Virus record (IMG/VR): IMGVR_UViG_3300034965_000024
Location: 1 to 40,200 of that record
Origin: a virus
Taxonomy: Duplodnaviria > Caudoviricetes
DNA: 40,200 bases
Strand: one strand, 5' to 3'
In this document: piece after piece, positions 1 through 40,200 of the stretch
Position numbering within the stretch: position 1 is the stretch's first letter
Layout of the letters: each line of letters opens with the position of its first letter
Position numbers and translations under genes: made by a program
Notes under the pieces: model-generated
The model's input: the letters and a program-made list of their open reading frames with translations, nothing else
Told to the model about the DNA's origin: nothing
The model's database searches: none

Positions 1-127
1 AAACAGACTGGCCCAGCACGGTAGGCGATGGGGTTACAGATGACGGTCCTGAGCTAGTTTTAGGGATTGCCGCAGGGAAAGAGTTAGAGCTTTCGAATGG
101 CACCTATTTAACATCCACGGTAGCGGT
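1..127. repeat. Terminal direct repeat, copy 1 (identical to 40074-40200); probable assembly overlap of a circular genome
   Basis: AAACAGACTGG...GGTAGCGGT is identical at both ends; 127 bp is a common assembler k-mer; it lies inside a CDS. Confidence 0.95.
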
Positions 128-1091
128 GACGCAGCCATTGAACCAAACCCTGTTTTTTCAACACGGGGCCAAAGTCACTATTTCGGGAACGGGGACTTTT
201 ACGCCCGCAGGCAACCAAGTTAAATTTGGCTGGAATCCTGAAAACCGTACGAATTGGATTCATCCCGGTGGTGTGGGGGATAACTATGAGGGGGTTTCGG
301 GTGATATAGGCAACTTCGGTCGGCGTAATCATATCGGCGTTGGCCATATGGTTGGCGTCTCTGGTTCGGTAGCCGTTCCCAATTCATCGACTATCCCGGC
401 TCACTGTTCAGGTGTAGCAGGATATGCGCGTAGCGATAGCACGACCACGGGCGCTGTAGGCGTTTATGGTCGGGCGTGGCCTGATCGGGCAGGGGTCTCG
501 CCCTTTGCGGGTAATTTCTTAATCACTGACGAAGGTTTTCAGGTTGCCGCTTATGGCGTTGAGATCGATGCCAATATTACCAATGTCTCAAGTGTGGTGC
601 GTGGACTCTATATTGTGGGCGCATCTACCGTAGAGCCCACGTTGTCGCCAGCAATCAATATTGATCCGCTCGGCGTTGGTACATCACCGGTTAAGCGCTG
701 GAGTCATGCCTTCAAATCAGAGGATGGTGCTGCACAAATTGGTATTTTAATCGGCGCGCTATTCCCCTCTGCCTCACAGGGCGCGCAGACCTTCCAAATG
801 AATTACCGAAGTGCCGGGAATGCATCAACGATCGGTATGCAGATTTTGGTGGATAGCGGCGGCAATACGTCCATCAGCTCGAGAACCAACGGATCTATTC
901 TTGACTTACAATCGAGCTCGGGCGGCACTGGCCAGGGAAATATTCGATTAGTGGGGGCGCAGGTGGGGTTTTTTACCTCCACGGGCGCCACCAAACAAAC
1001 CGTTACAGGGGCAAAAGGCGGTAATGCAGCCCTTACCTCTCTCATCGCGGCAATGGTCGCCTATGGCTTTATTACGGATACCACGACTTGA
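1..1091 (+). CDS. Tailspike / receptor-binding protein, C-terminal part (gene starts at 39659; about 501 aa in total)
   Basis: Track ORF 126..1091 is in frame with the ORF from 39659 across the overlap; GDGVTDD motif followed by a G/S/T-rich beta-strand body. Confidence 0.85.
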   Translation, partial: TDWPSTVGDGVTDDGPELVLGIAAGKELELSNGTYLTSTVAVTQPLNQTLFFQHGAKVTISGTGTFTPAGNQVKFGWNPENRTNWIHPGGVGDNYEGVSGDIGNFGRRNHIGVGHMVGVSGSVAVPNSSTIPAHCSGVAGYARSDSTTTGAVGVYGRAWPDRAGVSPFAGNFLITDEGFQVAAYGVEIDANITNVSSVVRGLYIVGASTVEPTLSPAINIDPLGVGTSPVKRWSHAFKSEDGAAQIGILIGALFPSASQGAQTFQMNYRSAGNASTIGMQILVDSGGNTSISSRTNGSILDLQSSSGGTGQGNIRLVGAQVGFFTSTGATKQTVTGAKGGNAALTSLIAAMVAYGFITDTTT

Positions 1092-1246
1092 TGAAAACCT
1101 ATGTACTCCCTGAAGATTTAAAACTCGGCTTGATGGAATATCTCGCTAGCCGTCCTTGGCGTGAAGTCGACACTGCCATGCATCGATTGCAAGAGCTGGT
1201 TGAAATCCCGGCACCTATCACGCCGGAGAATAAGTTGAATGAATAG
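1091..1246 (+). CDS. 51-aa protein after the tailspike (MKTYVLPEDLKLGLMEYLASRPWREV...), not in ORF track
   Basis: Hand translation; TGATG overlap with the tailspike stop and overlap with the lysozyme start. Confidence 0.7.
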   Translation: MKTYVLPEDLKLGLMEYLASRPWREVDTAMHRLQELVEIPAPITPENKLNE

Positions 1247-1664
1247 AGACAAATTGAAATCCCAGCTAGCGGCTGATGAAGGGTATAGAGGCGCTATGTA
1301 TTTCGATACGCTAGGGTTTGCCACCATTGGCTATGGCCGTATGATTGATTCAAAAAGGGGTGGAGGTATTACAAAAGACGAAGCCGCCTATCTGCTGAAC
1401 AACGATATTGATTTGGTGAATGCAAGGCTAAACGATGCGCTGCCCTGGTTTAAATCGCTCGACGATGCGCGCCAGAATGTATTGATTAACATGGGTTATA
1501 ACCTTTCTGTTGCGGGTTTGCTGAAATTCGCCAAGACACTGGACTACGTTAAGCGAGGGGATTACAAGAAAGCCGCAGAAGAGATGCTCCGCTCAACATG
1601 GAGCGAGCAGGTAGGGGATAGGGCAAAACGCCTTGCAAAGGTCATGGAGACCGGCATTTTATAG
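1239..1664 (+). CDS. Endolysin, GH24/T4-like lysozyme
   Basis: DEGYRGAMYFDTLGFATIGYG carries the E-x8-D-x5-T catalytic motif; NMGYNL and W.EQVGDRA.RL motifs. Confidence 0.92.
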   Translation: MNRDKLKSQLAADEGYRGAMYFDTLGFATIGYGRMIDSKRGGGITKDEAAYLLNNDIDLVNARLNDALPWFKSLDDARQNVLINMGYNLSVAGLLKFAKTLDYVKRGDYKKAAEEMLRSTWSEQVGDRAKRLAKVMETGIL

Positions 1665-1672
1665 GGGAATCT

Positions 1673-1942
1673 ATGTACGCAAAAGTCATCATTAACGCAA
1701 TACTGACCACTCTTATCTCCCTGTGTACGATGCTTGGACTGTTATTCACCACAAAAGGTATTGCGAGCTTTTCGGACATCAGCGAGGTAGCATATGGTTA
1801 TGCCATCATTACCTCGATAGCTGCCGGGCTTGTTCTGCTGAAAACCTCATTAAGCGACAGCCCTGCTAATATTAAGCAGACTGACTCTATAGTGGCTGCG
1901 GCCGCAAATCTCAATTTACCCACACCGGAGAAATCGATTTGA
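1673..1942 (+). CDS. Putative holin (2 TM helices)
   Basis: Two hydrophobic segments; immediately downstream of the endolysin. Confidence 0.55.
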   Translation: MYAKVIINAILTTLISLCTMLGLLFTTKGIASFSDISEVAYGYAIITSIAAGLVLLKTSLSDSPANIKQTDSIVAAAANLNLPTPEKSI

Positions 1943-2268
1943 AAAACCCTCTCGTTATCGCCGCTTTTGTTCTGCTCGCCGGCTGCGTCACGCCGCCCCC
2001 TATCACTGACACCAACGATGCGTTTGCCGAGTCCTACGCTACGATCAATACGATGACCGGCTGGGTGGCGAGCGGTGAACGGAATCAGTTATTAACCCAT
2101 ACTAAAGCAGTCGATCTCTACAAGCGCATACGCGACGTTAACGATGGCATTTATCAAGCCCAGTCACTCAAAGACCCGGTAGCCTCCAAAGACGCCCTAG
2201 CGACCGCTCAAGCGATCCTGAAGGGTTTGCAGAAAGAACTCGTCCAGCAAGGAGTGAATCATGAGTAA
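1939..2268 (+). CDS. Lipoprotein, possible spanin-like lysis component
   Basis: Signal peptide with LAGC lipobox; helical body; in the lysis cassette. Confidence 0.7.
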   Translation: MKNPLVIAAFVLLAGCVTPPPITDTNDAFAESYATINTMTGWVASGERNQLLTHTKAVDLYKRIRDVNDGIYQAQSLKDPVASKDALATAQAILKGLQKELVQQGVNHE

Positions 2269-2458
2269 TGATGCCCTATTAACCGCTGTTAACGCCTTCA
2301 GCGCCGCCCTAGACGGTCTGGCGGCCTTCAATGTGTCTCACCAGAAGATCATCGATATGAAGGCCGCCAAGAATGGCGAACCATTTACCGATGCGGATCT
2401 CACTGAACTCTACACCGAGAACAAATCGACCCTCGATACACTGATAGGTGACGCATGA
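2261..2458 (+). CDS. Hypothetical helical protein coupled to the lipoprotein
   Basis: GGAG RBS; overlaps both neighbours. Confidence 0.7.
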   Translation: MSNDALLTAVNAFSAALDGLAAFNVSHQKIIDMKAAKNGEPFTDADLTELYTENKSTLDTLIGDA

Positions 2459-2874
2459 AAAAGCTAGCTGCCCTTCTCCTGATTGCTATCTCGCTACCTG
2501 CACTCGCTCAGGCTGCCAGCCAAAGCGTTATCTATAGCTGGTCAGCACCTACGACGAGGGTAGACGGTACAGCGCTGCCAGCGGCTCAAATAGGCGGTTA
2601 TGAGCTAATCTATACCATTGATAGCGGTACGCCGGTTGTAGTTGCTTTGGCTGGCTCTATCGTCACCAATACGCAAACCCTTAACCTCTCGCCAAGAGTT
2701 AACCCCTACGTTCTAGTATCCAGTATAAAGGTGGTGGATACCTCTGGCGTTAAATCGGTAGCTACAGTAGTGACAAACAACATTACTGTATTATCCTCAT
2801 CGCCATCAGCTCCCGGTTCATTTAAGGCAACGATTAGCTGTAATGCTGGCAGCTGTTCACTGATCATTAATTAA
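2455..2874 (+). CDS. Secreted fibronectin type III / Ig-like protein
   Basis: Sec signal ending ALA; SWSAPTTRVDG...IGGYELIY FN3-type motif; beta-rich. Confidence 0.65.
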   Translation: MKKLAALLLIAISLPALAQAASQSVIYSWSAPTTRVDGTALPAAQIGGYELIYTIDSGTPVVVALAGSIVTNTQTLNLSPRVNPYVLVSSIKVVDTSGVKSVATVVTNNITVLSSSPSAPGSFKATISCNAGSCSLIIN

Positions 2875-2904
2875 GCCCGATCAGAGCAAATAGCGTGAGT
2901 AGCA

Positions 2905-3111
2905 TTATGCCTCCCGATCAATCATCGGATTATTTGTAGCCTGCGGCCCAAAGGCTTCGTCCGCCGCGCTATTTATTAGACTGATAAATGCCTCAACCTG
3001 CGCGCGCGATTTGAATTCCTGACAATACCAGCTATCGGCATCGTTACATAACATCACGCTATGCGCCTCCTTTTCAGCCCATACTAGGTGAGTACATTCT
3101 TCGCCTGGCAT
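2905..3111 (-). CDS. Hypothetical protein, last gene of the leftward early operon
   Basis: ORF track; start moved to ATG 3111 behind a GAGGGG RBS. Confidence 0.65.
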   Translation of the reverse strand: MPGEECTHLVWAEKEAHSVMLCNDADSWYCQEFKSRAQVEAFISLINSAADEAFGPQATNNPMIDREA

Positions 3112-3112
3112 A

Positions 3113-3379
3113 TTACTTCCCCTCGTCATACATAGCGTCGGCGGTGACAGATTGGGTAGGGTCCGCTAAAGTGATTTTCACCAATCCATTCTTGATTAAG
3201 AAATCCATAATCTTTGCCGGCGAATAACTATAAACATTGGTGTTTGGTTGTTCGCATAAAAGCTCGCCGCGTGGCCAGCCTTTGGGCTTCAGCTTCCATG
3301 GCCTTGGCAAGACTAGGGTTAATCGCGTTTCTGCTTGCAGTGCCGCAATGCATTGGCTATATAGCTCTGGAAATTCCAT
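3113..3379 (-). CDS. Hypothetical phage protein (MEFPELY...PKGWPRGELLC)
   Basis: 3' part of track ORF 3113..3637; ATG 3379 is coupled to the upstream stop. Confidence 0.7.
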   Translation of the reverse strand: MEFPELYSQCIAALQAETRLTLVLPRPWKLKPKGWPRGELLCEQPNTNVYSYSPAKIMDFLIKNGLVKITLADPTQSVTADAMYDEGK

Positions 3380-3906
3380 CACACATCCCCCTCTGCCACG
3401 ACTGAGCGCAGATCGGTGGATGCTGCTGCTATCATTGCGCGATAAGCTGGCGCCATTGTTGCAATACCTGCTGCTATCATATCCGCTGTTGCCCCAGGCG
3501 CAGCATCCATCGACATAAGGATAATGGGGGCGGCAGCGCGAGCCATTTCTATGTCGGCCGGCGAAGCCGTGGGCCATGCTGCAATCGAAGCTGCCGCCAA
3601 TATTTCCTCTGTCGGCTCTCTCGGAACCATAACCCACTCATCCCCCATCGCCTCCTTTACGGGTGGGTAGGCGAACAATTCATGAGTTCCTGGCCCAAGC
3701 CTTCCAATATTGTCCCACGATACCAAATGCATATCTGGATAAACGCGGCTTTGCTCCAGCACGATACGCACTACAGCCTCCTGCGCGGGGTCGATGATCC
3801 TGGCTGGCAATGGCGCACCAAGAACTCCACCTATTGATAGCCAAGCCCTGAATGGAATTTCTGGCTCGAAATTATCGGGCACCTCAACCTCAATTAACTT
3901 TTTCAT
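3379..3906 (-). CDS. Hypothetical multi-module phage protein
   Basis: GAGG RBS; WVMVPREPTEE...YRAMIAAA motif typical of lambdoid early proteins. Confidence 0.75.
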   Translation of the reverse strand: MKKLIEVEVPDNFEPEIPFRAWLSIGGVLGAPLPARIIDPAQEAVVRIVLEQSRVYPDMHLVSWDNIGRLGPGTHELFAYPPVKEAMGDEWVMVPREPTEEILAAASIAAWPTASPADIEMARAAAPIILMSMDAAPGATADMIAAGIATMAPAYRAMIAAASTDLRSVVAEGDV

Positions 3907-4023
3907 TTAAATACCTCTCAGCCCTGCTGAATACATCACAAGAAATTGCAAATAAATAACAGACGCCCCCAAAGAGATAGGCAAGACATTTACATAAGAA
4001 GCTGAGTACTTTATACACAAGCT

Positions 4024-4524
4024 TCACCCTCCCTCTCCCCTCGTTGCCGTAGTGGCCGCTCTGCGAATCTGCCTACAGTTCGGTACCGATGAAATTCGCG
4101 GCGAGTTGCCTAGATCTTTGCCAAACACTACAACCATAGAGCCATGATTAGCGCGAGCCTGTTCTCCATTTTTCTTGAACCAAAGCCGGTCACGAACGTA
4201 GCGAATCTCCGTGGCGCGCATAACAAAATCGTGAAACCATTTGGTATCAACCGATGCCGGCAATAATGCAACCCCGGTACCGCCTGCCGCAGCCGTTTCA
4301 TAGGCTTTTCTGACCCAGCTATAAACATCTTGGCCGCGACCATAAGGCGGGTTCATCCAAAACGTCTCACCACTCCAGTCTTGCGCAAGACCATCTTTCT
4401 CTGGCGTGAAATAGCGCATACATTTGGCGGTACCGGGCAGCGCGCAGACATCAACGGTAAATCCAAACTCCGCATCAAGCATGTCGAAGAACTCCTGTGG
4501 TGTTTCCCATGCTGTTTCTGTCAC
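4024..4524 (-). CDS. dam: Phage DNA N6-adenine methyltransferase (Dam family)
   Basis: WETPQ, FTVDVCA, DGLAQDW, WMNPPYG (motif IV), LLPASVDTKWFH. Confidence 0.92.
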   Translation of the reverse strand: MTETAWETPQEFFDMLDAEFGFTVDVCALPGTAKCMRYFTPEKDGLAQDWSGETFWMNPPYGRGQDVYSWVRKAYETAAAGGTGVALLPASVDTKWFHDFVMRATEIRYVRDRLWFKKNGEQARANHGSMVVVFGKDLGNSPRISSVPNCRQIRRAATTATRGEGG

Positions 4525-5384
4525 GCATCCTCTCCCGTAGTGGCTGGGGTGATGCCGAACAGGTATAGATTCATTCCAGGTTTGTAATTAAGTCGGACGT
4601 GCATTGGGAACCATTTGCCGGAGTTTTTTCTGACAGGTTCCATAAATTGGTCTTTCAGCATTTTGCCGCTCGTTTCATGCATCCAGGCAAAAGGATAGAC
4701 TGCGAATTCATCACTCAGCGGCGCAGCCTCTGGCGCCTTCGGAGCGGTGCTAAACAGCTCATTAAGTTTTTCCATAAGCCAGCGTTGATGATCTTCATCG
4801 CCATGCTTTATATACTCGAAGATAGCTGCTGCACTCAGCGGCACAGCCTCGGGCGCCTTCGGGGCGGCGGCGCGCGTCAATTCAGCGTATTCGTTTAAGC
4901 AACATGAATAGCCGGAATCAAAACCATTAAAATACTCGCCGTATCGCTCCGGGTTTGCGGCGTGCATCGCCATATAGGCTTGATTTTTCTCAAGCAGCTG
5001 CCGAAATATTTTATCGCGCATCTCCCCCGCAACCTCGGCAGGCTGAGGGGCGGCGGCAGCTATGCGCATTATTTCGGCAGCGTATACCTCGCGCAAAGAT
5101 TGAACATGTCGCTGAATAAAATTTTCACCCGCGCCAAATTGATCGGATGCAAACACCAAGAAAGTACCAACTTGAGTAACCAGCTCGTTAGGGTATTCAA
5201 GCACAGCCCCCGCACCGAGCTTGGCGGTGAGGGCTTCTATCTGCGCCTGTTGGCTGCGGAGGATTTCTGGAATTTCTCGCAGGTTAGTGCGCAGCGGCTC
5301 TGAATGCTCAAACTGCCTCTCTGCATATTCAATCGCATTTAAATGCCGCGCCTCTAATTTAACCGCCTCGCCTTGCTCGCTCAT
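4521..5384 (-). CDS. Mosaic early protein (Ead/Ea22-like architecture)
   Basis: 287-aa ORF of short modules joined by A/P-rich linkers, one of them duplicated. Confidence 0.7.
   Translation of the reverse strand: MSEQGEAVKLEARHLNAIEYAERQFEHSEPLRTNLREIPEILRSQQAQIEALTAKLGAGAVLEYPNELVTQVGTFLVFASDQFGAGENFIQRHVQSLREVYAAEIMRIAAAAPQPAEVAGEMRDKIFRQLLEKNQAYMAMHAANPERYGEYFNGFDSGYSCCLNEYAELTRAAAPKAPEAVPLSAAAIFEYIKHGDEDHQRWLMEKLNELFSTAPKAPEAAPLSDEFAVYPFAWMHETSGKMLKDQFMEPVRKNSGKWFPMHVRLNYKPGMNLYLFGITPATTGEDA
4712..4867. repeat. 36-bp imperfect direct repeat (4712-4747 and 4832-4867)
   Basis: CACTCAGCGGC[G/A]CAGCCTC[T/G]GGCGCCTTCGG[A/G]GCGG, 120 bp apart; encodes APKAPEAxPLS. Confidence 0.9.
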
Positions 5385-5489
5385 TCTAAAATCCTCATTA
5401 ACTAGCCGATAATGCCAAAAGAAAGAAAGGCGCTATAATTGCCAATATAATTATTACAGTGTCTGCTCTCATACCCGCCTCGCTGGTTG

Positions 5490-5750
5490 CTAAAGTGGAT
5501 TAATAAGTAGTTCTGTATCAGGCATACCGCGAGATTCAATACCCAGCGTTTCACTTCTGCCGTGACACTCACCATTATCAATAAAGCCGGCAGAGATAAG
5601 TTCGCCGTCCTTTCGTAATTTCCGCTCCCAGTTTTGATCGCTGCCAAAGCGAATAGCCGCTATAGCTTCCGCCATTCGATCATGGTCAACATCTCGCGGG
5701 AATATAAATATTAATTCCTTGTCGTTTAGCGCGGTGACTATGTATTTCAT
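5490..5750 (-). CDS. Hypothetical phage protein
   Basis: GGGGAG RBS; abuts the upstream stop. Confidence 0.75.
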   Translation of the reverse strand: MKYIVTALNDKELIFIFPRDVDHDRMAEAIAAIRFGSDQNWERKLRKDGELISAGFIDNGECHGRSETLGIESRGMPDTELLINPL

Positions 5751-6107
5751 CTACTCCCCCATCGCCGCAGCTGCGCGGACTATCGCTCTTCGGGTTGTCG
5801 ATAAAGCTTCGCCATTTTCATGTAAGCTCGACGCCTGTTGAGGGGTTTTCCAATATAAGACGTGAATTGATTTGTCTTCACCTGGACCATATCTAACATC
5901 AACAAGCATTCCAAGCTTAACGGCCAATCGCAGCGCATCGCCGTCATCGGTTAATGGGTTCCATCGGCAGGATTCTGGTCTGGCAGTTTGGAAGCCCCAT
6001 TCTTCAGGCTCATCCATCCATTCGCCTTTATCAACCCACTGATAAAGCGAAATACCTGCTGCCCTAGCTGCAACCTCTAACAGCTCTCTATCCGTCTTGT
6101 CACTCAT
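5751..6107 (-). CDS. Conserved hypothetical phage protein (WNPLTDDGDALRLAV family)
   Basis: Recognisable phage motif; start MSDKTDRELL behind GGAG. Confidence 0.8.
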   Translation of the reverse strand: MSDKTDRELLEVAARAAGISLYQWVDKGEWMDEPEEWGFQTARPESCRWNPLTDDGDALRLAVKLGMLVDVRYGPGEDKSIHVLYWKTPQQASSLHENGEALSTTRRAIVRAAAAMGE

Positions 6108-6351
6108 GGCTCGCTCCGGGGTTAACCGAGATATCGATTGTTGTTTCAAATGGTGGCTCTACCCCCATAACAATATGCTCACCAAAAATAGCCATTAAGT
6201 CCCACAGCTGAAACTCGGTCCATCCGTCAATTTCTTTTGGCGGACTATATGGATAATCCGTAGAGCTAAACGGAGCCCAATGTTCGCGGTGAATGGCGCG
6301 CCCTTTATCTGTCAGCTTCACCTTTACCTTTTCGTTAATATTGAAAAGCAT
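6100..6351 (-). CDS. Conserved hypothetical phage protein
   Basis: FNINEKVKVKLT...FQLWDLMAIFG motif; coupled to neighbours. Confidence 0.8.
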   Translation of the reverse strand: MLFNINEKVKVKLTDKGRAIHREHWAPFSSTDYPYSPPKEIDGWTEFQLWDLMAIFGEHIVMGVEPPFETTIDISVNPGASHE

Positions 6352-6890
6352 TATTTCGTTCCCGCGCCCTCGGCGGCTATGGCTGCGTCGATTGCTTCGT
6401 CTAGTTTTTCATTGCGCGGCAAATACCAATAAGATTTATCAACCGGCCCATTACATAAAACTGTTTCATCGTTGTCGCCATGCCGTAGCCACTGATACCG
6501 CCGCGCATCGGCCTCGGACTGGGCGAGCTTTTGTTCAACTTGTTTGAGTTTTGCTACTAGCCCTTGCGTCGTAAGGACCATAGCGTCGATATGATGCCGC
6601 TTATTACGAATTGTGCCATCGTATGCGGCAAGTTCGCGCTGCCACGCATTCGCATACATGTCCGCATCAGCGTTGGCGTTCTTAGCGCTTTTCTCCGCCG
6701 CCTCCAGCCGCTGGCGCAGGGTTGCGTTTTCATTACACGATGCAGCAAGCCATTCGCTCAATGTTGCGTTTTCATTACACGATGCAGCAAGCCATTCGCT
6801 CAATGTTGCGTTTTCATTACACGATGCAGCAAGCCATTCGCTCAATGTTGCGATTTGCGCTTGTTCAACCGGATCCGTCATTTTAACCAA
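6351..6890 (-). CDS. Coiled-coil early protein with a 14-aa tandem repeat (Ead/Ea22-like)
   Basis: ATLSEWLAASCNEN x3; DARRYQWLR...LDEAIDAAI C-terminal motif. Confidence 0.8.
   Translation of the reverse strand: MVKMTDPVEQAQIATLSEWLAASCNENATLSEWLAASCNENATLSEWLAASCNENATLRQRLEAAEKSAKNANADADMYANAWQRELAAYDGTIRNKRHHIDAMVLTTQGLVAKLKQVEQKLAQSEADARRYQWLRHGDNDETVLCNGPVDKSYWYLPRNEKLDEAIDAAIAAEGAGTK
6721..6852. repeat. Perfect 42-bp tandem repeat, 3 copies plus 6 bp
   Basis: GTTGCGTTTTCATTACACGATGCAGCAAGCCATTCGCTCAAT at 6721, 6763 and 6805. Confidence 0.97.
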
Positions 6891-7074
6891 CCCTCAAAGC
6901 CGGAAACGATACACCGCCGAATGCAACGCTCAGCACGACTAGAATAAGTATCACAATGCAGATCACATTGATGACTTGCTTGATCGGAGCAGGTAACGGT
7001 AACAGCGTGATCAAATACCAGATCAACCCGCCAACTATGAGCAGTACGATAAGATGGATTAGTAAATTAATCAT
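6883..7074 (-). CDS. Small 2-TM membrane protein (Thivi_2564-like)
   Basis: [10 protein letters not shown]...[14 protein letters not shown] helical hairpin; start 7074 behind AAGGA. Confidence 0.7.
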
Positions 7075-7243
7075 GATAGTTTCCTTTGGGTTGTTTATGG
7101 ACTGCGTCATCACGCACGATAGAGATTTCTTTCGGCGCCTCTATTCCAATACGCACTTGATTACCGGTGATATTAAGTATCGTTACAGTAATTTTGTCGC
7201 CGATAAATAACGAGCTTCCTAAATTCCTGCTGATGACAAGCAT
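7067..7243 (-). CDS. csrA: Carbon storage regulator CsrA/RsmA homolog (58 aa; not in ORF track)
   Basis: Hand translation [46 protein letters not shown]... aligns without gaps to CsrA (IGD, GNQVRIG, APKE, R44); AGGAG RBS. Confidence 0.93.
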
Positions 7244-7263
7244 CTTAGTGCTCCTGGTTGTTG

Positions 7264-7998
7264 TTAGGCCGAAAACGTTAATTTTTTGTAAGCCGCCAAT
7301 GTTGCTTTAACATCTTCTGCATTATAGGCAGCGATTTCATCGTATTTTCCGGCCAGCCAATAATCACAAACTTGCGATCCATCCATATCTGATTTCACCT
7401 CAATATCTAAAGCCTTACATAGATTAGCTAAAGATATTCGCTCCTGATATCCGCACCAAGCTTGCATCGTACAGAAGTAGTCTTTATCGTGACGACCTTT
7501 AAAAGGCAGATCGAATAATGGTTTTACACCAAGAATAACGCAACGGCGAAACAGAAATTTTAAATCCCACTCTAGGTTATGACCGATAAAGGTTGGCGGC
7601 CTTCCTTCTAAGTCGAGCTGAGACGATAACTTCTGATTGAAATGCATTAGCGTGTCGCGCTCCAGTTCAGGATTGTCAATCACTAAACCGTCATGCCCAG
7701 CATCGCCATCTACCCGCCAAGCAACGCTTAATAGGCGCCCATACGTACCGTCTAAAGCAGTTTTACGCCATGCCTGTTCGGCCACTTCCGGCGCCTTGAT
7801 AGCTGCCATTTCTTTTTCCCATTTCGCCGTTAAATCCTTGGCATTGATATACTTGATTTCATCGGCAGACATATTAAGATCGGCGCCGGCCTCGGCTTTG
7901 GTTAGAGTCGGTGGTGCCTTAAAATTGGTTGTAGCCTCATCCAAAAATCGTTGCTTATCGACGCTGGGCACAGTCTCGATATCTATAACAATATTCAT
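7264..7998 (-). CDS. 3'-5' exonuclease, DEDD/PolB-exo-like
   Basis: DIET (Exo I), [11 protein letters not shown] (Exo II), YNAEDV (Exo III). Confidence 0.88.
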
Positions 7999-8471
7999 GC
8001 TGTTTTCCCTTTGTTAAAGTAAGCGGTTTGCCATTTCTCTAATCGATCAGCTAAATCTTTCTTGGTTTGATCGCCAATCTTGTAGGACTTCCCAAACGCC
8101 TCTATAGGCACCCAGGAGTTAGGCAGCTCGTACAGGTATCGACCCACCCCCCAAAGCACCGCAGCGCGCTTTAGAGCGTCGGAGAAGGCCCCTTTCTCAG
8201 CTTCTACGTCCGTCTCGCCGCATCCATTCGCTTTATAGACCCACTCCGACTCTATCTTGATACCGATCTCGCATACCAAGCGCTTACCATCGGACCAAGG
8301 GTATCGAGCTGACCAGACAGCAGCGCCGCAGACGCTATCAAGGCGGCCCATAACATCGCGAGCATCTAAATAAGCCAAAGCAATACCTTTGGTCTTATCC
8401 TGCGTTGTAGCGCCTACGCGCCAGCTTATTTGCTTGGCTGGAAATGGTAATGAGAGATCAGTAAGGATCAC
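7995..8471 (-). CDS. Rad52/Rad22-family single-strand annealing protein (Sak-like)
   Basis: LAYLDARDVMGRLD and EAEKGAFSDALKRAAVLWGVGRYLY signatures. Confidence 0.92.
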   Translation of the reverse strand: MILTDLSLPFPAKQISWRVGATTQDKTKGIALAYLDARDVMGRLDSVCGAAVWSARYPWSDGKRLVCEIGIKIESEWVYKANGCGETDVEAEKGAFSDALKRAAVLWGVGRYLYELPNSWVPIEAFGKSYKIGDQTKKDLADRLEKWQTAYFNKGKTA

Positions 8472-8634
8472 GGCTTAACTCCTCTGCAAAGACAATTTTT
8501 TGGCCTTCTGAAATGCAGATGGAGCGCTCATAACTATAGAGTGGGTAGTCTTTAAATTTATCGATCCGGCCTTCTTCGCGCCATGCCATACGCACTTCAA
8601 AGCGGAGTTGTGATTCTGTCTTAGGTAATTCCAT
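8458..8634 (-). CDS. 58-aa hypothetical protein (MELPKTESQLRF...), not in ORF track
   Basis: Hand translation; GGAGCACTA RBS; overlaps the Rad52-like start. Confidence 0.7.
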   Translation of the reverse strand: MELPKTESQLRFEVRMAWREEGRIDKFKDYPLYSYERSICISEGQKIVFAEELSRDPY

Positions 8635-8646
8635 TCTAGTGCTCCA

Positions 8647-8826
8647 TCATCTTTGTGGTAAGTTTTGAATATCTTCAGCCAGTTCTTCGGCAGTAACTTG
8701 CAGAATTTCTAGAAGCGCTCTAGCCTCTTTTTCATCAAAAAGACCAAGCTCTATTTTTGTATTGTCGGCAATAACAACAACATCTATAAATCTCGAATTT
8801 CGCTTTATCTTAAAACTAAGGCTCAT
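8647..8826 (-). CDS. 59-aa hypothetical protein (MSLSFKIKRNSRF...), not in ORF track
   Basis: Hand translation; AAGGAGCACTA RBS. Confidence 0.7.
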   Translation of the reverse strand: MSLSFKIKRNSRFIDVVVIADNTKIELGLFDEKEARALLEILQVTAEELAEDIQNLPQR

Positions 8827-8895
8827 GTTTAGTGCTCCTTCATCATTAAGGCTTAATTGTAGTGCTCAACAGAGCGGTTGGATAATAGTATTTAT

Positions 8896-9102
8896 TTATC
8901 GGTTGCGCTCGATTGTTCGATATTCGCTAACATGCTCCCCGCTAACAAAAACAACCTCGCCGCGAATCACTCGCTCAGCATGCGCCTTTGCTTCTCTGAA
9001 ATTTCTTCCGCCGCACTCACAGCCATTACTCAGAACAAATACGTTAGTGCCGTACTTTTCTTTGTAGAGCGGTATTGTTGGGTGGTAGGTTAGTTGATTC
9101 AT
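8896..9102 (-). CDS. Hypothetical protein
   Basis: AGGAG RBS; overlaps the upstream stop. Confidence 0.65.
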   Translation of the reverse strand: MNQLTYHPTIPLYKEKYGTNVFVLSNGCECGGRNFREAKAHAERVIRGEVVFVSGEHVSEYRTIERNR

Positions 9103-9338
9103 TTGTTGCGCTCCTTTAGCATAATATCAGCAGCTTGAAATGCGATACTTGCGCGCCAAGAAAGGTCAGAAGGGATATCGTTTGTGATTGTGTCGCACCA
9201 ATCTTGCTGAGCCATTAATGTAGCCATTGCCTTCGCCGCAAAATAATCGCGCAATGACATGCCCTCTGAATTATCTAGTTGCAAGCCGTTCTCGCCGACA
9301 ATGGGAAACGCGGAACCACCATGATCTTCACTCATCAC
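9099..9338 (-). CDS. Conserved phage protein (GMSLRDYFAAKAM family)
   Basis: GGSAFP...GMSLRDYFAAKAM...ADIML motif. Confidence 0.85.
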   Translation of the reverse strand: MMSEDHGGSAFPIVGENGLQLDNSEGMSLRDYFAAKAMATLMAQQDWCDTITNDIPSDLSWRASIAFQAADIMLKERNK

Positions 9339-9412
9339 TCACACCGTCACACAAACACAAAGAACATAACCAAACCAAGCGCCGAATGCTGCCGTTGCTA
9401 GAATGGAGCGGA

Positions 9413-9715
9413 TCATCGAACACCGCTCCTGAGCAATGTATTATTGAGTACCATTAGTGCGCTCTCAGGACGGTTGCCGCGTAAATGAGCGCGCGTATCT
9501 TGCAGCGCCTGTAAAAACTCATCAGCCTTTTCAGCCTTAGCCCACTTATCCCGCAATATAGACTCAAGCCCTGGCGGTATTCCGCAGTTATCGATGTACA
9601 GGCTTAATGCATCTTTGCTGACTTTATCGGTCAGGATCGGCGGTATATCGTGCTGTGCCAAGAGATTGTTGGTTGAATCAAGAATGCATGCCGTTAAAAT
9701 TCCTTTAGTATCCAT
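9413..9715 (-). CDS. Hypothetical protein
   Basis: ORF track; fits the operon tiling. Confidence 0.65.
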   Translation of the reverse strand: MDTKGILTACILDSTNNLLAQHDIPPILTDKVSKDALSLYIDNCGIPPGLESILRDKWAKAEKADEFLQALQDTRAHLRGNRPESALMVLNNTLLRSGVR

Positions 9716-9717
9716 GA

Positions 9718-9909
9718 TTAACCCACCTGCTCATTCGTCAAAGCCCCAGCACTCAGCAAAGGACAGCCATCGTCTCGATTCTCGTCATAGGCCATATCAG
9801 GATCGATCTTGCGCTTGTACTTGCGCACGCGGTCGCCTAGGCCTAGCGCTTCATATTCATCCGCTGCGCCGGACTCCATTCTGCTCGGTATGTCGTGAGG
9901 ATCTTGCAT
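9718..9909 (-). CDS. Hypothetical acidic protein
   Basis: ORF track; TAATG coupling; DPDMAYDENRDD motif. Confidence 0.65.
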   Translation of the reverse strand: MQDPHDIPSRMESGAADEYEALGLGDRVRKYKRKIDPDMAYDENRDDGCPLLSAGALTNEQVG

Positions 9910-10088
9910 TACAGCAATCCTTTTTGCTGAACCAAGCCAAGCTTGCGCTTAAGATAGCGCTCTATTTTCTTCGTAGCTGCTTCGCAATCCTTATCGACCT
10001 GCTCATAGCTGACCGACCATCCATTGAAATAGCCAACCTCTCTACGTATCAGCTTGGCGATGTGTTTTCTTTCTCTCTCGGTCAGCAT
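9909..10088 (-). CDS. First gene of the leftward early operon (MLTERERK...)
   Basis: Start moved to ATG 10088 behind AAGGAG. Confidence 0.65.
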   Translation of the reverse strand: MLTERERKHIAKLIRREVGYFNGWSVSYEQVDKDCEAATKKIERYLKRKLGLVQQKGLL

Positions 10089-10171
10089 ATTAGCTCCTTC
10101 GTTAAAAAAGCCCCACCACAAACAACGGGGCTATGTTACTGCACGACGTAAGCCTGGATGGCTACAACTCA

Positions 10172-10235
10172 ATATTAAATTAGCAACTTGGTTGCGTCAA
10201 GTAATTTGACAAATATATTTATGATCGGCTAGAAT
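10172..10235. promoter_or_regulatory. Back-to-back sigma70-like early promoters (PL/PR) with operator-like palindromes
   Basis: Minus strand: TTGACG(10200-10195)-17-TAATAT(10177-10172). Plus strand: TTGACA(10206)-18-TAGAAT(10230). Palindromes GTCAA-N5-TTGAC and GCAAC-N3-GTTGC. Confidence 0.75.
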
Positions 10236-10260
10236 CAACCCTACCAAATAGGAGTAACCA

Positions 10261-10455
10261 ATGAAAAGAGAGAAGGTAATTAAATATTTTGCTAAATGGT
10301 ACCCAAGTTTAGCCCCGGAGGTAGCGACTGCCAAAGCACTTGGGATAAGCAGGCAGGCTGTTAATGCGTGGGATGATGATGTACCAAAAACTAGCCAAGC
10401 TCTTATAGAGCTTTTGTCCAAAGGCGATATTAAGCGGGATAAGGCAAATGGATAG
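10261..10455 (+). CDS. cro: Cro-like HTH regulator
   Basis: VIKYF...TAKALGISRQAVNAW..VP; first rightward gene. Confidence 0.88.
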   Translation: MKREKVIKYFAKWYPSLAPEVATAKALGISRQAVNAWDDDVPKTSQALIELLSKGDIKRDKANG

Positions 10456-10858
10456 ATGCTCAGTTTGCGGTATAGATTTGATTGCAAAAACCAACAGATT
10501 TTGCGGAGAGTTTTATTGTTTTGTTCATAGGAAAGAAAAACGAGCAGAACTTAAAAGCCAGGCGCACATTAATCATAATCAGATTTCCAGAAATCTTACT
10601 GTTTCTGCGGTTAGATATGGATTCCTTCTGCCGGCTAGCGATTTTTATTGTGTTGACTGTGGAATAAGGGCGGAAAATTATGACCATAGAGACTATAACA
10701 AGCCGCTTGATGTAGTCCCGGTATGCCGATCATGCAATATGAAGAGGTGGAAAGGTATTCCGGCTACAACCCCATATATAGGGGAGGGCTGGATAAAAGT
10801 AACAGAGCAAAAAGCAAGCATCAAAAAGGCCAAGGCAGATAGCAAGGGGAAAAAATAA
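10448..10858 (+). CDS. Zn-binding HNH-like protein
   Basis: CVDCG...YDHRDYNKPLDVVPVCRSCN; N-terminal CxxC. Confidence 0.7.
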   Translation: MDRCSVCGIDLIAKTNRFCGEFYCFVHRKEKRAELKSQAHINHNQISRNLTVSAVRYGFLLPASDFYCVDCGIRAENYDHRDYNKPLDVVPVCRSCNMKRWKGIPATTPYIGEGWIKVTEQKASIKKAKADSKGKK

Positions 10859-11073
10859 TGGAGCAGTCGCATATAATTCAAACAGTTAAAGCGCTTTGCG
10901 ATGCTGGAAAGTACGACGAGGCAATCGAGTTAACAAATCATGTCGCAAACAAAGCAATAGCTGTAAATACACATCTATTATGTATGGAGCATGAGGAGAG
11001 GAGACGCCTAGATGCTTACCCCGCAAGACCGCTATACAAAGATTTTCGAAAGGCGTCGAGAGGCTGTTCTTGA
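10858..11073 (+). CDS. Hypothetical protein
   Basis: TAATG coupling. Confidence 0.65.
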   Translation: MEQSHIIQTVKALCDAGKYDEAIELTNHVANKAIAVNTHLLCMEHEERRRLDAYPARPLYKDFRKASRGCS

Positions 11074-11224
11074 CCATAACTATGACCCCTATGGCAACTC
11101 ATTTAGCACATACAATATCGAGCAAATGAAGCGCGATGCGGATAATTTAAATCTAGCCAAGTGGATCGCCATTGTCTTTATCTTGGGCTGCGCGGCTATT
11201 ACGGCTTATTGCGTGAGGTTTGTA

Positions 11225-11445
11225 TGAGCAAGAAAATCTGCAAGGACTGTAAATGGGTAAAGCATTATCCCGGTAAATTTGACTGGCCGTGGTCTTATTG
11301 TCCTGAGCAGTTTATCTGCAATCATCCCGACACAATTAATCTCGTTACCGGAGAGATGAGCAGAAGCTCAGAATCTATGCGCTCGCCAAGCAGTCTATGC
11401 AAGCCAGAGGCTTTGCTATTTGAGCCTATGAGGGTGGAATCGTGA
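11225..11445 (+). CDS. Cys-rich hypothetical protein (MSKKICKDCKW...)
   Basis: GAGG RBS; CxxC...CNHP...CKPEA. Confidence 0.65.
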
Positions 11446-11629
11446 ACGAATGGAATGATGATCCTTTCTTTCGACTGCCTACGAAAATATATCTGTGTGG
11501 CTGTCCTGATCATGATGGGCGAATACAGCACGGCCCTTATTGTCCTTGGGGTCAGACTACGCTTAGGAATCGAGCGCAAGGCTTTGATATACCGCCTAAC
11601 CAATTAGCCAGCCCCGAGAGGAAGTGGCT

Positions 11630-11836
11630 ATGAATACTTTTATCGCATCAATAACAGATACCACCCTTCCTCTACCCACTGAGCCGCCATGCTTAAGATG
11701 CAAATGGTGGAAACCTGAAAGGAAATATGCTCATTGCAGTGGCGAGGTGGGTCAACATTTTGTTGGATCGAGGTTGTGCTGGTCCGAAAACCAATATCAC
11801 GACTTTACTTGTTTTTCTCAGATCACGCAGCCCTAG
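11630..11836 (+). CDS. Cys-rich hypothetical protein
   Basis: ORF track; GAGG RBS. Confidence 0.55.
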   Translation: MNTFIASITDTTLPLPTEPPCLRCKWWKPERKYAHCSGEVGQHFVGSRLCWSENQYHDFTCFSQITQP

Positions 11837-11850
11837 GGCATAGAGGAAGT

Positions 11851-12078
11851 ATGGAATGGAACGAATTGAGCAAAGCAACCCTAGAGGCAATGGAGGTCAT
11901 CGGCAATTACGGCCCGACCGCCAACCCAGAGGGGCGCACAGTCAAAGGCTACACATGGGATGCCGACGATGGCTGCGGCGGTCAATGTTATTTGGATAGC
12001 CGCGATCTGCGAGAAATTGCCGTAGCGTGTATCGAGGTAGCAGACTGGCTAGATAAGCGCGCCGAGGAATCTATTTAA
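11851..12078 (+). CDS. Hypothetical acidic protein (MEWNELSK...)
   Basis: Start moved behind GAGG RBS. Confidence 0.65.
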   Translation: MEWNELSKATLEAMEVIGNYGPTANPEGRTVKGYTWDADDGCGGQCYLDSRDLREIAVACIEVADWLDKRAEESI

Positions 12079-12180
12079 ACCCCACAGAATCGCTTTACAG
12101 CCCGATTAGGCGCAAACCAATGGCAGAGTGAGGGTATGCTATAAAATCGATTCTAGGCGAGCATGGGCTAAGTAGTGAGG

Positions 12181-12286
12181 TTTGCGATAACTCCTTCGAG
12201 CGTCCGGGCATTTTCAGTCATCCTGACACCTATACGCTGATTTCACCTTACGAGGGTTACTTTGGTTCGGTTGCTCTATTATCGCA
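12181..12286 (-). ncRNA. Candidate ~105-nt trans-acting sRNA with a three-way junction (C4/CI-like logic)
   Basis: Own promoter; closing stem UGCGAUAA/UUAUCGCA; two internal hairpins; junction segments complementary to the leader at 12368-12386. Confidence 0.6.
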
Positions 12287-12291
12287 CCCCA

Positions 12292-12354
12292 ATTATACCC
12301 TCCCCTAGTCTTTTTTCAATCTGTGCTTGCTTTATGGTGATAGGCTGGTAGAAT
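12292..12354. promoter_or_regulatory. Second pair of divergent sigma70-like promoters
   Basis: Minus strand: TTGAAA(12319-12314)-16-TATAAT(12297-12292). Plus strand: TTGCTT(12327)-16-TAGAAT(12349) with extended TGn. Confidence 0.72.
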
Positions 12355-12360
12355 TTTAAG

Positions 12361-12487
12361 TGCGTGGCTTTGGTCGGCCTATACGCATTCCACGAAAGAG
12401 CTTTGTCTCATGCCGCCTTGTGCCGGCTCACCTCAGTGGGGGTGAGCAGGATGACCACACAAGAAGGCAGCAGACAGAGCTTTTTTT
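12361..12487 (+). ncRNA. Structured leader / attenuator of the replication operon
   Basis: Hairpin 12361-12387 with loop UUUGGUCG; long interrupted hairpin 12395-12485 ending in U7; loop UGGUC is complementary to bulged GACCA (12453-12457). Confidence 0.75.
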
Positions 12488-12823
12488 ATGCCTTGGATTT
12501 CTATAAATTACTTAGAAAATAAGTTGAACATGCCAAAGATATCCTGTTGTTACGTTATTTATTTCAATGGGATTATGAAATACATAGGATCGACTAGCGA
12601 TCTTAGAAATAGGTTTTCTGGCCGCATTATTCGATATGGTTATGCAAGAAATATCCATACTCCTTGGGGTGACTTCCCCGATGACATTAATTTAACAATC
12701 AAATATAAACCATCCAAACGACATGGCGACTGGCTAATGCTAGAAGCCAGGTTGATCAGAAAACTACAGCCGATATTTAATACCCGATTGAAAGGAAGAA
12801 GAAATGCACTTCTATCCGCATAA
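12488..12823 (+). CDS. GIY-YIG nuclease-family protein
   Basis: CYVIYFNGIMKYIGSTSDLRNRF...LEARLIRKLQPIFN. Confidence 0.85.
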   Translation: MPWISINYLENKLNMPKISCCYVIYFNGIMKYIGSTSDLRNRFSGRIIRYGYARNIHTPWGDFPDDINLTIKYKPSKRHGDWLMLEARLIRKLQPIFNTRLKGRRNALLSA

Positions 12824-13598
12824 TATTGGTGATTTTAATAATTCTACCAGGCATTTAACACGTGTTGAACGCAGCGTATACAGAGATGCAATAGAGCGTT
12901 ATTACGATACTGAGAGCCCTCTTCCTGCTAATGATATTGAGCGCCTTTACCGAGTACTTTTATGCTCAACAGACGATGAAAAGAGAGCGTTAAACACTGT
13001 TCTCGGTGAATTCTTTACTGTTGTTGATGGGGCATATAGGCATGATAGATGTGATCTTGAGATAGAAAAATATCGATCTAATTCAAGCGCTAAGGCTAGA
13101 GCAGGAAAGGCCTCAGCAGAAGCTAGAAAGAACAAATCACAACATACGAATAACACTAGTTCAACATGTGTTGAACAAAATAATAAACAAGAACCAATAA
13201 CCAATAACCATAAACCATTAACCAATATAACTACTGACGCACAGCAAGCTGGCGTCGAAGCGAAGGCGAGGCGCAAATGTCGATTACCCGCTGACTTCCT
13301 GATTACCGATGATCGAAGGCAAATAGCCCTGGGATACTGGAAAACCAAAAACCGCTTCGATCTCAATCCTGATGACGAATTTCAGAAGTTCACGAATTAC
13401 CACTTGTCCAATGGCAAGCCCATGCTGGATTGGGAGGCCTGCTGGCGGACTTGGTATACCAATGCGGTCGGATTCAATCGACCGCTGAATAGCGCTTCCC
13501 ATAATCAACCTAAGACGATCGAGCAAACCGGAAATGAGATTGCAGAGCGATCGGCAAGGATTAAGGCAACCTTACAGAAAAATGGGGCATTCTCATGA
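12804..13598 (+). CDS. Replication initiator, DUF1376/YdaU family
   Basis: MHFYPHNIGDF...HLTRVERSVYRDAIERYY N-domain; low-complexity linker; RLPADF...DWEACWRTW C-domain. Confidence 0.88.
   Translation: MHFYPHNIGDFNNSTRHLTRVERSVYRDAIERYYDTESPLPANDIERLYRVLLCSTDDEKRALNTVLGEFFTVVDGAYRHDRCDLEIEKYRSNSSAKARAGKASAEARKNKSQHTNNTSSTCVEQNNKQEPITNNHKPLTNITTDAQQAGVEAKARRKCRLPADFLITDDRRQIALGYWKTKNRFDLNPDDEFQKFTNYHLSNGKPMLDWEACWRTWYTNAVGFNRPLNSASHNQPKTIEQTGNEIAERSARIKATLQKNGAFS
13152..13226. other. Candidate replication origin inside the initiator gene
   Basis: Palindrome GTTCAACA-TG-TGTTGAAC (13159-13176), followed by five tandem AACCA(A/T)(T/A) heptamers (13192-13226). Confidence 0.55.
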
Positions 13599-14191
13599 AT
13601 ATCGCTGATATGGATAATTTTAATTCCAAGTGGATGGCCGTTCATGAGGTTTATAACAAGCAAATTTCAGATGCAGCTATTGCGCTGGCCTTTCAGGTGC
13701 TATCTAAATTCGAATGGAGCGATATTAGTCGAGCGCTAGATTCGCATTTGCTTGATGCCGATGCTGGCCGATTTCCGCCGAAGCCTGCGGATATTGCGAA
13801 GTATATTACGGGCGATCCAGAAAGCCGCCCCCTGGAGGCGTGGACAAAGGTTGTAACTGCTATTTCTCGGCAAGGACCCTATCGAACTATCGTTTTTGAC
13901 GATTCGGTAATTATGGCGGTGGTGCGCGATCTAGGCGGCTGGGTTGAGCTGTGCAAAATCGATGACAAAGAGCTTCCGTTTAAGCGCAACGAATTTGCTA
14001 CGCGCTATCGCGGTTATATGCTCACGCCGCCACAAGCATGGCCGAAATTATTGCAAGGCCTGAGCCCAACCGATTCGCCGATATTGATTGGTAATCAGGA
14101 AAAAGCCGAACAAGTTTTATTGACCGGCAAAAAAGATAGTGGTCCGCAAATGCGTTCCGTTTCTCAATTACTAGAACATATGAAAGTTTAA
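13595..14191 (+). CDS. DUF6475-family replication accessory protein (P/loader position)
   Basis: GRFPPKPADI, AWTKV...GPYRTIVFDD, LGGWVELC, F..RYRGY. Confidence 0.8.
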   Translation: MNIADMDNFNSKWMAVHEVYNKQISDAAIALAFQVLSKFEWSDISRALDSHLLDADAGRFPPKPADIAKYITGDPESRPLEAWTKVVTAISRQGPYRTIVFDDSVIMAVVRDLGGWVELCKIDDKELPFKRNEFATRYRGYMLTPPQAWPKLLQGLSPTDSPILIGNQEKAEQVLLTGKKDSGPQMRSVSQLLEHMKV

Positions 14192-14235
14192 CCCATCCAC
14201 CCCTGTCCGCAGGGCAAGACTAGAGGCAGTAGGAA

Positions 14236-14460
14236 ATGATTGCTCATGATTTTAGTTGGGGTCAGCTTGAAGCTTTAAGGAAATTAGAAAATGCCTTCAA
14301 AGTCTGCGAGGAAATGCATTTGGTATTTTGTGGCATCGAGAATGGATTGGTAGTCTGCATCGATTCTGATAATGCCAGGAAATTAGCCTGCGAATGGCTA
14401 GTTACTAACTCTATTCGAGTCAATACCGGTAAGTGTTATTTGGATTCTGGCTGCGGATAA
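14236..14460 (+). CDS. Hypothetical protein
   Basis: RBS and ORF track. Confidence 0.6.
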   Translation: MIAHDFSWGQLEALRKLENAFKVCEEMHLVFCGIENGLVVCIDSDNARKLACEWLVTNSIRVNTGKCYLDSGCG

Positions 14461-14550
14461 AAGCTATCAACTCAGCCTAAACGATTAATAAATCCAATTA
14501 GCCATCGGTGCAGTAGGGCGCTAGAGTTAGGCAACATCAACGAGAGGAGT

Positions 14551-14745
14551 GTGGGAGTGGAACATTATGAGTTTTCACAGATATTAAAATATCCAAGCAA
14601 GGATTCAGTTGTTGGTGGGCTCATGAAATGTGATGCGGTTATCGCTAGGAAGATAGAGGAGCGCGCTAAGTTACAGCAAGAAATTGATGATATTCGCGCG
14701 CGCCGTGATCAATTAATCGCTATTAATGCCACCATCCCCCAGTAG
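14551..14745 (+). CDS. Hypothetical coiled-coil protein
   Basis: GAGGAG RBS. Confidence 0.6.
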   Translation: MGVEHYEFSQILKYPSKDSVVGGLMKCDAVIARKIEERAKLQQEIDDIRARRDQLIAINATIPQ

Positions 14746-14768
14746 CCACTGATTGACCGGAGAAGAGA

Positions 14769-15014
14769 ATGGATTGGCAACCTATCGAAACAGCGCCTAG
14801 TGATGTTTTAGTTGTAGTTGGTTGGCTAGATGAATACGGCGAAGTTTGTACCGTTTTTGATTGTATGGATGAAGGGGGGTGGATGCAGCACAACGACCAT
14901 TATGAACATTATTGCATGGTTGCTAAGGGGGGTGGCGATGATATTTCATGGCATGGCCCTAGCGAGAAAGCGCCATATACTCATTGGCTTAAAATTCCGG
15001 AATTTCCTAAATGA
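14769..15014 (+). CDS. DUF551-family protein
   Basis: WQPIETAP...YTHWLKIPEFPK. Confidence 0.85.
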   Translation: MDWQPIETAPSDVLVVVGWLDEYGEVCTVFDCMDEGGWMQHNDHYEHYCMVAKGGGDDISWHGPSEKAPYTHWLKIPEFPK

Positions 15015-15256
15015 CCCTCTCCCGCAACCACAAAATCGGCGATCAGGTCATAGGCCTACGCTTAGCCATGATGAATCTCGGTCTTGAGGGCTATGAGGTC
15101 TTGGAGACCCATACCAAGGCCAGCAACGAGCAGGCCAGTATCCTTATCGACCGTCCGTATGTGTGTGAGGATGCGCAGATGCAGGATGTAGCGAATAAGC
15201 GCTTTGGGTTTTGTGTTCGGTGGGGAGCGCGGGTTTATTGGGAGTGCAAAGAATGA
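15011..15256 (+). CDS. Hypothetical protein
   Basis: 4-bp overlap with the upstream gene. Confidence 0.65.
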   Translation: MTLSRNHKIGDQVIGLRLAMMNLGLEGYEVLETHTKASNEQASILIDRPYVCEDAQMQDVANKRFGFCVRWGARVYWECKE

Positions 15257-15480
15257 ATTATGAGTCCATGCCATTCGACTGGAATGCACCAGATGCAGAG
15301 TTTGATTTTTGTTGCCTATGCGGTGGGAAAATATGGATTTATTATTGGCGCGAGCATATGAATATTCATAATGTAGTTTTAAAGGAATCGCCAAAAAATG
15401 AGGACGGCACATGGAAGCATCAAGATGAATATGTTTATGATGACGATAGCCAAACCCTAAAAACAACCGACAACGTATAA
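15253..15480 (+). CDS. Hypothetical protein (MNYESMPF...)
   Basis: ATGA coupling; GGGAG RBS. Confidence 0.6.
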   Translation: MNYESMPFDWNAPDAEFDFCCLCGGKIWIYYWREHMNIHNVVLKESPKNEDGTWKHQDEYVYDDDSQTLKTTDNV

Positions 15481-15554
15481 ATTAATAAAATTATCCTGTC
15501 GATATCGACTAATCTATAGTTACACCATAGAAACGCAAACAGGGGTAGGACGAA

Positions 15555-15692
15555 ATGGAAGACGATAACGAAATGTATCCGGAAGTCTCTATTCATGATG
15601 AGCCTTGGTCGTTGCATCGCTCGCTTGGCTTCGATGATGCCGACGAATTTAACAATTATTGCGACGAGTTTGAGCGCGGCTGCGATGCTTAA
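15555..15692 (+). CDS. 45-aa highly acidic protein, not in ORF track
   Basis: Hand translation MEDDNEMYPEVSIHDEPWSLHRSLGFDDADEFNNYCDEFERGCDA; AGGA RBS. Confidence 0.65.
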   Translation: MEDDNEMYPEVSIHDEPWSLHRSLGFDDADEFNNYCDEFERGCDA

Positions 15693-15867
15693 GCTGCAAA
15701 CGGCACGCAAGAAACATGTTTGCACCATCTGCGGCGAAGAAATACCAGTTGGGTCGAAGTATTGGCGCGAATATGAGCTTGGCGGCGACGATGGCGCATT
15801 AATGGATCGCAAAGAACACACATCCTGCCCTGAGCAGCGAATTACCGCCAATGGCGATGACGCCTAA
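15685..15867 (+). CDS. Small Zn-finger protein
   Basis: ARKKHVCTICGEEIPVGSKY...HTSC. Confidence 0.7.
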   Translation: MLKLQTARKKHVCTICGEEIPVGSKYWREYELGGDDGALMDRKEHTSCPEQRITANGDDA

Positions 15868-15895
15868 CCCCGCTCACTACTGAGGAGTAAACGAA

Positions 15896-16123
15896 ATGGA
15901 CAAGGCACAAGCACATCGCGATTGGGCGAAAAAGCAATACGAGAAGTTGTGCCCGGTGCAAAATGCAACTGCAAAAAATATCATCGATGCGGTTGTTGTT
16001 GAGTTCAAGGCAAACGGCAGCAAAGCTGCGACGGCCAAATTTAACACTTTAGCGGCTGAGCATAAATTGCAACGCTGGGTAGCGGTGGCCTTGACGGACA
16101 CGATCCGAGGCCTCGTTCTTTAA
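15896..16123 (+). CDS. Hypothetical protein
   Basis: GAGGAG RBS. Confidence 0.7.
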   Translation: MDKAQAHRDWAKKQYEKLCPVQNATAKNIIDAVVVEFKANGSKAATAKFNTLAAEHKLQRWVAVALTDTIRGLVL

Positions 16124-16190
16124 TGCCTTTGCCTAACCACCCCGCGCCCGGTGCGCATGACTAACTATTTTTAATCAACGAGGAAAAGCA

Positions 16191-16514
16191 ATGAGCATTG
16201 ATAATTTAACCATCGGTGAAGCAAAGGAATTGGCTGCGATGTTTGGCAGTTGCGATAAACGCGTCCATCCATTTACCGGGCAGAACGTGATTGTTGCATT
16301 GCCGCATGGCTTTGTGTTTTTCGGCATCTTGCAAGGTGACATGACTCTGACCAAGGCGAGCAATATCCGGCAGTGGGCCACACGCAGCGGAGGCCTTCCA
16401 GAGTTCGCAAAATCTGGCCCTATCGCTGGCGACAAAATAGACGCACTGCCCGGCAAGGTCGATGTATCTAAGTATTTATTTATCTACCAAGCCGGTGAGT
16501 GGAATGAGCGGTAA
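16191..16514 (+). CDS. DUF6948-like protein
   Basis: IDNLTIGEAKELAAMF...VIV...GFVFFG.L...LTKASNIRQW...GL.EFA..GP; adjacent to a Gly-rich gene. Confidence 0.7.
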   Translation: MSIDNLTIGEAKELAAMFGSCDKRVHPFTGQNVIVALPHGFVFFGILQGDMTLTKASNIRQWATRSGGLPEFAKSGPIAGDKIDALPGKVDVSKYLFIYQAGEWNER

Positions 16515-16680
16515 GGGCTACGGCTCCGGCTACGGCTACGGCGACGGCTCCGGCTACGGCTCCGGCTCCGGCTCCGGCTACGGCTCCGGCTACGGCTACG
16601 GCGACGGCTCCGGCTACGGCTCCGGCGACGGCTCCGGCTACGGCGACGGCTCCGGCTACGGCGACGGCTCGATTGATTAA
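16504..16680 (+). CDS. 58-aa Gly-X repeat protein (GYGSGYGYGDG...)
   Basis: Tandem GGC-(TAC/TCC/GAC) hexamers; ATG overlaps the end of the upstream gene. Confidence 0.8.
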   Translation: MSGKGYGSGYGYGDGSGYGSGSGSGYGSGYGYGDGSGYGSGDGSGYGDGSGYGDGSID

Positions 16681-16727
16681 CCTAAAGCGCCGCCAACACG
16701 GGGCACCTAACCCATGAGGGCAGTGAG

Positions 16728-16895
16728 ATGGAAAACAAAGTTTTGGAAGATATCAAAAATTATGCAATCAATAAGCTAAAGCAGAATTTCGGCTATTGTG
16801 GTGCGGCAGAGGGCGCTAATTCAGTATTTATAAATTCCGGTTCTGATGGCAGAAATATTACCATTAAGATAGACATTGAAGAAGTTGCCGGCTAG
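16728..16895 (+). CDS. 55-aa hypothetical protein (MENKVLEDIK...), not in ORF track
   Basis: Hand translation; GAGG RBS. Confidence 0.65.
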   Translation: MENKVLEDIKNYAINKLKQNFGYCGAAEGANSVFINSGSDGRNITIKIDIEEVAG

Positions 16896-16920
16896 TCCCC
16901 GCTAGGACTACGTATCCGCA

Positions 16921-17141
16921 TGCCCCTTGCGTCAGCTGCATTCTGGCGTTGCATGCAGGCAAAAGCTAGGAACCACTGTCGTGGGCTTCATAAGCAATAG
17001 GGGGCAGTCGAATGCGGTGATGGCGTAGTTAGTGCGCCGTGTTGCTTGACGTACACCGACCCTGAGGCCAAGACCCCAGCAGCAAGGGGAATAGTCAAGC
17101 ATGGCCAAGATTGGCAGCCGAGTCGTAATCGGCCACCGCAG
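16921..17141 (+). ncRNA. Candidate structured ncRNA: multibranch domain plus tRNA-like cloverleaf
   Basis: ORF-free gap with many nested stems; TGCGGTG/CACCGCA acceptor-like stem and 5-bp/7-nt T-like arm. Confidence 0.6.
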
Positions 17142-17163
17142 ACCTAATTAACTTGGAGTAAGC

Positions 17164-17340
17164 ATGATCACAAATGTCGCCGCCCTAAAGTTCAGAACCG
17201 ACACAAACGCCTCGGTCAATCTGAATTACATCACGCCAGAAATGGCCTATTCGCAGCTGGCCCAAGCATCGAGCATCGAGCAGCTAGAGGCCGCTATCGC
17301 GATATTTAACCGTGAATTGGAGAGGCAGAATGGACAATGA
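17164..17340 (+). CDS. 58-aa hypothetical protein (MITNVAALKF...), not in ORF track
   Basis: Hand translation; GGAG RBS. Confidence 0.65.
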   Translation: MITNVAALKFRTDTNASVNLNYITPEMAYSQLAQASSIEQLEAAIAIFNRELERQNGQ

Positions 17341-17539
17341 TTTTATTCCGTTCCAGTTAAAAGCAGCTTCAATCGCCGATCTCGCCTTACACTTCGATGG
17401 TGACATACCCAAACCGGGCGATAAGGTCGAGCTATTCTGTTATGAGCGCGGCGAGTTTTTCGTTAACCTGAAATGGCGCGTAGTGCAGGAGGAAAAATCG
17501 AATGAAAATAAGAGAGTTGGAGAGATTGAAAGTCGATGA
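17330..17539 (+). CDS. Hypothetical protein
   Basis: GGAGAGG RBS; coupled to the next gene. Confidence 0.55.
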   Translation: MDNDFIPFQLKAASIADLALHFDGDIPKPGDKVELFCYERGEFFVNLKWRVVQEEKSNENKRVGEIESR

Positions 17540-17748
17540 GTGAATATAACGACTATGATATTGATCACATTAACCAGATACAGGAAATAAAAAACGAAGT
17601 TGGGGTGCAAGGAATTTTTGAAATGACGCTGATGGCGTTGACAAATATACACGACGAAGGGCTTACGTTAGGGCAGGCCTGGACGCTAATGGATGCTTGT
17701 TTGCAGGATTTTAAGCCACCAAAATCTGGGGTGAAGGTCGATGAGTGA
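17536..17748 (+). CDS. Hypothetical acidic protein
   Basis: ATGA coupling. Confidence 0.65.
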   Translation: MSEYNDYDIDHINQIQEIKNEVGVQGIFEMTLMALTNIHDEGLTLGQAWTLMDACLQDFKPPKSGVKVDE

Positions 17749-17911
17749 GCAAACAAATGATATTTTCCAGCTAACCGCTGCTGGTCTTTTTGCCTTTGAC
17801 GGCGAAATCCCAATTGAAGAACTTTACCAAGCCTTCAAGAAGCGAATGATCACGGAAATCTATATCACTATGGAGCGTGGCAAGCTTGTAATTGAGGATG
17901 TTGACGCATGA
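17741..17911 (+). CDS. 56-aa hypothetical protein (MSEQTNDIF...), not in ORF track
   Basis: Hand translation; overlaps both neighbours. Confidence 0.6.
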   Translation: MSEQTNDIFQLTAAGLFAFDGEIPIEELYQAFKKRMITEIYITMERGKLVIEDVDA

Positions 17912-18501
17912 CTCACTCCGATAGCCTCCGCAAGTTAACGAATACCCTGATCGAGGTTAAGGCGCCAATTAACGCAGAGCTAGGCAAGCAAAAAGCCGAA
18001 TACTTTGCAAGGGGTGGTACGGTTACGGAGTTACCTAATAAGCTCGGAACCCCAAGGCCTATTGCTATTCGGCCAATAAAGTTTCAGATCGTGGAGGATG
18101 AGGTCATACCGGGTATTATTTGGGGCGATGAAGAAATCGAAGCCACTCGCTATATGAAAGCCTTGGGACAAAGTAATGCTGCCGTCGCATTGGCATTAAA
18201 TGCCTATTTCGGCAATAGTCGGACAGCCTTCGCAGTTAAACGACTTTGCGCTAAGCAGAAAATCTATCGTGCCGCTGCACCAAGGAAACCTTCACCGCTC
18301 AAGGGTCACCCATCTCGCGGCCCTAACGGTTATACGATAGCGGAGGATAAGGCGCTCCAGGCCCTCACAGAAGAAGGTCTTACGGTAGATAAGATAGTCA
18401 TCCGCATGAAGAAGATGTTCGGCAAGGATCGTACCGATAGCGGCCTTAGAGGTCGTTGTAAGCGATTAGGATTGCAAATAAACCGTATTACTTATGGCTG
18501 A
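17908..18501 (+). CDS. Putative transcription regulator with two GcrA/Myb-like HTH repeats
   Basis: WGDEEIEA...G.SNAAVA..L...RT..AV and YTIAEDKAL...G.T...I...RTDSGL repeats; N-terminal EYFARGGTV motif. Confidence 0.55.
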   Translation: MTHSDSLRKLTNTLIEVKAPINAELGKQKAEYFARGGTVTELPNKLGTPRPIAIRPIKFQIVEDEVIPGIIWGDEEIEATRYMKALGQSNAAVALALNAYFGNSRTAFAVKRLCAKQKIYRAAAPRKPSPLKGHPSRGPNGYTIAEDKALQALTEEGLTVDKIVIRMKKMFGKDRTDSGLRGRCKRLGLQINRITYG

Positions 18502-18838
18502 ATTGGGTAGAAATCTTAGCCAGAATGCCCTTCTTCATGCCCTATGTGGAGATGTGGCTAACCAAAAGCAATGGGCTGGGCAGAAAATAGATTGCGAGGG
18601 ATGGAAGCGATTATTTGTGGATTCATGGGCTAGAGAAACAGGTCGATCTCCAGGAAAAGTTGTTCCATCATTAGATGGTGAATCAGTTGTAGTATTAAAT
18701 ATATCTACAAGAAAGCTAATAAAAAAAGACTTTGCTGAGCTTATAACCTGGATTTTGGCATATTGTGATATGAATGATATTCGCTTAAATGCACCTGAAA
18801 ATTATTTGGAGTATCGGGAGGCGGTAAATGGTCAATAA
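18494..18838 (+). CDS. ninB: NinB/Orf-family recombination protein
   Basis: RNLSQNALLHAL..DVA.Q..W.G...WKRLF...VVPSLDG...STRKL.K.DFAELI. Confidence 0.9.
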   Translation: MAELGRNLSQNALLHALCGDVANQKQWAGQKIDCEGWKRLFVDSWARETGRSPGKVVPSLDGESVVVLNISTRKLIKKDFAELITWILAYCDMNDIRLNAPENYLEYREAVNGQ

Positions 18839-19475
18839 GACGAACCTTGTAGGTCGGCGTTTTGGAAGGTTAGTTATTGTTGAATATTCTCATAAAGTTA
18901 GGCATCAAACATATTGGAAGGGATTATGTGATTGCGGCAGAATTGCCGTTACCAGAATTGATGGATTGAATAGTGGGCGATGCAGTTCATGTGGCTGTCT
19001 TCGGAAAGAGCGTGCTAGTGCAGCTACCAAAAAAAGATTAACCACTCACGGAAAAACAGTAGGCGGAGTTCAAAGAATTTATAGAATATGGAGGAATATG
19101 ATAAATCGATGCCATAATAAAAATGTGGAGGCATATAAAAATTATGGCGCAAGAGGAATAATAGTTTGTGATCGATGGAAAGATTTTTCTGCATTCCTTT
19201 TAGATATGGGCGAGCCAGCATTGCATATGACTCTAGACAGAATAAATAATGATGACGGATACAATAAGGGAAATTGTCGATGGGCAACCAGAAAGGAACA
19301 GAGTAATAATACTAGGCAGAATAGGAAGATAACAATTAATGGCATGACAATGAATATATCGCAATGGGCTGAGCATCCAAATGCTGTTGATGCAAGTTTA
19401 ATTTCTTGTCGTCTGGGGCGTGGATGGGATGCAGAAAAAGCGGTTTTCAAAGATAGAAGAATTCGTAATGCCTAA
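18828..19475 (+). CDS. HNH homing endonuclease-like protein
   Basis: GRRFGRL, CDCG, SCGC, YGARGI.VC.RW, TLDRINND.GY...NCRWAT. Confidence 0.88.
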   Translation: MVNKTNLVGRRFGRLVIVEYSHKVRHQTYWKGLCDCGRIAVTRIDGLNSGRCSSCGCLRKERASAATKKRLTTHGKTVGGVQRIYRIWRNMINRCHNKNVEAYKNYGARGIIVCDRWKDFSAFLLDMGEPALHMTLDRINNDDGYNKGNCRWATRKEQSNNTRQNRKITINGMTMNISQWAEHPNAVDASLISCRLGRGWDAEKAVFKDRRIRNA

Positions 19476-20052
19476 ATGCGGCCACTGTAAAGAACAAACA
19501 ACTAACCGTTATGGCCTAACTGCCGCCTGTAATCCAGAGCACGCCATAGCCATAGCCATCACCAGAGCCAAGCAGGCGAAGAAAGACGCAAAACAGCTAC
19601 GCGAGGATAAAGCTAGGATTAAAACGCGCCAGCAGTGGCGCAAGGAGGCAGGAGAGGCCTTTAGGGCATATATCCGCGAGAGAGATCGTGGTAGAACTTG
19701 TATTTGTTGTGGGTCATTTGGCAAAGATGAGGATTGGATAACTGGAGGGAAATGGGATGCAGGGCATTTCCTTAGTGTTGGCTCGCATCCTGAGTTAGAG
19801 TTTGAGCCGCTCAATTGTCATTTACAGCTAAAAACTTGTAATTCAGGATCTGGGAAATTCGGTAAATTTCACGGTAATGAGCGCATAGTGTCTGCTAGAT
19901 ATAAAATTGGTCTTATTGCCCGAATTGGATTCGATAAGGTCGAATGGCTAGAAGGGCCTCACGAACCAAATAAATACGGTATCCCTGAGTTACAAGCCAT
20001 AAAGGCCAAATATACCAAGATGCGCAGAGAGTTGGAAAAAGAACGGCTTTGA
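19468..20052 (+). CDS. ninG: NinG/Rap-family junction endonuclease
   Basis: F.AYIRERD...CICCG...WDAGHFLSVGSHPEL.F...NCH.Q...CN...VEWLEGPH. Confidence 0.92.
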   Translation: MPKCGHCKEQTTNRYGLTAACNPEHAIAIAITRAKQAKKDAKQLREDKARIKTRQQWRKEAGEAFRAYIRERDRGRTCICCGSFGKDEDWITGGKWDAGHFLSVGSHPELEFEPLNCHLQLKTCNSGSGKFGKFHGNERIVSARYKIGLIARIGFDKVEWLEGPHEPNKYGIPELQAIKAKYTKMRRELEKERL

Positions 20053-20084
20053 TATAGCATAATAGCGATTTCGGAGCGCTCAGC

Positions 20085-20351
20085 ATGGCTGCTAAATACC
20101 CTGACTGGTCAGCCTATATCATCATAAACTGTAATGGCCAAACGACAGTTGACGGCGGAATTACAGCAACCAACCATAGAGACTGCCTGACGTGGTGCGC
20201 TCGAAAAGAGGGTTGCCAAGTGTCTCAAGGCAATCAGCGCTGGACGCTGGAAGAATTTAACAAGTACCTGATAGATTCCGATGGCTGTATCGACCGCAAA
20301 GACATGAAGCTTTTAGACCTGATTGTGGATAGCTGCGGCCTGATCGACTGA
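20085..20351 (+). CDS. Hypothetical protein
   Basis: GGAG RBS; ORF track. Confidence 0.65.
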   Translation: MAAKYPDWSAYIIINCNGQTTVDGGITATNHRDCLTWCARKEGCQVSQGNQRWTLEEFNKYLIDSDGCIDRKDMKLLDLIVDSCGLID

Positions 20352-20416
20352 GTGCTACCACACAGACTTGTCACATGACGCTGTTATAATTACCGGAAAC
20401 CAACCGGGTCAGCGCC

Positions 20417-20692
20417 ATGAAAATCAACGTCTACCACCATTTCGATGACCCTACGCTCTGCCAAATCCTCAAGGAGATGCACACCATGGCTGTTAATCTT
20501 GATCGCCTGACTACCGAAGTATCTGAAAATACCACTGTCATCGAAAGCGCTATTACCCTGATTGACGGCTTGCGCCAAGCTATCATCGATGCCGGCGCCG
20601 ATCCTGTAAAACTGGGCGAGCTGGCCGATAAGCTGGATTCCCAAAGTAACCGACTGGCCGCTGCTGTCGCCGATAATACCCCTGCTGCCTAA
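20417..20692 (+). CDS. Conserved coiled-coil phage protein
   Basis: LTTEVSENTTVIESAITLIDGL...LAAAVADNTP; possible internal start behind AAGGAG. Confidence 0.75.
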   Translation: MKINVYHHFDDPTLCQILKEMHTMAVNLDRLTTEVSENTTVIESAITLIDGLRQAIIDAGADPVKLGELADKLDSQSNRLAAAVADNTPAA

Positions 20693-20710
20693 TGGTTCCG
20701 CGTGGAACGT

Positions 20711-20734
20711 GCCTCCGCCCCCTGGAGGCTTTTT
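20711..20734 (+). terminator. Intrinsic terminator
   Basis: GCCTCC-N7-GGAGGC-TTTTT. Confidence 0.8.
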
Positions 20735-20799
20735 ATCGCTTGAAAGCTCAGCCATAATTATCTAAACTATCAATTCCATTCATTATTTGGGGGCAGGAT

Positions 20800-20877
20800 A
20801 TGATCGAATTGAACGGTGTAGGTGGCGGATCGAAACCCGATAAGCCAAAATCTAAGCCGCGCCCTAAGCCCTGTTAA
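20800..20877 (+). CDS. 25-aa peptide MIELNGVGGGSKPDKPKSKPRPKPC, not in ORF track
   Basis: GGGGCAGGA upstream; TAATG coupling to the membrane-protein gene. Confidence 0.55.
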   Translation: MIELNGVGGGSKPDKPKSKPRPKPC

Positions 20878-21344
20878 TGTCCTCCTACCACTTTTTTCTC
20901 CTAACCCTGCTCTGTATCGGTGGGGCTTTGAATCTCTACCAGCCAAGAGTGCTAACGCTGGTATTCGTTACCGCCCTGTTCTTATTATTTCTGAGCAGCC
21001 TTATCCCCCCCGCTAATGTCCTGCAAAACACCTGGTTCAAGGTATTAATTCAGTCTGAAGCCTTTTTTGCTGCCTGTGCACTGTTAAGTTTTTCGACAGC
21101 AGGCCGTATAGTCGCTGCTTTCTGCTTGTGGAACATTGCGAGTCATGTTTTAGGATGGGTATCGTTCGTACACGACTATCCTGCCTACACGCTGTATAGT
21201 CCCTTAATCCGAGCCGGTGAGGTGTGTCAGGCATTAGCGCTAATTCTGTTCTCCCAACCGATTATTAACCTCGCCGTGTGGTTTCGGACAAAAGACAGGA
21301 GTACGGACGATGAGTGGCATCGACTGGAGCACGGTACTCGCTAA
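20877..21344 (+). CDS. Polytopic membrane protein (about 5 TM)
   Basis: Multiple hydrophobic segments. Confidence 0.8.
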   Translation: MSSYHFFLLTLLCIGGALNLYQPRVLTLVFVTALFLLFLSSLIPPANVLQNTWFKVLIQSEAFFAACALLSFSTAGRIVAAFCLWNIASHVLGWVSFVHDYPAYTLYSPLIRAGEVCQALALILFSQPIINLAVWFRTKDRSTDDEWHRLEHGTR

Positions 21345-21714
21345 TTTAGGTACCTTCGTTATAGCGGTGGCCAGTCTATTTGGCTTATTTTGGGGAGTCA
21401 TACGCCGAACAACCCGATCGCTGATTTCGGAAAATGCTGTCTCTGCCAAGGTCTATCGCGAGGAGCAAAACCAAATTAGAGCCGACATTGAAGATCTAAA
21501 GAAATCCGATGCTGAATTTCGTGTTATCAAGAGCCAAATAGAGAGTGTCCAGCGCGCGCAATCCGAGCTAAAAACCGATATGCAGCGCGGCTTAGGCGAG
21601 GTGCAGCAAGATATCAAGGAGAGCGCCGATCGGCAGAGTAAAGAGTTAAACGGCGCAATTGATCGCGTGCAGCGGACAATGGTTGAATATACACGAGCAG
21701 TTGCAGGAAAATAA
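21310..21714 (+). CDS. Single-TM plus coiled-coil protein (holin/antiholin- or spanin-like)
   Basis: N-terminal TM, RRTTR, long heptad tail; AGGAG RBS. Confidence 0.65.
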   Translation: MSGIDWSTVLANLGTFVIAVASLFGLFWGVIRRTTRSLISENAVSAKVYREEQNQIRADIEDLKKSDAEFRVIKSQIESVQRAQSELKTDMQRGLGEVQQDIKESADRQSKELNGAIDRVQRTMVEYTRAVAGK

Positions 21715-21795
21715 GACGGTTTTATTAGTTTATGCGCTAGAATAGAGATTAACTATCGCCGTGAGGCGTCAGATCCCCCTGGGTGGATTAATCGA

Positions 21796-23421
21796 ATGGC
21801 TACTGAGTATATTAATGCTACCGCAGGCCTAGATGCTAATTCTGGGGCCAGTCCTGCGCTTGCCTGGCAGTCCACCCAAAAAGCCAATACCTCCGCTACG
21901 ACCAATGACACTATCCAAGCCGCTACCGACACCTATAACGCCAATGGTACGGGTGGATATGGCCAGACATTCCACAGCCTTACTCGACCCCTTACCTGGA
22001 CCGCTGCAACGACAGGTGGCGCGCGACTCACTAACACCGCGGCGGGTAACCCAGTCTGCTTCGTCTCTGCCCTCGGCAACGGGGTAGCCCTTAATTTTAA
22101 CGGCATCGTATTTGATGCAAACAACTTCACCCAGTATGCTTTCTCTAACGCCGATATGGGCGCAAATGTCTGGAACATTACCTGGACAAGCTGCGAGTTC
22201 AAAAACCCACTGATCCGTGGCTCCTTACTTATTGGTCTAAAGGCTGGTGCCTTTGTCTTCTCGGGCTGTACCTATACCGTTTCGACCTCTGCAACAGGCG
22301 GCAGTGGAGTGGTTTATGGGATGGATGGCGATGGGGCTACCCTAGGGGCGTCTGCGGTCGTCAGCATTACCCATACCAATCCAATTATTAATATTACTTC
22401 GAACACCATCACAGCTTATGGGATCTACCAGGACGTTTCGGCGGTCCCGACGAATGCGGTAACTTATGTCGTCGATGGCTTGTCCGGCCAGATCAATGTG
22501 ACTGATGCCACGCATTTTTCCTGTGCGGTATTCAATAAAATCTCAGGCGTTACGATCAAGAACTCCGCTAATCTTACCGTCGCCTGTAGCACCACCACTA
22601 ATTCAGCCTTTGGCTTTCTGGTGGTTGGGTTCTCAGCGCTCTATGTCAATACGTCGCCCGTTATCACTAACAATGCGATGACCTGCGTATTTCCTTCGGG
22701 CTTTGGTATCGCATTAGGCAACCCCTCCACCGCAAACTTTGTTACAGGTGGTACGCTAACTGGCAACAATTTAGTGGGTACCTATTACGCCAGCTCAACC
22801 CCGCACGGCATTGCCGTGGGCATGCAAACCTCCGTTGCTACGTTTGCCGGTAATACTGCTCGAGGATTTTACGTCAATTTCATAGCCTCCCTTACAACCT
22901 CCGGCACGGGCAAGAACAATATCTCCTATGATTCGTACGGAGCAGACTTCTACGCCAAGGGATGTACAGCCTTCACCTTTACCGCCAACACAGCGGTCCA
23001 GACTGGTAAATATGCAAGACGCAACCTAGCCCCCTTTGCCATCGATTCTCAGGGCGGTGTGGTCACTGTTGCGACCACCTTTAGCAACAATACTTTCATT
23101 TGCGCTGAGCCCGATATCACTCGTATTAATGCCCTATTCAATATCACGGTCAACAGTAATGGGACTGTGAGCGGGAATACGTACTACATCCCCGATACGA
23201 TTGCAGACAGCGCGCAATTGTTCTGGGTAGGTGGTTCAGAGGGTAACCGAGGCGGCACGGGTTATACGATTACTCAGTGGCGTACAGGTACGGCTGGAAG
23301 TGTGTCTGCCACTAACGGCACTGGGACGATTGCCGTCTCCGGCGAAACGATTATCAAATTACCCCTGGCCCAGCTACAAATCATGGCCGCAGGGGGCAGC
23401 AATCCTATTTATCGAAGGTGA
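21796..23421 (+). CDS. Right-handed beta-helix protein (possible second RBP or depolymerase)
   Basis: YINATAGLDANSGASPALAWQS opening motif; repeated T.TNN/.SGNT rungs; T/G/N/S-rich. Confidence 0.72.
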   Translation: MATEYINATAGLDANSGASPALAWQSTQKANTSATTNDTIQAATDTYNANGTGGYGQTFHSLTRPLTWTAATTGGARLTNTAAGNPVCFVSALGNGVALNFNGIVFDANNFTQYAFSNADMGANVWNITWTSCEFKNPLIRGSLLIGLKAGAFVFSGCTYTVSTSATGGSGVVYGMDGDGATLGASAVVSITHTNPIINITSNTITAYGIYQDVSAVPTNAVTYVVDGLSGQINVTDATHFSCAVFNKISGVTIKNSANLTVACSTTTNSAFGFLVVGFSALYVNTSPVITNNAMTCVFPSGFGIALGNPSTANFVTGGTLTGNNLVGTYYASSTPHGIAVGMQTSVATFAGNTARGFYVNFIASLTTSGTGKNNISYDSYGADFYAKGCTAFTFTANTAVQTGKYARRNLAPFAIDSQGGVVTVATTFSNNTFICAEPDITRINALFNITVNSNGTVSGNTYYIPDTIADSAQLFWVGGSEGNRGGTGYTITQWRTGTAGSVSATNGTGTIAVSGETIIKLPLAQLQIMAAGGSNPIYRR

Positions 23422-23424
23422 TTT

Positions 23425-23748
23425 ATGAACGAATGTTTTCCGTTATCGCTAGGCTCTGCTTGCCGAGCAATCACTTCAGCCGGTCAATTCACTACTATGC
23501 CGGGTGGTGAAAACTCGCAAATCCGTATTTACAACGCCGGCCCTAACAAAGTTTGCGTGCGCTCTAGCGATGGCTCAACAGCCGCAGTAATGCCGACAGA
23601 CTCGGCTACGCCTAACGGAGTCGGCACTGTGATTCCACCCAATGGCGTCGAGCCCTTCACGCTGCCCGCTGGCGCGTCCTCGCTGCATGGTATTTGTGCG
23701 GCTGGCGAAACGGCGACGATTTATTTCAGTGTTGGATTGGGCGATTAG
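23425..23748 (+). CDS. Small beta-sandwich protein, possible virion component
   Basis: IRIYNAG...VIPPNGVE.F...TIYFSVG.G. Confidence 0.65.
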   Translation: MNECFPLSLGSACRAITSAGQFTTMPGGENSQIRIYNAGPNKVCVRSSDGSTAAVMPTDSATPNGVGTVIPPNGVEPFTLPAGASSLHGICAAGETATIYFSVGLGD

Positions 23749-23803
23749 CGTAATTCTTACGGGCTGCTCGTCGACGGATACAAACATTTTGCGTAAATAC
23801 TGG

Positions 23804-23844
23804 TTATTAAAAGTTATACACAGGTTATTAACAAGTTATCCACA
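23804..23844 (+). promoter_or_regulatory. DnaA-box array
   Basis: TTATACACA 23814, TTATTAACA 23825 and TTATCCACA 23836 at 11-bp period; degenerate TTATTAAAA at 23804. Confidence 0.75.
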
Positions 23845-23869
23845 ATCAATATCTTAGGAATTGTTATAA

Positions 23870-24145
23870 ATGGCTGGCGCCCCAATAGGCAACAACAACG
23901 CTGCAAAGACAAAGGCGTGGGATGCGGCACTACGCAGAGCTATTGCGCAGGATAATACAGAGAGGCTTAGAGCAGCCGCAGAACAATTACTAACGCTGGC
24001 GTCTCAAGGCGAGCAATGGGCAATTAGAGAGCTGGCTGATCGCCTGGACGGAAAATCCCACCAGTCGGTTGGTATCGGTGATCCTGACGGCAATCCATTG
24101 GTTGCTAGAATCGAATTAGTCGGCATTAAGCCAGAGGATAAATGA
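23870..24145 (+). CDS. terS: Terminase small subunit
   Basis: GAPIGNNNA opening and AIRELADRLDGK; overlaps terL. Confidence 0.75.
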   Translation: MAGAPIGNNNAAKTKAWDAALRRAIAQDNTERLRAAAEQLLTLASQGEQWAIRELADRLDGKSHQSVGIGDPDGNPLVARIELVGIKPEDK

Positions 24146-25449
24146 CTACAGCGCAAATAAAGATACCGGATAAGCTGGTACCGGTTTTTGATTGCGAAGC
24201 TGATGTACGCTGGGCTAAGGGTGGGAGGGGTAGCGCTAAGACAAGAACATTTGCCAAGATGACTGCGGTACGCGGTTACAAATGGGCAAGAGAGGGTCGC
24301 AAGGGAATCATTCTTTGTGGCCGCCAATTCATGAACAGCTTGGACGAAAGTTCGCTCGAAGAGATCAAGGCCGCCATTCAGTCCGAACCTTTCCTGAATG
24401 ACTTCTACGAAATCGGCGAGAAATATATTAGGACCAAATGCGGATCGATTGATTACAAGTTTGCTGGCCTCGATCGAAATATTGCCAGCGTAAAGTCTAA
24501 GGCTAGGATTTTACTGTGTTGGGTCGATGAGGCGGAACCGGTTACCGAGGAGGCCTGGCAAACGCTGATACCGACATTGCGCGAAGAGGACAGCGAGCTA
24601 TGGGTAACCTGGAACCCTAAGCGGAAGAAATCACCGGTAGAGGCACGGTTCGCACAAAGCACTGATCCGCGCGTTGTCGGTACGGTTATGAATTACACCG
24701 ATAACCCCTGGTTCCCGGCCATCTTAGAGCGAGCAAGGCTCAAGGATATGAAAGAGCGCCCCGAGTCCTATGGGCATATCTGGGAAGGCGAGTTTGCAAC
24801 GATCGTTACAGGTGCTTACTTTGCCAGCCGATTAACGCAGGCGAAAGCAGAGGGCCGTATTGGGCGAGTAAGAGCCGATCCATTGATGACCATTCGGTTA
24901 TTCGCGGATATTGGTGGGACTGGAGCTAAGGCAGATGCGTTTGTATTTTGGGCTGCTCAGTTCATCGCTAGAGAGATCAGGGTGTTAAATTATTATGAAT
25001 CTGTTGGCCAACCGATCGACGCCCATTTGGCTTGGCTGCGCGATAATGATTATACGCATGACCGCGCCCAAATCTGGTTACCGCATGATGGTGGCACTCA
25101 GGATCGCATATACGATGTTAGTTATGAGAGCGCTTTTAAAGAGGCTGGGTACAAAGTAACGGTAGTACCGAATCAAGGGAAGGGTGCAGCCTCATCGCGT
25201 GTTGAAGCGGTTAGGCGCCTGTTCCCCGTGATGTGGGTCGATGCGGAAGCATGTGCAGCGGGTCTTGAAGCTTTGGGCTGGTATCATGAGAAGAAAGACG
25301 AGGTTCGCGATGTGGGTTTGGGTCCAGAGCACGACTGGAGTTCGAACGGAGCCGACGCTTATGGTTTGTTGGCCGTCGCCTACGAGCTACCACAAAAAGA
25401 TCGCCCAAGCACTTTTAAGCAGCAAGAACCCGACTATTTTGGAGTGTAA
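24142..25449 (+). CDS. terL: Terminase large subunit (PBSX type)
   Basis: GGRGSAKT Walker A, CWVDEAE Walker B, TWNP, C-terminal nuclease ...HDWSSNGADA. Confidence 0.96.
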   Translation: MTTAQIKIPDKLVPVFDCEADVRWAKGGRGSAKTRTFAKMTAVRGYKWAREGRKGIILCGRQFMNSLDESSLEEIKAAIQSEPFLNDFYEIGEKYIRTKCGSIDYKFAGLDRNIASVKSKARILLCWVDEAEPVTEEAWQTLIPTLREEDSELWVTWNPKRKKSPVEARFAQSTDPRVVGTVMNYTDNPWFPAILERARLKDMKERPESYGHIWEGEFATIVTGAYFASRLTQAKAEGRIGRVRADPLMTIRLFADIGGTGAKADAFVFWAAQFIAREIRVLNYYESVGQPIDAHLAWLRDNDYTHDRAQIWLPHDGGTQDRIYDVSYESAFKEAGYKVTVVPNQGKGAASSRVEAVRRLFPVMWVDAEACAAGLEALGWYHEKKDEVRDVGLGPEHDWSSNGADAYGLLAVAYELPQKDRPSTFKQQEPDYFGV

Positions 25450-25452
25450 TTG

Positions 25453-27567
25453 ATGGCTGATAACGGTGCGGGACTTTCCAGCTTTATGTCCGCTCGCTTC
25501 TGTGAGTGGGAGAAGGCCCGTAAGCCGCAAGAGCTGAAGATGCTCAATAACTATCAGGATATGATGCGGATCGATCGCGAGGACGATACGAAGGGAACCG
25601 GTATCTCTCGACCGCAGAAGTCAGGCCGCATATTCATTGGCTCAACTCGAGGTAAGATTCGATCGGCTCGAGCAAAGATTCGTGATGTGTTGTTCGGTGC
25701 TGGGAAGATGCCCTTCGATACCTCGCCCACCAACGAGGATTTAAAGAAGTTCGCCGATACGGTTGAGGATATTCTCGTCTATCAAATGGACGAGGGTGGA
25801 TTCAAGAAGTCGATCAAGACCGGCATTGATACTTTGGGTACTTATGGGACCGGGTTTATCTTTGGCCCCTTCGTCAAATCCAAAAAGCACATGGAAGTTA
25901 AAGCGACTCAAGATGCCGGCTATCCCCAGCTCCAGGAAGTAGAAACAGAATACCCGTGCCCTTACTTCGAGCTGGGCCGGACCATGGATATTTATCCCGA
26001 TCCAGATTCCGATGATGTCAAAGAAGGTCGGGGGGTGTTTTGGGGTATGCGCCAACACCCTGAATATTTCCGCCAGTTCATCGGCCAGGATGGTTACTCG
26101 AAGGAGAACATTGAAAACGGTATGCGGGAGGGCATGCCGTCCCTGACCAGCGAAGGTTCTGACCGACTGACGCAAGTACGTCGCGCGGTGATTCCGCCCG
26201 CAGACAGCGATCGAGTATGGTTCCTTCGGTACTTTGGTTTAGTGCGCCGTAGTGACCTGAATGAGTGGCGCCGTGACACCACTGAATCAGCCGGCGAGCA
26301 GACAGATGGTCAGCCGCAATCATTAGGCTCACTCGATCCCGCGCTTGATGAGGAATGGATAGAATCCATCATTCAGATGTGCGGCTCGTATGTGATCAAG
26401 GTTGAGGAAAACCCCTACCGTAAAGGTCGCCGCCCGGTCGCTCGCTGCGTCTATGAGGAGGTTGAGCACGAAATGTGGGGTGTCGGTATTGCTGAGAACA
26501 ACGAACCCCACCAGCGCGTTACCAATGCGGCTTTCCGCGTGTACCTTGAGGGCAAGGCTTTTGCCTTGATGCCACCACGATCGATCGACTTTAGTAAGTT
26601 CGAGCCTGCCGAGGACTTCAAGCTATTTCCCGGCAAAGTGAATAGATTCCGTCCTGGCTTAACCCCTGAAGAAAGGGAAAAGGCCATTATCCAGCACGCC
26701 GTTATTGATGTGAGTGATGGCTGGGAGCGTGTCATTGAGATGTCAGAAGGCTTCTCAGACGACGATACTGGCATTACGAAATATACCCAAGGCACTGACA
26801 GTAATAATTTAAACAAGACCGCTAGCGGTATCTCAATGATCATGAGCGCATCCAGCTTGCCGCTCAAGGAAGTCATCTCAAACATTGACGAAATGTGGAT
26901 CGAGGACATGGTAGAGGCTTTGCTCGATTGGGACTTGGAATATCTGGAGCCTGATATCGTCGCCAAGATACTAGGGCCTGAACAGGCTCAGACTTGGGCG
27001 AGCATTAAGCAGTTTGGTAAGACGAGCTTCATGACCTGGAAAGCCAGCGGTTCGCAGACGTTCATGGCAAAAGAAGTATTAATGCAGAAGTTGCAGGGAT
27101 TTCTACAGCTGGTGTTATCGGGAGGAGAGGTTACTATTCCCAAGGTTGATATTACTGAGCTACTCAATCAGGTTTGGGATGCCGGCGATGTGGGCAAGGA
27201 ATCCCCGGTCTATACCGATGAGGACTTGAAGAAAAAACAAGAGGAAATGCAAGCCAATCAACCGCCCAATCCGTTAGAGGTAAAGGCCAAGCTAGATGCC
27301 GACAAGGATCACCAAAGCCACGAATTTCAGATTGTCATGCAGCATTTGAAAGATACGCAGGCAAAGGAAAACGCCGAGCTAAGCGGAGGCATTCAGTTAA
27401 TTCTGGAAATGCTCAAACAGAAAGGCAGCATTGCATTAACTCAGGCTGCGCAGGTCGAGAGTTCGGTGGATGTATTGGCAGATGATGGCGAGCAAGAGGA
27501 AGCACCTGCTCAGCCCGCTGCACCAATGCAGCCACAGCCTGAAGTTATGCCGGGTATGCCGCAATGA
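25453..27567 (+). CDS. Portal protein
   Basis: About 704 aa directly after terL; WGVGI, TGITKYTQG, KTASGISMIM motifs; helical C-terminal barrel region. Confidence 0.9.
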   Translation: MADNGAGLSSFMSARFCEWEKARKPQELKMLNNYQDMMRIDREDDTKGTGISRPQKSGRIFIGSTRGKIRSARAKIRDVLFGAGKMPFDTSPTNEDLKKFADTVEDILVYQMDEGGFKKSIKTGIDTLGTYGTGFIFGPFVKSKKHMEVKATQDAGYPQLQEVETEYPCPYFELGRTMDIYPDPDSDDVKEGRGVFWGMRQHPEYFRQFIGQDGYSKENIENGMREGMPSLTSEGSDRLTQVRRAVIPPADSDRVWFLRYFGLVRRSDLNEWRRDTTESAGEQTDGQPQSLGSLDPALDEEWIESIIQMCGSYVIKVEENPYRKGRRPVARCVYEEVEHEMWGVGIAENNEPHQRVTNAAFRVYLEGKAFALMPPRSIDFSKFEPAEDFKLFPGKVNRFRPGLTPEEREKAIIQHAVIDVSDGWERVIEMSEGFSDDDTGITKYTQGTDSNNLNKTASGISMIMSASSLPLKEVISNIDEMWIEDMVEALLDWDLEYLEPDIVAKILGPEQAQTWASIKQFGKTSFMTWKASGSQTFMAKEVLMQKLQGFLQLVLSGGEVTIPKVDITELLNQVWDAGDVGKESPVYTDEDLKKKQEEMQANQPPNPLEVKAKLDADKDHQSHEFQIVMQHLKDTQAKENAELSGGIQLILEMLKQKGSIALTQAAQVESSVDVLADDGEQEEAPAQPAAPMQPQPEVMPGMPQ

Positions 27568-27803
27568 CGCCCGATGAAGGACTTGCGGTAGAACATGCTA
27601 AGCTGAGTCAAATGCAGCAAATATTCGCTGCATGGCCAGTATTAAGACCTTATCTTCTGGAAATTAGACAAGAGCATGTTGAAAAGCTAATTTTACGGGA
27701 GGATAATGAATTGCGCGGGAGAATCAAGCAATTGGATGATTTACTGCAATTGCCTGATAGCATTGCTCGTGCACAGCACCACTTGAGCGGATTACCGGAA
27801 TAA
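27564..27803 (+). CDS. Small conserved head-module protein
   Basis: Between portal and scaffold; LRGRIKQLDDLLQLP. Confidence 0.75.
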   Translation: MTPDEGLAVEHAKLSQMQQIFAAWPVLRPYLLEIRQEHVEKLILREDNELRGRIKQLDDLLQLPDSIARAQHHLSGLPE

Positions 27804-27880
27804 CGGCCCGCTTATGGACTACCGATTATTCGACCTGGACTCCCAGACTATCGAAAGTATTCGGCCCTTGAGGTAACAGA

Positions 27881-28636
27881 ATGGCAGATATAGCACCTGG
27901 CACTCCCGAATATCAGGAAGCCTACGATGCAGAGATTAAGCGGCTGGAGACCGAAGCTAATCCTTCGACTATCTCCGAGGAATCCACCACAAAACCGGCA
28001 GAAGTAACCGCCGAGGTTGTCGAGGAAGCGCCACAGCCGAGTGTTGAAGATCAGCTAAAAGAGTTGCGCGAAAGCAACGAGCGTCTTGCAAAAGAAGCTC
28101 GCGACACCAAGGCCTGGGCTACACGCACCTCGCAAGAGTTGGCCAAGGAGCGCAAAGTACGGGAATCCGAGGAGCGCCAGCGTAAACGTCCGGCAATCCT
28201 TGACGATGTACCCGGTCTCGAAGAAGCGATTCGACACACTGCACAACCGGTTAGCGCACCGCCAGAAAATAACTGGAGTGATGCAGTAGCCAAGGCAATA
28301 CCGGATATCGATGAGCATTTAGCGGACCCCGGCTTTTACCAAAAGGCGCAGGACATCCGCAATAAGCTGGGGCAGGATTGGAATGATCCACTCATAGCCA
28401 TTCGTGAACTATCGAACGCTCGCGCAGATCACTTGCGGGAGTCGGCAGTCTCCAAAGCCGTGGAACAGGCACAGCGCGACCATGCGGCGAAAGCCAAGAA
28501 GTTGGGCGCAATGGGTGTTCCGAGTGGCTCGGGTAAGCCGGCAGCCGCCAGGACTGAGCAGGATGAAGCGGATCGCATTCGTAACATGCCCGCCGATGAG
28601 TTCGAGAAGATGAGACGTAAAACACTGGGGTATTAA
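27881..28636 (+). CDS. Scaffolding protein
   Basis: Acidic coiled coil before the capsid gene; C-terminal IRNMPADEFEKMRR. Confidence 0.85.
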   Translation: MADIAPGTPEYQEAYDAEIKRLETEANPSTISEESTTKPAEVTAEVVEEAPQPSVEDQLKELRESNERLAKEARDTKAWATRTSQELAKERKVRESEERQRKRPAILDDVPGLEEAIRHTAQPVSAPPENNWSDAVAKAIPDIDEHLADPGFYQKAQDIRNKLGQDWNDPLIAIRELSNARADHLRESAVSKAVEQAQRDHAAKAKKLGAMGVPSGSGKPAAARTEQDEADRIRNMPADEFEKMRRKTLGY

Positions 28637-28682
28637 CCGAATACTTTTAACTTTCGCGCTGTGAAGCGCCACGGAGTCCAAC

Positions 28683-29699
28683 ATGGCTATAAACACCACC
28701 GCTACGCCTGCCGGTACCGCTGGCAACATACCGCCCGCTATCCAGGCCTACTACGACCGCAATCTGTTAGATCGTGCTATCCCGGCTGATGTACATGGCC
28801 GATTCGGTCAAGAGCGCCCGATTAAATTGCGTTCGGGTAATCAAATCAAATTCCGCCGTTATGAGTCCCTTGCTGCAGCTACTACGCCGCTGGTTGAAGG
28901 CGTAACCCCTTCCGGTACTAGCATGGTGCTGACGGATGTCACCGCCAACTTGGCGCAATACGGTGCCTTTGTATCGGTCACCGATATGGTCTCGCTGACT
29001 AACCAAGACCCCGTTCTGACTGAGATCGGTATGGTTTTGGGCGAGCAAGGTGGCGTCACTATCGATCAGGTTCGCCGCGATGTGTTGGTGGCAGGAACCA
29101 ACGTTATCTACACCAACGGATCGGCACGTAACACGCTGAACACGGTTATCTCGGCCATTTCCTTGCGTACCGCCATTCGGTATCTCAACCGCCAAAACGC
29201 CAAATTCGTCAAGAAAATGGTCGCTGCCGGCGTGAACATTGCGACTCAAGGTCTGCGCCCGTCCTATATCGGCTTGATTCACCCCGATACCGAGGCGCAA
29301 CTGGAAAGCATTACCGGCTATATCTCGATCAGCCAGTACCCCTCCGGCATGACCCCTTTACCGGATGAGGTTGGCTCATTCCGCAACATTCGCTTCTTCA
29401 GCTCGACCAACTGCAAAGTGTTCATTAACTCCGGCGCTGCTGTTGCTTCGGATGGCATGATTTCTACAGGTGCTGTGACTAACGATGTCTACGCTACCCT
29501 GATCATTGCAGACAATGCGTACGGTGTATGCCCGCTGGAAGGTCACGCGATGGAGAACATCATCAAGCCGTTAGGCTCGGGTGATGATCCGTTGAACCAA
29601 CGTGCTACTTCGGGCTGGAAGGCGATCACGACTACACAGATTCTTAACCAGAACTGGATTACTCGGATCGAGCACACCAACTTAACGGCGCTGACTTAA
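28683..29699 (+). CDS. Major capsid protein (N4-gp56 family)
   Basis: IKFRRY, PLVEGVTP, LAQYG, EVG, DPLNQR.T.GWK. Confidence 0.95.
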   Translation: MAINTTATPAGTAGNIPPAIQAYYDRNLLDRAIPADVHGRFGQERPIKLRSGNQIKFRRYESLAAATTPLVEGVTPSGTSMVLTDVTANLAQYGAFVSVTDMVSLTNQDPVLTEIGMVLGEQGGVTIDQVRRDVLVAGTNVIYTNGSARNTLNTVISAISLRTAIRYLNRQNAKFVKKMVAAGVNIATQGLRPSYIGLIHPDTEAQLESITGYISISQYPSGMTPLPDEVGSFRNIRFFSSTNCKVFINSGAAVASDGMISTGAVTNDVYATLIIADNAYGVCPLEGHAMENIIKPLGSGDDPLNQRATSGWKAITTTQILNQNWITRIEHTNLTALT

Positions 29700-29729
29700 T
29701 CTGACCCGTAACTTTTTAGGAGAAATACT

Positions 29730-30098
29730 ATGGCACAGAACATTTTGGGTCAGACGTTAGTAGCGGCCCCGGGCGACGGCATTGTGCACATGGCAGCCGG
29801 TACCGATACCTTCGACGCGACCGCTATTACTGCAACCGATTACGTTGAAATTCAATGCGGCTTTACCCCGCGTTATGTCCTTTGGATGAACATTACTGAC
29901 CGTGTCGGTGGCGAATGGTTTGATGGCATGGCTGATAACAGCTGCCTGAAAACTGTTGCTGCTGGCACTCGCACGCTAGAGGTTACGGGTGGTAACGGTG
30001 GTATAACTATCGTTACCGGTGGTTTCCGTGTGTTGCAAAATGCCACCTTGGCACTGATTCTGGCGTCGAAAGTTTGCCGCTGGCAGGCACAAGGTTAA
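29730..30098 (+). CDS. Putative capsid decoration protein
   Basis: Directly after the capsid gene and before a terminator; CGFTPRYV; beta-rich. Confidence 0.65.
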   Translation: MAQNILGQTLVAAPGDGIVHMAAGTDTFDATAITATDYVEIQCGFTPRYVLWMNITDRVGGEWFDGMADNSCLKTVAAGTRTLEVTGGNGGITIVTGGFRVLQNATLALILASKVCRWQAQG

Positions 30099-30108
30099 TT
30101 GATCCATT

Positions 30109-30126
30109 GCCCCCTCGGGGGCTTTT
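30109..30126 (+). terminator. Intrinsic terminator after the capsid genes
   Basis: GCCCC-CTCG-GGGGC-TTTT. Confidence 0.75.
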
Positions 30127-30142
30127 CTCACTGGAGAAATGT

Positions 30143-30550
30143 ATGAACTATGAATCAGCAGTTGTGCAAGCAGAAACGGGTTTCGTGATGCGTGCTACCA
30201 CTTGGCCGGCCACCCGTGGCTTTTTCTCAAATGGCCATGGCCAGTTGTTCGAGGTCGTTAAGGGCGAGCGCAAAGCCTTCAAGCCAACCGATGAGGAGCT
30301 TTTACTGGACTTTGAGGTCAGCAAAATTAACCCCTCCACCGCCGAGCAGGGTCAGCCAGCCGATAAATCAAAAGCCGTTGCCGAAGCCATGAAGCCAACC
30401 AATGAAGATCAGGCTACCGGTCAACAATTGCCGGAAAGTTTTGATCCCGCCAATCAGCCGGATAATGTGCAAAAAGAAGCGCATCATTTTGCAGTGAATC
30501 CGGGCGTTCCGACTAGCGACACCACCGAACCCAAAAAAGAGGGTAAATAA
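30143..30550 (+). CDS. Protein with a divergent DUF2829/Tad2-like N-domain and a disordered tail
   Basis: MNYESAV....G..MR...W...FKPTDEELL.DFEV pattern; start behind GGAG. Confidence 0.5.
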   Translation: MNYESAVVQAETGFVMRATTWPATRGFFSNGHGQLFEVVKGERKAFKPTDEELLLDFEVSKINPSTAEQGQPADKSKAVAEAMKPTNEDQATGQQLPESFDPANQPDNVQKEAHHFAVNPGVPTSDTTEPKKEGK

Positions 30551-30551
30551 A

Positions 30552-31037
30552 ATGGCATTTACTCATGAGGATTTGGCCGATAAGTCGAAAGACGATCTAC
30601 GCGATATTGCTGAGACACTGGGCATTACCGGTATTTCACAAGACAATAAACCGACCATGATCGCCAAGATCCTCGGCCTTTATGAGGATGAGCCAGTATC
30701 GGATAAGCCGAAAATCAAAGACAGCCGTAAGGATATCCCGCTAGGCGCTCTGTATACGCTGGACGGGAAGCGGCTGGATCGCAGCAATACGCCCGTCTAT
30801 AAGTTGATTATCCATTCGACGGAAAGCGATAGCACTGACGTTGATGTGATTGTGAATGGCCATAATCTGCGTATTCAGCGCAACAAAGAAGTTGAAGTCT
30901 TGGAGCCTTTTGTCCAGGCATTGCGTAACGCGATTATTCAAACCGTGGTGGAGGATCCCGAGGGCAACCGTATCCCCAGTACCGTGATGAAGTTCCCGCA
31001 CACCGCTGAGCTTGTATCGACTCCGAAGGCAGCCTAA
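30552..31037 (+). CDS. Head-module protein with a Rho-N-like N-terminal domain
   Basis: LADKSKDDLRDIAETLGI.G.S...K..MI.KIL; C-domain VIVNG...IQRNKEVEV. Confidence 0.7.
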   Translation: MAFTHEDLADKSKDDLRDIAETLGITGISQDNKPTMIAKILGLYEDEPVSDKPKIKDSRKDIPLGALYTLDGKRLDRSNTPVYKLIIHSTESDSTDVDVIVNGHNLRIQRNKEVEVLEPFVQALRNAIIQTVVEDPEGNRIPSTVMKFPHTAELVSTPKAA

Positions 31038-31040
31038 GCC

Positions 31041-31691
31041 ATGTCGGTCACGTGGTCGCTGATTCGCGAGCAGATCGTTGAGCGTGCATTGCAAAAATGC
31101 GGCGTATTGGCGGTTGGCGAATCGGCTACTGCGGACGATCAAACACTCTGCCTACAGGCTCTAGACAGCATTCTTAAGAACCTCGTGTGGCAGGGTTATA
31201 ACTGGCCTTCGACGGTAGCGGGCAGTACTACCATCAGCATTACGACGCAGACGACCAATCTGCCGGCTGACTTTTACTCGGCTAATGGTCTGAGTTATAT
31301 GGATACAGGATCGCAAGAGCACGAGATCCCTATTTTGCCCTTCGATCAATGGCGCGACATCCCGAAAAAAACAGACACTGCAACCTACCCACGCTTTGCC
31401 TATATCGATAATTTCAATACGCTCTATATCTATCCTGTTCCTACTGCAGCAGTCAGCGCGAGACTCTACTACCAGAAAGTCATCGACGATACGACACAAG
31501 CGGCACAGACTGCCCTGGAATCTCCCTGGATGATGGGGCTAGTCTATGGTGTGGCGGCTGAAGTAGCCGACGAATTCGAGGTGCCGCAGAAAAAGATACA
31601 GCGCTTTGAGGCGAAGTGGCGCGAACAATTAGCATTGGGTGTATCGAACAATGCGCCGCCCTCACACGCTTATGTATCGGTCTGTGACTAA
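31041..31691 (+). CDS. Head-to-tail adaptor (P22 gp4-like position)
   Basis: ALQKCGVLAVGE, LPADF, LYIYPVP; precedes the gp10-like gene. Confidence 0.8.
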   Translation: MSVTWSLIREQIVERALQKCGVLAVGESATADDQTLCLQALDSILKNLVWQGYNWPSTVAGSTTISITTQTTNLPADFYSANGLSYMDTGSQEHEIPILPFDQWRDIPKKTDTATYPRFAYIDNFNTLYIYPVPTAAVSARLYYQKVIDDTTQAAQTALESPWMMGLVYGVAAEVADEFEVPQKKIQRFEAKWREQLALGVSNNAPPSHAYVSVCD

Positions 31692-33112
31692 TGAATTTCC
31701 CCTTTGTCGGACCGGCCTACTTGCACCGATCGGTCAACGTCGCCGCGCAACGGTGTATCAATCTATACCCTGAAGTTGTCGAACAGAATGAAGAAGATCG
31801 CCGGCTAGTTCTTATTGGAGCGCCAGGCAAGCGGCTCACTTATACGTTACCTATTGGGCCTATCCGTGCACAATGGGTTTGCACGAACGGGCGCTCGTTT
31901 GCTGTTGCGGGCTATAAGTTATATGAGGTATTTGCCAATGCCTCTTATTCTGAGCGTGGCACCTTATCATCTAGCACGGGCGTAGTGTCTATTGCGGATA
32001 ACGGCTTGCAGATGATGCTGGTCGATGGCCCGCAGGGATATATTTTAACGCTAGCTACCAATCTATTTCAGACGATTACCGATCCTGATTTTCCCGGTGC
32101 CGATACCGTTGCCTTTCAGGACGGTTATTTTATTTTCAACAGCCCGAATACGGGCCGGTTTTACATCACGGCGCTATATGACGGTTTCAATATTAATGCA
32201 TTGGACTTCACCACAGCCGAGGGCAGTCCAGACAATATCATTGCACTGCTATCCGATCATCGGAATATCTGGCTATTTGGCACAAATTCAGTAGAGATTT
32301 ATTTTAACTCTGGCAATGCTACCTTTCCTTTTGAGCGGATACAGGGCGCCTTTATCGAGTCAGGTTGCGCAGCAAAATATGCCATTGCCAAGTTAGATAA
32401 TACGATTTATTGGATCGGTAACGATGACAAGGGTCAGGGTGTAATTTATAAGGCACAGAACTTTTCGCCCGTTAGAATCAGTACCCACGCGATCGAATTT
32501 GCATTGCAAAATTATTCAAGAATAGACGACGCGATAGCGTATACCTATCAACAGGAGGGACATGCCTTCTGTGTATTTGTGTTTCCTTCCGGTAATGCGA
32601 CATGGGTTTATGACGCGGCCACAAGTTTGTGGCATGAAAGAGGGTTTTTTAATAATGGGGTTTTGGAGCGTGATCGAGCCAATAATCAGGCCTTTGCGTT
32701 CGGCAAGCATTTAGTCGGTGATTGGGAGAACGGAAACATTTATGAGTTAGACCTCGATTATTACACCGACAACACAACAGCTATTAAGCGCTTGAGAGCC
32801 TGCAAACATTTATCCAGCAATGGCATGAATATCTTTTATAGCAACTTGCAAATTCTATTAGAAACAGGTGTTGGGCTGGACGGTATTCAACAGGGCACCG
32901 ATCCTAAAGCACAACTTAGGATCTCTAGAGATGGCGGCCATACGTTCAGCGCTGAAAAATACGCGACGATGGGCAAGATTGGCGACTATACCGCACGCTG
33001 TGATTACAATCGGCTAGGCCGAGGTAAAGATACCGTCTTTGAATGGAGCACGAGCGAGCCGGTTAAGGTCGTTATTACGGGGGCTCTCTTGCGTGCGACG
33101 GTGGGCGAATGA
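31691..33112 (+). CDS. Tail hub / DNA stabilisation protein (P22 gp10-like)
   Basis: 473 aa; CINLYPE, DGYFIF, AEGSPD, ISTHAIE, YQQEGH, TWVYD...WH, SRDGG. Confidence 0.92.
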   Translation: MNFPFVGPAYLHRSVNVAAQRCINLYPEVVEQNEEDRRLVLIGAPGKRLTYTLPIGPIRAQWVCTNGRSFAVAGYKLYEVFANASYSERGTLSSSTGVVSIADNGLQMMLVDGPQGYILTLATNLFQTITDPDFPGADTVAFQDGYFIFNSPNTGRFYITALYDGFNINALDFTTAEGSPDNIIALLSDHRNIWLFGTNSVEIYFNSGNATFPFERIQGAFIESGCAAKYAIAKLDNTIYWIGNDDKGQGVIYKAQNFSPVRISTHAIEFALQNYSRIDDAIAYTYQQEGHAFCVFVFPSGNATWVYDAATSLWHERGFFNNGVLERDRANNQAFAFGKHLVGDWENGNIYELDLDYYTDNTTAIKRLRACKHLSSNGMNIFYSNLQILLETGVGLDGIQQGTDPKAQLRISRDGGHTFSAEKYATMGKIGDYTARCDYNRLGRGKDTVFEWSTSEPVKVVITGALLRATVGE

Positions 33113-34143
33113 GCGCTGTTCAAATCCCTATCAACTTTACCGATGGGCGCGGCGATCTCACTCCACCCGCTAGGCAAGCGCTCTATCAGATTGCTAATCT
33201 ATTCAATACAGCGGTGCAGGGCATATTACCCTCATCGTTTGCCTATACACCTGTTGGCGGGACTCCGTTCGGTGCGGTCTATCTCGACAGCTCAGGCGCA
33301 TTAACCGCGACGGGTGCGATGTCAGATGGCCAACTACTCATCGGTAGAACCGGAGCATCACCACTGCTTCAAGCGCTAACCGGTACGGCAAATAGAATAT
33401 CAGTCACCAATGGCCCCGGCACGATTACCTTGTCAGCACCGCAGGATATTCATACTGCGGCATCCCCAACGTTTTTATCATTAACGCTGTCCAGCCTAAC
33501 GGCCAAATCCTTTTTATACTCTGGGGCTGGGAAAATACTCACCAGCACAGCGGCTCCTACTAATGGACAGTTGCTGATAGGATCAACCAGCACCGATCCG
33601 GCTGCCGGCACATTAACGGGCACCGCCAATCAGATTACCGTTACGAATGGCGCGGGTTCCATTACGCTCTCTCTGCCTCAGAATATCGCAGTGGGTAGCT
33701 CGCCCACTTTTACCGCATTAATGCTGACCGGCCTGCTTACGACGAACGGTCAGATTAAATTTCCGGCGACACAGAATCCATCCGCCGATGCGAATACGCT
33801 TGATGATTATGAAGAGGGTACTTTTACCCCTACCGCCAACGGTGTTACGCTCTCGGCGGCGACAGGAAGCTATACCAAAATTGGCCGCTTGGTCTTTGTT
33901 GGCTTTGATATCACATGGCCGGCAACTGTAGATGTAACGCAAGCCCAGATTACTAATCTACCCTTTACGGAGGCGGGTGTTGGTGCGGGCGCATCATTGG
34001 GTTTTCAGACCTACGCAACAGCAGTTACTGCAGTTATTGTAGGCAATACCACCTTATCATTCTGGACGATTGGCGGGGTAGCGGTGACGAATGCTAATGT
34101 CAGTACTCGCCGGTTTCTTGGTTCAGTGAGTTACTCAGTTTAA
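33109..34143 (+). CDS. Tail needle / fibre protein (gp26 position)
   Basis: Two GQLLIG...LTGTAN.I.VTNG.G.ITLS.PQ repeats; DANTLDDYEEGTFTP knob-junction motif. Confidence 0.75.
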   Translation: MSAVQIPINFTDGRGDLTPPARQALYQIANLFNTAVQGILPSSFAYTPVGGTPFGAVYLDSSGALTATGAMSDGQLLIGRTGASPLLQALTGTANRISVTNGPGTITLSAPQDIHTAASPTFLSLTLSSLTAKSFLYSGAGKILTSTAAPTNGQLLIGSTSTDPAAGTLTGTANQITVTNGAGSITLSLPQNIAVGSSPTFTALMLTGLLTTNGQIKFPATQNPSADANTLDDYEEGTFTPTANGVTLSAATGSYTKIGRLVFVGFDITWPATVDVTQAQITNLPFTEAGVGAGASLGFQTYATAVTAVIVGNTTLSFWTIGGVAVTNANVSTRRFLGSVSYSV

Positions 34144-34153
34144 GAGGGTTACA

Positions 34154-34327
34154 ATGAAAATCACTATCACTAATACCGATTCAGAAAATCCCGTTATCAC
34201 GCGATTGATGCGCGTGGATGATGACAGACAAGAAATAGACTGTGTGTCCGAGGCTCAATTATTGCCCTATCAAACCGCCGAGTTTGAAATCGGTGAGGGT
34301 CAGTCCTTGGTGGTTTTTGAGCGATGA
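34154..34327 (+). CDS. 57-aa protein (MKITITNTDSEN...), not in ORF track
   Basis: GAGGG RBS; ATGA coupling to the hydroxylase. Confidence 0.7.
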   Translation: MKITITNTDSENPVITRLMRVDDDRQEIDCVSEAQLLPYQTAEFEIGEGQSLVVFER

Positions 34328-34872
34328 ATCATTTTCAGCAGATCATGGGCGGCATTGATGTGTTGCCGCTGTTGATGGCAATTAAGCTTAAGCCAGAGCT
34401 TTGGGATGCGCAGACATTACGCAAAGATCGACCGAACAATGCCCATAAGCAAACGCAAGACATCTGGATACGCTACAACGATCCTGATTTAGTGAATGAG
34501 CCTGATTATACTGAGGAGCACATGTCAGTATGGCATCCGGCCTATTTTGAATTACCTCAGTTGCGGCCTATTATATTCGGATTGATGGCACGGCTAGAAG
34601 CTACTCAGTTAGGAGGCATACTGATTACGAAGATACCGCCAAAAGGCTCTGTATTGCCCCATATCGATAAGGGATGGCACCCTGAATATTATCCTCTCAA
34701 GCTGTATATACCGCTCCAAACTAACGCCCAATGCGTTAATCGGTGCGAGGATGAAATGGTTACCATGAAAACCGGTGATTGTTGGTATTTTTGCAACACG
34801 GTCGAGCACGAAGTGATTAACGAGGGCAATGAAGATCGGATTACCCTAATTATTTGCTTGAGGACCGAATAG
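34324..34872 (+). CDS. Aspartyl/asparaginyl beta-hydroxylase-family 2OG-Fe(II) oxygenase
   Basis: PHID (HxD)...HEVIN...DRITL facial triad plus 2OG-binding Arg. Confidence 0.88.
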   Translation: MNHFQQIMGGIDVLPLLMAIKLKPELWDAQTLRKDRPNNAHKQTQDIWIRYNDPDLVNEPDYTEEHMSVWHPAYFELPQLRPIIFGLMARLEATQLGGILITKIPPKGSVLPHIDKGWHPEYYPLKLYIPLQTNAQCVNRCEDEMVTMKTGDCWYFCNTVEHEVINEGNEDRITLIICLRTE

Positions 34873-35228
34873 TGGAGATTCCAGCCGGAGATCCTATTGA
34901 ATTGCCCGAGGTCGAATGGTGCGTCTCAGACGGTATTTTCATCAAACAAATGGCCATGGATAAAGCGGGTATTTTAGTTCCTCAACATTCGCATAAGTAT
35001 GACCATACTTCTATGCTGGCTAGTGGTTCTGTAAGGGTTTGGAAAGACGGTGTTTATTGGCAGGATGCGCAGGCACCCTTACCGATTTTTATCGAAGCGG
35101 GCGTGAAGCATACCTTTATGAGTCTTGAGCCCAGTGTTATATACTGCATTCATCGAAATGATCGCACCGGATCGGTAGAGATAGTTGAAGAACATCAATT
35201 AGAAGATGCCGCGCGTGAGCGCCGCTAG
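34872..35228 (+). CDS. Cupin-domain protein
   Basis: QHSHKYDH..ML.SGSV...IEAGVKHTF...YCIH; GTG start overlaps the upstream TAG. Confidence 0.85.
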   Translation: MEIPAGDPIELPEVEWCVSDGIFIKQMAMDKAGILVPQHSHKYDHTSMLASGSVRVWKDGVYWQDAQAPLPIFIEAGVKHTFMSLEPSVIYCIHRNDRTGSVEIVEEHQLEDAARERR

Positions 35229-35237
35229 GAGTTAAAA

Positions 35238-36119
35238 ATGCCTTGGGGTATTGCTGCTGGAGTGGTTGGCGGTGCAGTCATTGGTGGCGTTGCTACCAAT
35301 ATGGCGGCCAAAACACAGGCCGGTGCCGCTGGCGATGCGACTGACGCACAAGTGCAGATGTATAACCAGACGCGCGAAGATAACGCATCCGCGCGGTCTT
35401 TGGGAAATTCTGCCATTGCTCAACTGGGTTATGGTATTGGCGTACCTGGTGGTGGTATCGATCAAAACGAATCGAACTTTAACCCGCAAGCCTATCTAGC
35501 TGCTAATCCCGATGTAGCGGCGAATAAATATTACAGCCAAAACCCCTATCAACATTATATCGATCACGGCCAATCTGAAGGGCGTGCTTTCGCTTATACG
35601 CCTTCTGCTCAATCGCAATTAGCCAGCTTATCGCCTTCAAGCGGGTCACAAGGCGGTGTTGGATTAGGCGAATTTAACAAGAAATTCACTCTTGCAGATT
35701 ATCAGGCCGATCCAGGCTATCAATTCCGCGTGGATCAAGGCAAGCAGGCCCTTGAGCGCTCCGCTGCGGCCCGTGGTGGTGTTTTATCCGGTGGCATGCT
35801 CAAGGACCTCACTGATTATTCACAGGGAGCAGCCAGCCAGGAATACGGCAATGCGTACAATCGGTTTAATCAAGATCAATCCTCCCGTTTTGCGCGCTTA
35901 GCCACCTTAGCGGGGTTTGGTTCGGCGGCGAATAATACAACGGCCAGCGCGGGGCAGAATACGGCAAATAATATAGGAAACAATATTATTGGGGCCGGAA
36001 ATGCAACGGCATCGGGCTATGTTGGGGGAGCCAATGCTATTAATAATTCAATCGGTCAGGGTATTAGTGCTTATCAAAATCAACAATATTTAAACAAAAT
36101 CGCACCGAAGGCGGCTTAA
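35238..36119 (+). CDS. DNA ejection/pilot protein (P22 gp7-like)
   Basis: Hydrophobic G/A-rich N-terminus; DPGYQFR..QG..A.ERSAAARGG..SG. Confidence 0.85.
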   Translation: MPWGIAAGVVGGAVIGGVATNMAAKTQAGAAGDATDAQVQMYNQTREDNASARSLGNSAIAQLGYGIGVPGGGIDQNESNFNPQAYLAANPDVAANKYYSQNPYQHYIDHGQSEGRAFAYTPSAQSQLASLSPSSGSQGGVGLGEFNKKFTLADYQADPGYQFRVDQGKQALERSAAARGGVLSGGMLKDLTDYSQGAASQEYGNAYNRFNQDQSSRFARLATLAGFGSAANNTTASAGQNTANNIGNNIIGAGNATASGYVGGANAINNSIGQGISAYQNQQYLNKIAPKAA

Positions 36120-36121
36120 TC

Positions 36122-37501
36122 ATGCCCGTAGATTCCTCGATAGCACTACAGGTCAAGCCGGTTGAAATACCTGATCAGCTAGCCCAATACGGTCGCTTAT
36201 TGCAATTGCAAGGCCTGCAAGGCCAGCAAAAGCTGCAAAGCTTACAGTTGAATCAGGCTCAAAGCGCCGATGCAGAAAATACTGCGTTAAAGGGGGCTTT
36301 GGCCGGTATTCAGCCCGATAGCAGCGGTAATTACGATCTGAAATCGTTAGCGCCCAAATTAATGGCCGTTTCACCGACGCAAGGCGCCGCGATCGTTAAG
36401 AATTTTGGCGAGCTGAACAAGCAGCAAGCCGATCAGCGCAAAAATCAGATAGAAGGCGCCTTAAAACAACTCGATTTTATCGGCCAAGTCGCCTCCGGCG
36501 TTACCGATCAGGCCTCCTACGATCAGGCTAAGGCCTATTTGCAGCAAAATAATATCGATGTTTCCCAGATGCCGCCTAATTACGATCCTAATGCGGTGAA
36601 AATGAATCAAATGCGTGCATTAAGTATTAAGGACCGTTTGGCTAGCGAGCATCAGGCACTAACCCTGGCCGAGACAAAGCGGAACAATCAGTTTAATAAC
36701 CAAAACGCCACGCAAAACACAAATATTGCACAGCAAAATGCCAATACGAGGGCCACAACGGCAGCCGATAGTAAGGCGGGTGGATTTACGCCGGAGATGA
36801 GTGACTTATTGGGCTCCCTGGCCTCGAAGGGCGTATCTCTACCCTCCGGCATGCGCTCACGGCAGCAGCAGATTTCTACGCTCGATGGATTATTGAGAAA
36901 ATACCCCGATCTGAGTTCCGACGAAATCGCGACACAAATAGCCAATGGACAAATTAACTTTGGATCAGACAAAAAAGCCACGACCGTAGCTGCTGCACAA
37001 GAGGGTAAGGTATCGACTGCGGTTAATGAATTGAGCACTTTTGGCGATCAAGTATTGGCGGCTTCCGCCAATGTTCCAAGAACTAAATTTGTGCCGGCCA
37101 ATCAACTCATGCAGATGGCTGAATCGTCTATTTCAGACCCTCAACTATTAACCCTAAAATTAAAATTGAATGCGCTTAATAACGCCTATAACGTCCTGGG
37201 GGCAAGGGGCGGAACCGATGCGGCCTCGCGCGCGCATGTCGCACAACTTTTCTCCGCCGCAACAAGCCCTGAAGGCTTAGAGGCCCTTGTTAAAGGGCTA
37301 AAAGAGGAGGGCGCTGCGGCGCACCAAGCCGCAGCAGATGCGTCCCATTTGGGCGGCAATACCAATGGTCAGCCTGCGAAAGCTACAACGAATGGAGCGC
37401 CTCCGCTACAAAATGCCAAAGGCTGGACCTTGCACACGGACGCGCAGGGTAATAAGGCCTATGTCAGCCCCGACAATAAACAATTCGAGGCGGTGCCCTA
37501 A
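36122..37501 (+). CDS. DNA ejection protein (gp20-like position)
   Basis: MPVDSSIAL start; Q/A-rich helical protein; synteny. Confidence 0.72.
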   Translation: MPVDSSIALQVKPVEIPDQLAQYGRLLQLQGLQGQQKLQSLQLNQAQSADAENTALKGALAGIQPDSSGNYDLKSLAPKLMAVSPTQGAAIVKNFGELNKQQADQRKNQIEGALKQLDFIGQVASGVTDQASYDQAKAYLQQNNIDVSQMPPNYDPNAVKMNQMRALSIKDRLASEHQALTLAETKRNNQFNNQNATQNTNIAQQNANTRATTAADSKAGGFTPEMSDLLGSLASKGVSLPSGMRSRQQQISTLDGLLRKYPDLSSDEIATQIANGQINFGSDKKATTVAAAQEGKVSTAVNELSTFGDQVLAASANVPRTKFVPANQLMQMAESSISDPQLLTLKLKLNALNNAYNVLGARGGTDAASRAHVAQLFSAATSPEGLEALVKGLKEEGAAAHQAAADASHLGGNTNGQPAKATTNGAPPLQNAKGWTLHTDAQGNKAYVSPDNKQFEAVP

Positions 37502-39630
37502 TGCCTTTCGACCTATCGACGGCTAAACCGGTATCGGGTGGGTTTGATTTATCCACGGCTAAGCCTGTCGCTGAAGATCAGGGGGAGCCGTCTTTGCTCG
37601 ATAGCGCCAAACATGCTGTATCAGTGACCGGGCGCGATATTCTTTCAGCTGCTGCTGCCCTGCCGTTATCTGCCGCAGATCTTGCCACAGGAGTTGTTAA
37701 TGTCGGTCGTCGCATTGCAGGTGTCGAGCCCTGGCCATCCGCGAGTGAGAATTTTCAGGCTGGAATGGATTCCGCTGGACTGGATAGGCCACAGACTGCT
37801 AGAGAGCAGCTGGTATCGGCTGCCACTAGAGGCGCAGTCGCTGCTGCTAGTGGGGCTGCTGCTGCTGGTGAGCTGGCCAGCGCTACAACAGGCACTACTA
37901 ACCGAGTCTACGAATCTCTTGCGGCCAATCCTGGCTTGCAGTCTATTTCTGGTGCCACCGCTGGCGGCTCTGGCGAGCTGGCAAGACAAGAAGGCGCAGG
38001 CCCTGGCGGTCAGCTCCTCGCGTCCATGGCGGGAGGTCTTGCTCCTGCTGCCATACAATCAGCGGCCGCCACCATTACTCAGCCTGCACAATATCGAAAT
38101 CGAGTAGAGCCTACACTGGGCAAAGATGCGCTGCCCGGTCAAATAGCTGCACCCTCCGCGCAAGTAGTAGAAGATGCGGCGGCGGCTGGCGCACAAAAGC
38201 TCGGATTAGATTGGTCTAAGGTCGATCAATCTATGCAGGATCAAATAAAGTTACGATTACAGCAATCTATTGCCCTAGGTTCTGATTTGCCGCCAGAGGC
38301 AATTATCCGAGACGCAGTCTATAAATCACAAGGGCTACAAACAACCCGGGCGCTAGTTACTCGTAATTTCGAAGATGCGCTTAATGAGCAGAATTTATTA
38401 ACGACCCCAGAGGGTGGCCCTTTACGCGCTGTTTATGACGCGAACAATTCAGCCATTAGAGACCGCCTCAAAGAATTGACACCAGAAGGGGTTCAGGCGG
38501 TTGATCCGCCGACCTTTGGCGCTCAGTTTAGGGAGCCTATAGCAAAAGGCGAGCGCGCGGCACAGGCCGCCAGCAATGAAGCCTACACCGCTGCACAAGC
38601 GGCAGAGGGTGGAAATAATGCGGACATAACTAAGCTAAACACGTTTTTATCGGAGAATGCAGGAAAGCTAAACAATCGCCCCGCTAGCTCTGGGTTAACT
38701 GCTGATTTAAAAGATCTAGGATTAATGCGCAGCGAGGCTACCAGCCCAGAAATGAATCCTGCTAGCCCGCAATTCACACTGCGCAAACTGGCCTCTGCTA
38801 GAGCGGCGACGAATGAGGCATGGCAGACGGCGAAAAATACCGGCGACACTGTTGCCACTAATCGGCTCAACGAATTGCGCGGAATTCTTGATGAAATGGA
38901 GGCCAATGCGGGAGGTGATTTATATAAAGCTTACCGAACGATTCGCATGGAAAAAGGCGGCGCGTTTGAGAATAACCCGCTTATTGATAAGTTAATTAGT
39001 GATAAAAAAGGCTATATTGGTACCAATATGATAGAGGACTCGGATGTTTTTGACTCTGCTGTCCTGAAATCATCGACAGAGCAGTTTAATAAAGCATGGC
39101 CACTTCTATCTAAGAGCGCACAGGATTTAACGCGCGCTCAACTTGGCAAGTACATCGAAGATAAAGTTTTTTCCAATATGGCGACTAATGAATCTGGCGA
39201 TATTGTCGCTAGCGCGCCAAAACTTGTAAGAGCACTAGAAGGAATTAATCCGCAAAAGCTTGAATTGATTTATGGCGAGAAAAAAGCTGGCGATCTTCAG
39301 CTATTGGCAAAAAGCTTACGGGAAATCTCTAGCCCACCGAAAGGAACAGTTCCGCAGGGATCGGCGCCAAAAATAGAAATGTTAACTCGTACTTTGTTAG
39401 GCGCGTTGAAAGCGGGCGCTAAATTACCGAGTGTTGTAGGCAATACGCTCGGTGGAATTGCTAATGTCATTAAATCGGGTGTTGACTCAAAAAATAATCA
39501 GCGCGCCGTCGAAGATGTGCTGAACGCAATACCAGAGTCCAGCCAAGTTCAAGTGCCGCGTAGATTGCAAATTATTTCTCCCGGCGCAGCCCCCTTGCTA
39601 ACACCATTGGAGCGCCTACAGGCCCAATAA
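37501..39630 (+). CDS. DNA ejection protein (gp16-like position)
   Basis: 709 aa helical; FDLSTAKPV x2; A/G-rich membrane-like segments; synteny. Confidence 0.72.
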   Translation: MPFDLSTAKPVSGGFDLSTAKPVAEDQGEPSLLDSAKHAVSVTGRDILSAAAALPLSAADLATGVVNVGRRIAGVEPWPSASENFQAGMDSAGLDRPQTAREQLVSAATRGAVAAASGAAAAGELASATTGTTNRVYESLAANPGLQSISGATAGGSGELARQEGAGPGGQLLASMAGGLAPAAIQSAAATITQPAQYRNRVEPTLGKDALPGQIAAPSAQVVEDAAAAGAQKLGLDWSKVDQSMQDQIKLRLQQSIALGSDLPPEAIIRDAVYKSQGLQTTRALVTRNFEDALNEQNLLTTPEGGPLRAVYDANNSAIRDRLKELTPEGVQAVDPPTFGAQFREPIAKGERAAQAASNEAYTAAQAAEGGNNADITKLNTFLSENAGKLNNRPASSGLTADLKDLGLMRSEATSPEMNPASPQFTLRKLASARAATNEAWQTAKNTGDTVATNRLNELRGILDEMEANAGGDLYKAYRTIRMEKGGAFENNPLIDKLISDKKGYIGTNMIEDSDVFDSAVLKSSTEQFNKAWPLLSKSAQDLTRAQLGKYIEDKVFSNMATNESGDIVASAPKLVRALEGINPQKLELIYGEKKAGDLQLLAKSLREISSPPKGTVPQGSAPKIEMLTRTLLGALKAGAKLPSVVGNTLGGIANVIKSGVDSKNNQRAVEDVLNAIPESSQVQVPRRLQIISPGAAPLLTPLERLQAQ

Positions 39631-39658
39631 CTCGCTGTGAAGCGACAAGGATATCAGA

Positions 39659-40200
39659 ATGAGTGCATCTCCGCTGCCCTGGCCGCGCGCTAAATTCTTT
39701 ATGCCCGGTACTAATCTCCCTATTGCTGGAGGGAAGGTCTGGACCTATTTGTCCGGTACTACGACACCCCAGCAAACACTAGTTTCGCCTTCGGGTTCTG
39801 CCAATACCAACCCCGTTGTTTTGGATGCAAACGGCGAGGCGCCCATTTATTTAATTGATGGCATTAGCTATACCATTAACGTGCTCGATGCCAGTAATAA
39901 TCAAATCCCTGGGTATCCCGTCGATAATATTATTGTGGCCGATACGGCATTAAGAGCCAACCTAGCGAATACCGCTAGCACGTCCTTGGGCGATGCTTTA
40001 GTTGGCGTTCTTAAAACGGGCGGTCTTGCCACAACTCAACACAATGTTAATGAAAATAGGCCTTTTAATCTAAAAACAGACTGGCCCAGCACGGTAGGCG
40101 ATGGGGTTACAGATGACGGTCCTGAGCTAGTTTTAGGGATTGCCGCAGGGAAAGAGTTAGAGCTTTCGAATGGCACCTATTTAACATCCACGGTAGCGGT
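39659..40200 (+). CDS. Tailspike N-terminal part (head-binding domain); continues at the window start; not in ORF track
   Basis: Hand translation MSASPLPWPRAKFF...PIAGGKVWTYLSGTTTP...ANTNPVVLDANGEAPIYL...GDGVTDD; AAGGA RBS; no stop before the end. Confidence 0.9.
   Translation, partial: MSASPLPWPRAKFFMPGTNLPIAGGKVWTYLSGTTTPQQTLVSPSGSANTNPVVLDANGEAPIYLIDGISYTINVLDASNNQIPGYPVDNIIVADTALRANLANTASTSLGDALVGVLKTGGLATTQHNVNENRPFNLKTDWPSTVGDGVTDDGPELVLGIAAGKELELSNGTYLTSTVA
40074..40200. repeat. Terminal direct repeat, copy 2
   Basis: Identical to 1-127. Confidence 0.95.

Follow-up and report, generated by a model that had tools for sequence, protein, structure and literature searches.

A two-part pairing code in the leader of a phage replication operon and a candidate divergent antisense RNA complementary to it

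Here, we describe a structured leader in front of a phage replication operon, and a candidate small RNA (sRNA) gene that diverges from it. We consider it rather probable that the GIY-YIG-DUF1376-DUF6475 operon is preceded by an attenuator leader, which the predicted divergent sRNA would switch off through pairing with two leader elements, X and Y. As judged from sequence, the features are real and the leader class is well supported, while the sRNA partner is plausible and represents a single instance. The strongest support is that the predicted sRNA sites fall on elements defined by covariation in other phages.

Genome context and the replication operon

The phage record, analysed over its whole 40.2 kb (hereafter the window), has direct terminal repeats and a CheckV completeness estimate of 63%, and carries P22-type head genes, an Erf-like recombinase, NinB and NinG. 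It encodes a 64-aa Cro (10261-10455; PF14549). The last ORF of the cro operon ends at 12078, and the studied region is the 410-bp gap from there to the GIY-YIG-like gene starting at 12488. A cultured Vibrio phage likewise has a Cro-only layout ahead of DUF1376, and its annotation holds no such RNA; in phage P19250A the gene preceding DUF1376 encodes a VRR-NUC protein and not Cro, and hence P19250A gives no support. Six-frame searches of the record, at its estimated completeness of 63%, found neither a tyrosine integrase (PF00589) nor an S24 repressor peptidase, with the controls positive in 14/14 and 11/14 genomes, respectively. Therefore, nothing points to a lysogenic state in need of protection, and the suggestion of the earlier note that the sRNA replaces a missing CI is unsupported. 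In the leftward early promoter region (10100-10200), a strong terminator (10132-10109) lies about 60 nt downstream, and no N-like antiterminator was recognised.

The operon opens with the GIY-YIG-like endonuclease gene (12488-12823, + strand; PF01541, E 0.002, under the curated cut-off), and its start at 12488 is supported by an N-terminus in common with the GIY-YIG homolog in contig L238. It is followed by the DUF1376/YdaU replication-initiator-type gene (12804-13598, +; PF07120, E 4e-28; PHROG primosomal protein) and, third in the operon, by the DUF6475 gene (13595-14191, +; PF20081, E 3e-23). The leader may restrain the GIY-YIG-like nuclease too. The same GIY-YIG-like gene is inserted before DUF1376, with the C-terminal tail overlapping, in L238 (251-563), a second and distant contig. 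A DUF6475 search yielded no further locus, and two GIY-YIG relatives sit in a different context. Inside the DUF1376 gene, at 13180-13230, an 8-mer occurs three times together with related A/C-rich repeats, which resemble replication-origin iterons. We also considered the 12181-12487 region as a replication origin and rejected it, the iteron-like repeats sitting within the DUF1376 gene.

Two back-to-back promoters

The gap contains two back-to-back sigma70-like promoters, as the earlier note had described. The leftward one (12292-12319, - strand) reads TTGAAA-16-TATAAT, with the -35 box at 12319-12314, the -10 box at 12297-12292 and an inferred start at 12285-12287. It matches 11 of the 12 consensus positions and is tied with the cro promoter as the best of 29 sites in the 13 kb from 8000 to 21000. 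The rightward promoter (12327-12354, +; TTGCTT at 12327-12332, TG, TAGAAT at 12349-12354; predicted start 12360-12362) has an extended -10 and a weak -35 (3/6). It is readable from the sequence although it fell below the scanner's threshold, and was accepted by the looser rule of our promoter-pair survey.

The rightward leader is strongly folded and carries two predicted internal pairings

The leader (12361-12490) folds at -61.9 kcal/mol with a z-score of -5.68, and none of 200 shuffles was as good, which bears out the structured leader proposed at this position. At its 5′-end is a hairpin (12361-12387, +; -10.0 kcal/mol) with the loop at 12370-12375 and the element X at 12371-12376; the loop carries a UUGG motif which we take to be of the U-turn type. 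Then come a linker with the element Y (12388-12393, +) and a long terminator-type hairpin of 36 bp (12394-12487, +; -51.9 kcal/mol), which contains an inner hairpin, an inner loop Y′ (12436-12441), a bulge X′ (12452-12457) and a tract of seven U (12481-12487). X and X′ can form five Watson-Crick pairs and one G-U pair. Y is complementary to Y′ through four Watson-Crick and two G-U pairs (-5.5 kcal/mol); taken by itself this helix is weak and not significant, with 685 of 5,000 shuffles as good, but Y occupies the same position as the code in related leaders.

Given that the GIY-YIG start at 12488 directly follows the U-tract, the ribosome site would lie within the 3′ arm of the terminator, and the sole purine run ahead of this start codon is indeed in that arm. 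Moreover, Y and Y′ lie at opposite ends of the 36-bp rod, its foot and its tip, respectively, so that on geometric grounds the Y:Y′ helix and the finished rod should be mutually exclusive. A 23-codon ORF (12451-12522, +) starts in the bulge X′ and has no relatives among the collected loci.

Similarly built phage leaders share a covarying code

We collected 14 phage leaders of this kind, that of the window included, which we place in one class; the likeness of the window's leader to the other 13 is one of build and not of sequence homology. The shared architecture comprises a 5′ hairpin, a linker, a long hairpin with an inner loop and a bulge or junction, a U-tract and a start codon, and the downstream genes encode DUF1376 proteins, other initiator-like proteins, Rha (three leaders) or AntA (one). 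Every leader carries a two-part code, in which loop X matches bulge X′ and linker Y matches inner loop Y′, in the nested order X-Y-Y′-X′.

A single protein as query fetched 37 DUF1376 loci, and an alignment as query fetched 80 viral loci (the best of 557), 80 metagenome loci (the best of 347) and 76 genome loci; most of them had no such leader. A hairpin screen and a loop-bulge screen, the latter with 32 matches in 414 loci, led to ten leaders chosen by eye, that of the window included, and the remaining matches were discarded because they looked like coding sequence. A blastn search with one leader then recovered the same RNA in 18 Ralstonia phage and two spring-water phage records, and two leaders were added.

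Own pairing was compared with cross pairing in these 12 leaders. For both helices together, none of 100,000 permutations was as good, with boundaries that were imprecise for four leaders and corrected for the Y:Y′ test. Since X:X′ had been used in picking the leaders, Y:Y′ was tested separately. The own pairings averaged -6.1 kcal/mol against -2.0 kcal/mol for the cross pairings (0/100,000 permutations; in three leaders the Y′ window was placed manually); the corresponding fractions were 1/120 with one member per subfamily and 2/720 inside the six-member subfamily. In the alignment of this subfamily, 91% of the cells pair, eight changes are two-sided and none of 500 shuffles reached the covariation score; the alignment comprises six sequences from which the structure was itself derived, and X lies one column off in two of the six rows, which lowered the count. 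Slid registers paired in 19-53% only. A model without the code pairs gave one match in 151 genomes of one order, none in 151 of one family and one in 50 viral records, and both leaders found in this way satisfy both helices, one of them having an X identical to that of the window and a perfect 7-bp X′. The subfamily model, R3, fails to detect the window's leader.

Several further features were noted in these loci. One phage (L160) has tandem leaders with different codes, at 1700-1845 before Rha and at 2855-2990 before DUF1376, and at the second of them the end of a 19-codon ORF overlaps the DUF1376 start. In Ralstonia phage GP4 (L474:2310-2400; also L475 and L477), a leftward promoter-like site upstream of the leader would give rise to an RNA of about 50 nt, with a pyrimidine-rich anti-ribosome-site stretch, a strong terminator and no complementarity to the leader. 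A similar RNA is present at L180:2789-2846, with a weak match to RF02278 (E 0.027).

A candidate small RNA is encoded divergently from the leader

The leftward promoter would produce a predicted sRNA of about 105 nt (12183-12286, - strand), drawn as an interrupted closing stem with a multibranch loop. The closing stem pairs 12286-12278 with 12191-12183 (8 bp) and is followed by GAGC/GCUC and CCG/CGG helices under a multibranch cap. The overall fold is modest, with a z-score of -1.63 and 16 of 200 shuffles equal or better; the closing stem and the GAGC/GCUC helix of the fold put forward earlier are stable, but its two inner hairpins are weak or have alternatives. The closing stem begins at the predicted first base of the RNA, and an 8-bp stem so close to the 5′-end occurred in only 41 of 5,724 genome windows. 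No U-tract terminator follows the sRNA, and formation of its 3′-end would then depend on trimming or on Rho. No terminator was called for the cro transcript either, which may therefore run through, antisense to the sRNA. A 38-codon ORF (12211-12095, -) begins within the sRNA, with AGGA 9 nt upstream of its AUG at 12211, and has no relative among the collected loci. Between the last gene of the cro operon and the sRNA, the noncoding stretch 12080-12160 contains a 7-bp inverted repeat (12087-12093/12149-12155) and a small hairpin.

We searched widely for relatives of this RNA. Rfam, including the C4 and c4-a1b1 covariance models, gave no match at gathering score in the 40.2-kb stretch and none at E values up to 10 in 11900-12700. 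With blastn, the region 12080-12530 returned 14 of 50,697 phage records, all with short chance matches only, and neither the sRNA alone against phages nor the whole unit against plasmids found a homolog. An exact 19-mer was absent from viral contigs; a closing-stem pattern hit 119 loci, none confirmed by nhmmer, and an inner-stem pattern hit 35, all by chance. The single-sequence model R2 had no match in 84 other loci and 50 of 98 whole viral records. Five capsid relatives have neither the region nor DUF1376, and six more showed no alignment there. Five leader-bearing records, scanned with two seeds for antisense partners at a distance, contained matches at chance level only, and many of this kind are present in the window too.

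The predicted sRNA sites fall on X and Y

The two complementary boxes of the earlier note are present, with their order swapped between the copies. Box A matches 12368-12377 with 12260-12270 through an exact 7-nt core followed by one inserted base, and box B matches 12378-12386 with 12229-12237 in 9/9 positions. In addition, we found that repeat B, past a 2-nt insertion, continues into the linker (12240-12246 with 12387-12393, 6/7), which had gone unreported. When the sRNA region, which was chosen post hoc, was shuffled, nine of 20,000 trials contained both a 9-mer and, apart from it, a 7-mer matching the first 30 nt of the leader. In a survey of 213 back-to-back promoter pairs from 470 sequences (2.3 Mb), two boxes of at least 7 nt were present at a single pair, which is the 12181-12487 locus itself.

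On the sRNA, site A′ (12260-12270, -) is predicted to complement the leader loop X with its 7-nt core single-stranded; the duplex across X amounts to -16.7 kcal/mol, and opening the core costs 0.5 kcal/mol. Site B′ (12229-12246, -) is predicted to form 9-10 bp with the 3′ arm of the 5′ hairpin; beyond a bulge of 2 nt, the pairing would extend with a single mismatch into the linker Y (-19.2 kcal/mol, opening cost 3.9). Both sRNA cores together cost 4.3 kcal/mol to open, and the leader loop costs 0.0. The sRNA sites would thus cover X fully and extend into Y. Among 20,054 genome windows, the 5′-end of the leader was the second-best partner of the sRNA core (-35.9, against -36.0 for the best), while in the reciprocal scan of 8,016 windows the sRNA was outside the best ten by raw duplex energy; the case therefore rests on position and accessibility and not on raw energy.

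An alternative account is that the leader is a genuine self-contained attenuator, whether it works in cis or, by way of its terminated RNA, in trans, and that the leftward promoter and the boxes are due to chance, are a decayed local duplication or serve the 38-codon ORF. It is in keeping with this account that the 13 other leaders carry the code without such a partner (none has two matching boxes upstream), that the sRNA fold is weak and that the AGGA lies ahead of the AUG. Against this, the two swapped boxes lie in open junctions and on the code elements, and only one of the 213 promoter pairs has two such boxes; a simple duplication would not yield the swapped order, and the 38-aa ORF is without a relative in the collected loci. 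We regard this account as unlikely.

Comparison with known regulatory RNAs

Two-site antisense control is known from the temperate P1, P7, P4 and Gifsy-1, in which the RNA and its target share a transcript. The C4 antisense RNA matures via RNase P. In the account of PMC4825925, P4 CI RNA pairs with seqA and seqC and thereby causes premature termination before the replication genes. Like the P4 CI and IsrK-SeqA systems, the locus studied here combines a predicted structured RNA with short leader sites and a terminator-type hairpin with U7, and by analogy an effect on termination would be expected. However, CI is processed from the leader transcript and lies between its targets, whereas the sRNA here would have its own divergent promoter upstream of the leader, both target sites are in a single 5′ module, and there is no Rfam match; the placement of CI between seqA and seqC is echoed only in miniature, by the X′/Y′ half of the window's leader.

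As outlined in PMC8198154 and PMC12197685, c4 blocks translation of the antirepressor gene ant in the c4-icd-ant operon. The candidate sRNA is like P1 c4 (RF01695), as depicted in supplement 5 of PMC2864571, in its interrupted long stem, its two-hairpin cap and an exposed junction site facing a target hairpin loop, and like c4 and a1b1 in having two short, separated, exposed sites that are predicted to pair with the leader. It differs in strand, in having its own promoter and in its target, an operon of GIY-YIG, DUF1376 and DUF6475 rather than icd/ant.

In plasmids, following the overview in PMC8383071, Inc RNA blocks the repZ pseudoknot, and the pT181 and pIP501 RNAs induce a terminator before rep. 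Similar to IncI Inc/repZ, the predicted antisense site here is a loop with an intramolecular partner, X having X′ as its partner in cis and A′ in trans, but the IncI, pT181 and pIP501 RNAs are fully complementary countertranscripts, whereas here the RNA does not overlap its target and would use two short patches. The IncI leader peptide is coupled to the rep start. Unlike in IncI, no upstream ORF in the window ends within -12 to +4 of 12488.

The lambda OOP RNA lies just before a replication gene. Like OOP, the predicted RNA is small, leftward, next to a replication gene and under its own promoter. This raises the alternative that the leftward transcript acts as antisense into the upstream early genes, or that its promoter competes with the one 7 bp away, the repeats being perhaps protein-binding DNA. 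Place and direction agree with OOP, a cis-antisense RNA to cII in the description of its function in PMC12197685; no terminator stops the transcript, and the -35 boxes almost touch. Yet about 100 noncoding bases separate the stem end at 12183 from the nearest upstream ORF end at 12078, without overlap, and unlike OOP the RNA matches the rightward leader in trans. The repeats are neither palindromic nor symmetric around the promoters, and we judged operator sites unlikely. Neither idea accounts for the complementarity to X and Y, and we consider this alternative highly improbable.

A different RNA, the int-alpA motif (RF02996), was found directly before DUF1376 genes in three of 11 scanned loci (L012:3912-3979, L017:3912-3980 and L023:3913-3978), and similar sequence was seen by eye in L008, L009, L011, L019, L022, L024-L026, L028 and L036, so that the motif takes this place in many aquatic phages. 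This suggests a cis role of the motif in replication-gene control. It occupies the same slot as the leader of the window with a different fold and sequence, and has no match in the window. Taken together, the locus would have a functional likeness to P4 CI, P1 C4 and IncI Inc, with membership in none of these families.

Proposed mechanism

We propose the following model for the attenuator and its sRNA. In the nascent leader, X:X′ and Y:Y′ would form ahead of synthesis of the 3′ arm of the long stem. These helices would delay the terminator so that polymerase reads into the operon, and the cis code would act as a kinetic antiterminator. The two cis helices together contribute about -12 kcal/mol, and since the rod is far more stable, only kinetics could account for read-through. 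When the sRNA is present, its open junction would first contact the exposed X loop and then unzip the 5′ hairpin (-16.7 and -19.2 against -10.0 kcal/mol). With X and part of Y covered, the rod would form, transcription would stop at the U-tract and the ribosome site of the first gene would be hidden. The terminated leader, which exposes X′ and Y′, would perhaps also favour termination by covering X and Y. The role of such a circuit may be to limit or time initiator synthesis, or to block a co-infecting sibling phage, rather than to maintain lysogeny.

From topology and by analogy, we infer that the direction is off rather than on. Pairing with the opposite outcome has a precedent in IsrK, which activates in trans according to PMC4825925. 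In that case the off state would be the one in which X:X′ and Y:Y′ are formed, or A′ would bind in addition to the 5′ arm of the terminator, where 12400-12407 resembles box A; X′ overlaps the AUG at 12451, and Y′ overlaps the G-run before it. The end of the 23-codon ORF is not close to the next start, though, and an upstream ORF ending near the start codon was present in only 5 of the 14 leaders; the alternative pairing spans about 6 bp, and the rod needs no cis code to be the minimum-energy state. We think activation quite improbable. As for the C4/CI-like two-site circuit over the replication operon that was first proposed, it is still the best reading and gains support from the position of its sites on the covarying X and Y, but no homolog of the sRNA was found and the pairing is a predicted one.

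Discussion

No paper on this layout was found in the literature searched, with most subscription papers outside its scope, and the supplements of PMC2864571 and PMC5737381 may describe related motifs. A broader scenario is possible, if doubtful: in a repressor-less lambdoid phage, control of the initiator would be all-RNA, an uncatalogued, self-coded pseudoknot attenuator having acquired a separate, divergent antisense gene with no overlap. The product of this gene would read the two-part code more strongly than does the copy in the leader itself, which is partly decayed. The exact complement that read-through from the cro promoter would make could titrate the sRNA, tying shut-off or sibling exclusion to Cro.

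Whatever the role of the sRNA, the leader class is widespread and covarying, has no Rfam model in the scanned loci and merits curation. Testing the unit, with its length of about 310 bp and its changeable code, would cost little, and orthogonal RNA switches could be derived from it. If the proposed circuit is true, it would show a self-paired leader handing its code to a separate gene, and two-site antisense RNAs would time or limit lytic replication in a phage without a detectable integrase or CI.

Follow-up and report, generated by a model that had tools for sequence, protein, structure and literature searches.

Our analysis places the tRNA-shaped element at positions 17013-17141, as a divergent member, in a widespread and for the most part uncatalogued family of phage RNA units built on one frame, of which the prophage sRNAs STnc100 and PasD form one known branch. 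The frame combines a 5' hairpin with a closing stem of 7 bp on which an arm of 5 bp is stacked. The preliminary description of this DNA, made from its letters alone, had taken the element for a tRNA mimic rather than a decoding tRNA; this is supported by the conservation and covariation of the frame across phages, which the interior does not share. We give a probability of roughly one half to the reading in which 17013-17141 is a processing and stabilising chassis, with tRNA-trimming enzymes excising from it a stable non-decoding RNA.

Genomic position and predicted fold

The analysed stretch (hereafter the window) is an entire 40.2-kb virus record with direct terminal repeats. It encodes leftward recombination genes, cro, replication genes, NinB, an HNH endonuclease and NinG, together with the structural genes for terminase, portal, capsid and DNA ejection; no integrase was found among the 58 window ORFs scanned. 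On the + strand, the element occupies the intergenic gap between a 55-aa ORF that ends at 16895 and a 58-aa ORF that starts at 17164, and would thus be transcribed with the rightward early operon. Between 16000 and 18000, no promoter-like or terminator-like site flanks it, the nearest + strand terminator-like site lying at 17767, and 9 of the 12 ORFs near it had no Pfam match above the cut-off. The 3' flank up to the start codon is closely similar at locus L313, with identical spacing. The long hairpin upstream of the element (Table 1) could be an RNase III site; long hairpins also lie upstream of the unit in the closest relative (G001, below) and, by eye, of those at loci L168 and L187.

Elsewhere in the window, in the region 10089-10455, about 170 bp separate cro from the first leftward ORF, leaving no room for a cI gene; the corresponding place in G001 is taken by a repressor-like ORF. 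A Gly-Ser-Gly-Tyr-Gly-Asp repeat tract (16500-16680) lies in a 72-aa ORF just upstream of the neighbour gene.

Table 1. Predicted features of the element and its flanks (window coordinates)
Feature	Position	Strand	Remarks
Long upstream hairpin	16921..17006	+	From the fold; ends 6 nt before the unit
Whole tRNA-shaped unit	17013..17141	+	About 129 nt, predicted excised RNA; from fold, descriptor and family model
Closing stem, 5' strand (acceptor-like)	17013..17019	+	7 bp, conserved in the family; pairs with 17134-17140
Linker	17020-17021	+	2 nt, between closing stem and D-like hairpin
D-like 5' hairpin, GGCG-N9-CGCC	17022..17038	+	4 bp; may extend to 8 bp (17020-17040)
Interior private to this copy	17043..17101	+	8-bp stem 17043-17050/17094-17101, 43-nt loop 17051-17093
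CCCC-N8-GGGG hairpin	17074-17089	+	Inside the 43-nt loop; weak
Interior 4-bp hairpin (first described as the variable arm)	17104..17115	+	Pair probability about 0.98; not conserved in the family
T-like arm	17117..17133	+	5 bp, 7-nt loop; stacked on the closing stem, giving 12 bp
Closing stem, 3' strand, and discriminator-like G17141	17134..17141	+	ACC next; CCA not encoded
Shine-Dalgarno-like GGAG (17155-17158) and start of 58-aa ORF	17155..17166	+	Start 22 nt past the unit

All stems that had been proposed were recovered at the same positions, and their 28 pairs (five named stems) are all Watson-Crick. The 129-nt stretch, whose folding the preliminary description had suggested comparing with shuffles, folds at -55.3 kcal/mol (z -4.27), and none of 200 shuffles was as stable. 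With flanks included, pairs in the closing, D-like, 8-bp, 4-bp and T-like stems had probabilities of 0.72-1.0. The outer pairs of the D-like stem reach 0.84-0.93 over 17020-17040, and this predicted stem is probably 8 bp long rather than the 4 bp first described. The CCCC-N8-GGGG hairpin is present as a sequence, but it folds weakly (pair probability 0.31) and is missing from the centroid structure. A cloverleaf descriptor with a middle loop of free length matched the window at this site only; the same descriptor, which is laxer than the real element, gave one match in 14 of 351 shuffled windows.

Comparison with tRNA, tmRNA and catalogued families

At default thresholds, neither ARAGORN nor Rfam called anything at 17013-17141, and an Rfam search at E-values up to 10 placed no family over it. 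As in a decoding tRNA (RF00005), a 7-bp acceptor is stacked on a 5-bp T stem, and the T-like loop has 7 nt with UCG at positions 55-57. The element differs from a decoding tRNA in having an 8-bp stem with a 43-nt loop instead of a 5-bp stem with a 7-nt loop, and in lacking U8, U54, A58, the D-loop GG and CCA; the absence of U8, TTC and CCA, already remarked upon, is thus borne out. It differs from tmRNA (RF00023) in having C3-G70 instead of G3-U70 and no CCA, and no tmRNA was called. A real phage tRNA(CAU) gene (locus L392) has an acceptor stem identical to that of the element, and its T stem is the commonest T stem of the frame family.

Identification of family members

A blastn search with 17013-17141 against phages and plasmids returned no match or short chance matches. 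The exact 17-mer of the T arm occurred at 3 viral loci that all lacked the structure around it, and the D-arm pattern at at least 120 loci in about one third of the collection, with one descriptor match that we judged to be due to chance. A model built from the single sequence found 0 of 19 related records and also missed the G001 unit, and searches with the neighbouring proteins yielded no usable loci.

The closest relative found, G001 (capsid 90% identical), was located through the capsid protein alone, independently of the RNA element. Between cro and a replication gene, it carries a 147-nt unit that folds at z -4.1. The closing stem and flanks of this unit are those of 17013-17141, and its 5' hairpin and 5-bp arm, the latter stacked on the stem, surround an unrelated interior. 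The two copies have 20 stem-and-flank bases in common, with an estimated chance, at this spacing, of less than 1 in 100,000 in 40 kb. Used as a blastn query, the G001 unit matched phages twice, by short chance hits, and had no match in E. coli genomes; among five near-complete capsid relatives, the family model (E 0.01) found a unit in G001 only.

Scans with the stem-and-flank pattern yielded 1 and 29 loci in viruses, 53 in metagenomes and 39 in genomes. The genome scan added Pantoea copies, and the metagenome scan gave no convincing new member past G001's own contig. Among the 111 distinct matches, which include the window copy, 23 had the stacked arm and 19 had both arms, compared with 3.1% and 0.7% in controls with shuffled interiors. 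Inspected by eye, these 19 comprised 12 STnc100-type units, 5 others (the window copy, G001, L168, L187 and L191) and 2 that look like chance. Rfam, run on 20 of the 29 viral loci, confirmed STnc100 in 7.

A scan with the 3'-arm pattern gave at least 120 loci (about 180 estimated). Among the matches listed, the exact 5' partner lay upstream in 21 of 120 and downstream in 3 of 120, the 21 including duplicates, one likely chance match and the tRNA(CAU) gene at L392. Rfam at E 0.5 on 18 loci with 3'-arm units placed no family over the units except tRNA(CAU) at L392. A BLAST search with one member matched 243 cultured-phage records; both frame ends were matched in 28 of 60 rows sampled at even steps, the weakest rows being chance matches. 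The family model found no unit in phi80 (24000-46150), where the annotation of M3 RNA is that of a homologue of oop. A weak model match at 2297-2411 of the window falls in a short ORF, as read by eye.

Conservation of the frame and membership of the window copy

Across 73 model hits, 60 of them distinct, pairing of the closing stem is 100%, and 3 of its 7 pairs show two-sided changes, each in 6-7 sequences. In the 5' hairpin helix, pairing is 85.9% and two-sided changes affect 5 of 5 pairs; these counts lean favourable, as the alignment was fitted to the model and the sequences are related. The covariation score of the closing stem was 0.246 compared with 0.097 for shuffled alignments, and 0 of 500 shuffles reached it. 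Covariation, whose absence would have spoken against the element in the preliminary description, is thus present in both helices. For the T helix, the model-fitted alignment gives 60% pairing because the STnc100-type arms lie out of register. The outer pairs of the acceptor/T half are invariant in 57-60 of the 60 distinct rows, and G-U pairs favour the + strand as the RNA. The 7-mer at 17013-17019 also occurs in G001 and, partly by selection, in 31 of 50 framed units (defined below), across which the stack of 7 and 5 bp recurs.

The family model R2, built from 22 other members with the window copy left out, scored 17013-17141 at 34 bits (E 1e-6 by a rough calibration; next window match 11.9 bits), a score that is inflated, like the conservation of the stem sequence, because members were collected with patterns from 17013-17141. 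The R2 alignment put the T arm of the window copy on the wrong hairpin. Independently of the model, its T stem is one two-sided change away from the commonest family stem and identical to that of L321. Pairing between the loops of the 5' hairpin and the T-like arm amounts to 4-5 bp in many members and 3 bp in 17013-17141, where an L-shaped elbow would be conjectural; in non-STnc100 units, a member's own loops paired better on average than permuted ones (mean 2.82 vs 2.30, p 0.007, for 17 unique pairs with kinship not controlled).

Interiors of the units

After discarding 18 rows without a clean frame, we retained 50 distinct framed units spanning 54-230 nt. BLAST clustering grouped 49 interiors into 38 clusters, that of the window copy being a singleton; units of 54-61 nt have no interior at all, and NCCA is encoded by 4 of the 50. 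L168 and L187 have common flanks and different interiors, and P1 and mEp460 carry one and the same interior. When the window-copy interior was compared with those of 10 members, the result for L302 was reached in 3 of 200 shuffles. Relative to shuffles, the interiors folded at a median z of -0.2 (3 of 25 at or below -2; window copy -1.0; crude boundaries); since they are no better than shuffles and interior-less units exist, the interior may be a neutral passenger.

No anticodon is conserved in the family interiors, which cannot be aligned in the region that had been labelled an expanded anticodon arm and a long variable arm and which are missing in the smallest units, so that both labels were over-read. 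The earlier suggestions of a processing signal and of a scaffold fit the genomic contexts of the family, but the guide loop that the scaffold was to display found targets in its own genome no better than shuffled 43-nt loops did.

Genomic context of the family

None of the eight cultured-phage records fetched annotates the unit as an RNA. In 4 of the 8 (P1, ZC03, Gerry and phiEt88), a unit lies about 10-90 nt from a tRNA gene, and P1 has three units within 1 kb, adjoining tRNA genes. The HK620 unit is located between pR' and the holin gene, an interior-less unit of epsilon34 between pL and an N-like gene, and the units of G001, L168, L187 and L191 upstream of replication-region genes, as read from the sequence. 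At L171, units with different interiors stand back to back with no ORFs between them; Rfam gave four hits there, and by eye we counted five units with compensatory closing stems. Members often lie about 20-40 nt upstream of a start codon.

Other structured sequences were seen near some units. The L190 locus contains an array of odd tRNA-like units (1030-1110, 1172-1248, 1385-1489 and 1860-2023), in which a tRNA shell whose anticodon region is enlarged and whose T loop is canonical is followed by a unit with a weak tmRNA-model score and a CCA end, then by a family unit and by true tRNA-Thr and tRNA-Met genes. L190 (1345-1375 and 1833-1858) and L191 (1268-1300 and 1913-1937) have two more unannotated motifs in common, which flank the family unit upstream and downstream. 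At L296 (1312-1415, - strand) and L405 (112-215, - strand), an RprA-like sequence with a terminator (48-50 bits, below the gathering score) lies about 85 nt downstream of an interior-less frame, which may help release the downstream sRNA.

Proposed mechanism and alternative explanations

In the reading that we favour, 17013-17141 would be transcribed from the cro-side early operon. RNase P measures the 12-bp acceptor-plus-T stack of its substrates, and from this geometry the host enzyme is predicted to cut directly before U17013, the first base of the 12-bp acceptor-plus-T-like stack. Trimming by 3' nucleases would follow, ending after the discriminator-like base near G17141, and this maturation would create another 5' end on the downstream mRNA, about 22 nt ahead of the start codon. 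The freed RNA could then act in trans, most likely by pairing to host RNA through its unpaired interior, here 17051-17073, by analogy with Hfq-bound PasD. Excision by tRNA-processing enzymes is favoured by the conserved 12-bp stack together with the tRNA-gene-like spacing of the units; we counted against it that only 4 of 50 units, and not this copy, encode CCA, and that the 3' end of the unit has no terminator-like site, unlike Pas sRNAs. For a chassis speak the interiors that move between frames (L168/L187, P1/mEp460), the units beside tRNA genes and the multiples in P1 and at L171. More tentatively, proteobacterial tailed phages at large might share an RNase P-matured, tRNA-shaped chassis in which unrelated RNA payloads are recombined and arrayed as a large, fast-evolving and unannotated regulatory or anti-defence arsenal, an extension that we hold to be possible rather than likely; STnc100 and PasD would then be one branch and 17013-17141 a distant one.

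The frame might instead be a cis-acting leader, serving as a cut site or 5' shield that controls translation or stability of the downstream gene, with the interior as neutral filler. Such a role would agree with the start codons with a Shine-Dalgarno-like motif found at most 45 nt downstream of 10 of 28 units, compared with 17 of 190 control windows, with the interior-less epsilon34 unit and with interiors that are not unusually stable. We nevertheless consider it rather unlikely, given that 18 of the 28 units have no such start nearby and that the tandem L171 units without intervening ORFs and the units inside tRNA arrays fit a trans-acting product.

Less probable still is an anti-defence decoy, an RNA that would titrate host proteins binding the acceptor/T half of tRNAs, such as tRNA-targeting toxins or nucleases. 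The conserved part is exactly this half, with its near-invariant outer pairs, the units occur in multi-copy arrays, and 17013-17141 lies among early accessory genes; against this, the stem invariance stems partly from how members were collected, most units lack CCA and no partner protein was identified. The narrower proposal of a decoy for anticodon nucleases received no direct support: these enzymes read the anticodon region, which is missing in 17013-17141, and the part that they cut is the non-conserved one.

A decaying tRNA pseudogene with a chance insertion would account for the acceptor stem shared with the true tRNA(CAU) gene at L392 and for an identical 8-mer at 17066-17073 (in the 43-nt loop) and 17103-17110 (at the 4-bp hairpin), a possible trace of local duplication; it is improbable in view of the 28 intact stem pairs, the two-sided T-stem change that preserves pairing and the retention of the frame across unrelated phages. 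An intron-bearing decoding tRNA (Sec or opal suppressor) can practically be set aside: relaxed ARAGORN, run as had been suggested, did place its top call of 231 at 17013-17141 (tRNA-SeC(TCA) with a 51-nt intron to be removed), but we treated this call as noise since its score of 93.7 is below the default threshold and level with the next call (93.4), and it breaks stable stems, shows no bulge-helix-bulge by eye, would need an intron too short for group I, reads a TGA that is a stop in this phage (ATGA overlap at 17536-17539) and has no counterpart in family interiors, which keep no anticodon.

Relation to known systems

T4 species 1 RNA (rnaC) is similarly an annotated small stable RNA in a tRNA cluster, and its predicted fold has a 3' T-like arm behind extra helices. 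It differs in its canonical T loop and in a best family-model score of 3.4 bits in the region, and is an analogue rather than a family member. The 5-bp T stem of rnaC (L421:1109-1247, - strand), which carries a canonical 7-nt T loop, is the same as that of STnc100-type units.

The C4 antisense RNA of P1 and P7 (RF01695) acts by base-pairing. It resembles the proposed chassis in being a phage RNA with an RNase P-cleaved precursor, and reference titles point to such cleavage of phage RNAs, the P1 C4 precursor among them (PMC12710915). There was no RF01695 match in G000 or G001 (threshold 45 bits) and no complementary target in cis for 17013-17141. An antisense switch between the 43-nt loop and the upstream CCCCTTGC was rejected at a pairing probability of 0.0.

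Among the titles and abstract openings listed by literature searches outside subscription journals, none describes this frame family. Four family motifs were absent from six supplementary files of PMC10690425, three other files of which may hold the family, and the main text of the P1 transcriptome paper, in its available passages, does not mention the tRNA region (PMC8201110).

The closest known RNAs are the lambdoid prophage sRNAs STnc100 (RF02076), PasD1 and PasD2. Many copies have a closing stem and flanks as in 17013-17141, with a short linker leading to a 5' hairpin and an arm of 5 bp that stacks on the stem, and a joint family model scores both STnc100-type units and 17013-17141. The window copy differs in its arm sequences, its early-operon location and the lack of a 3' intrinsic terminator, and has no RF02076 hit even at E 5-10 (threshold 47 bits). 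According to the passages available, PasD is expressed, stabilised by Hfq and pairs with mRNAs (PMC8550237), and is related to STnc100 (10.64898/2026.05.13.724894). In the passages available from the literature, both are prophage sRNAs of unsettled function, and no tRNA-like frame is mentioned (10.64898/2026.05.13.724894, PMC8550237, PMC12370729, PMC2864571, PMC10690425, PMC5737381, PMC12710915, PMC8201110); the terms "RNase P" and "cloverleaf" do not occur in the available text of the Pas preprint (10.64898/2026.05.13.724894).

If our reading is true, many phages, among them the laboratory phages P1 and HK620, harbour tRNA-shaped RNA genes that lack annotation and escaped default tRNA finders and Rfam in this analysis, and the delivery of variable RNAs by phages would be a natural form of the tRNA-scaffold trick. 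As P1 has its three units close together beside tRNA genes, the role of tRNA-like stable phage RNAs could then be tested directly in laboratory strains of E. coli. STnc100 and PasD, for their part, would acquire a fold like that of tRNA and a route of processing, both absent from the cited passages.
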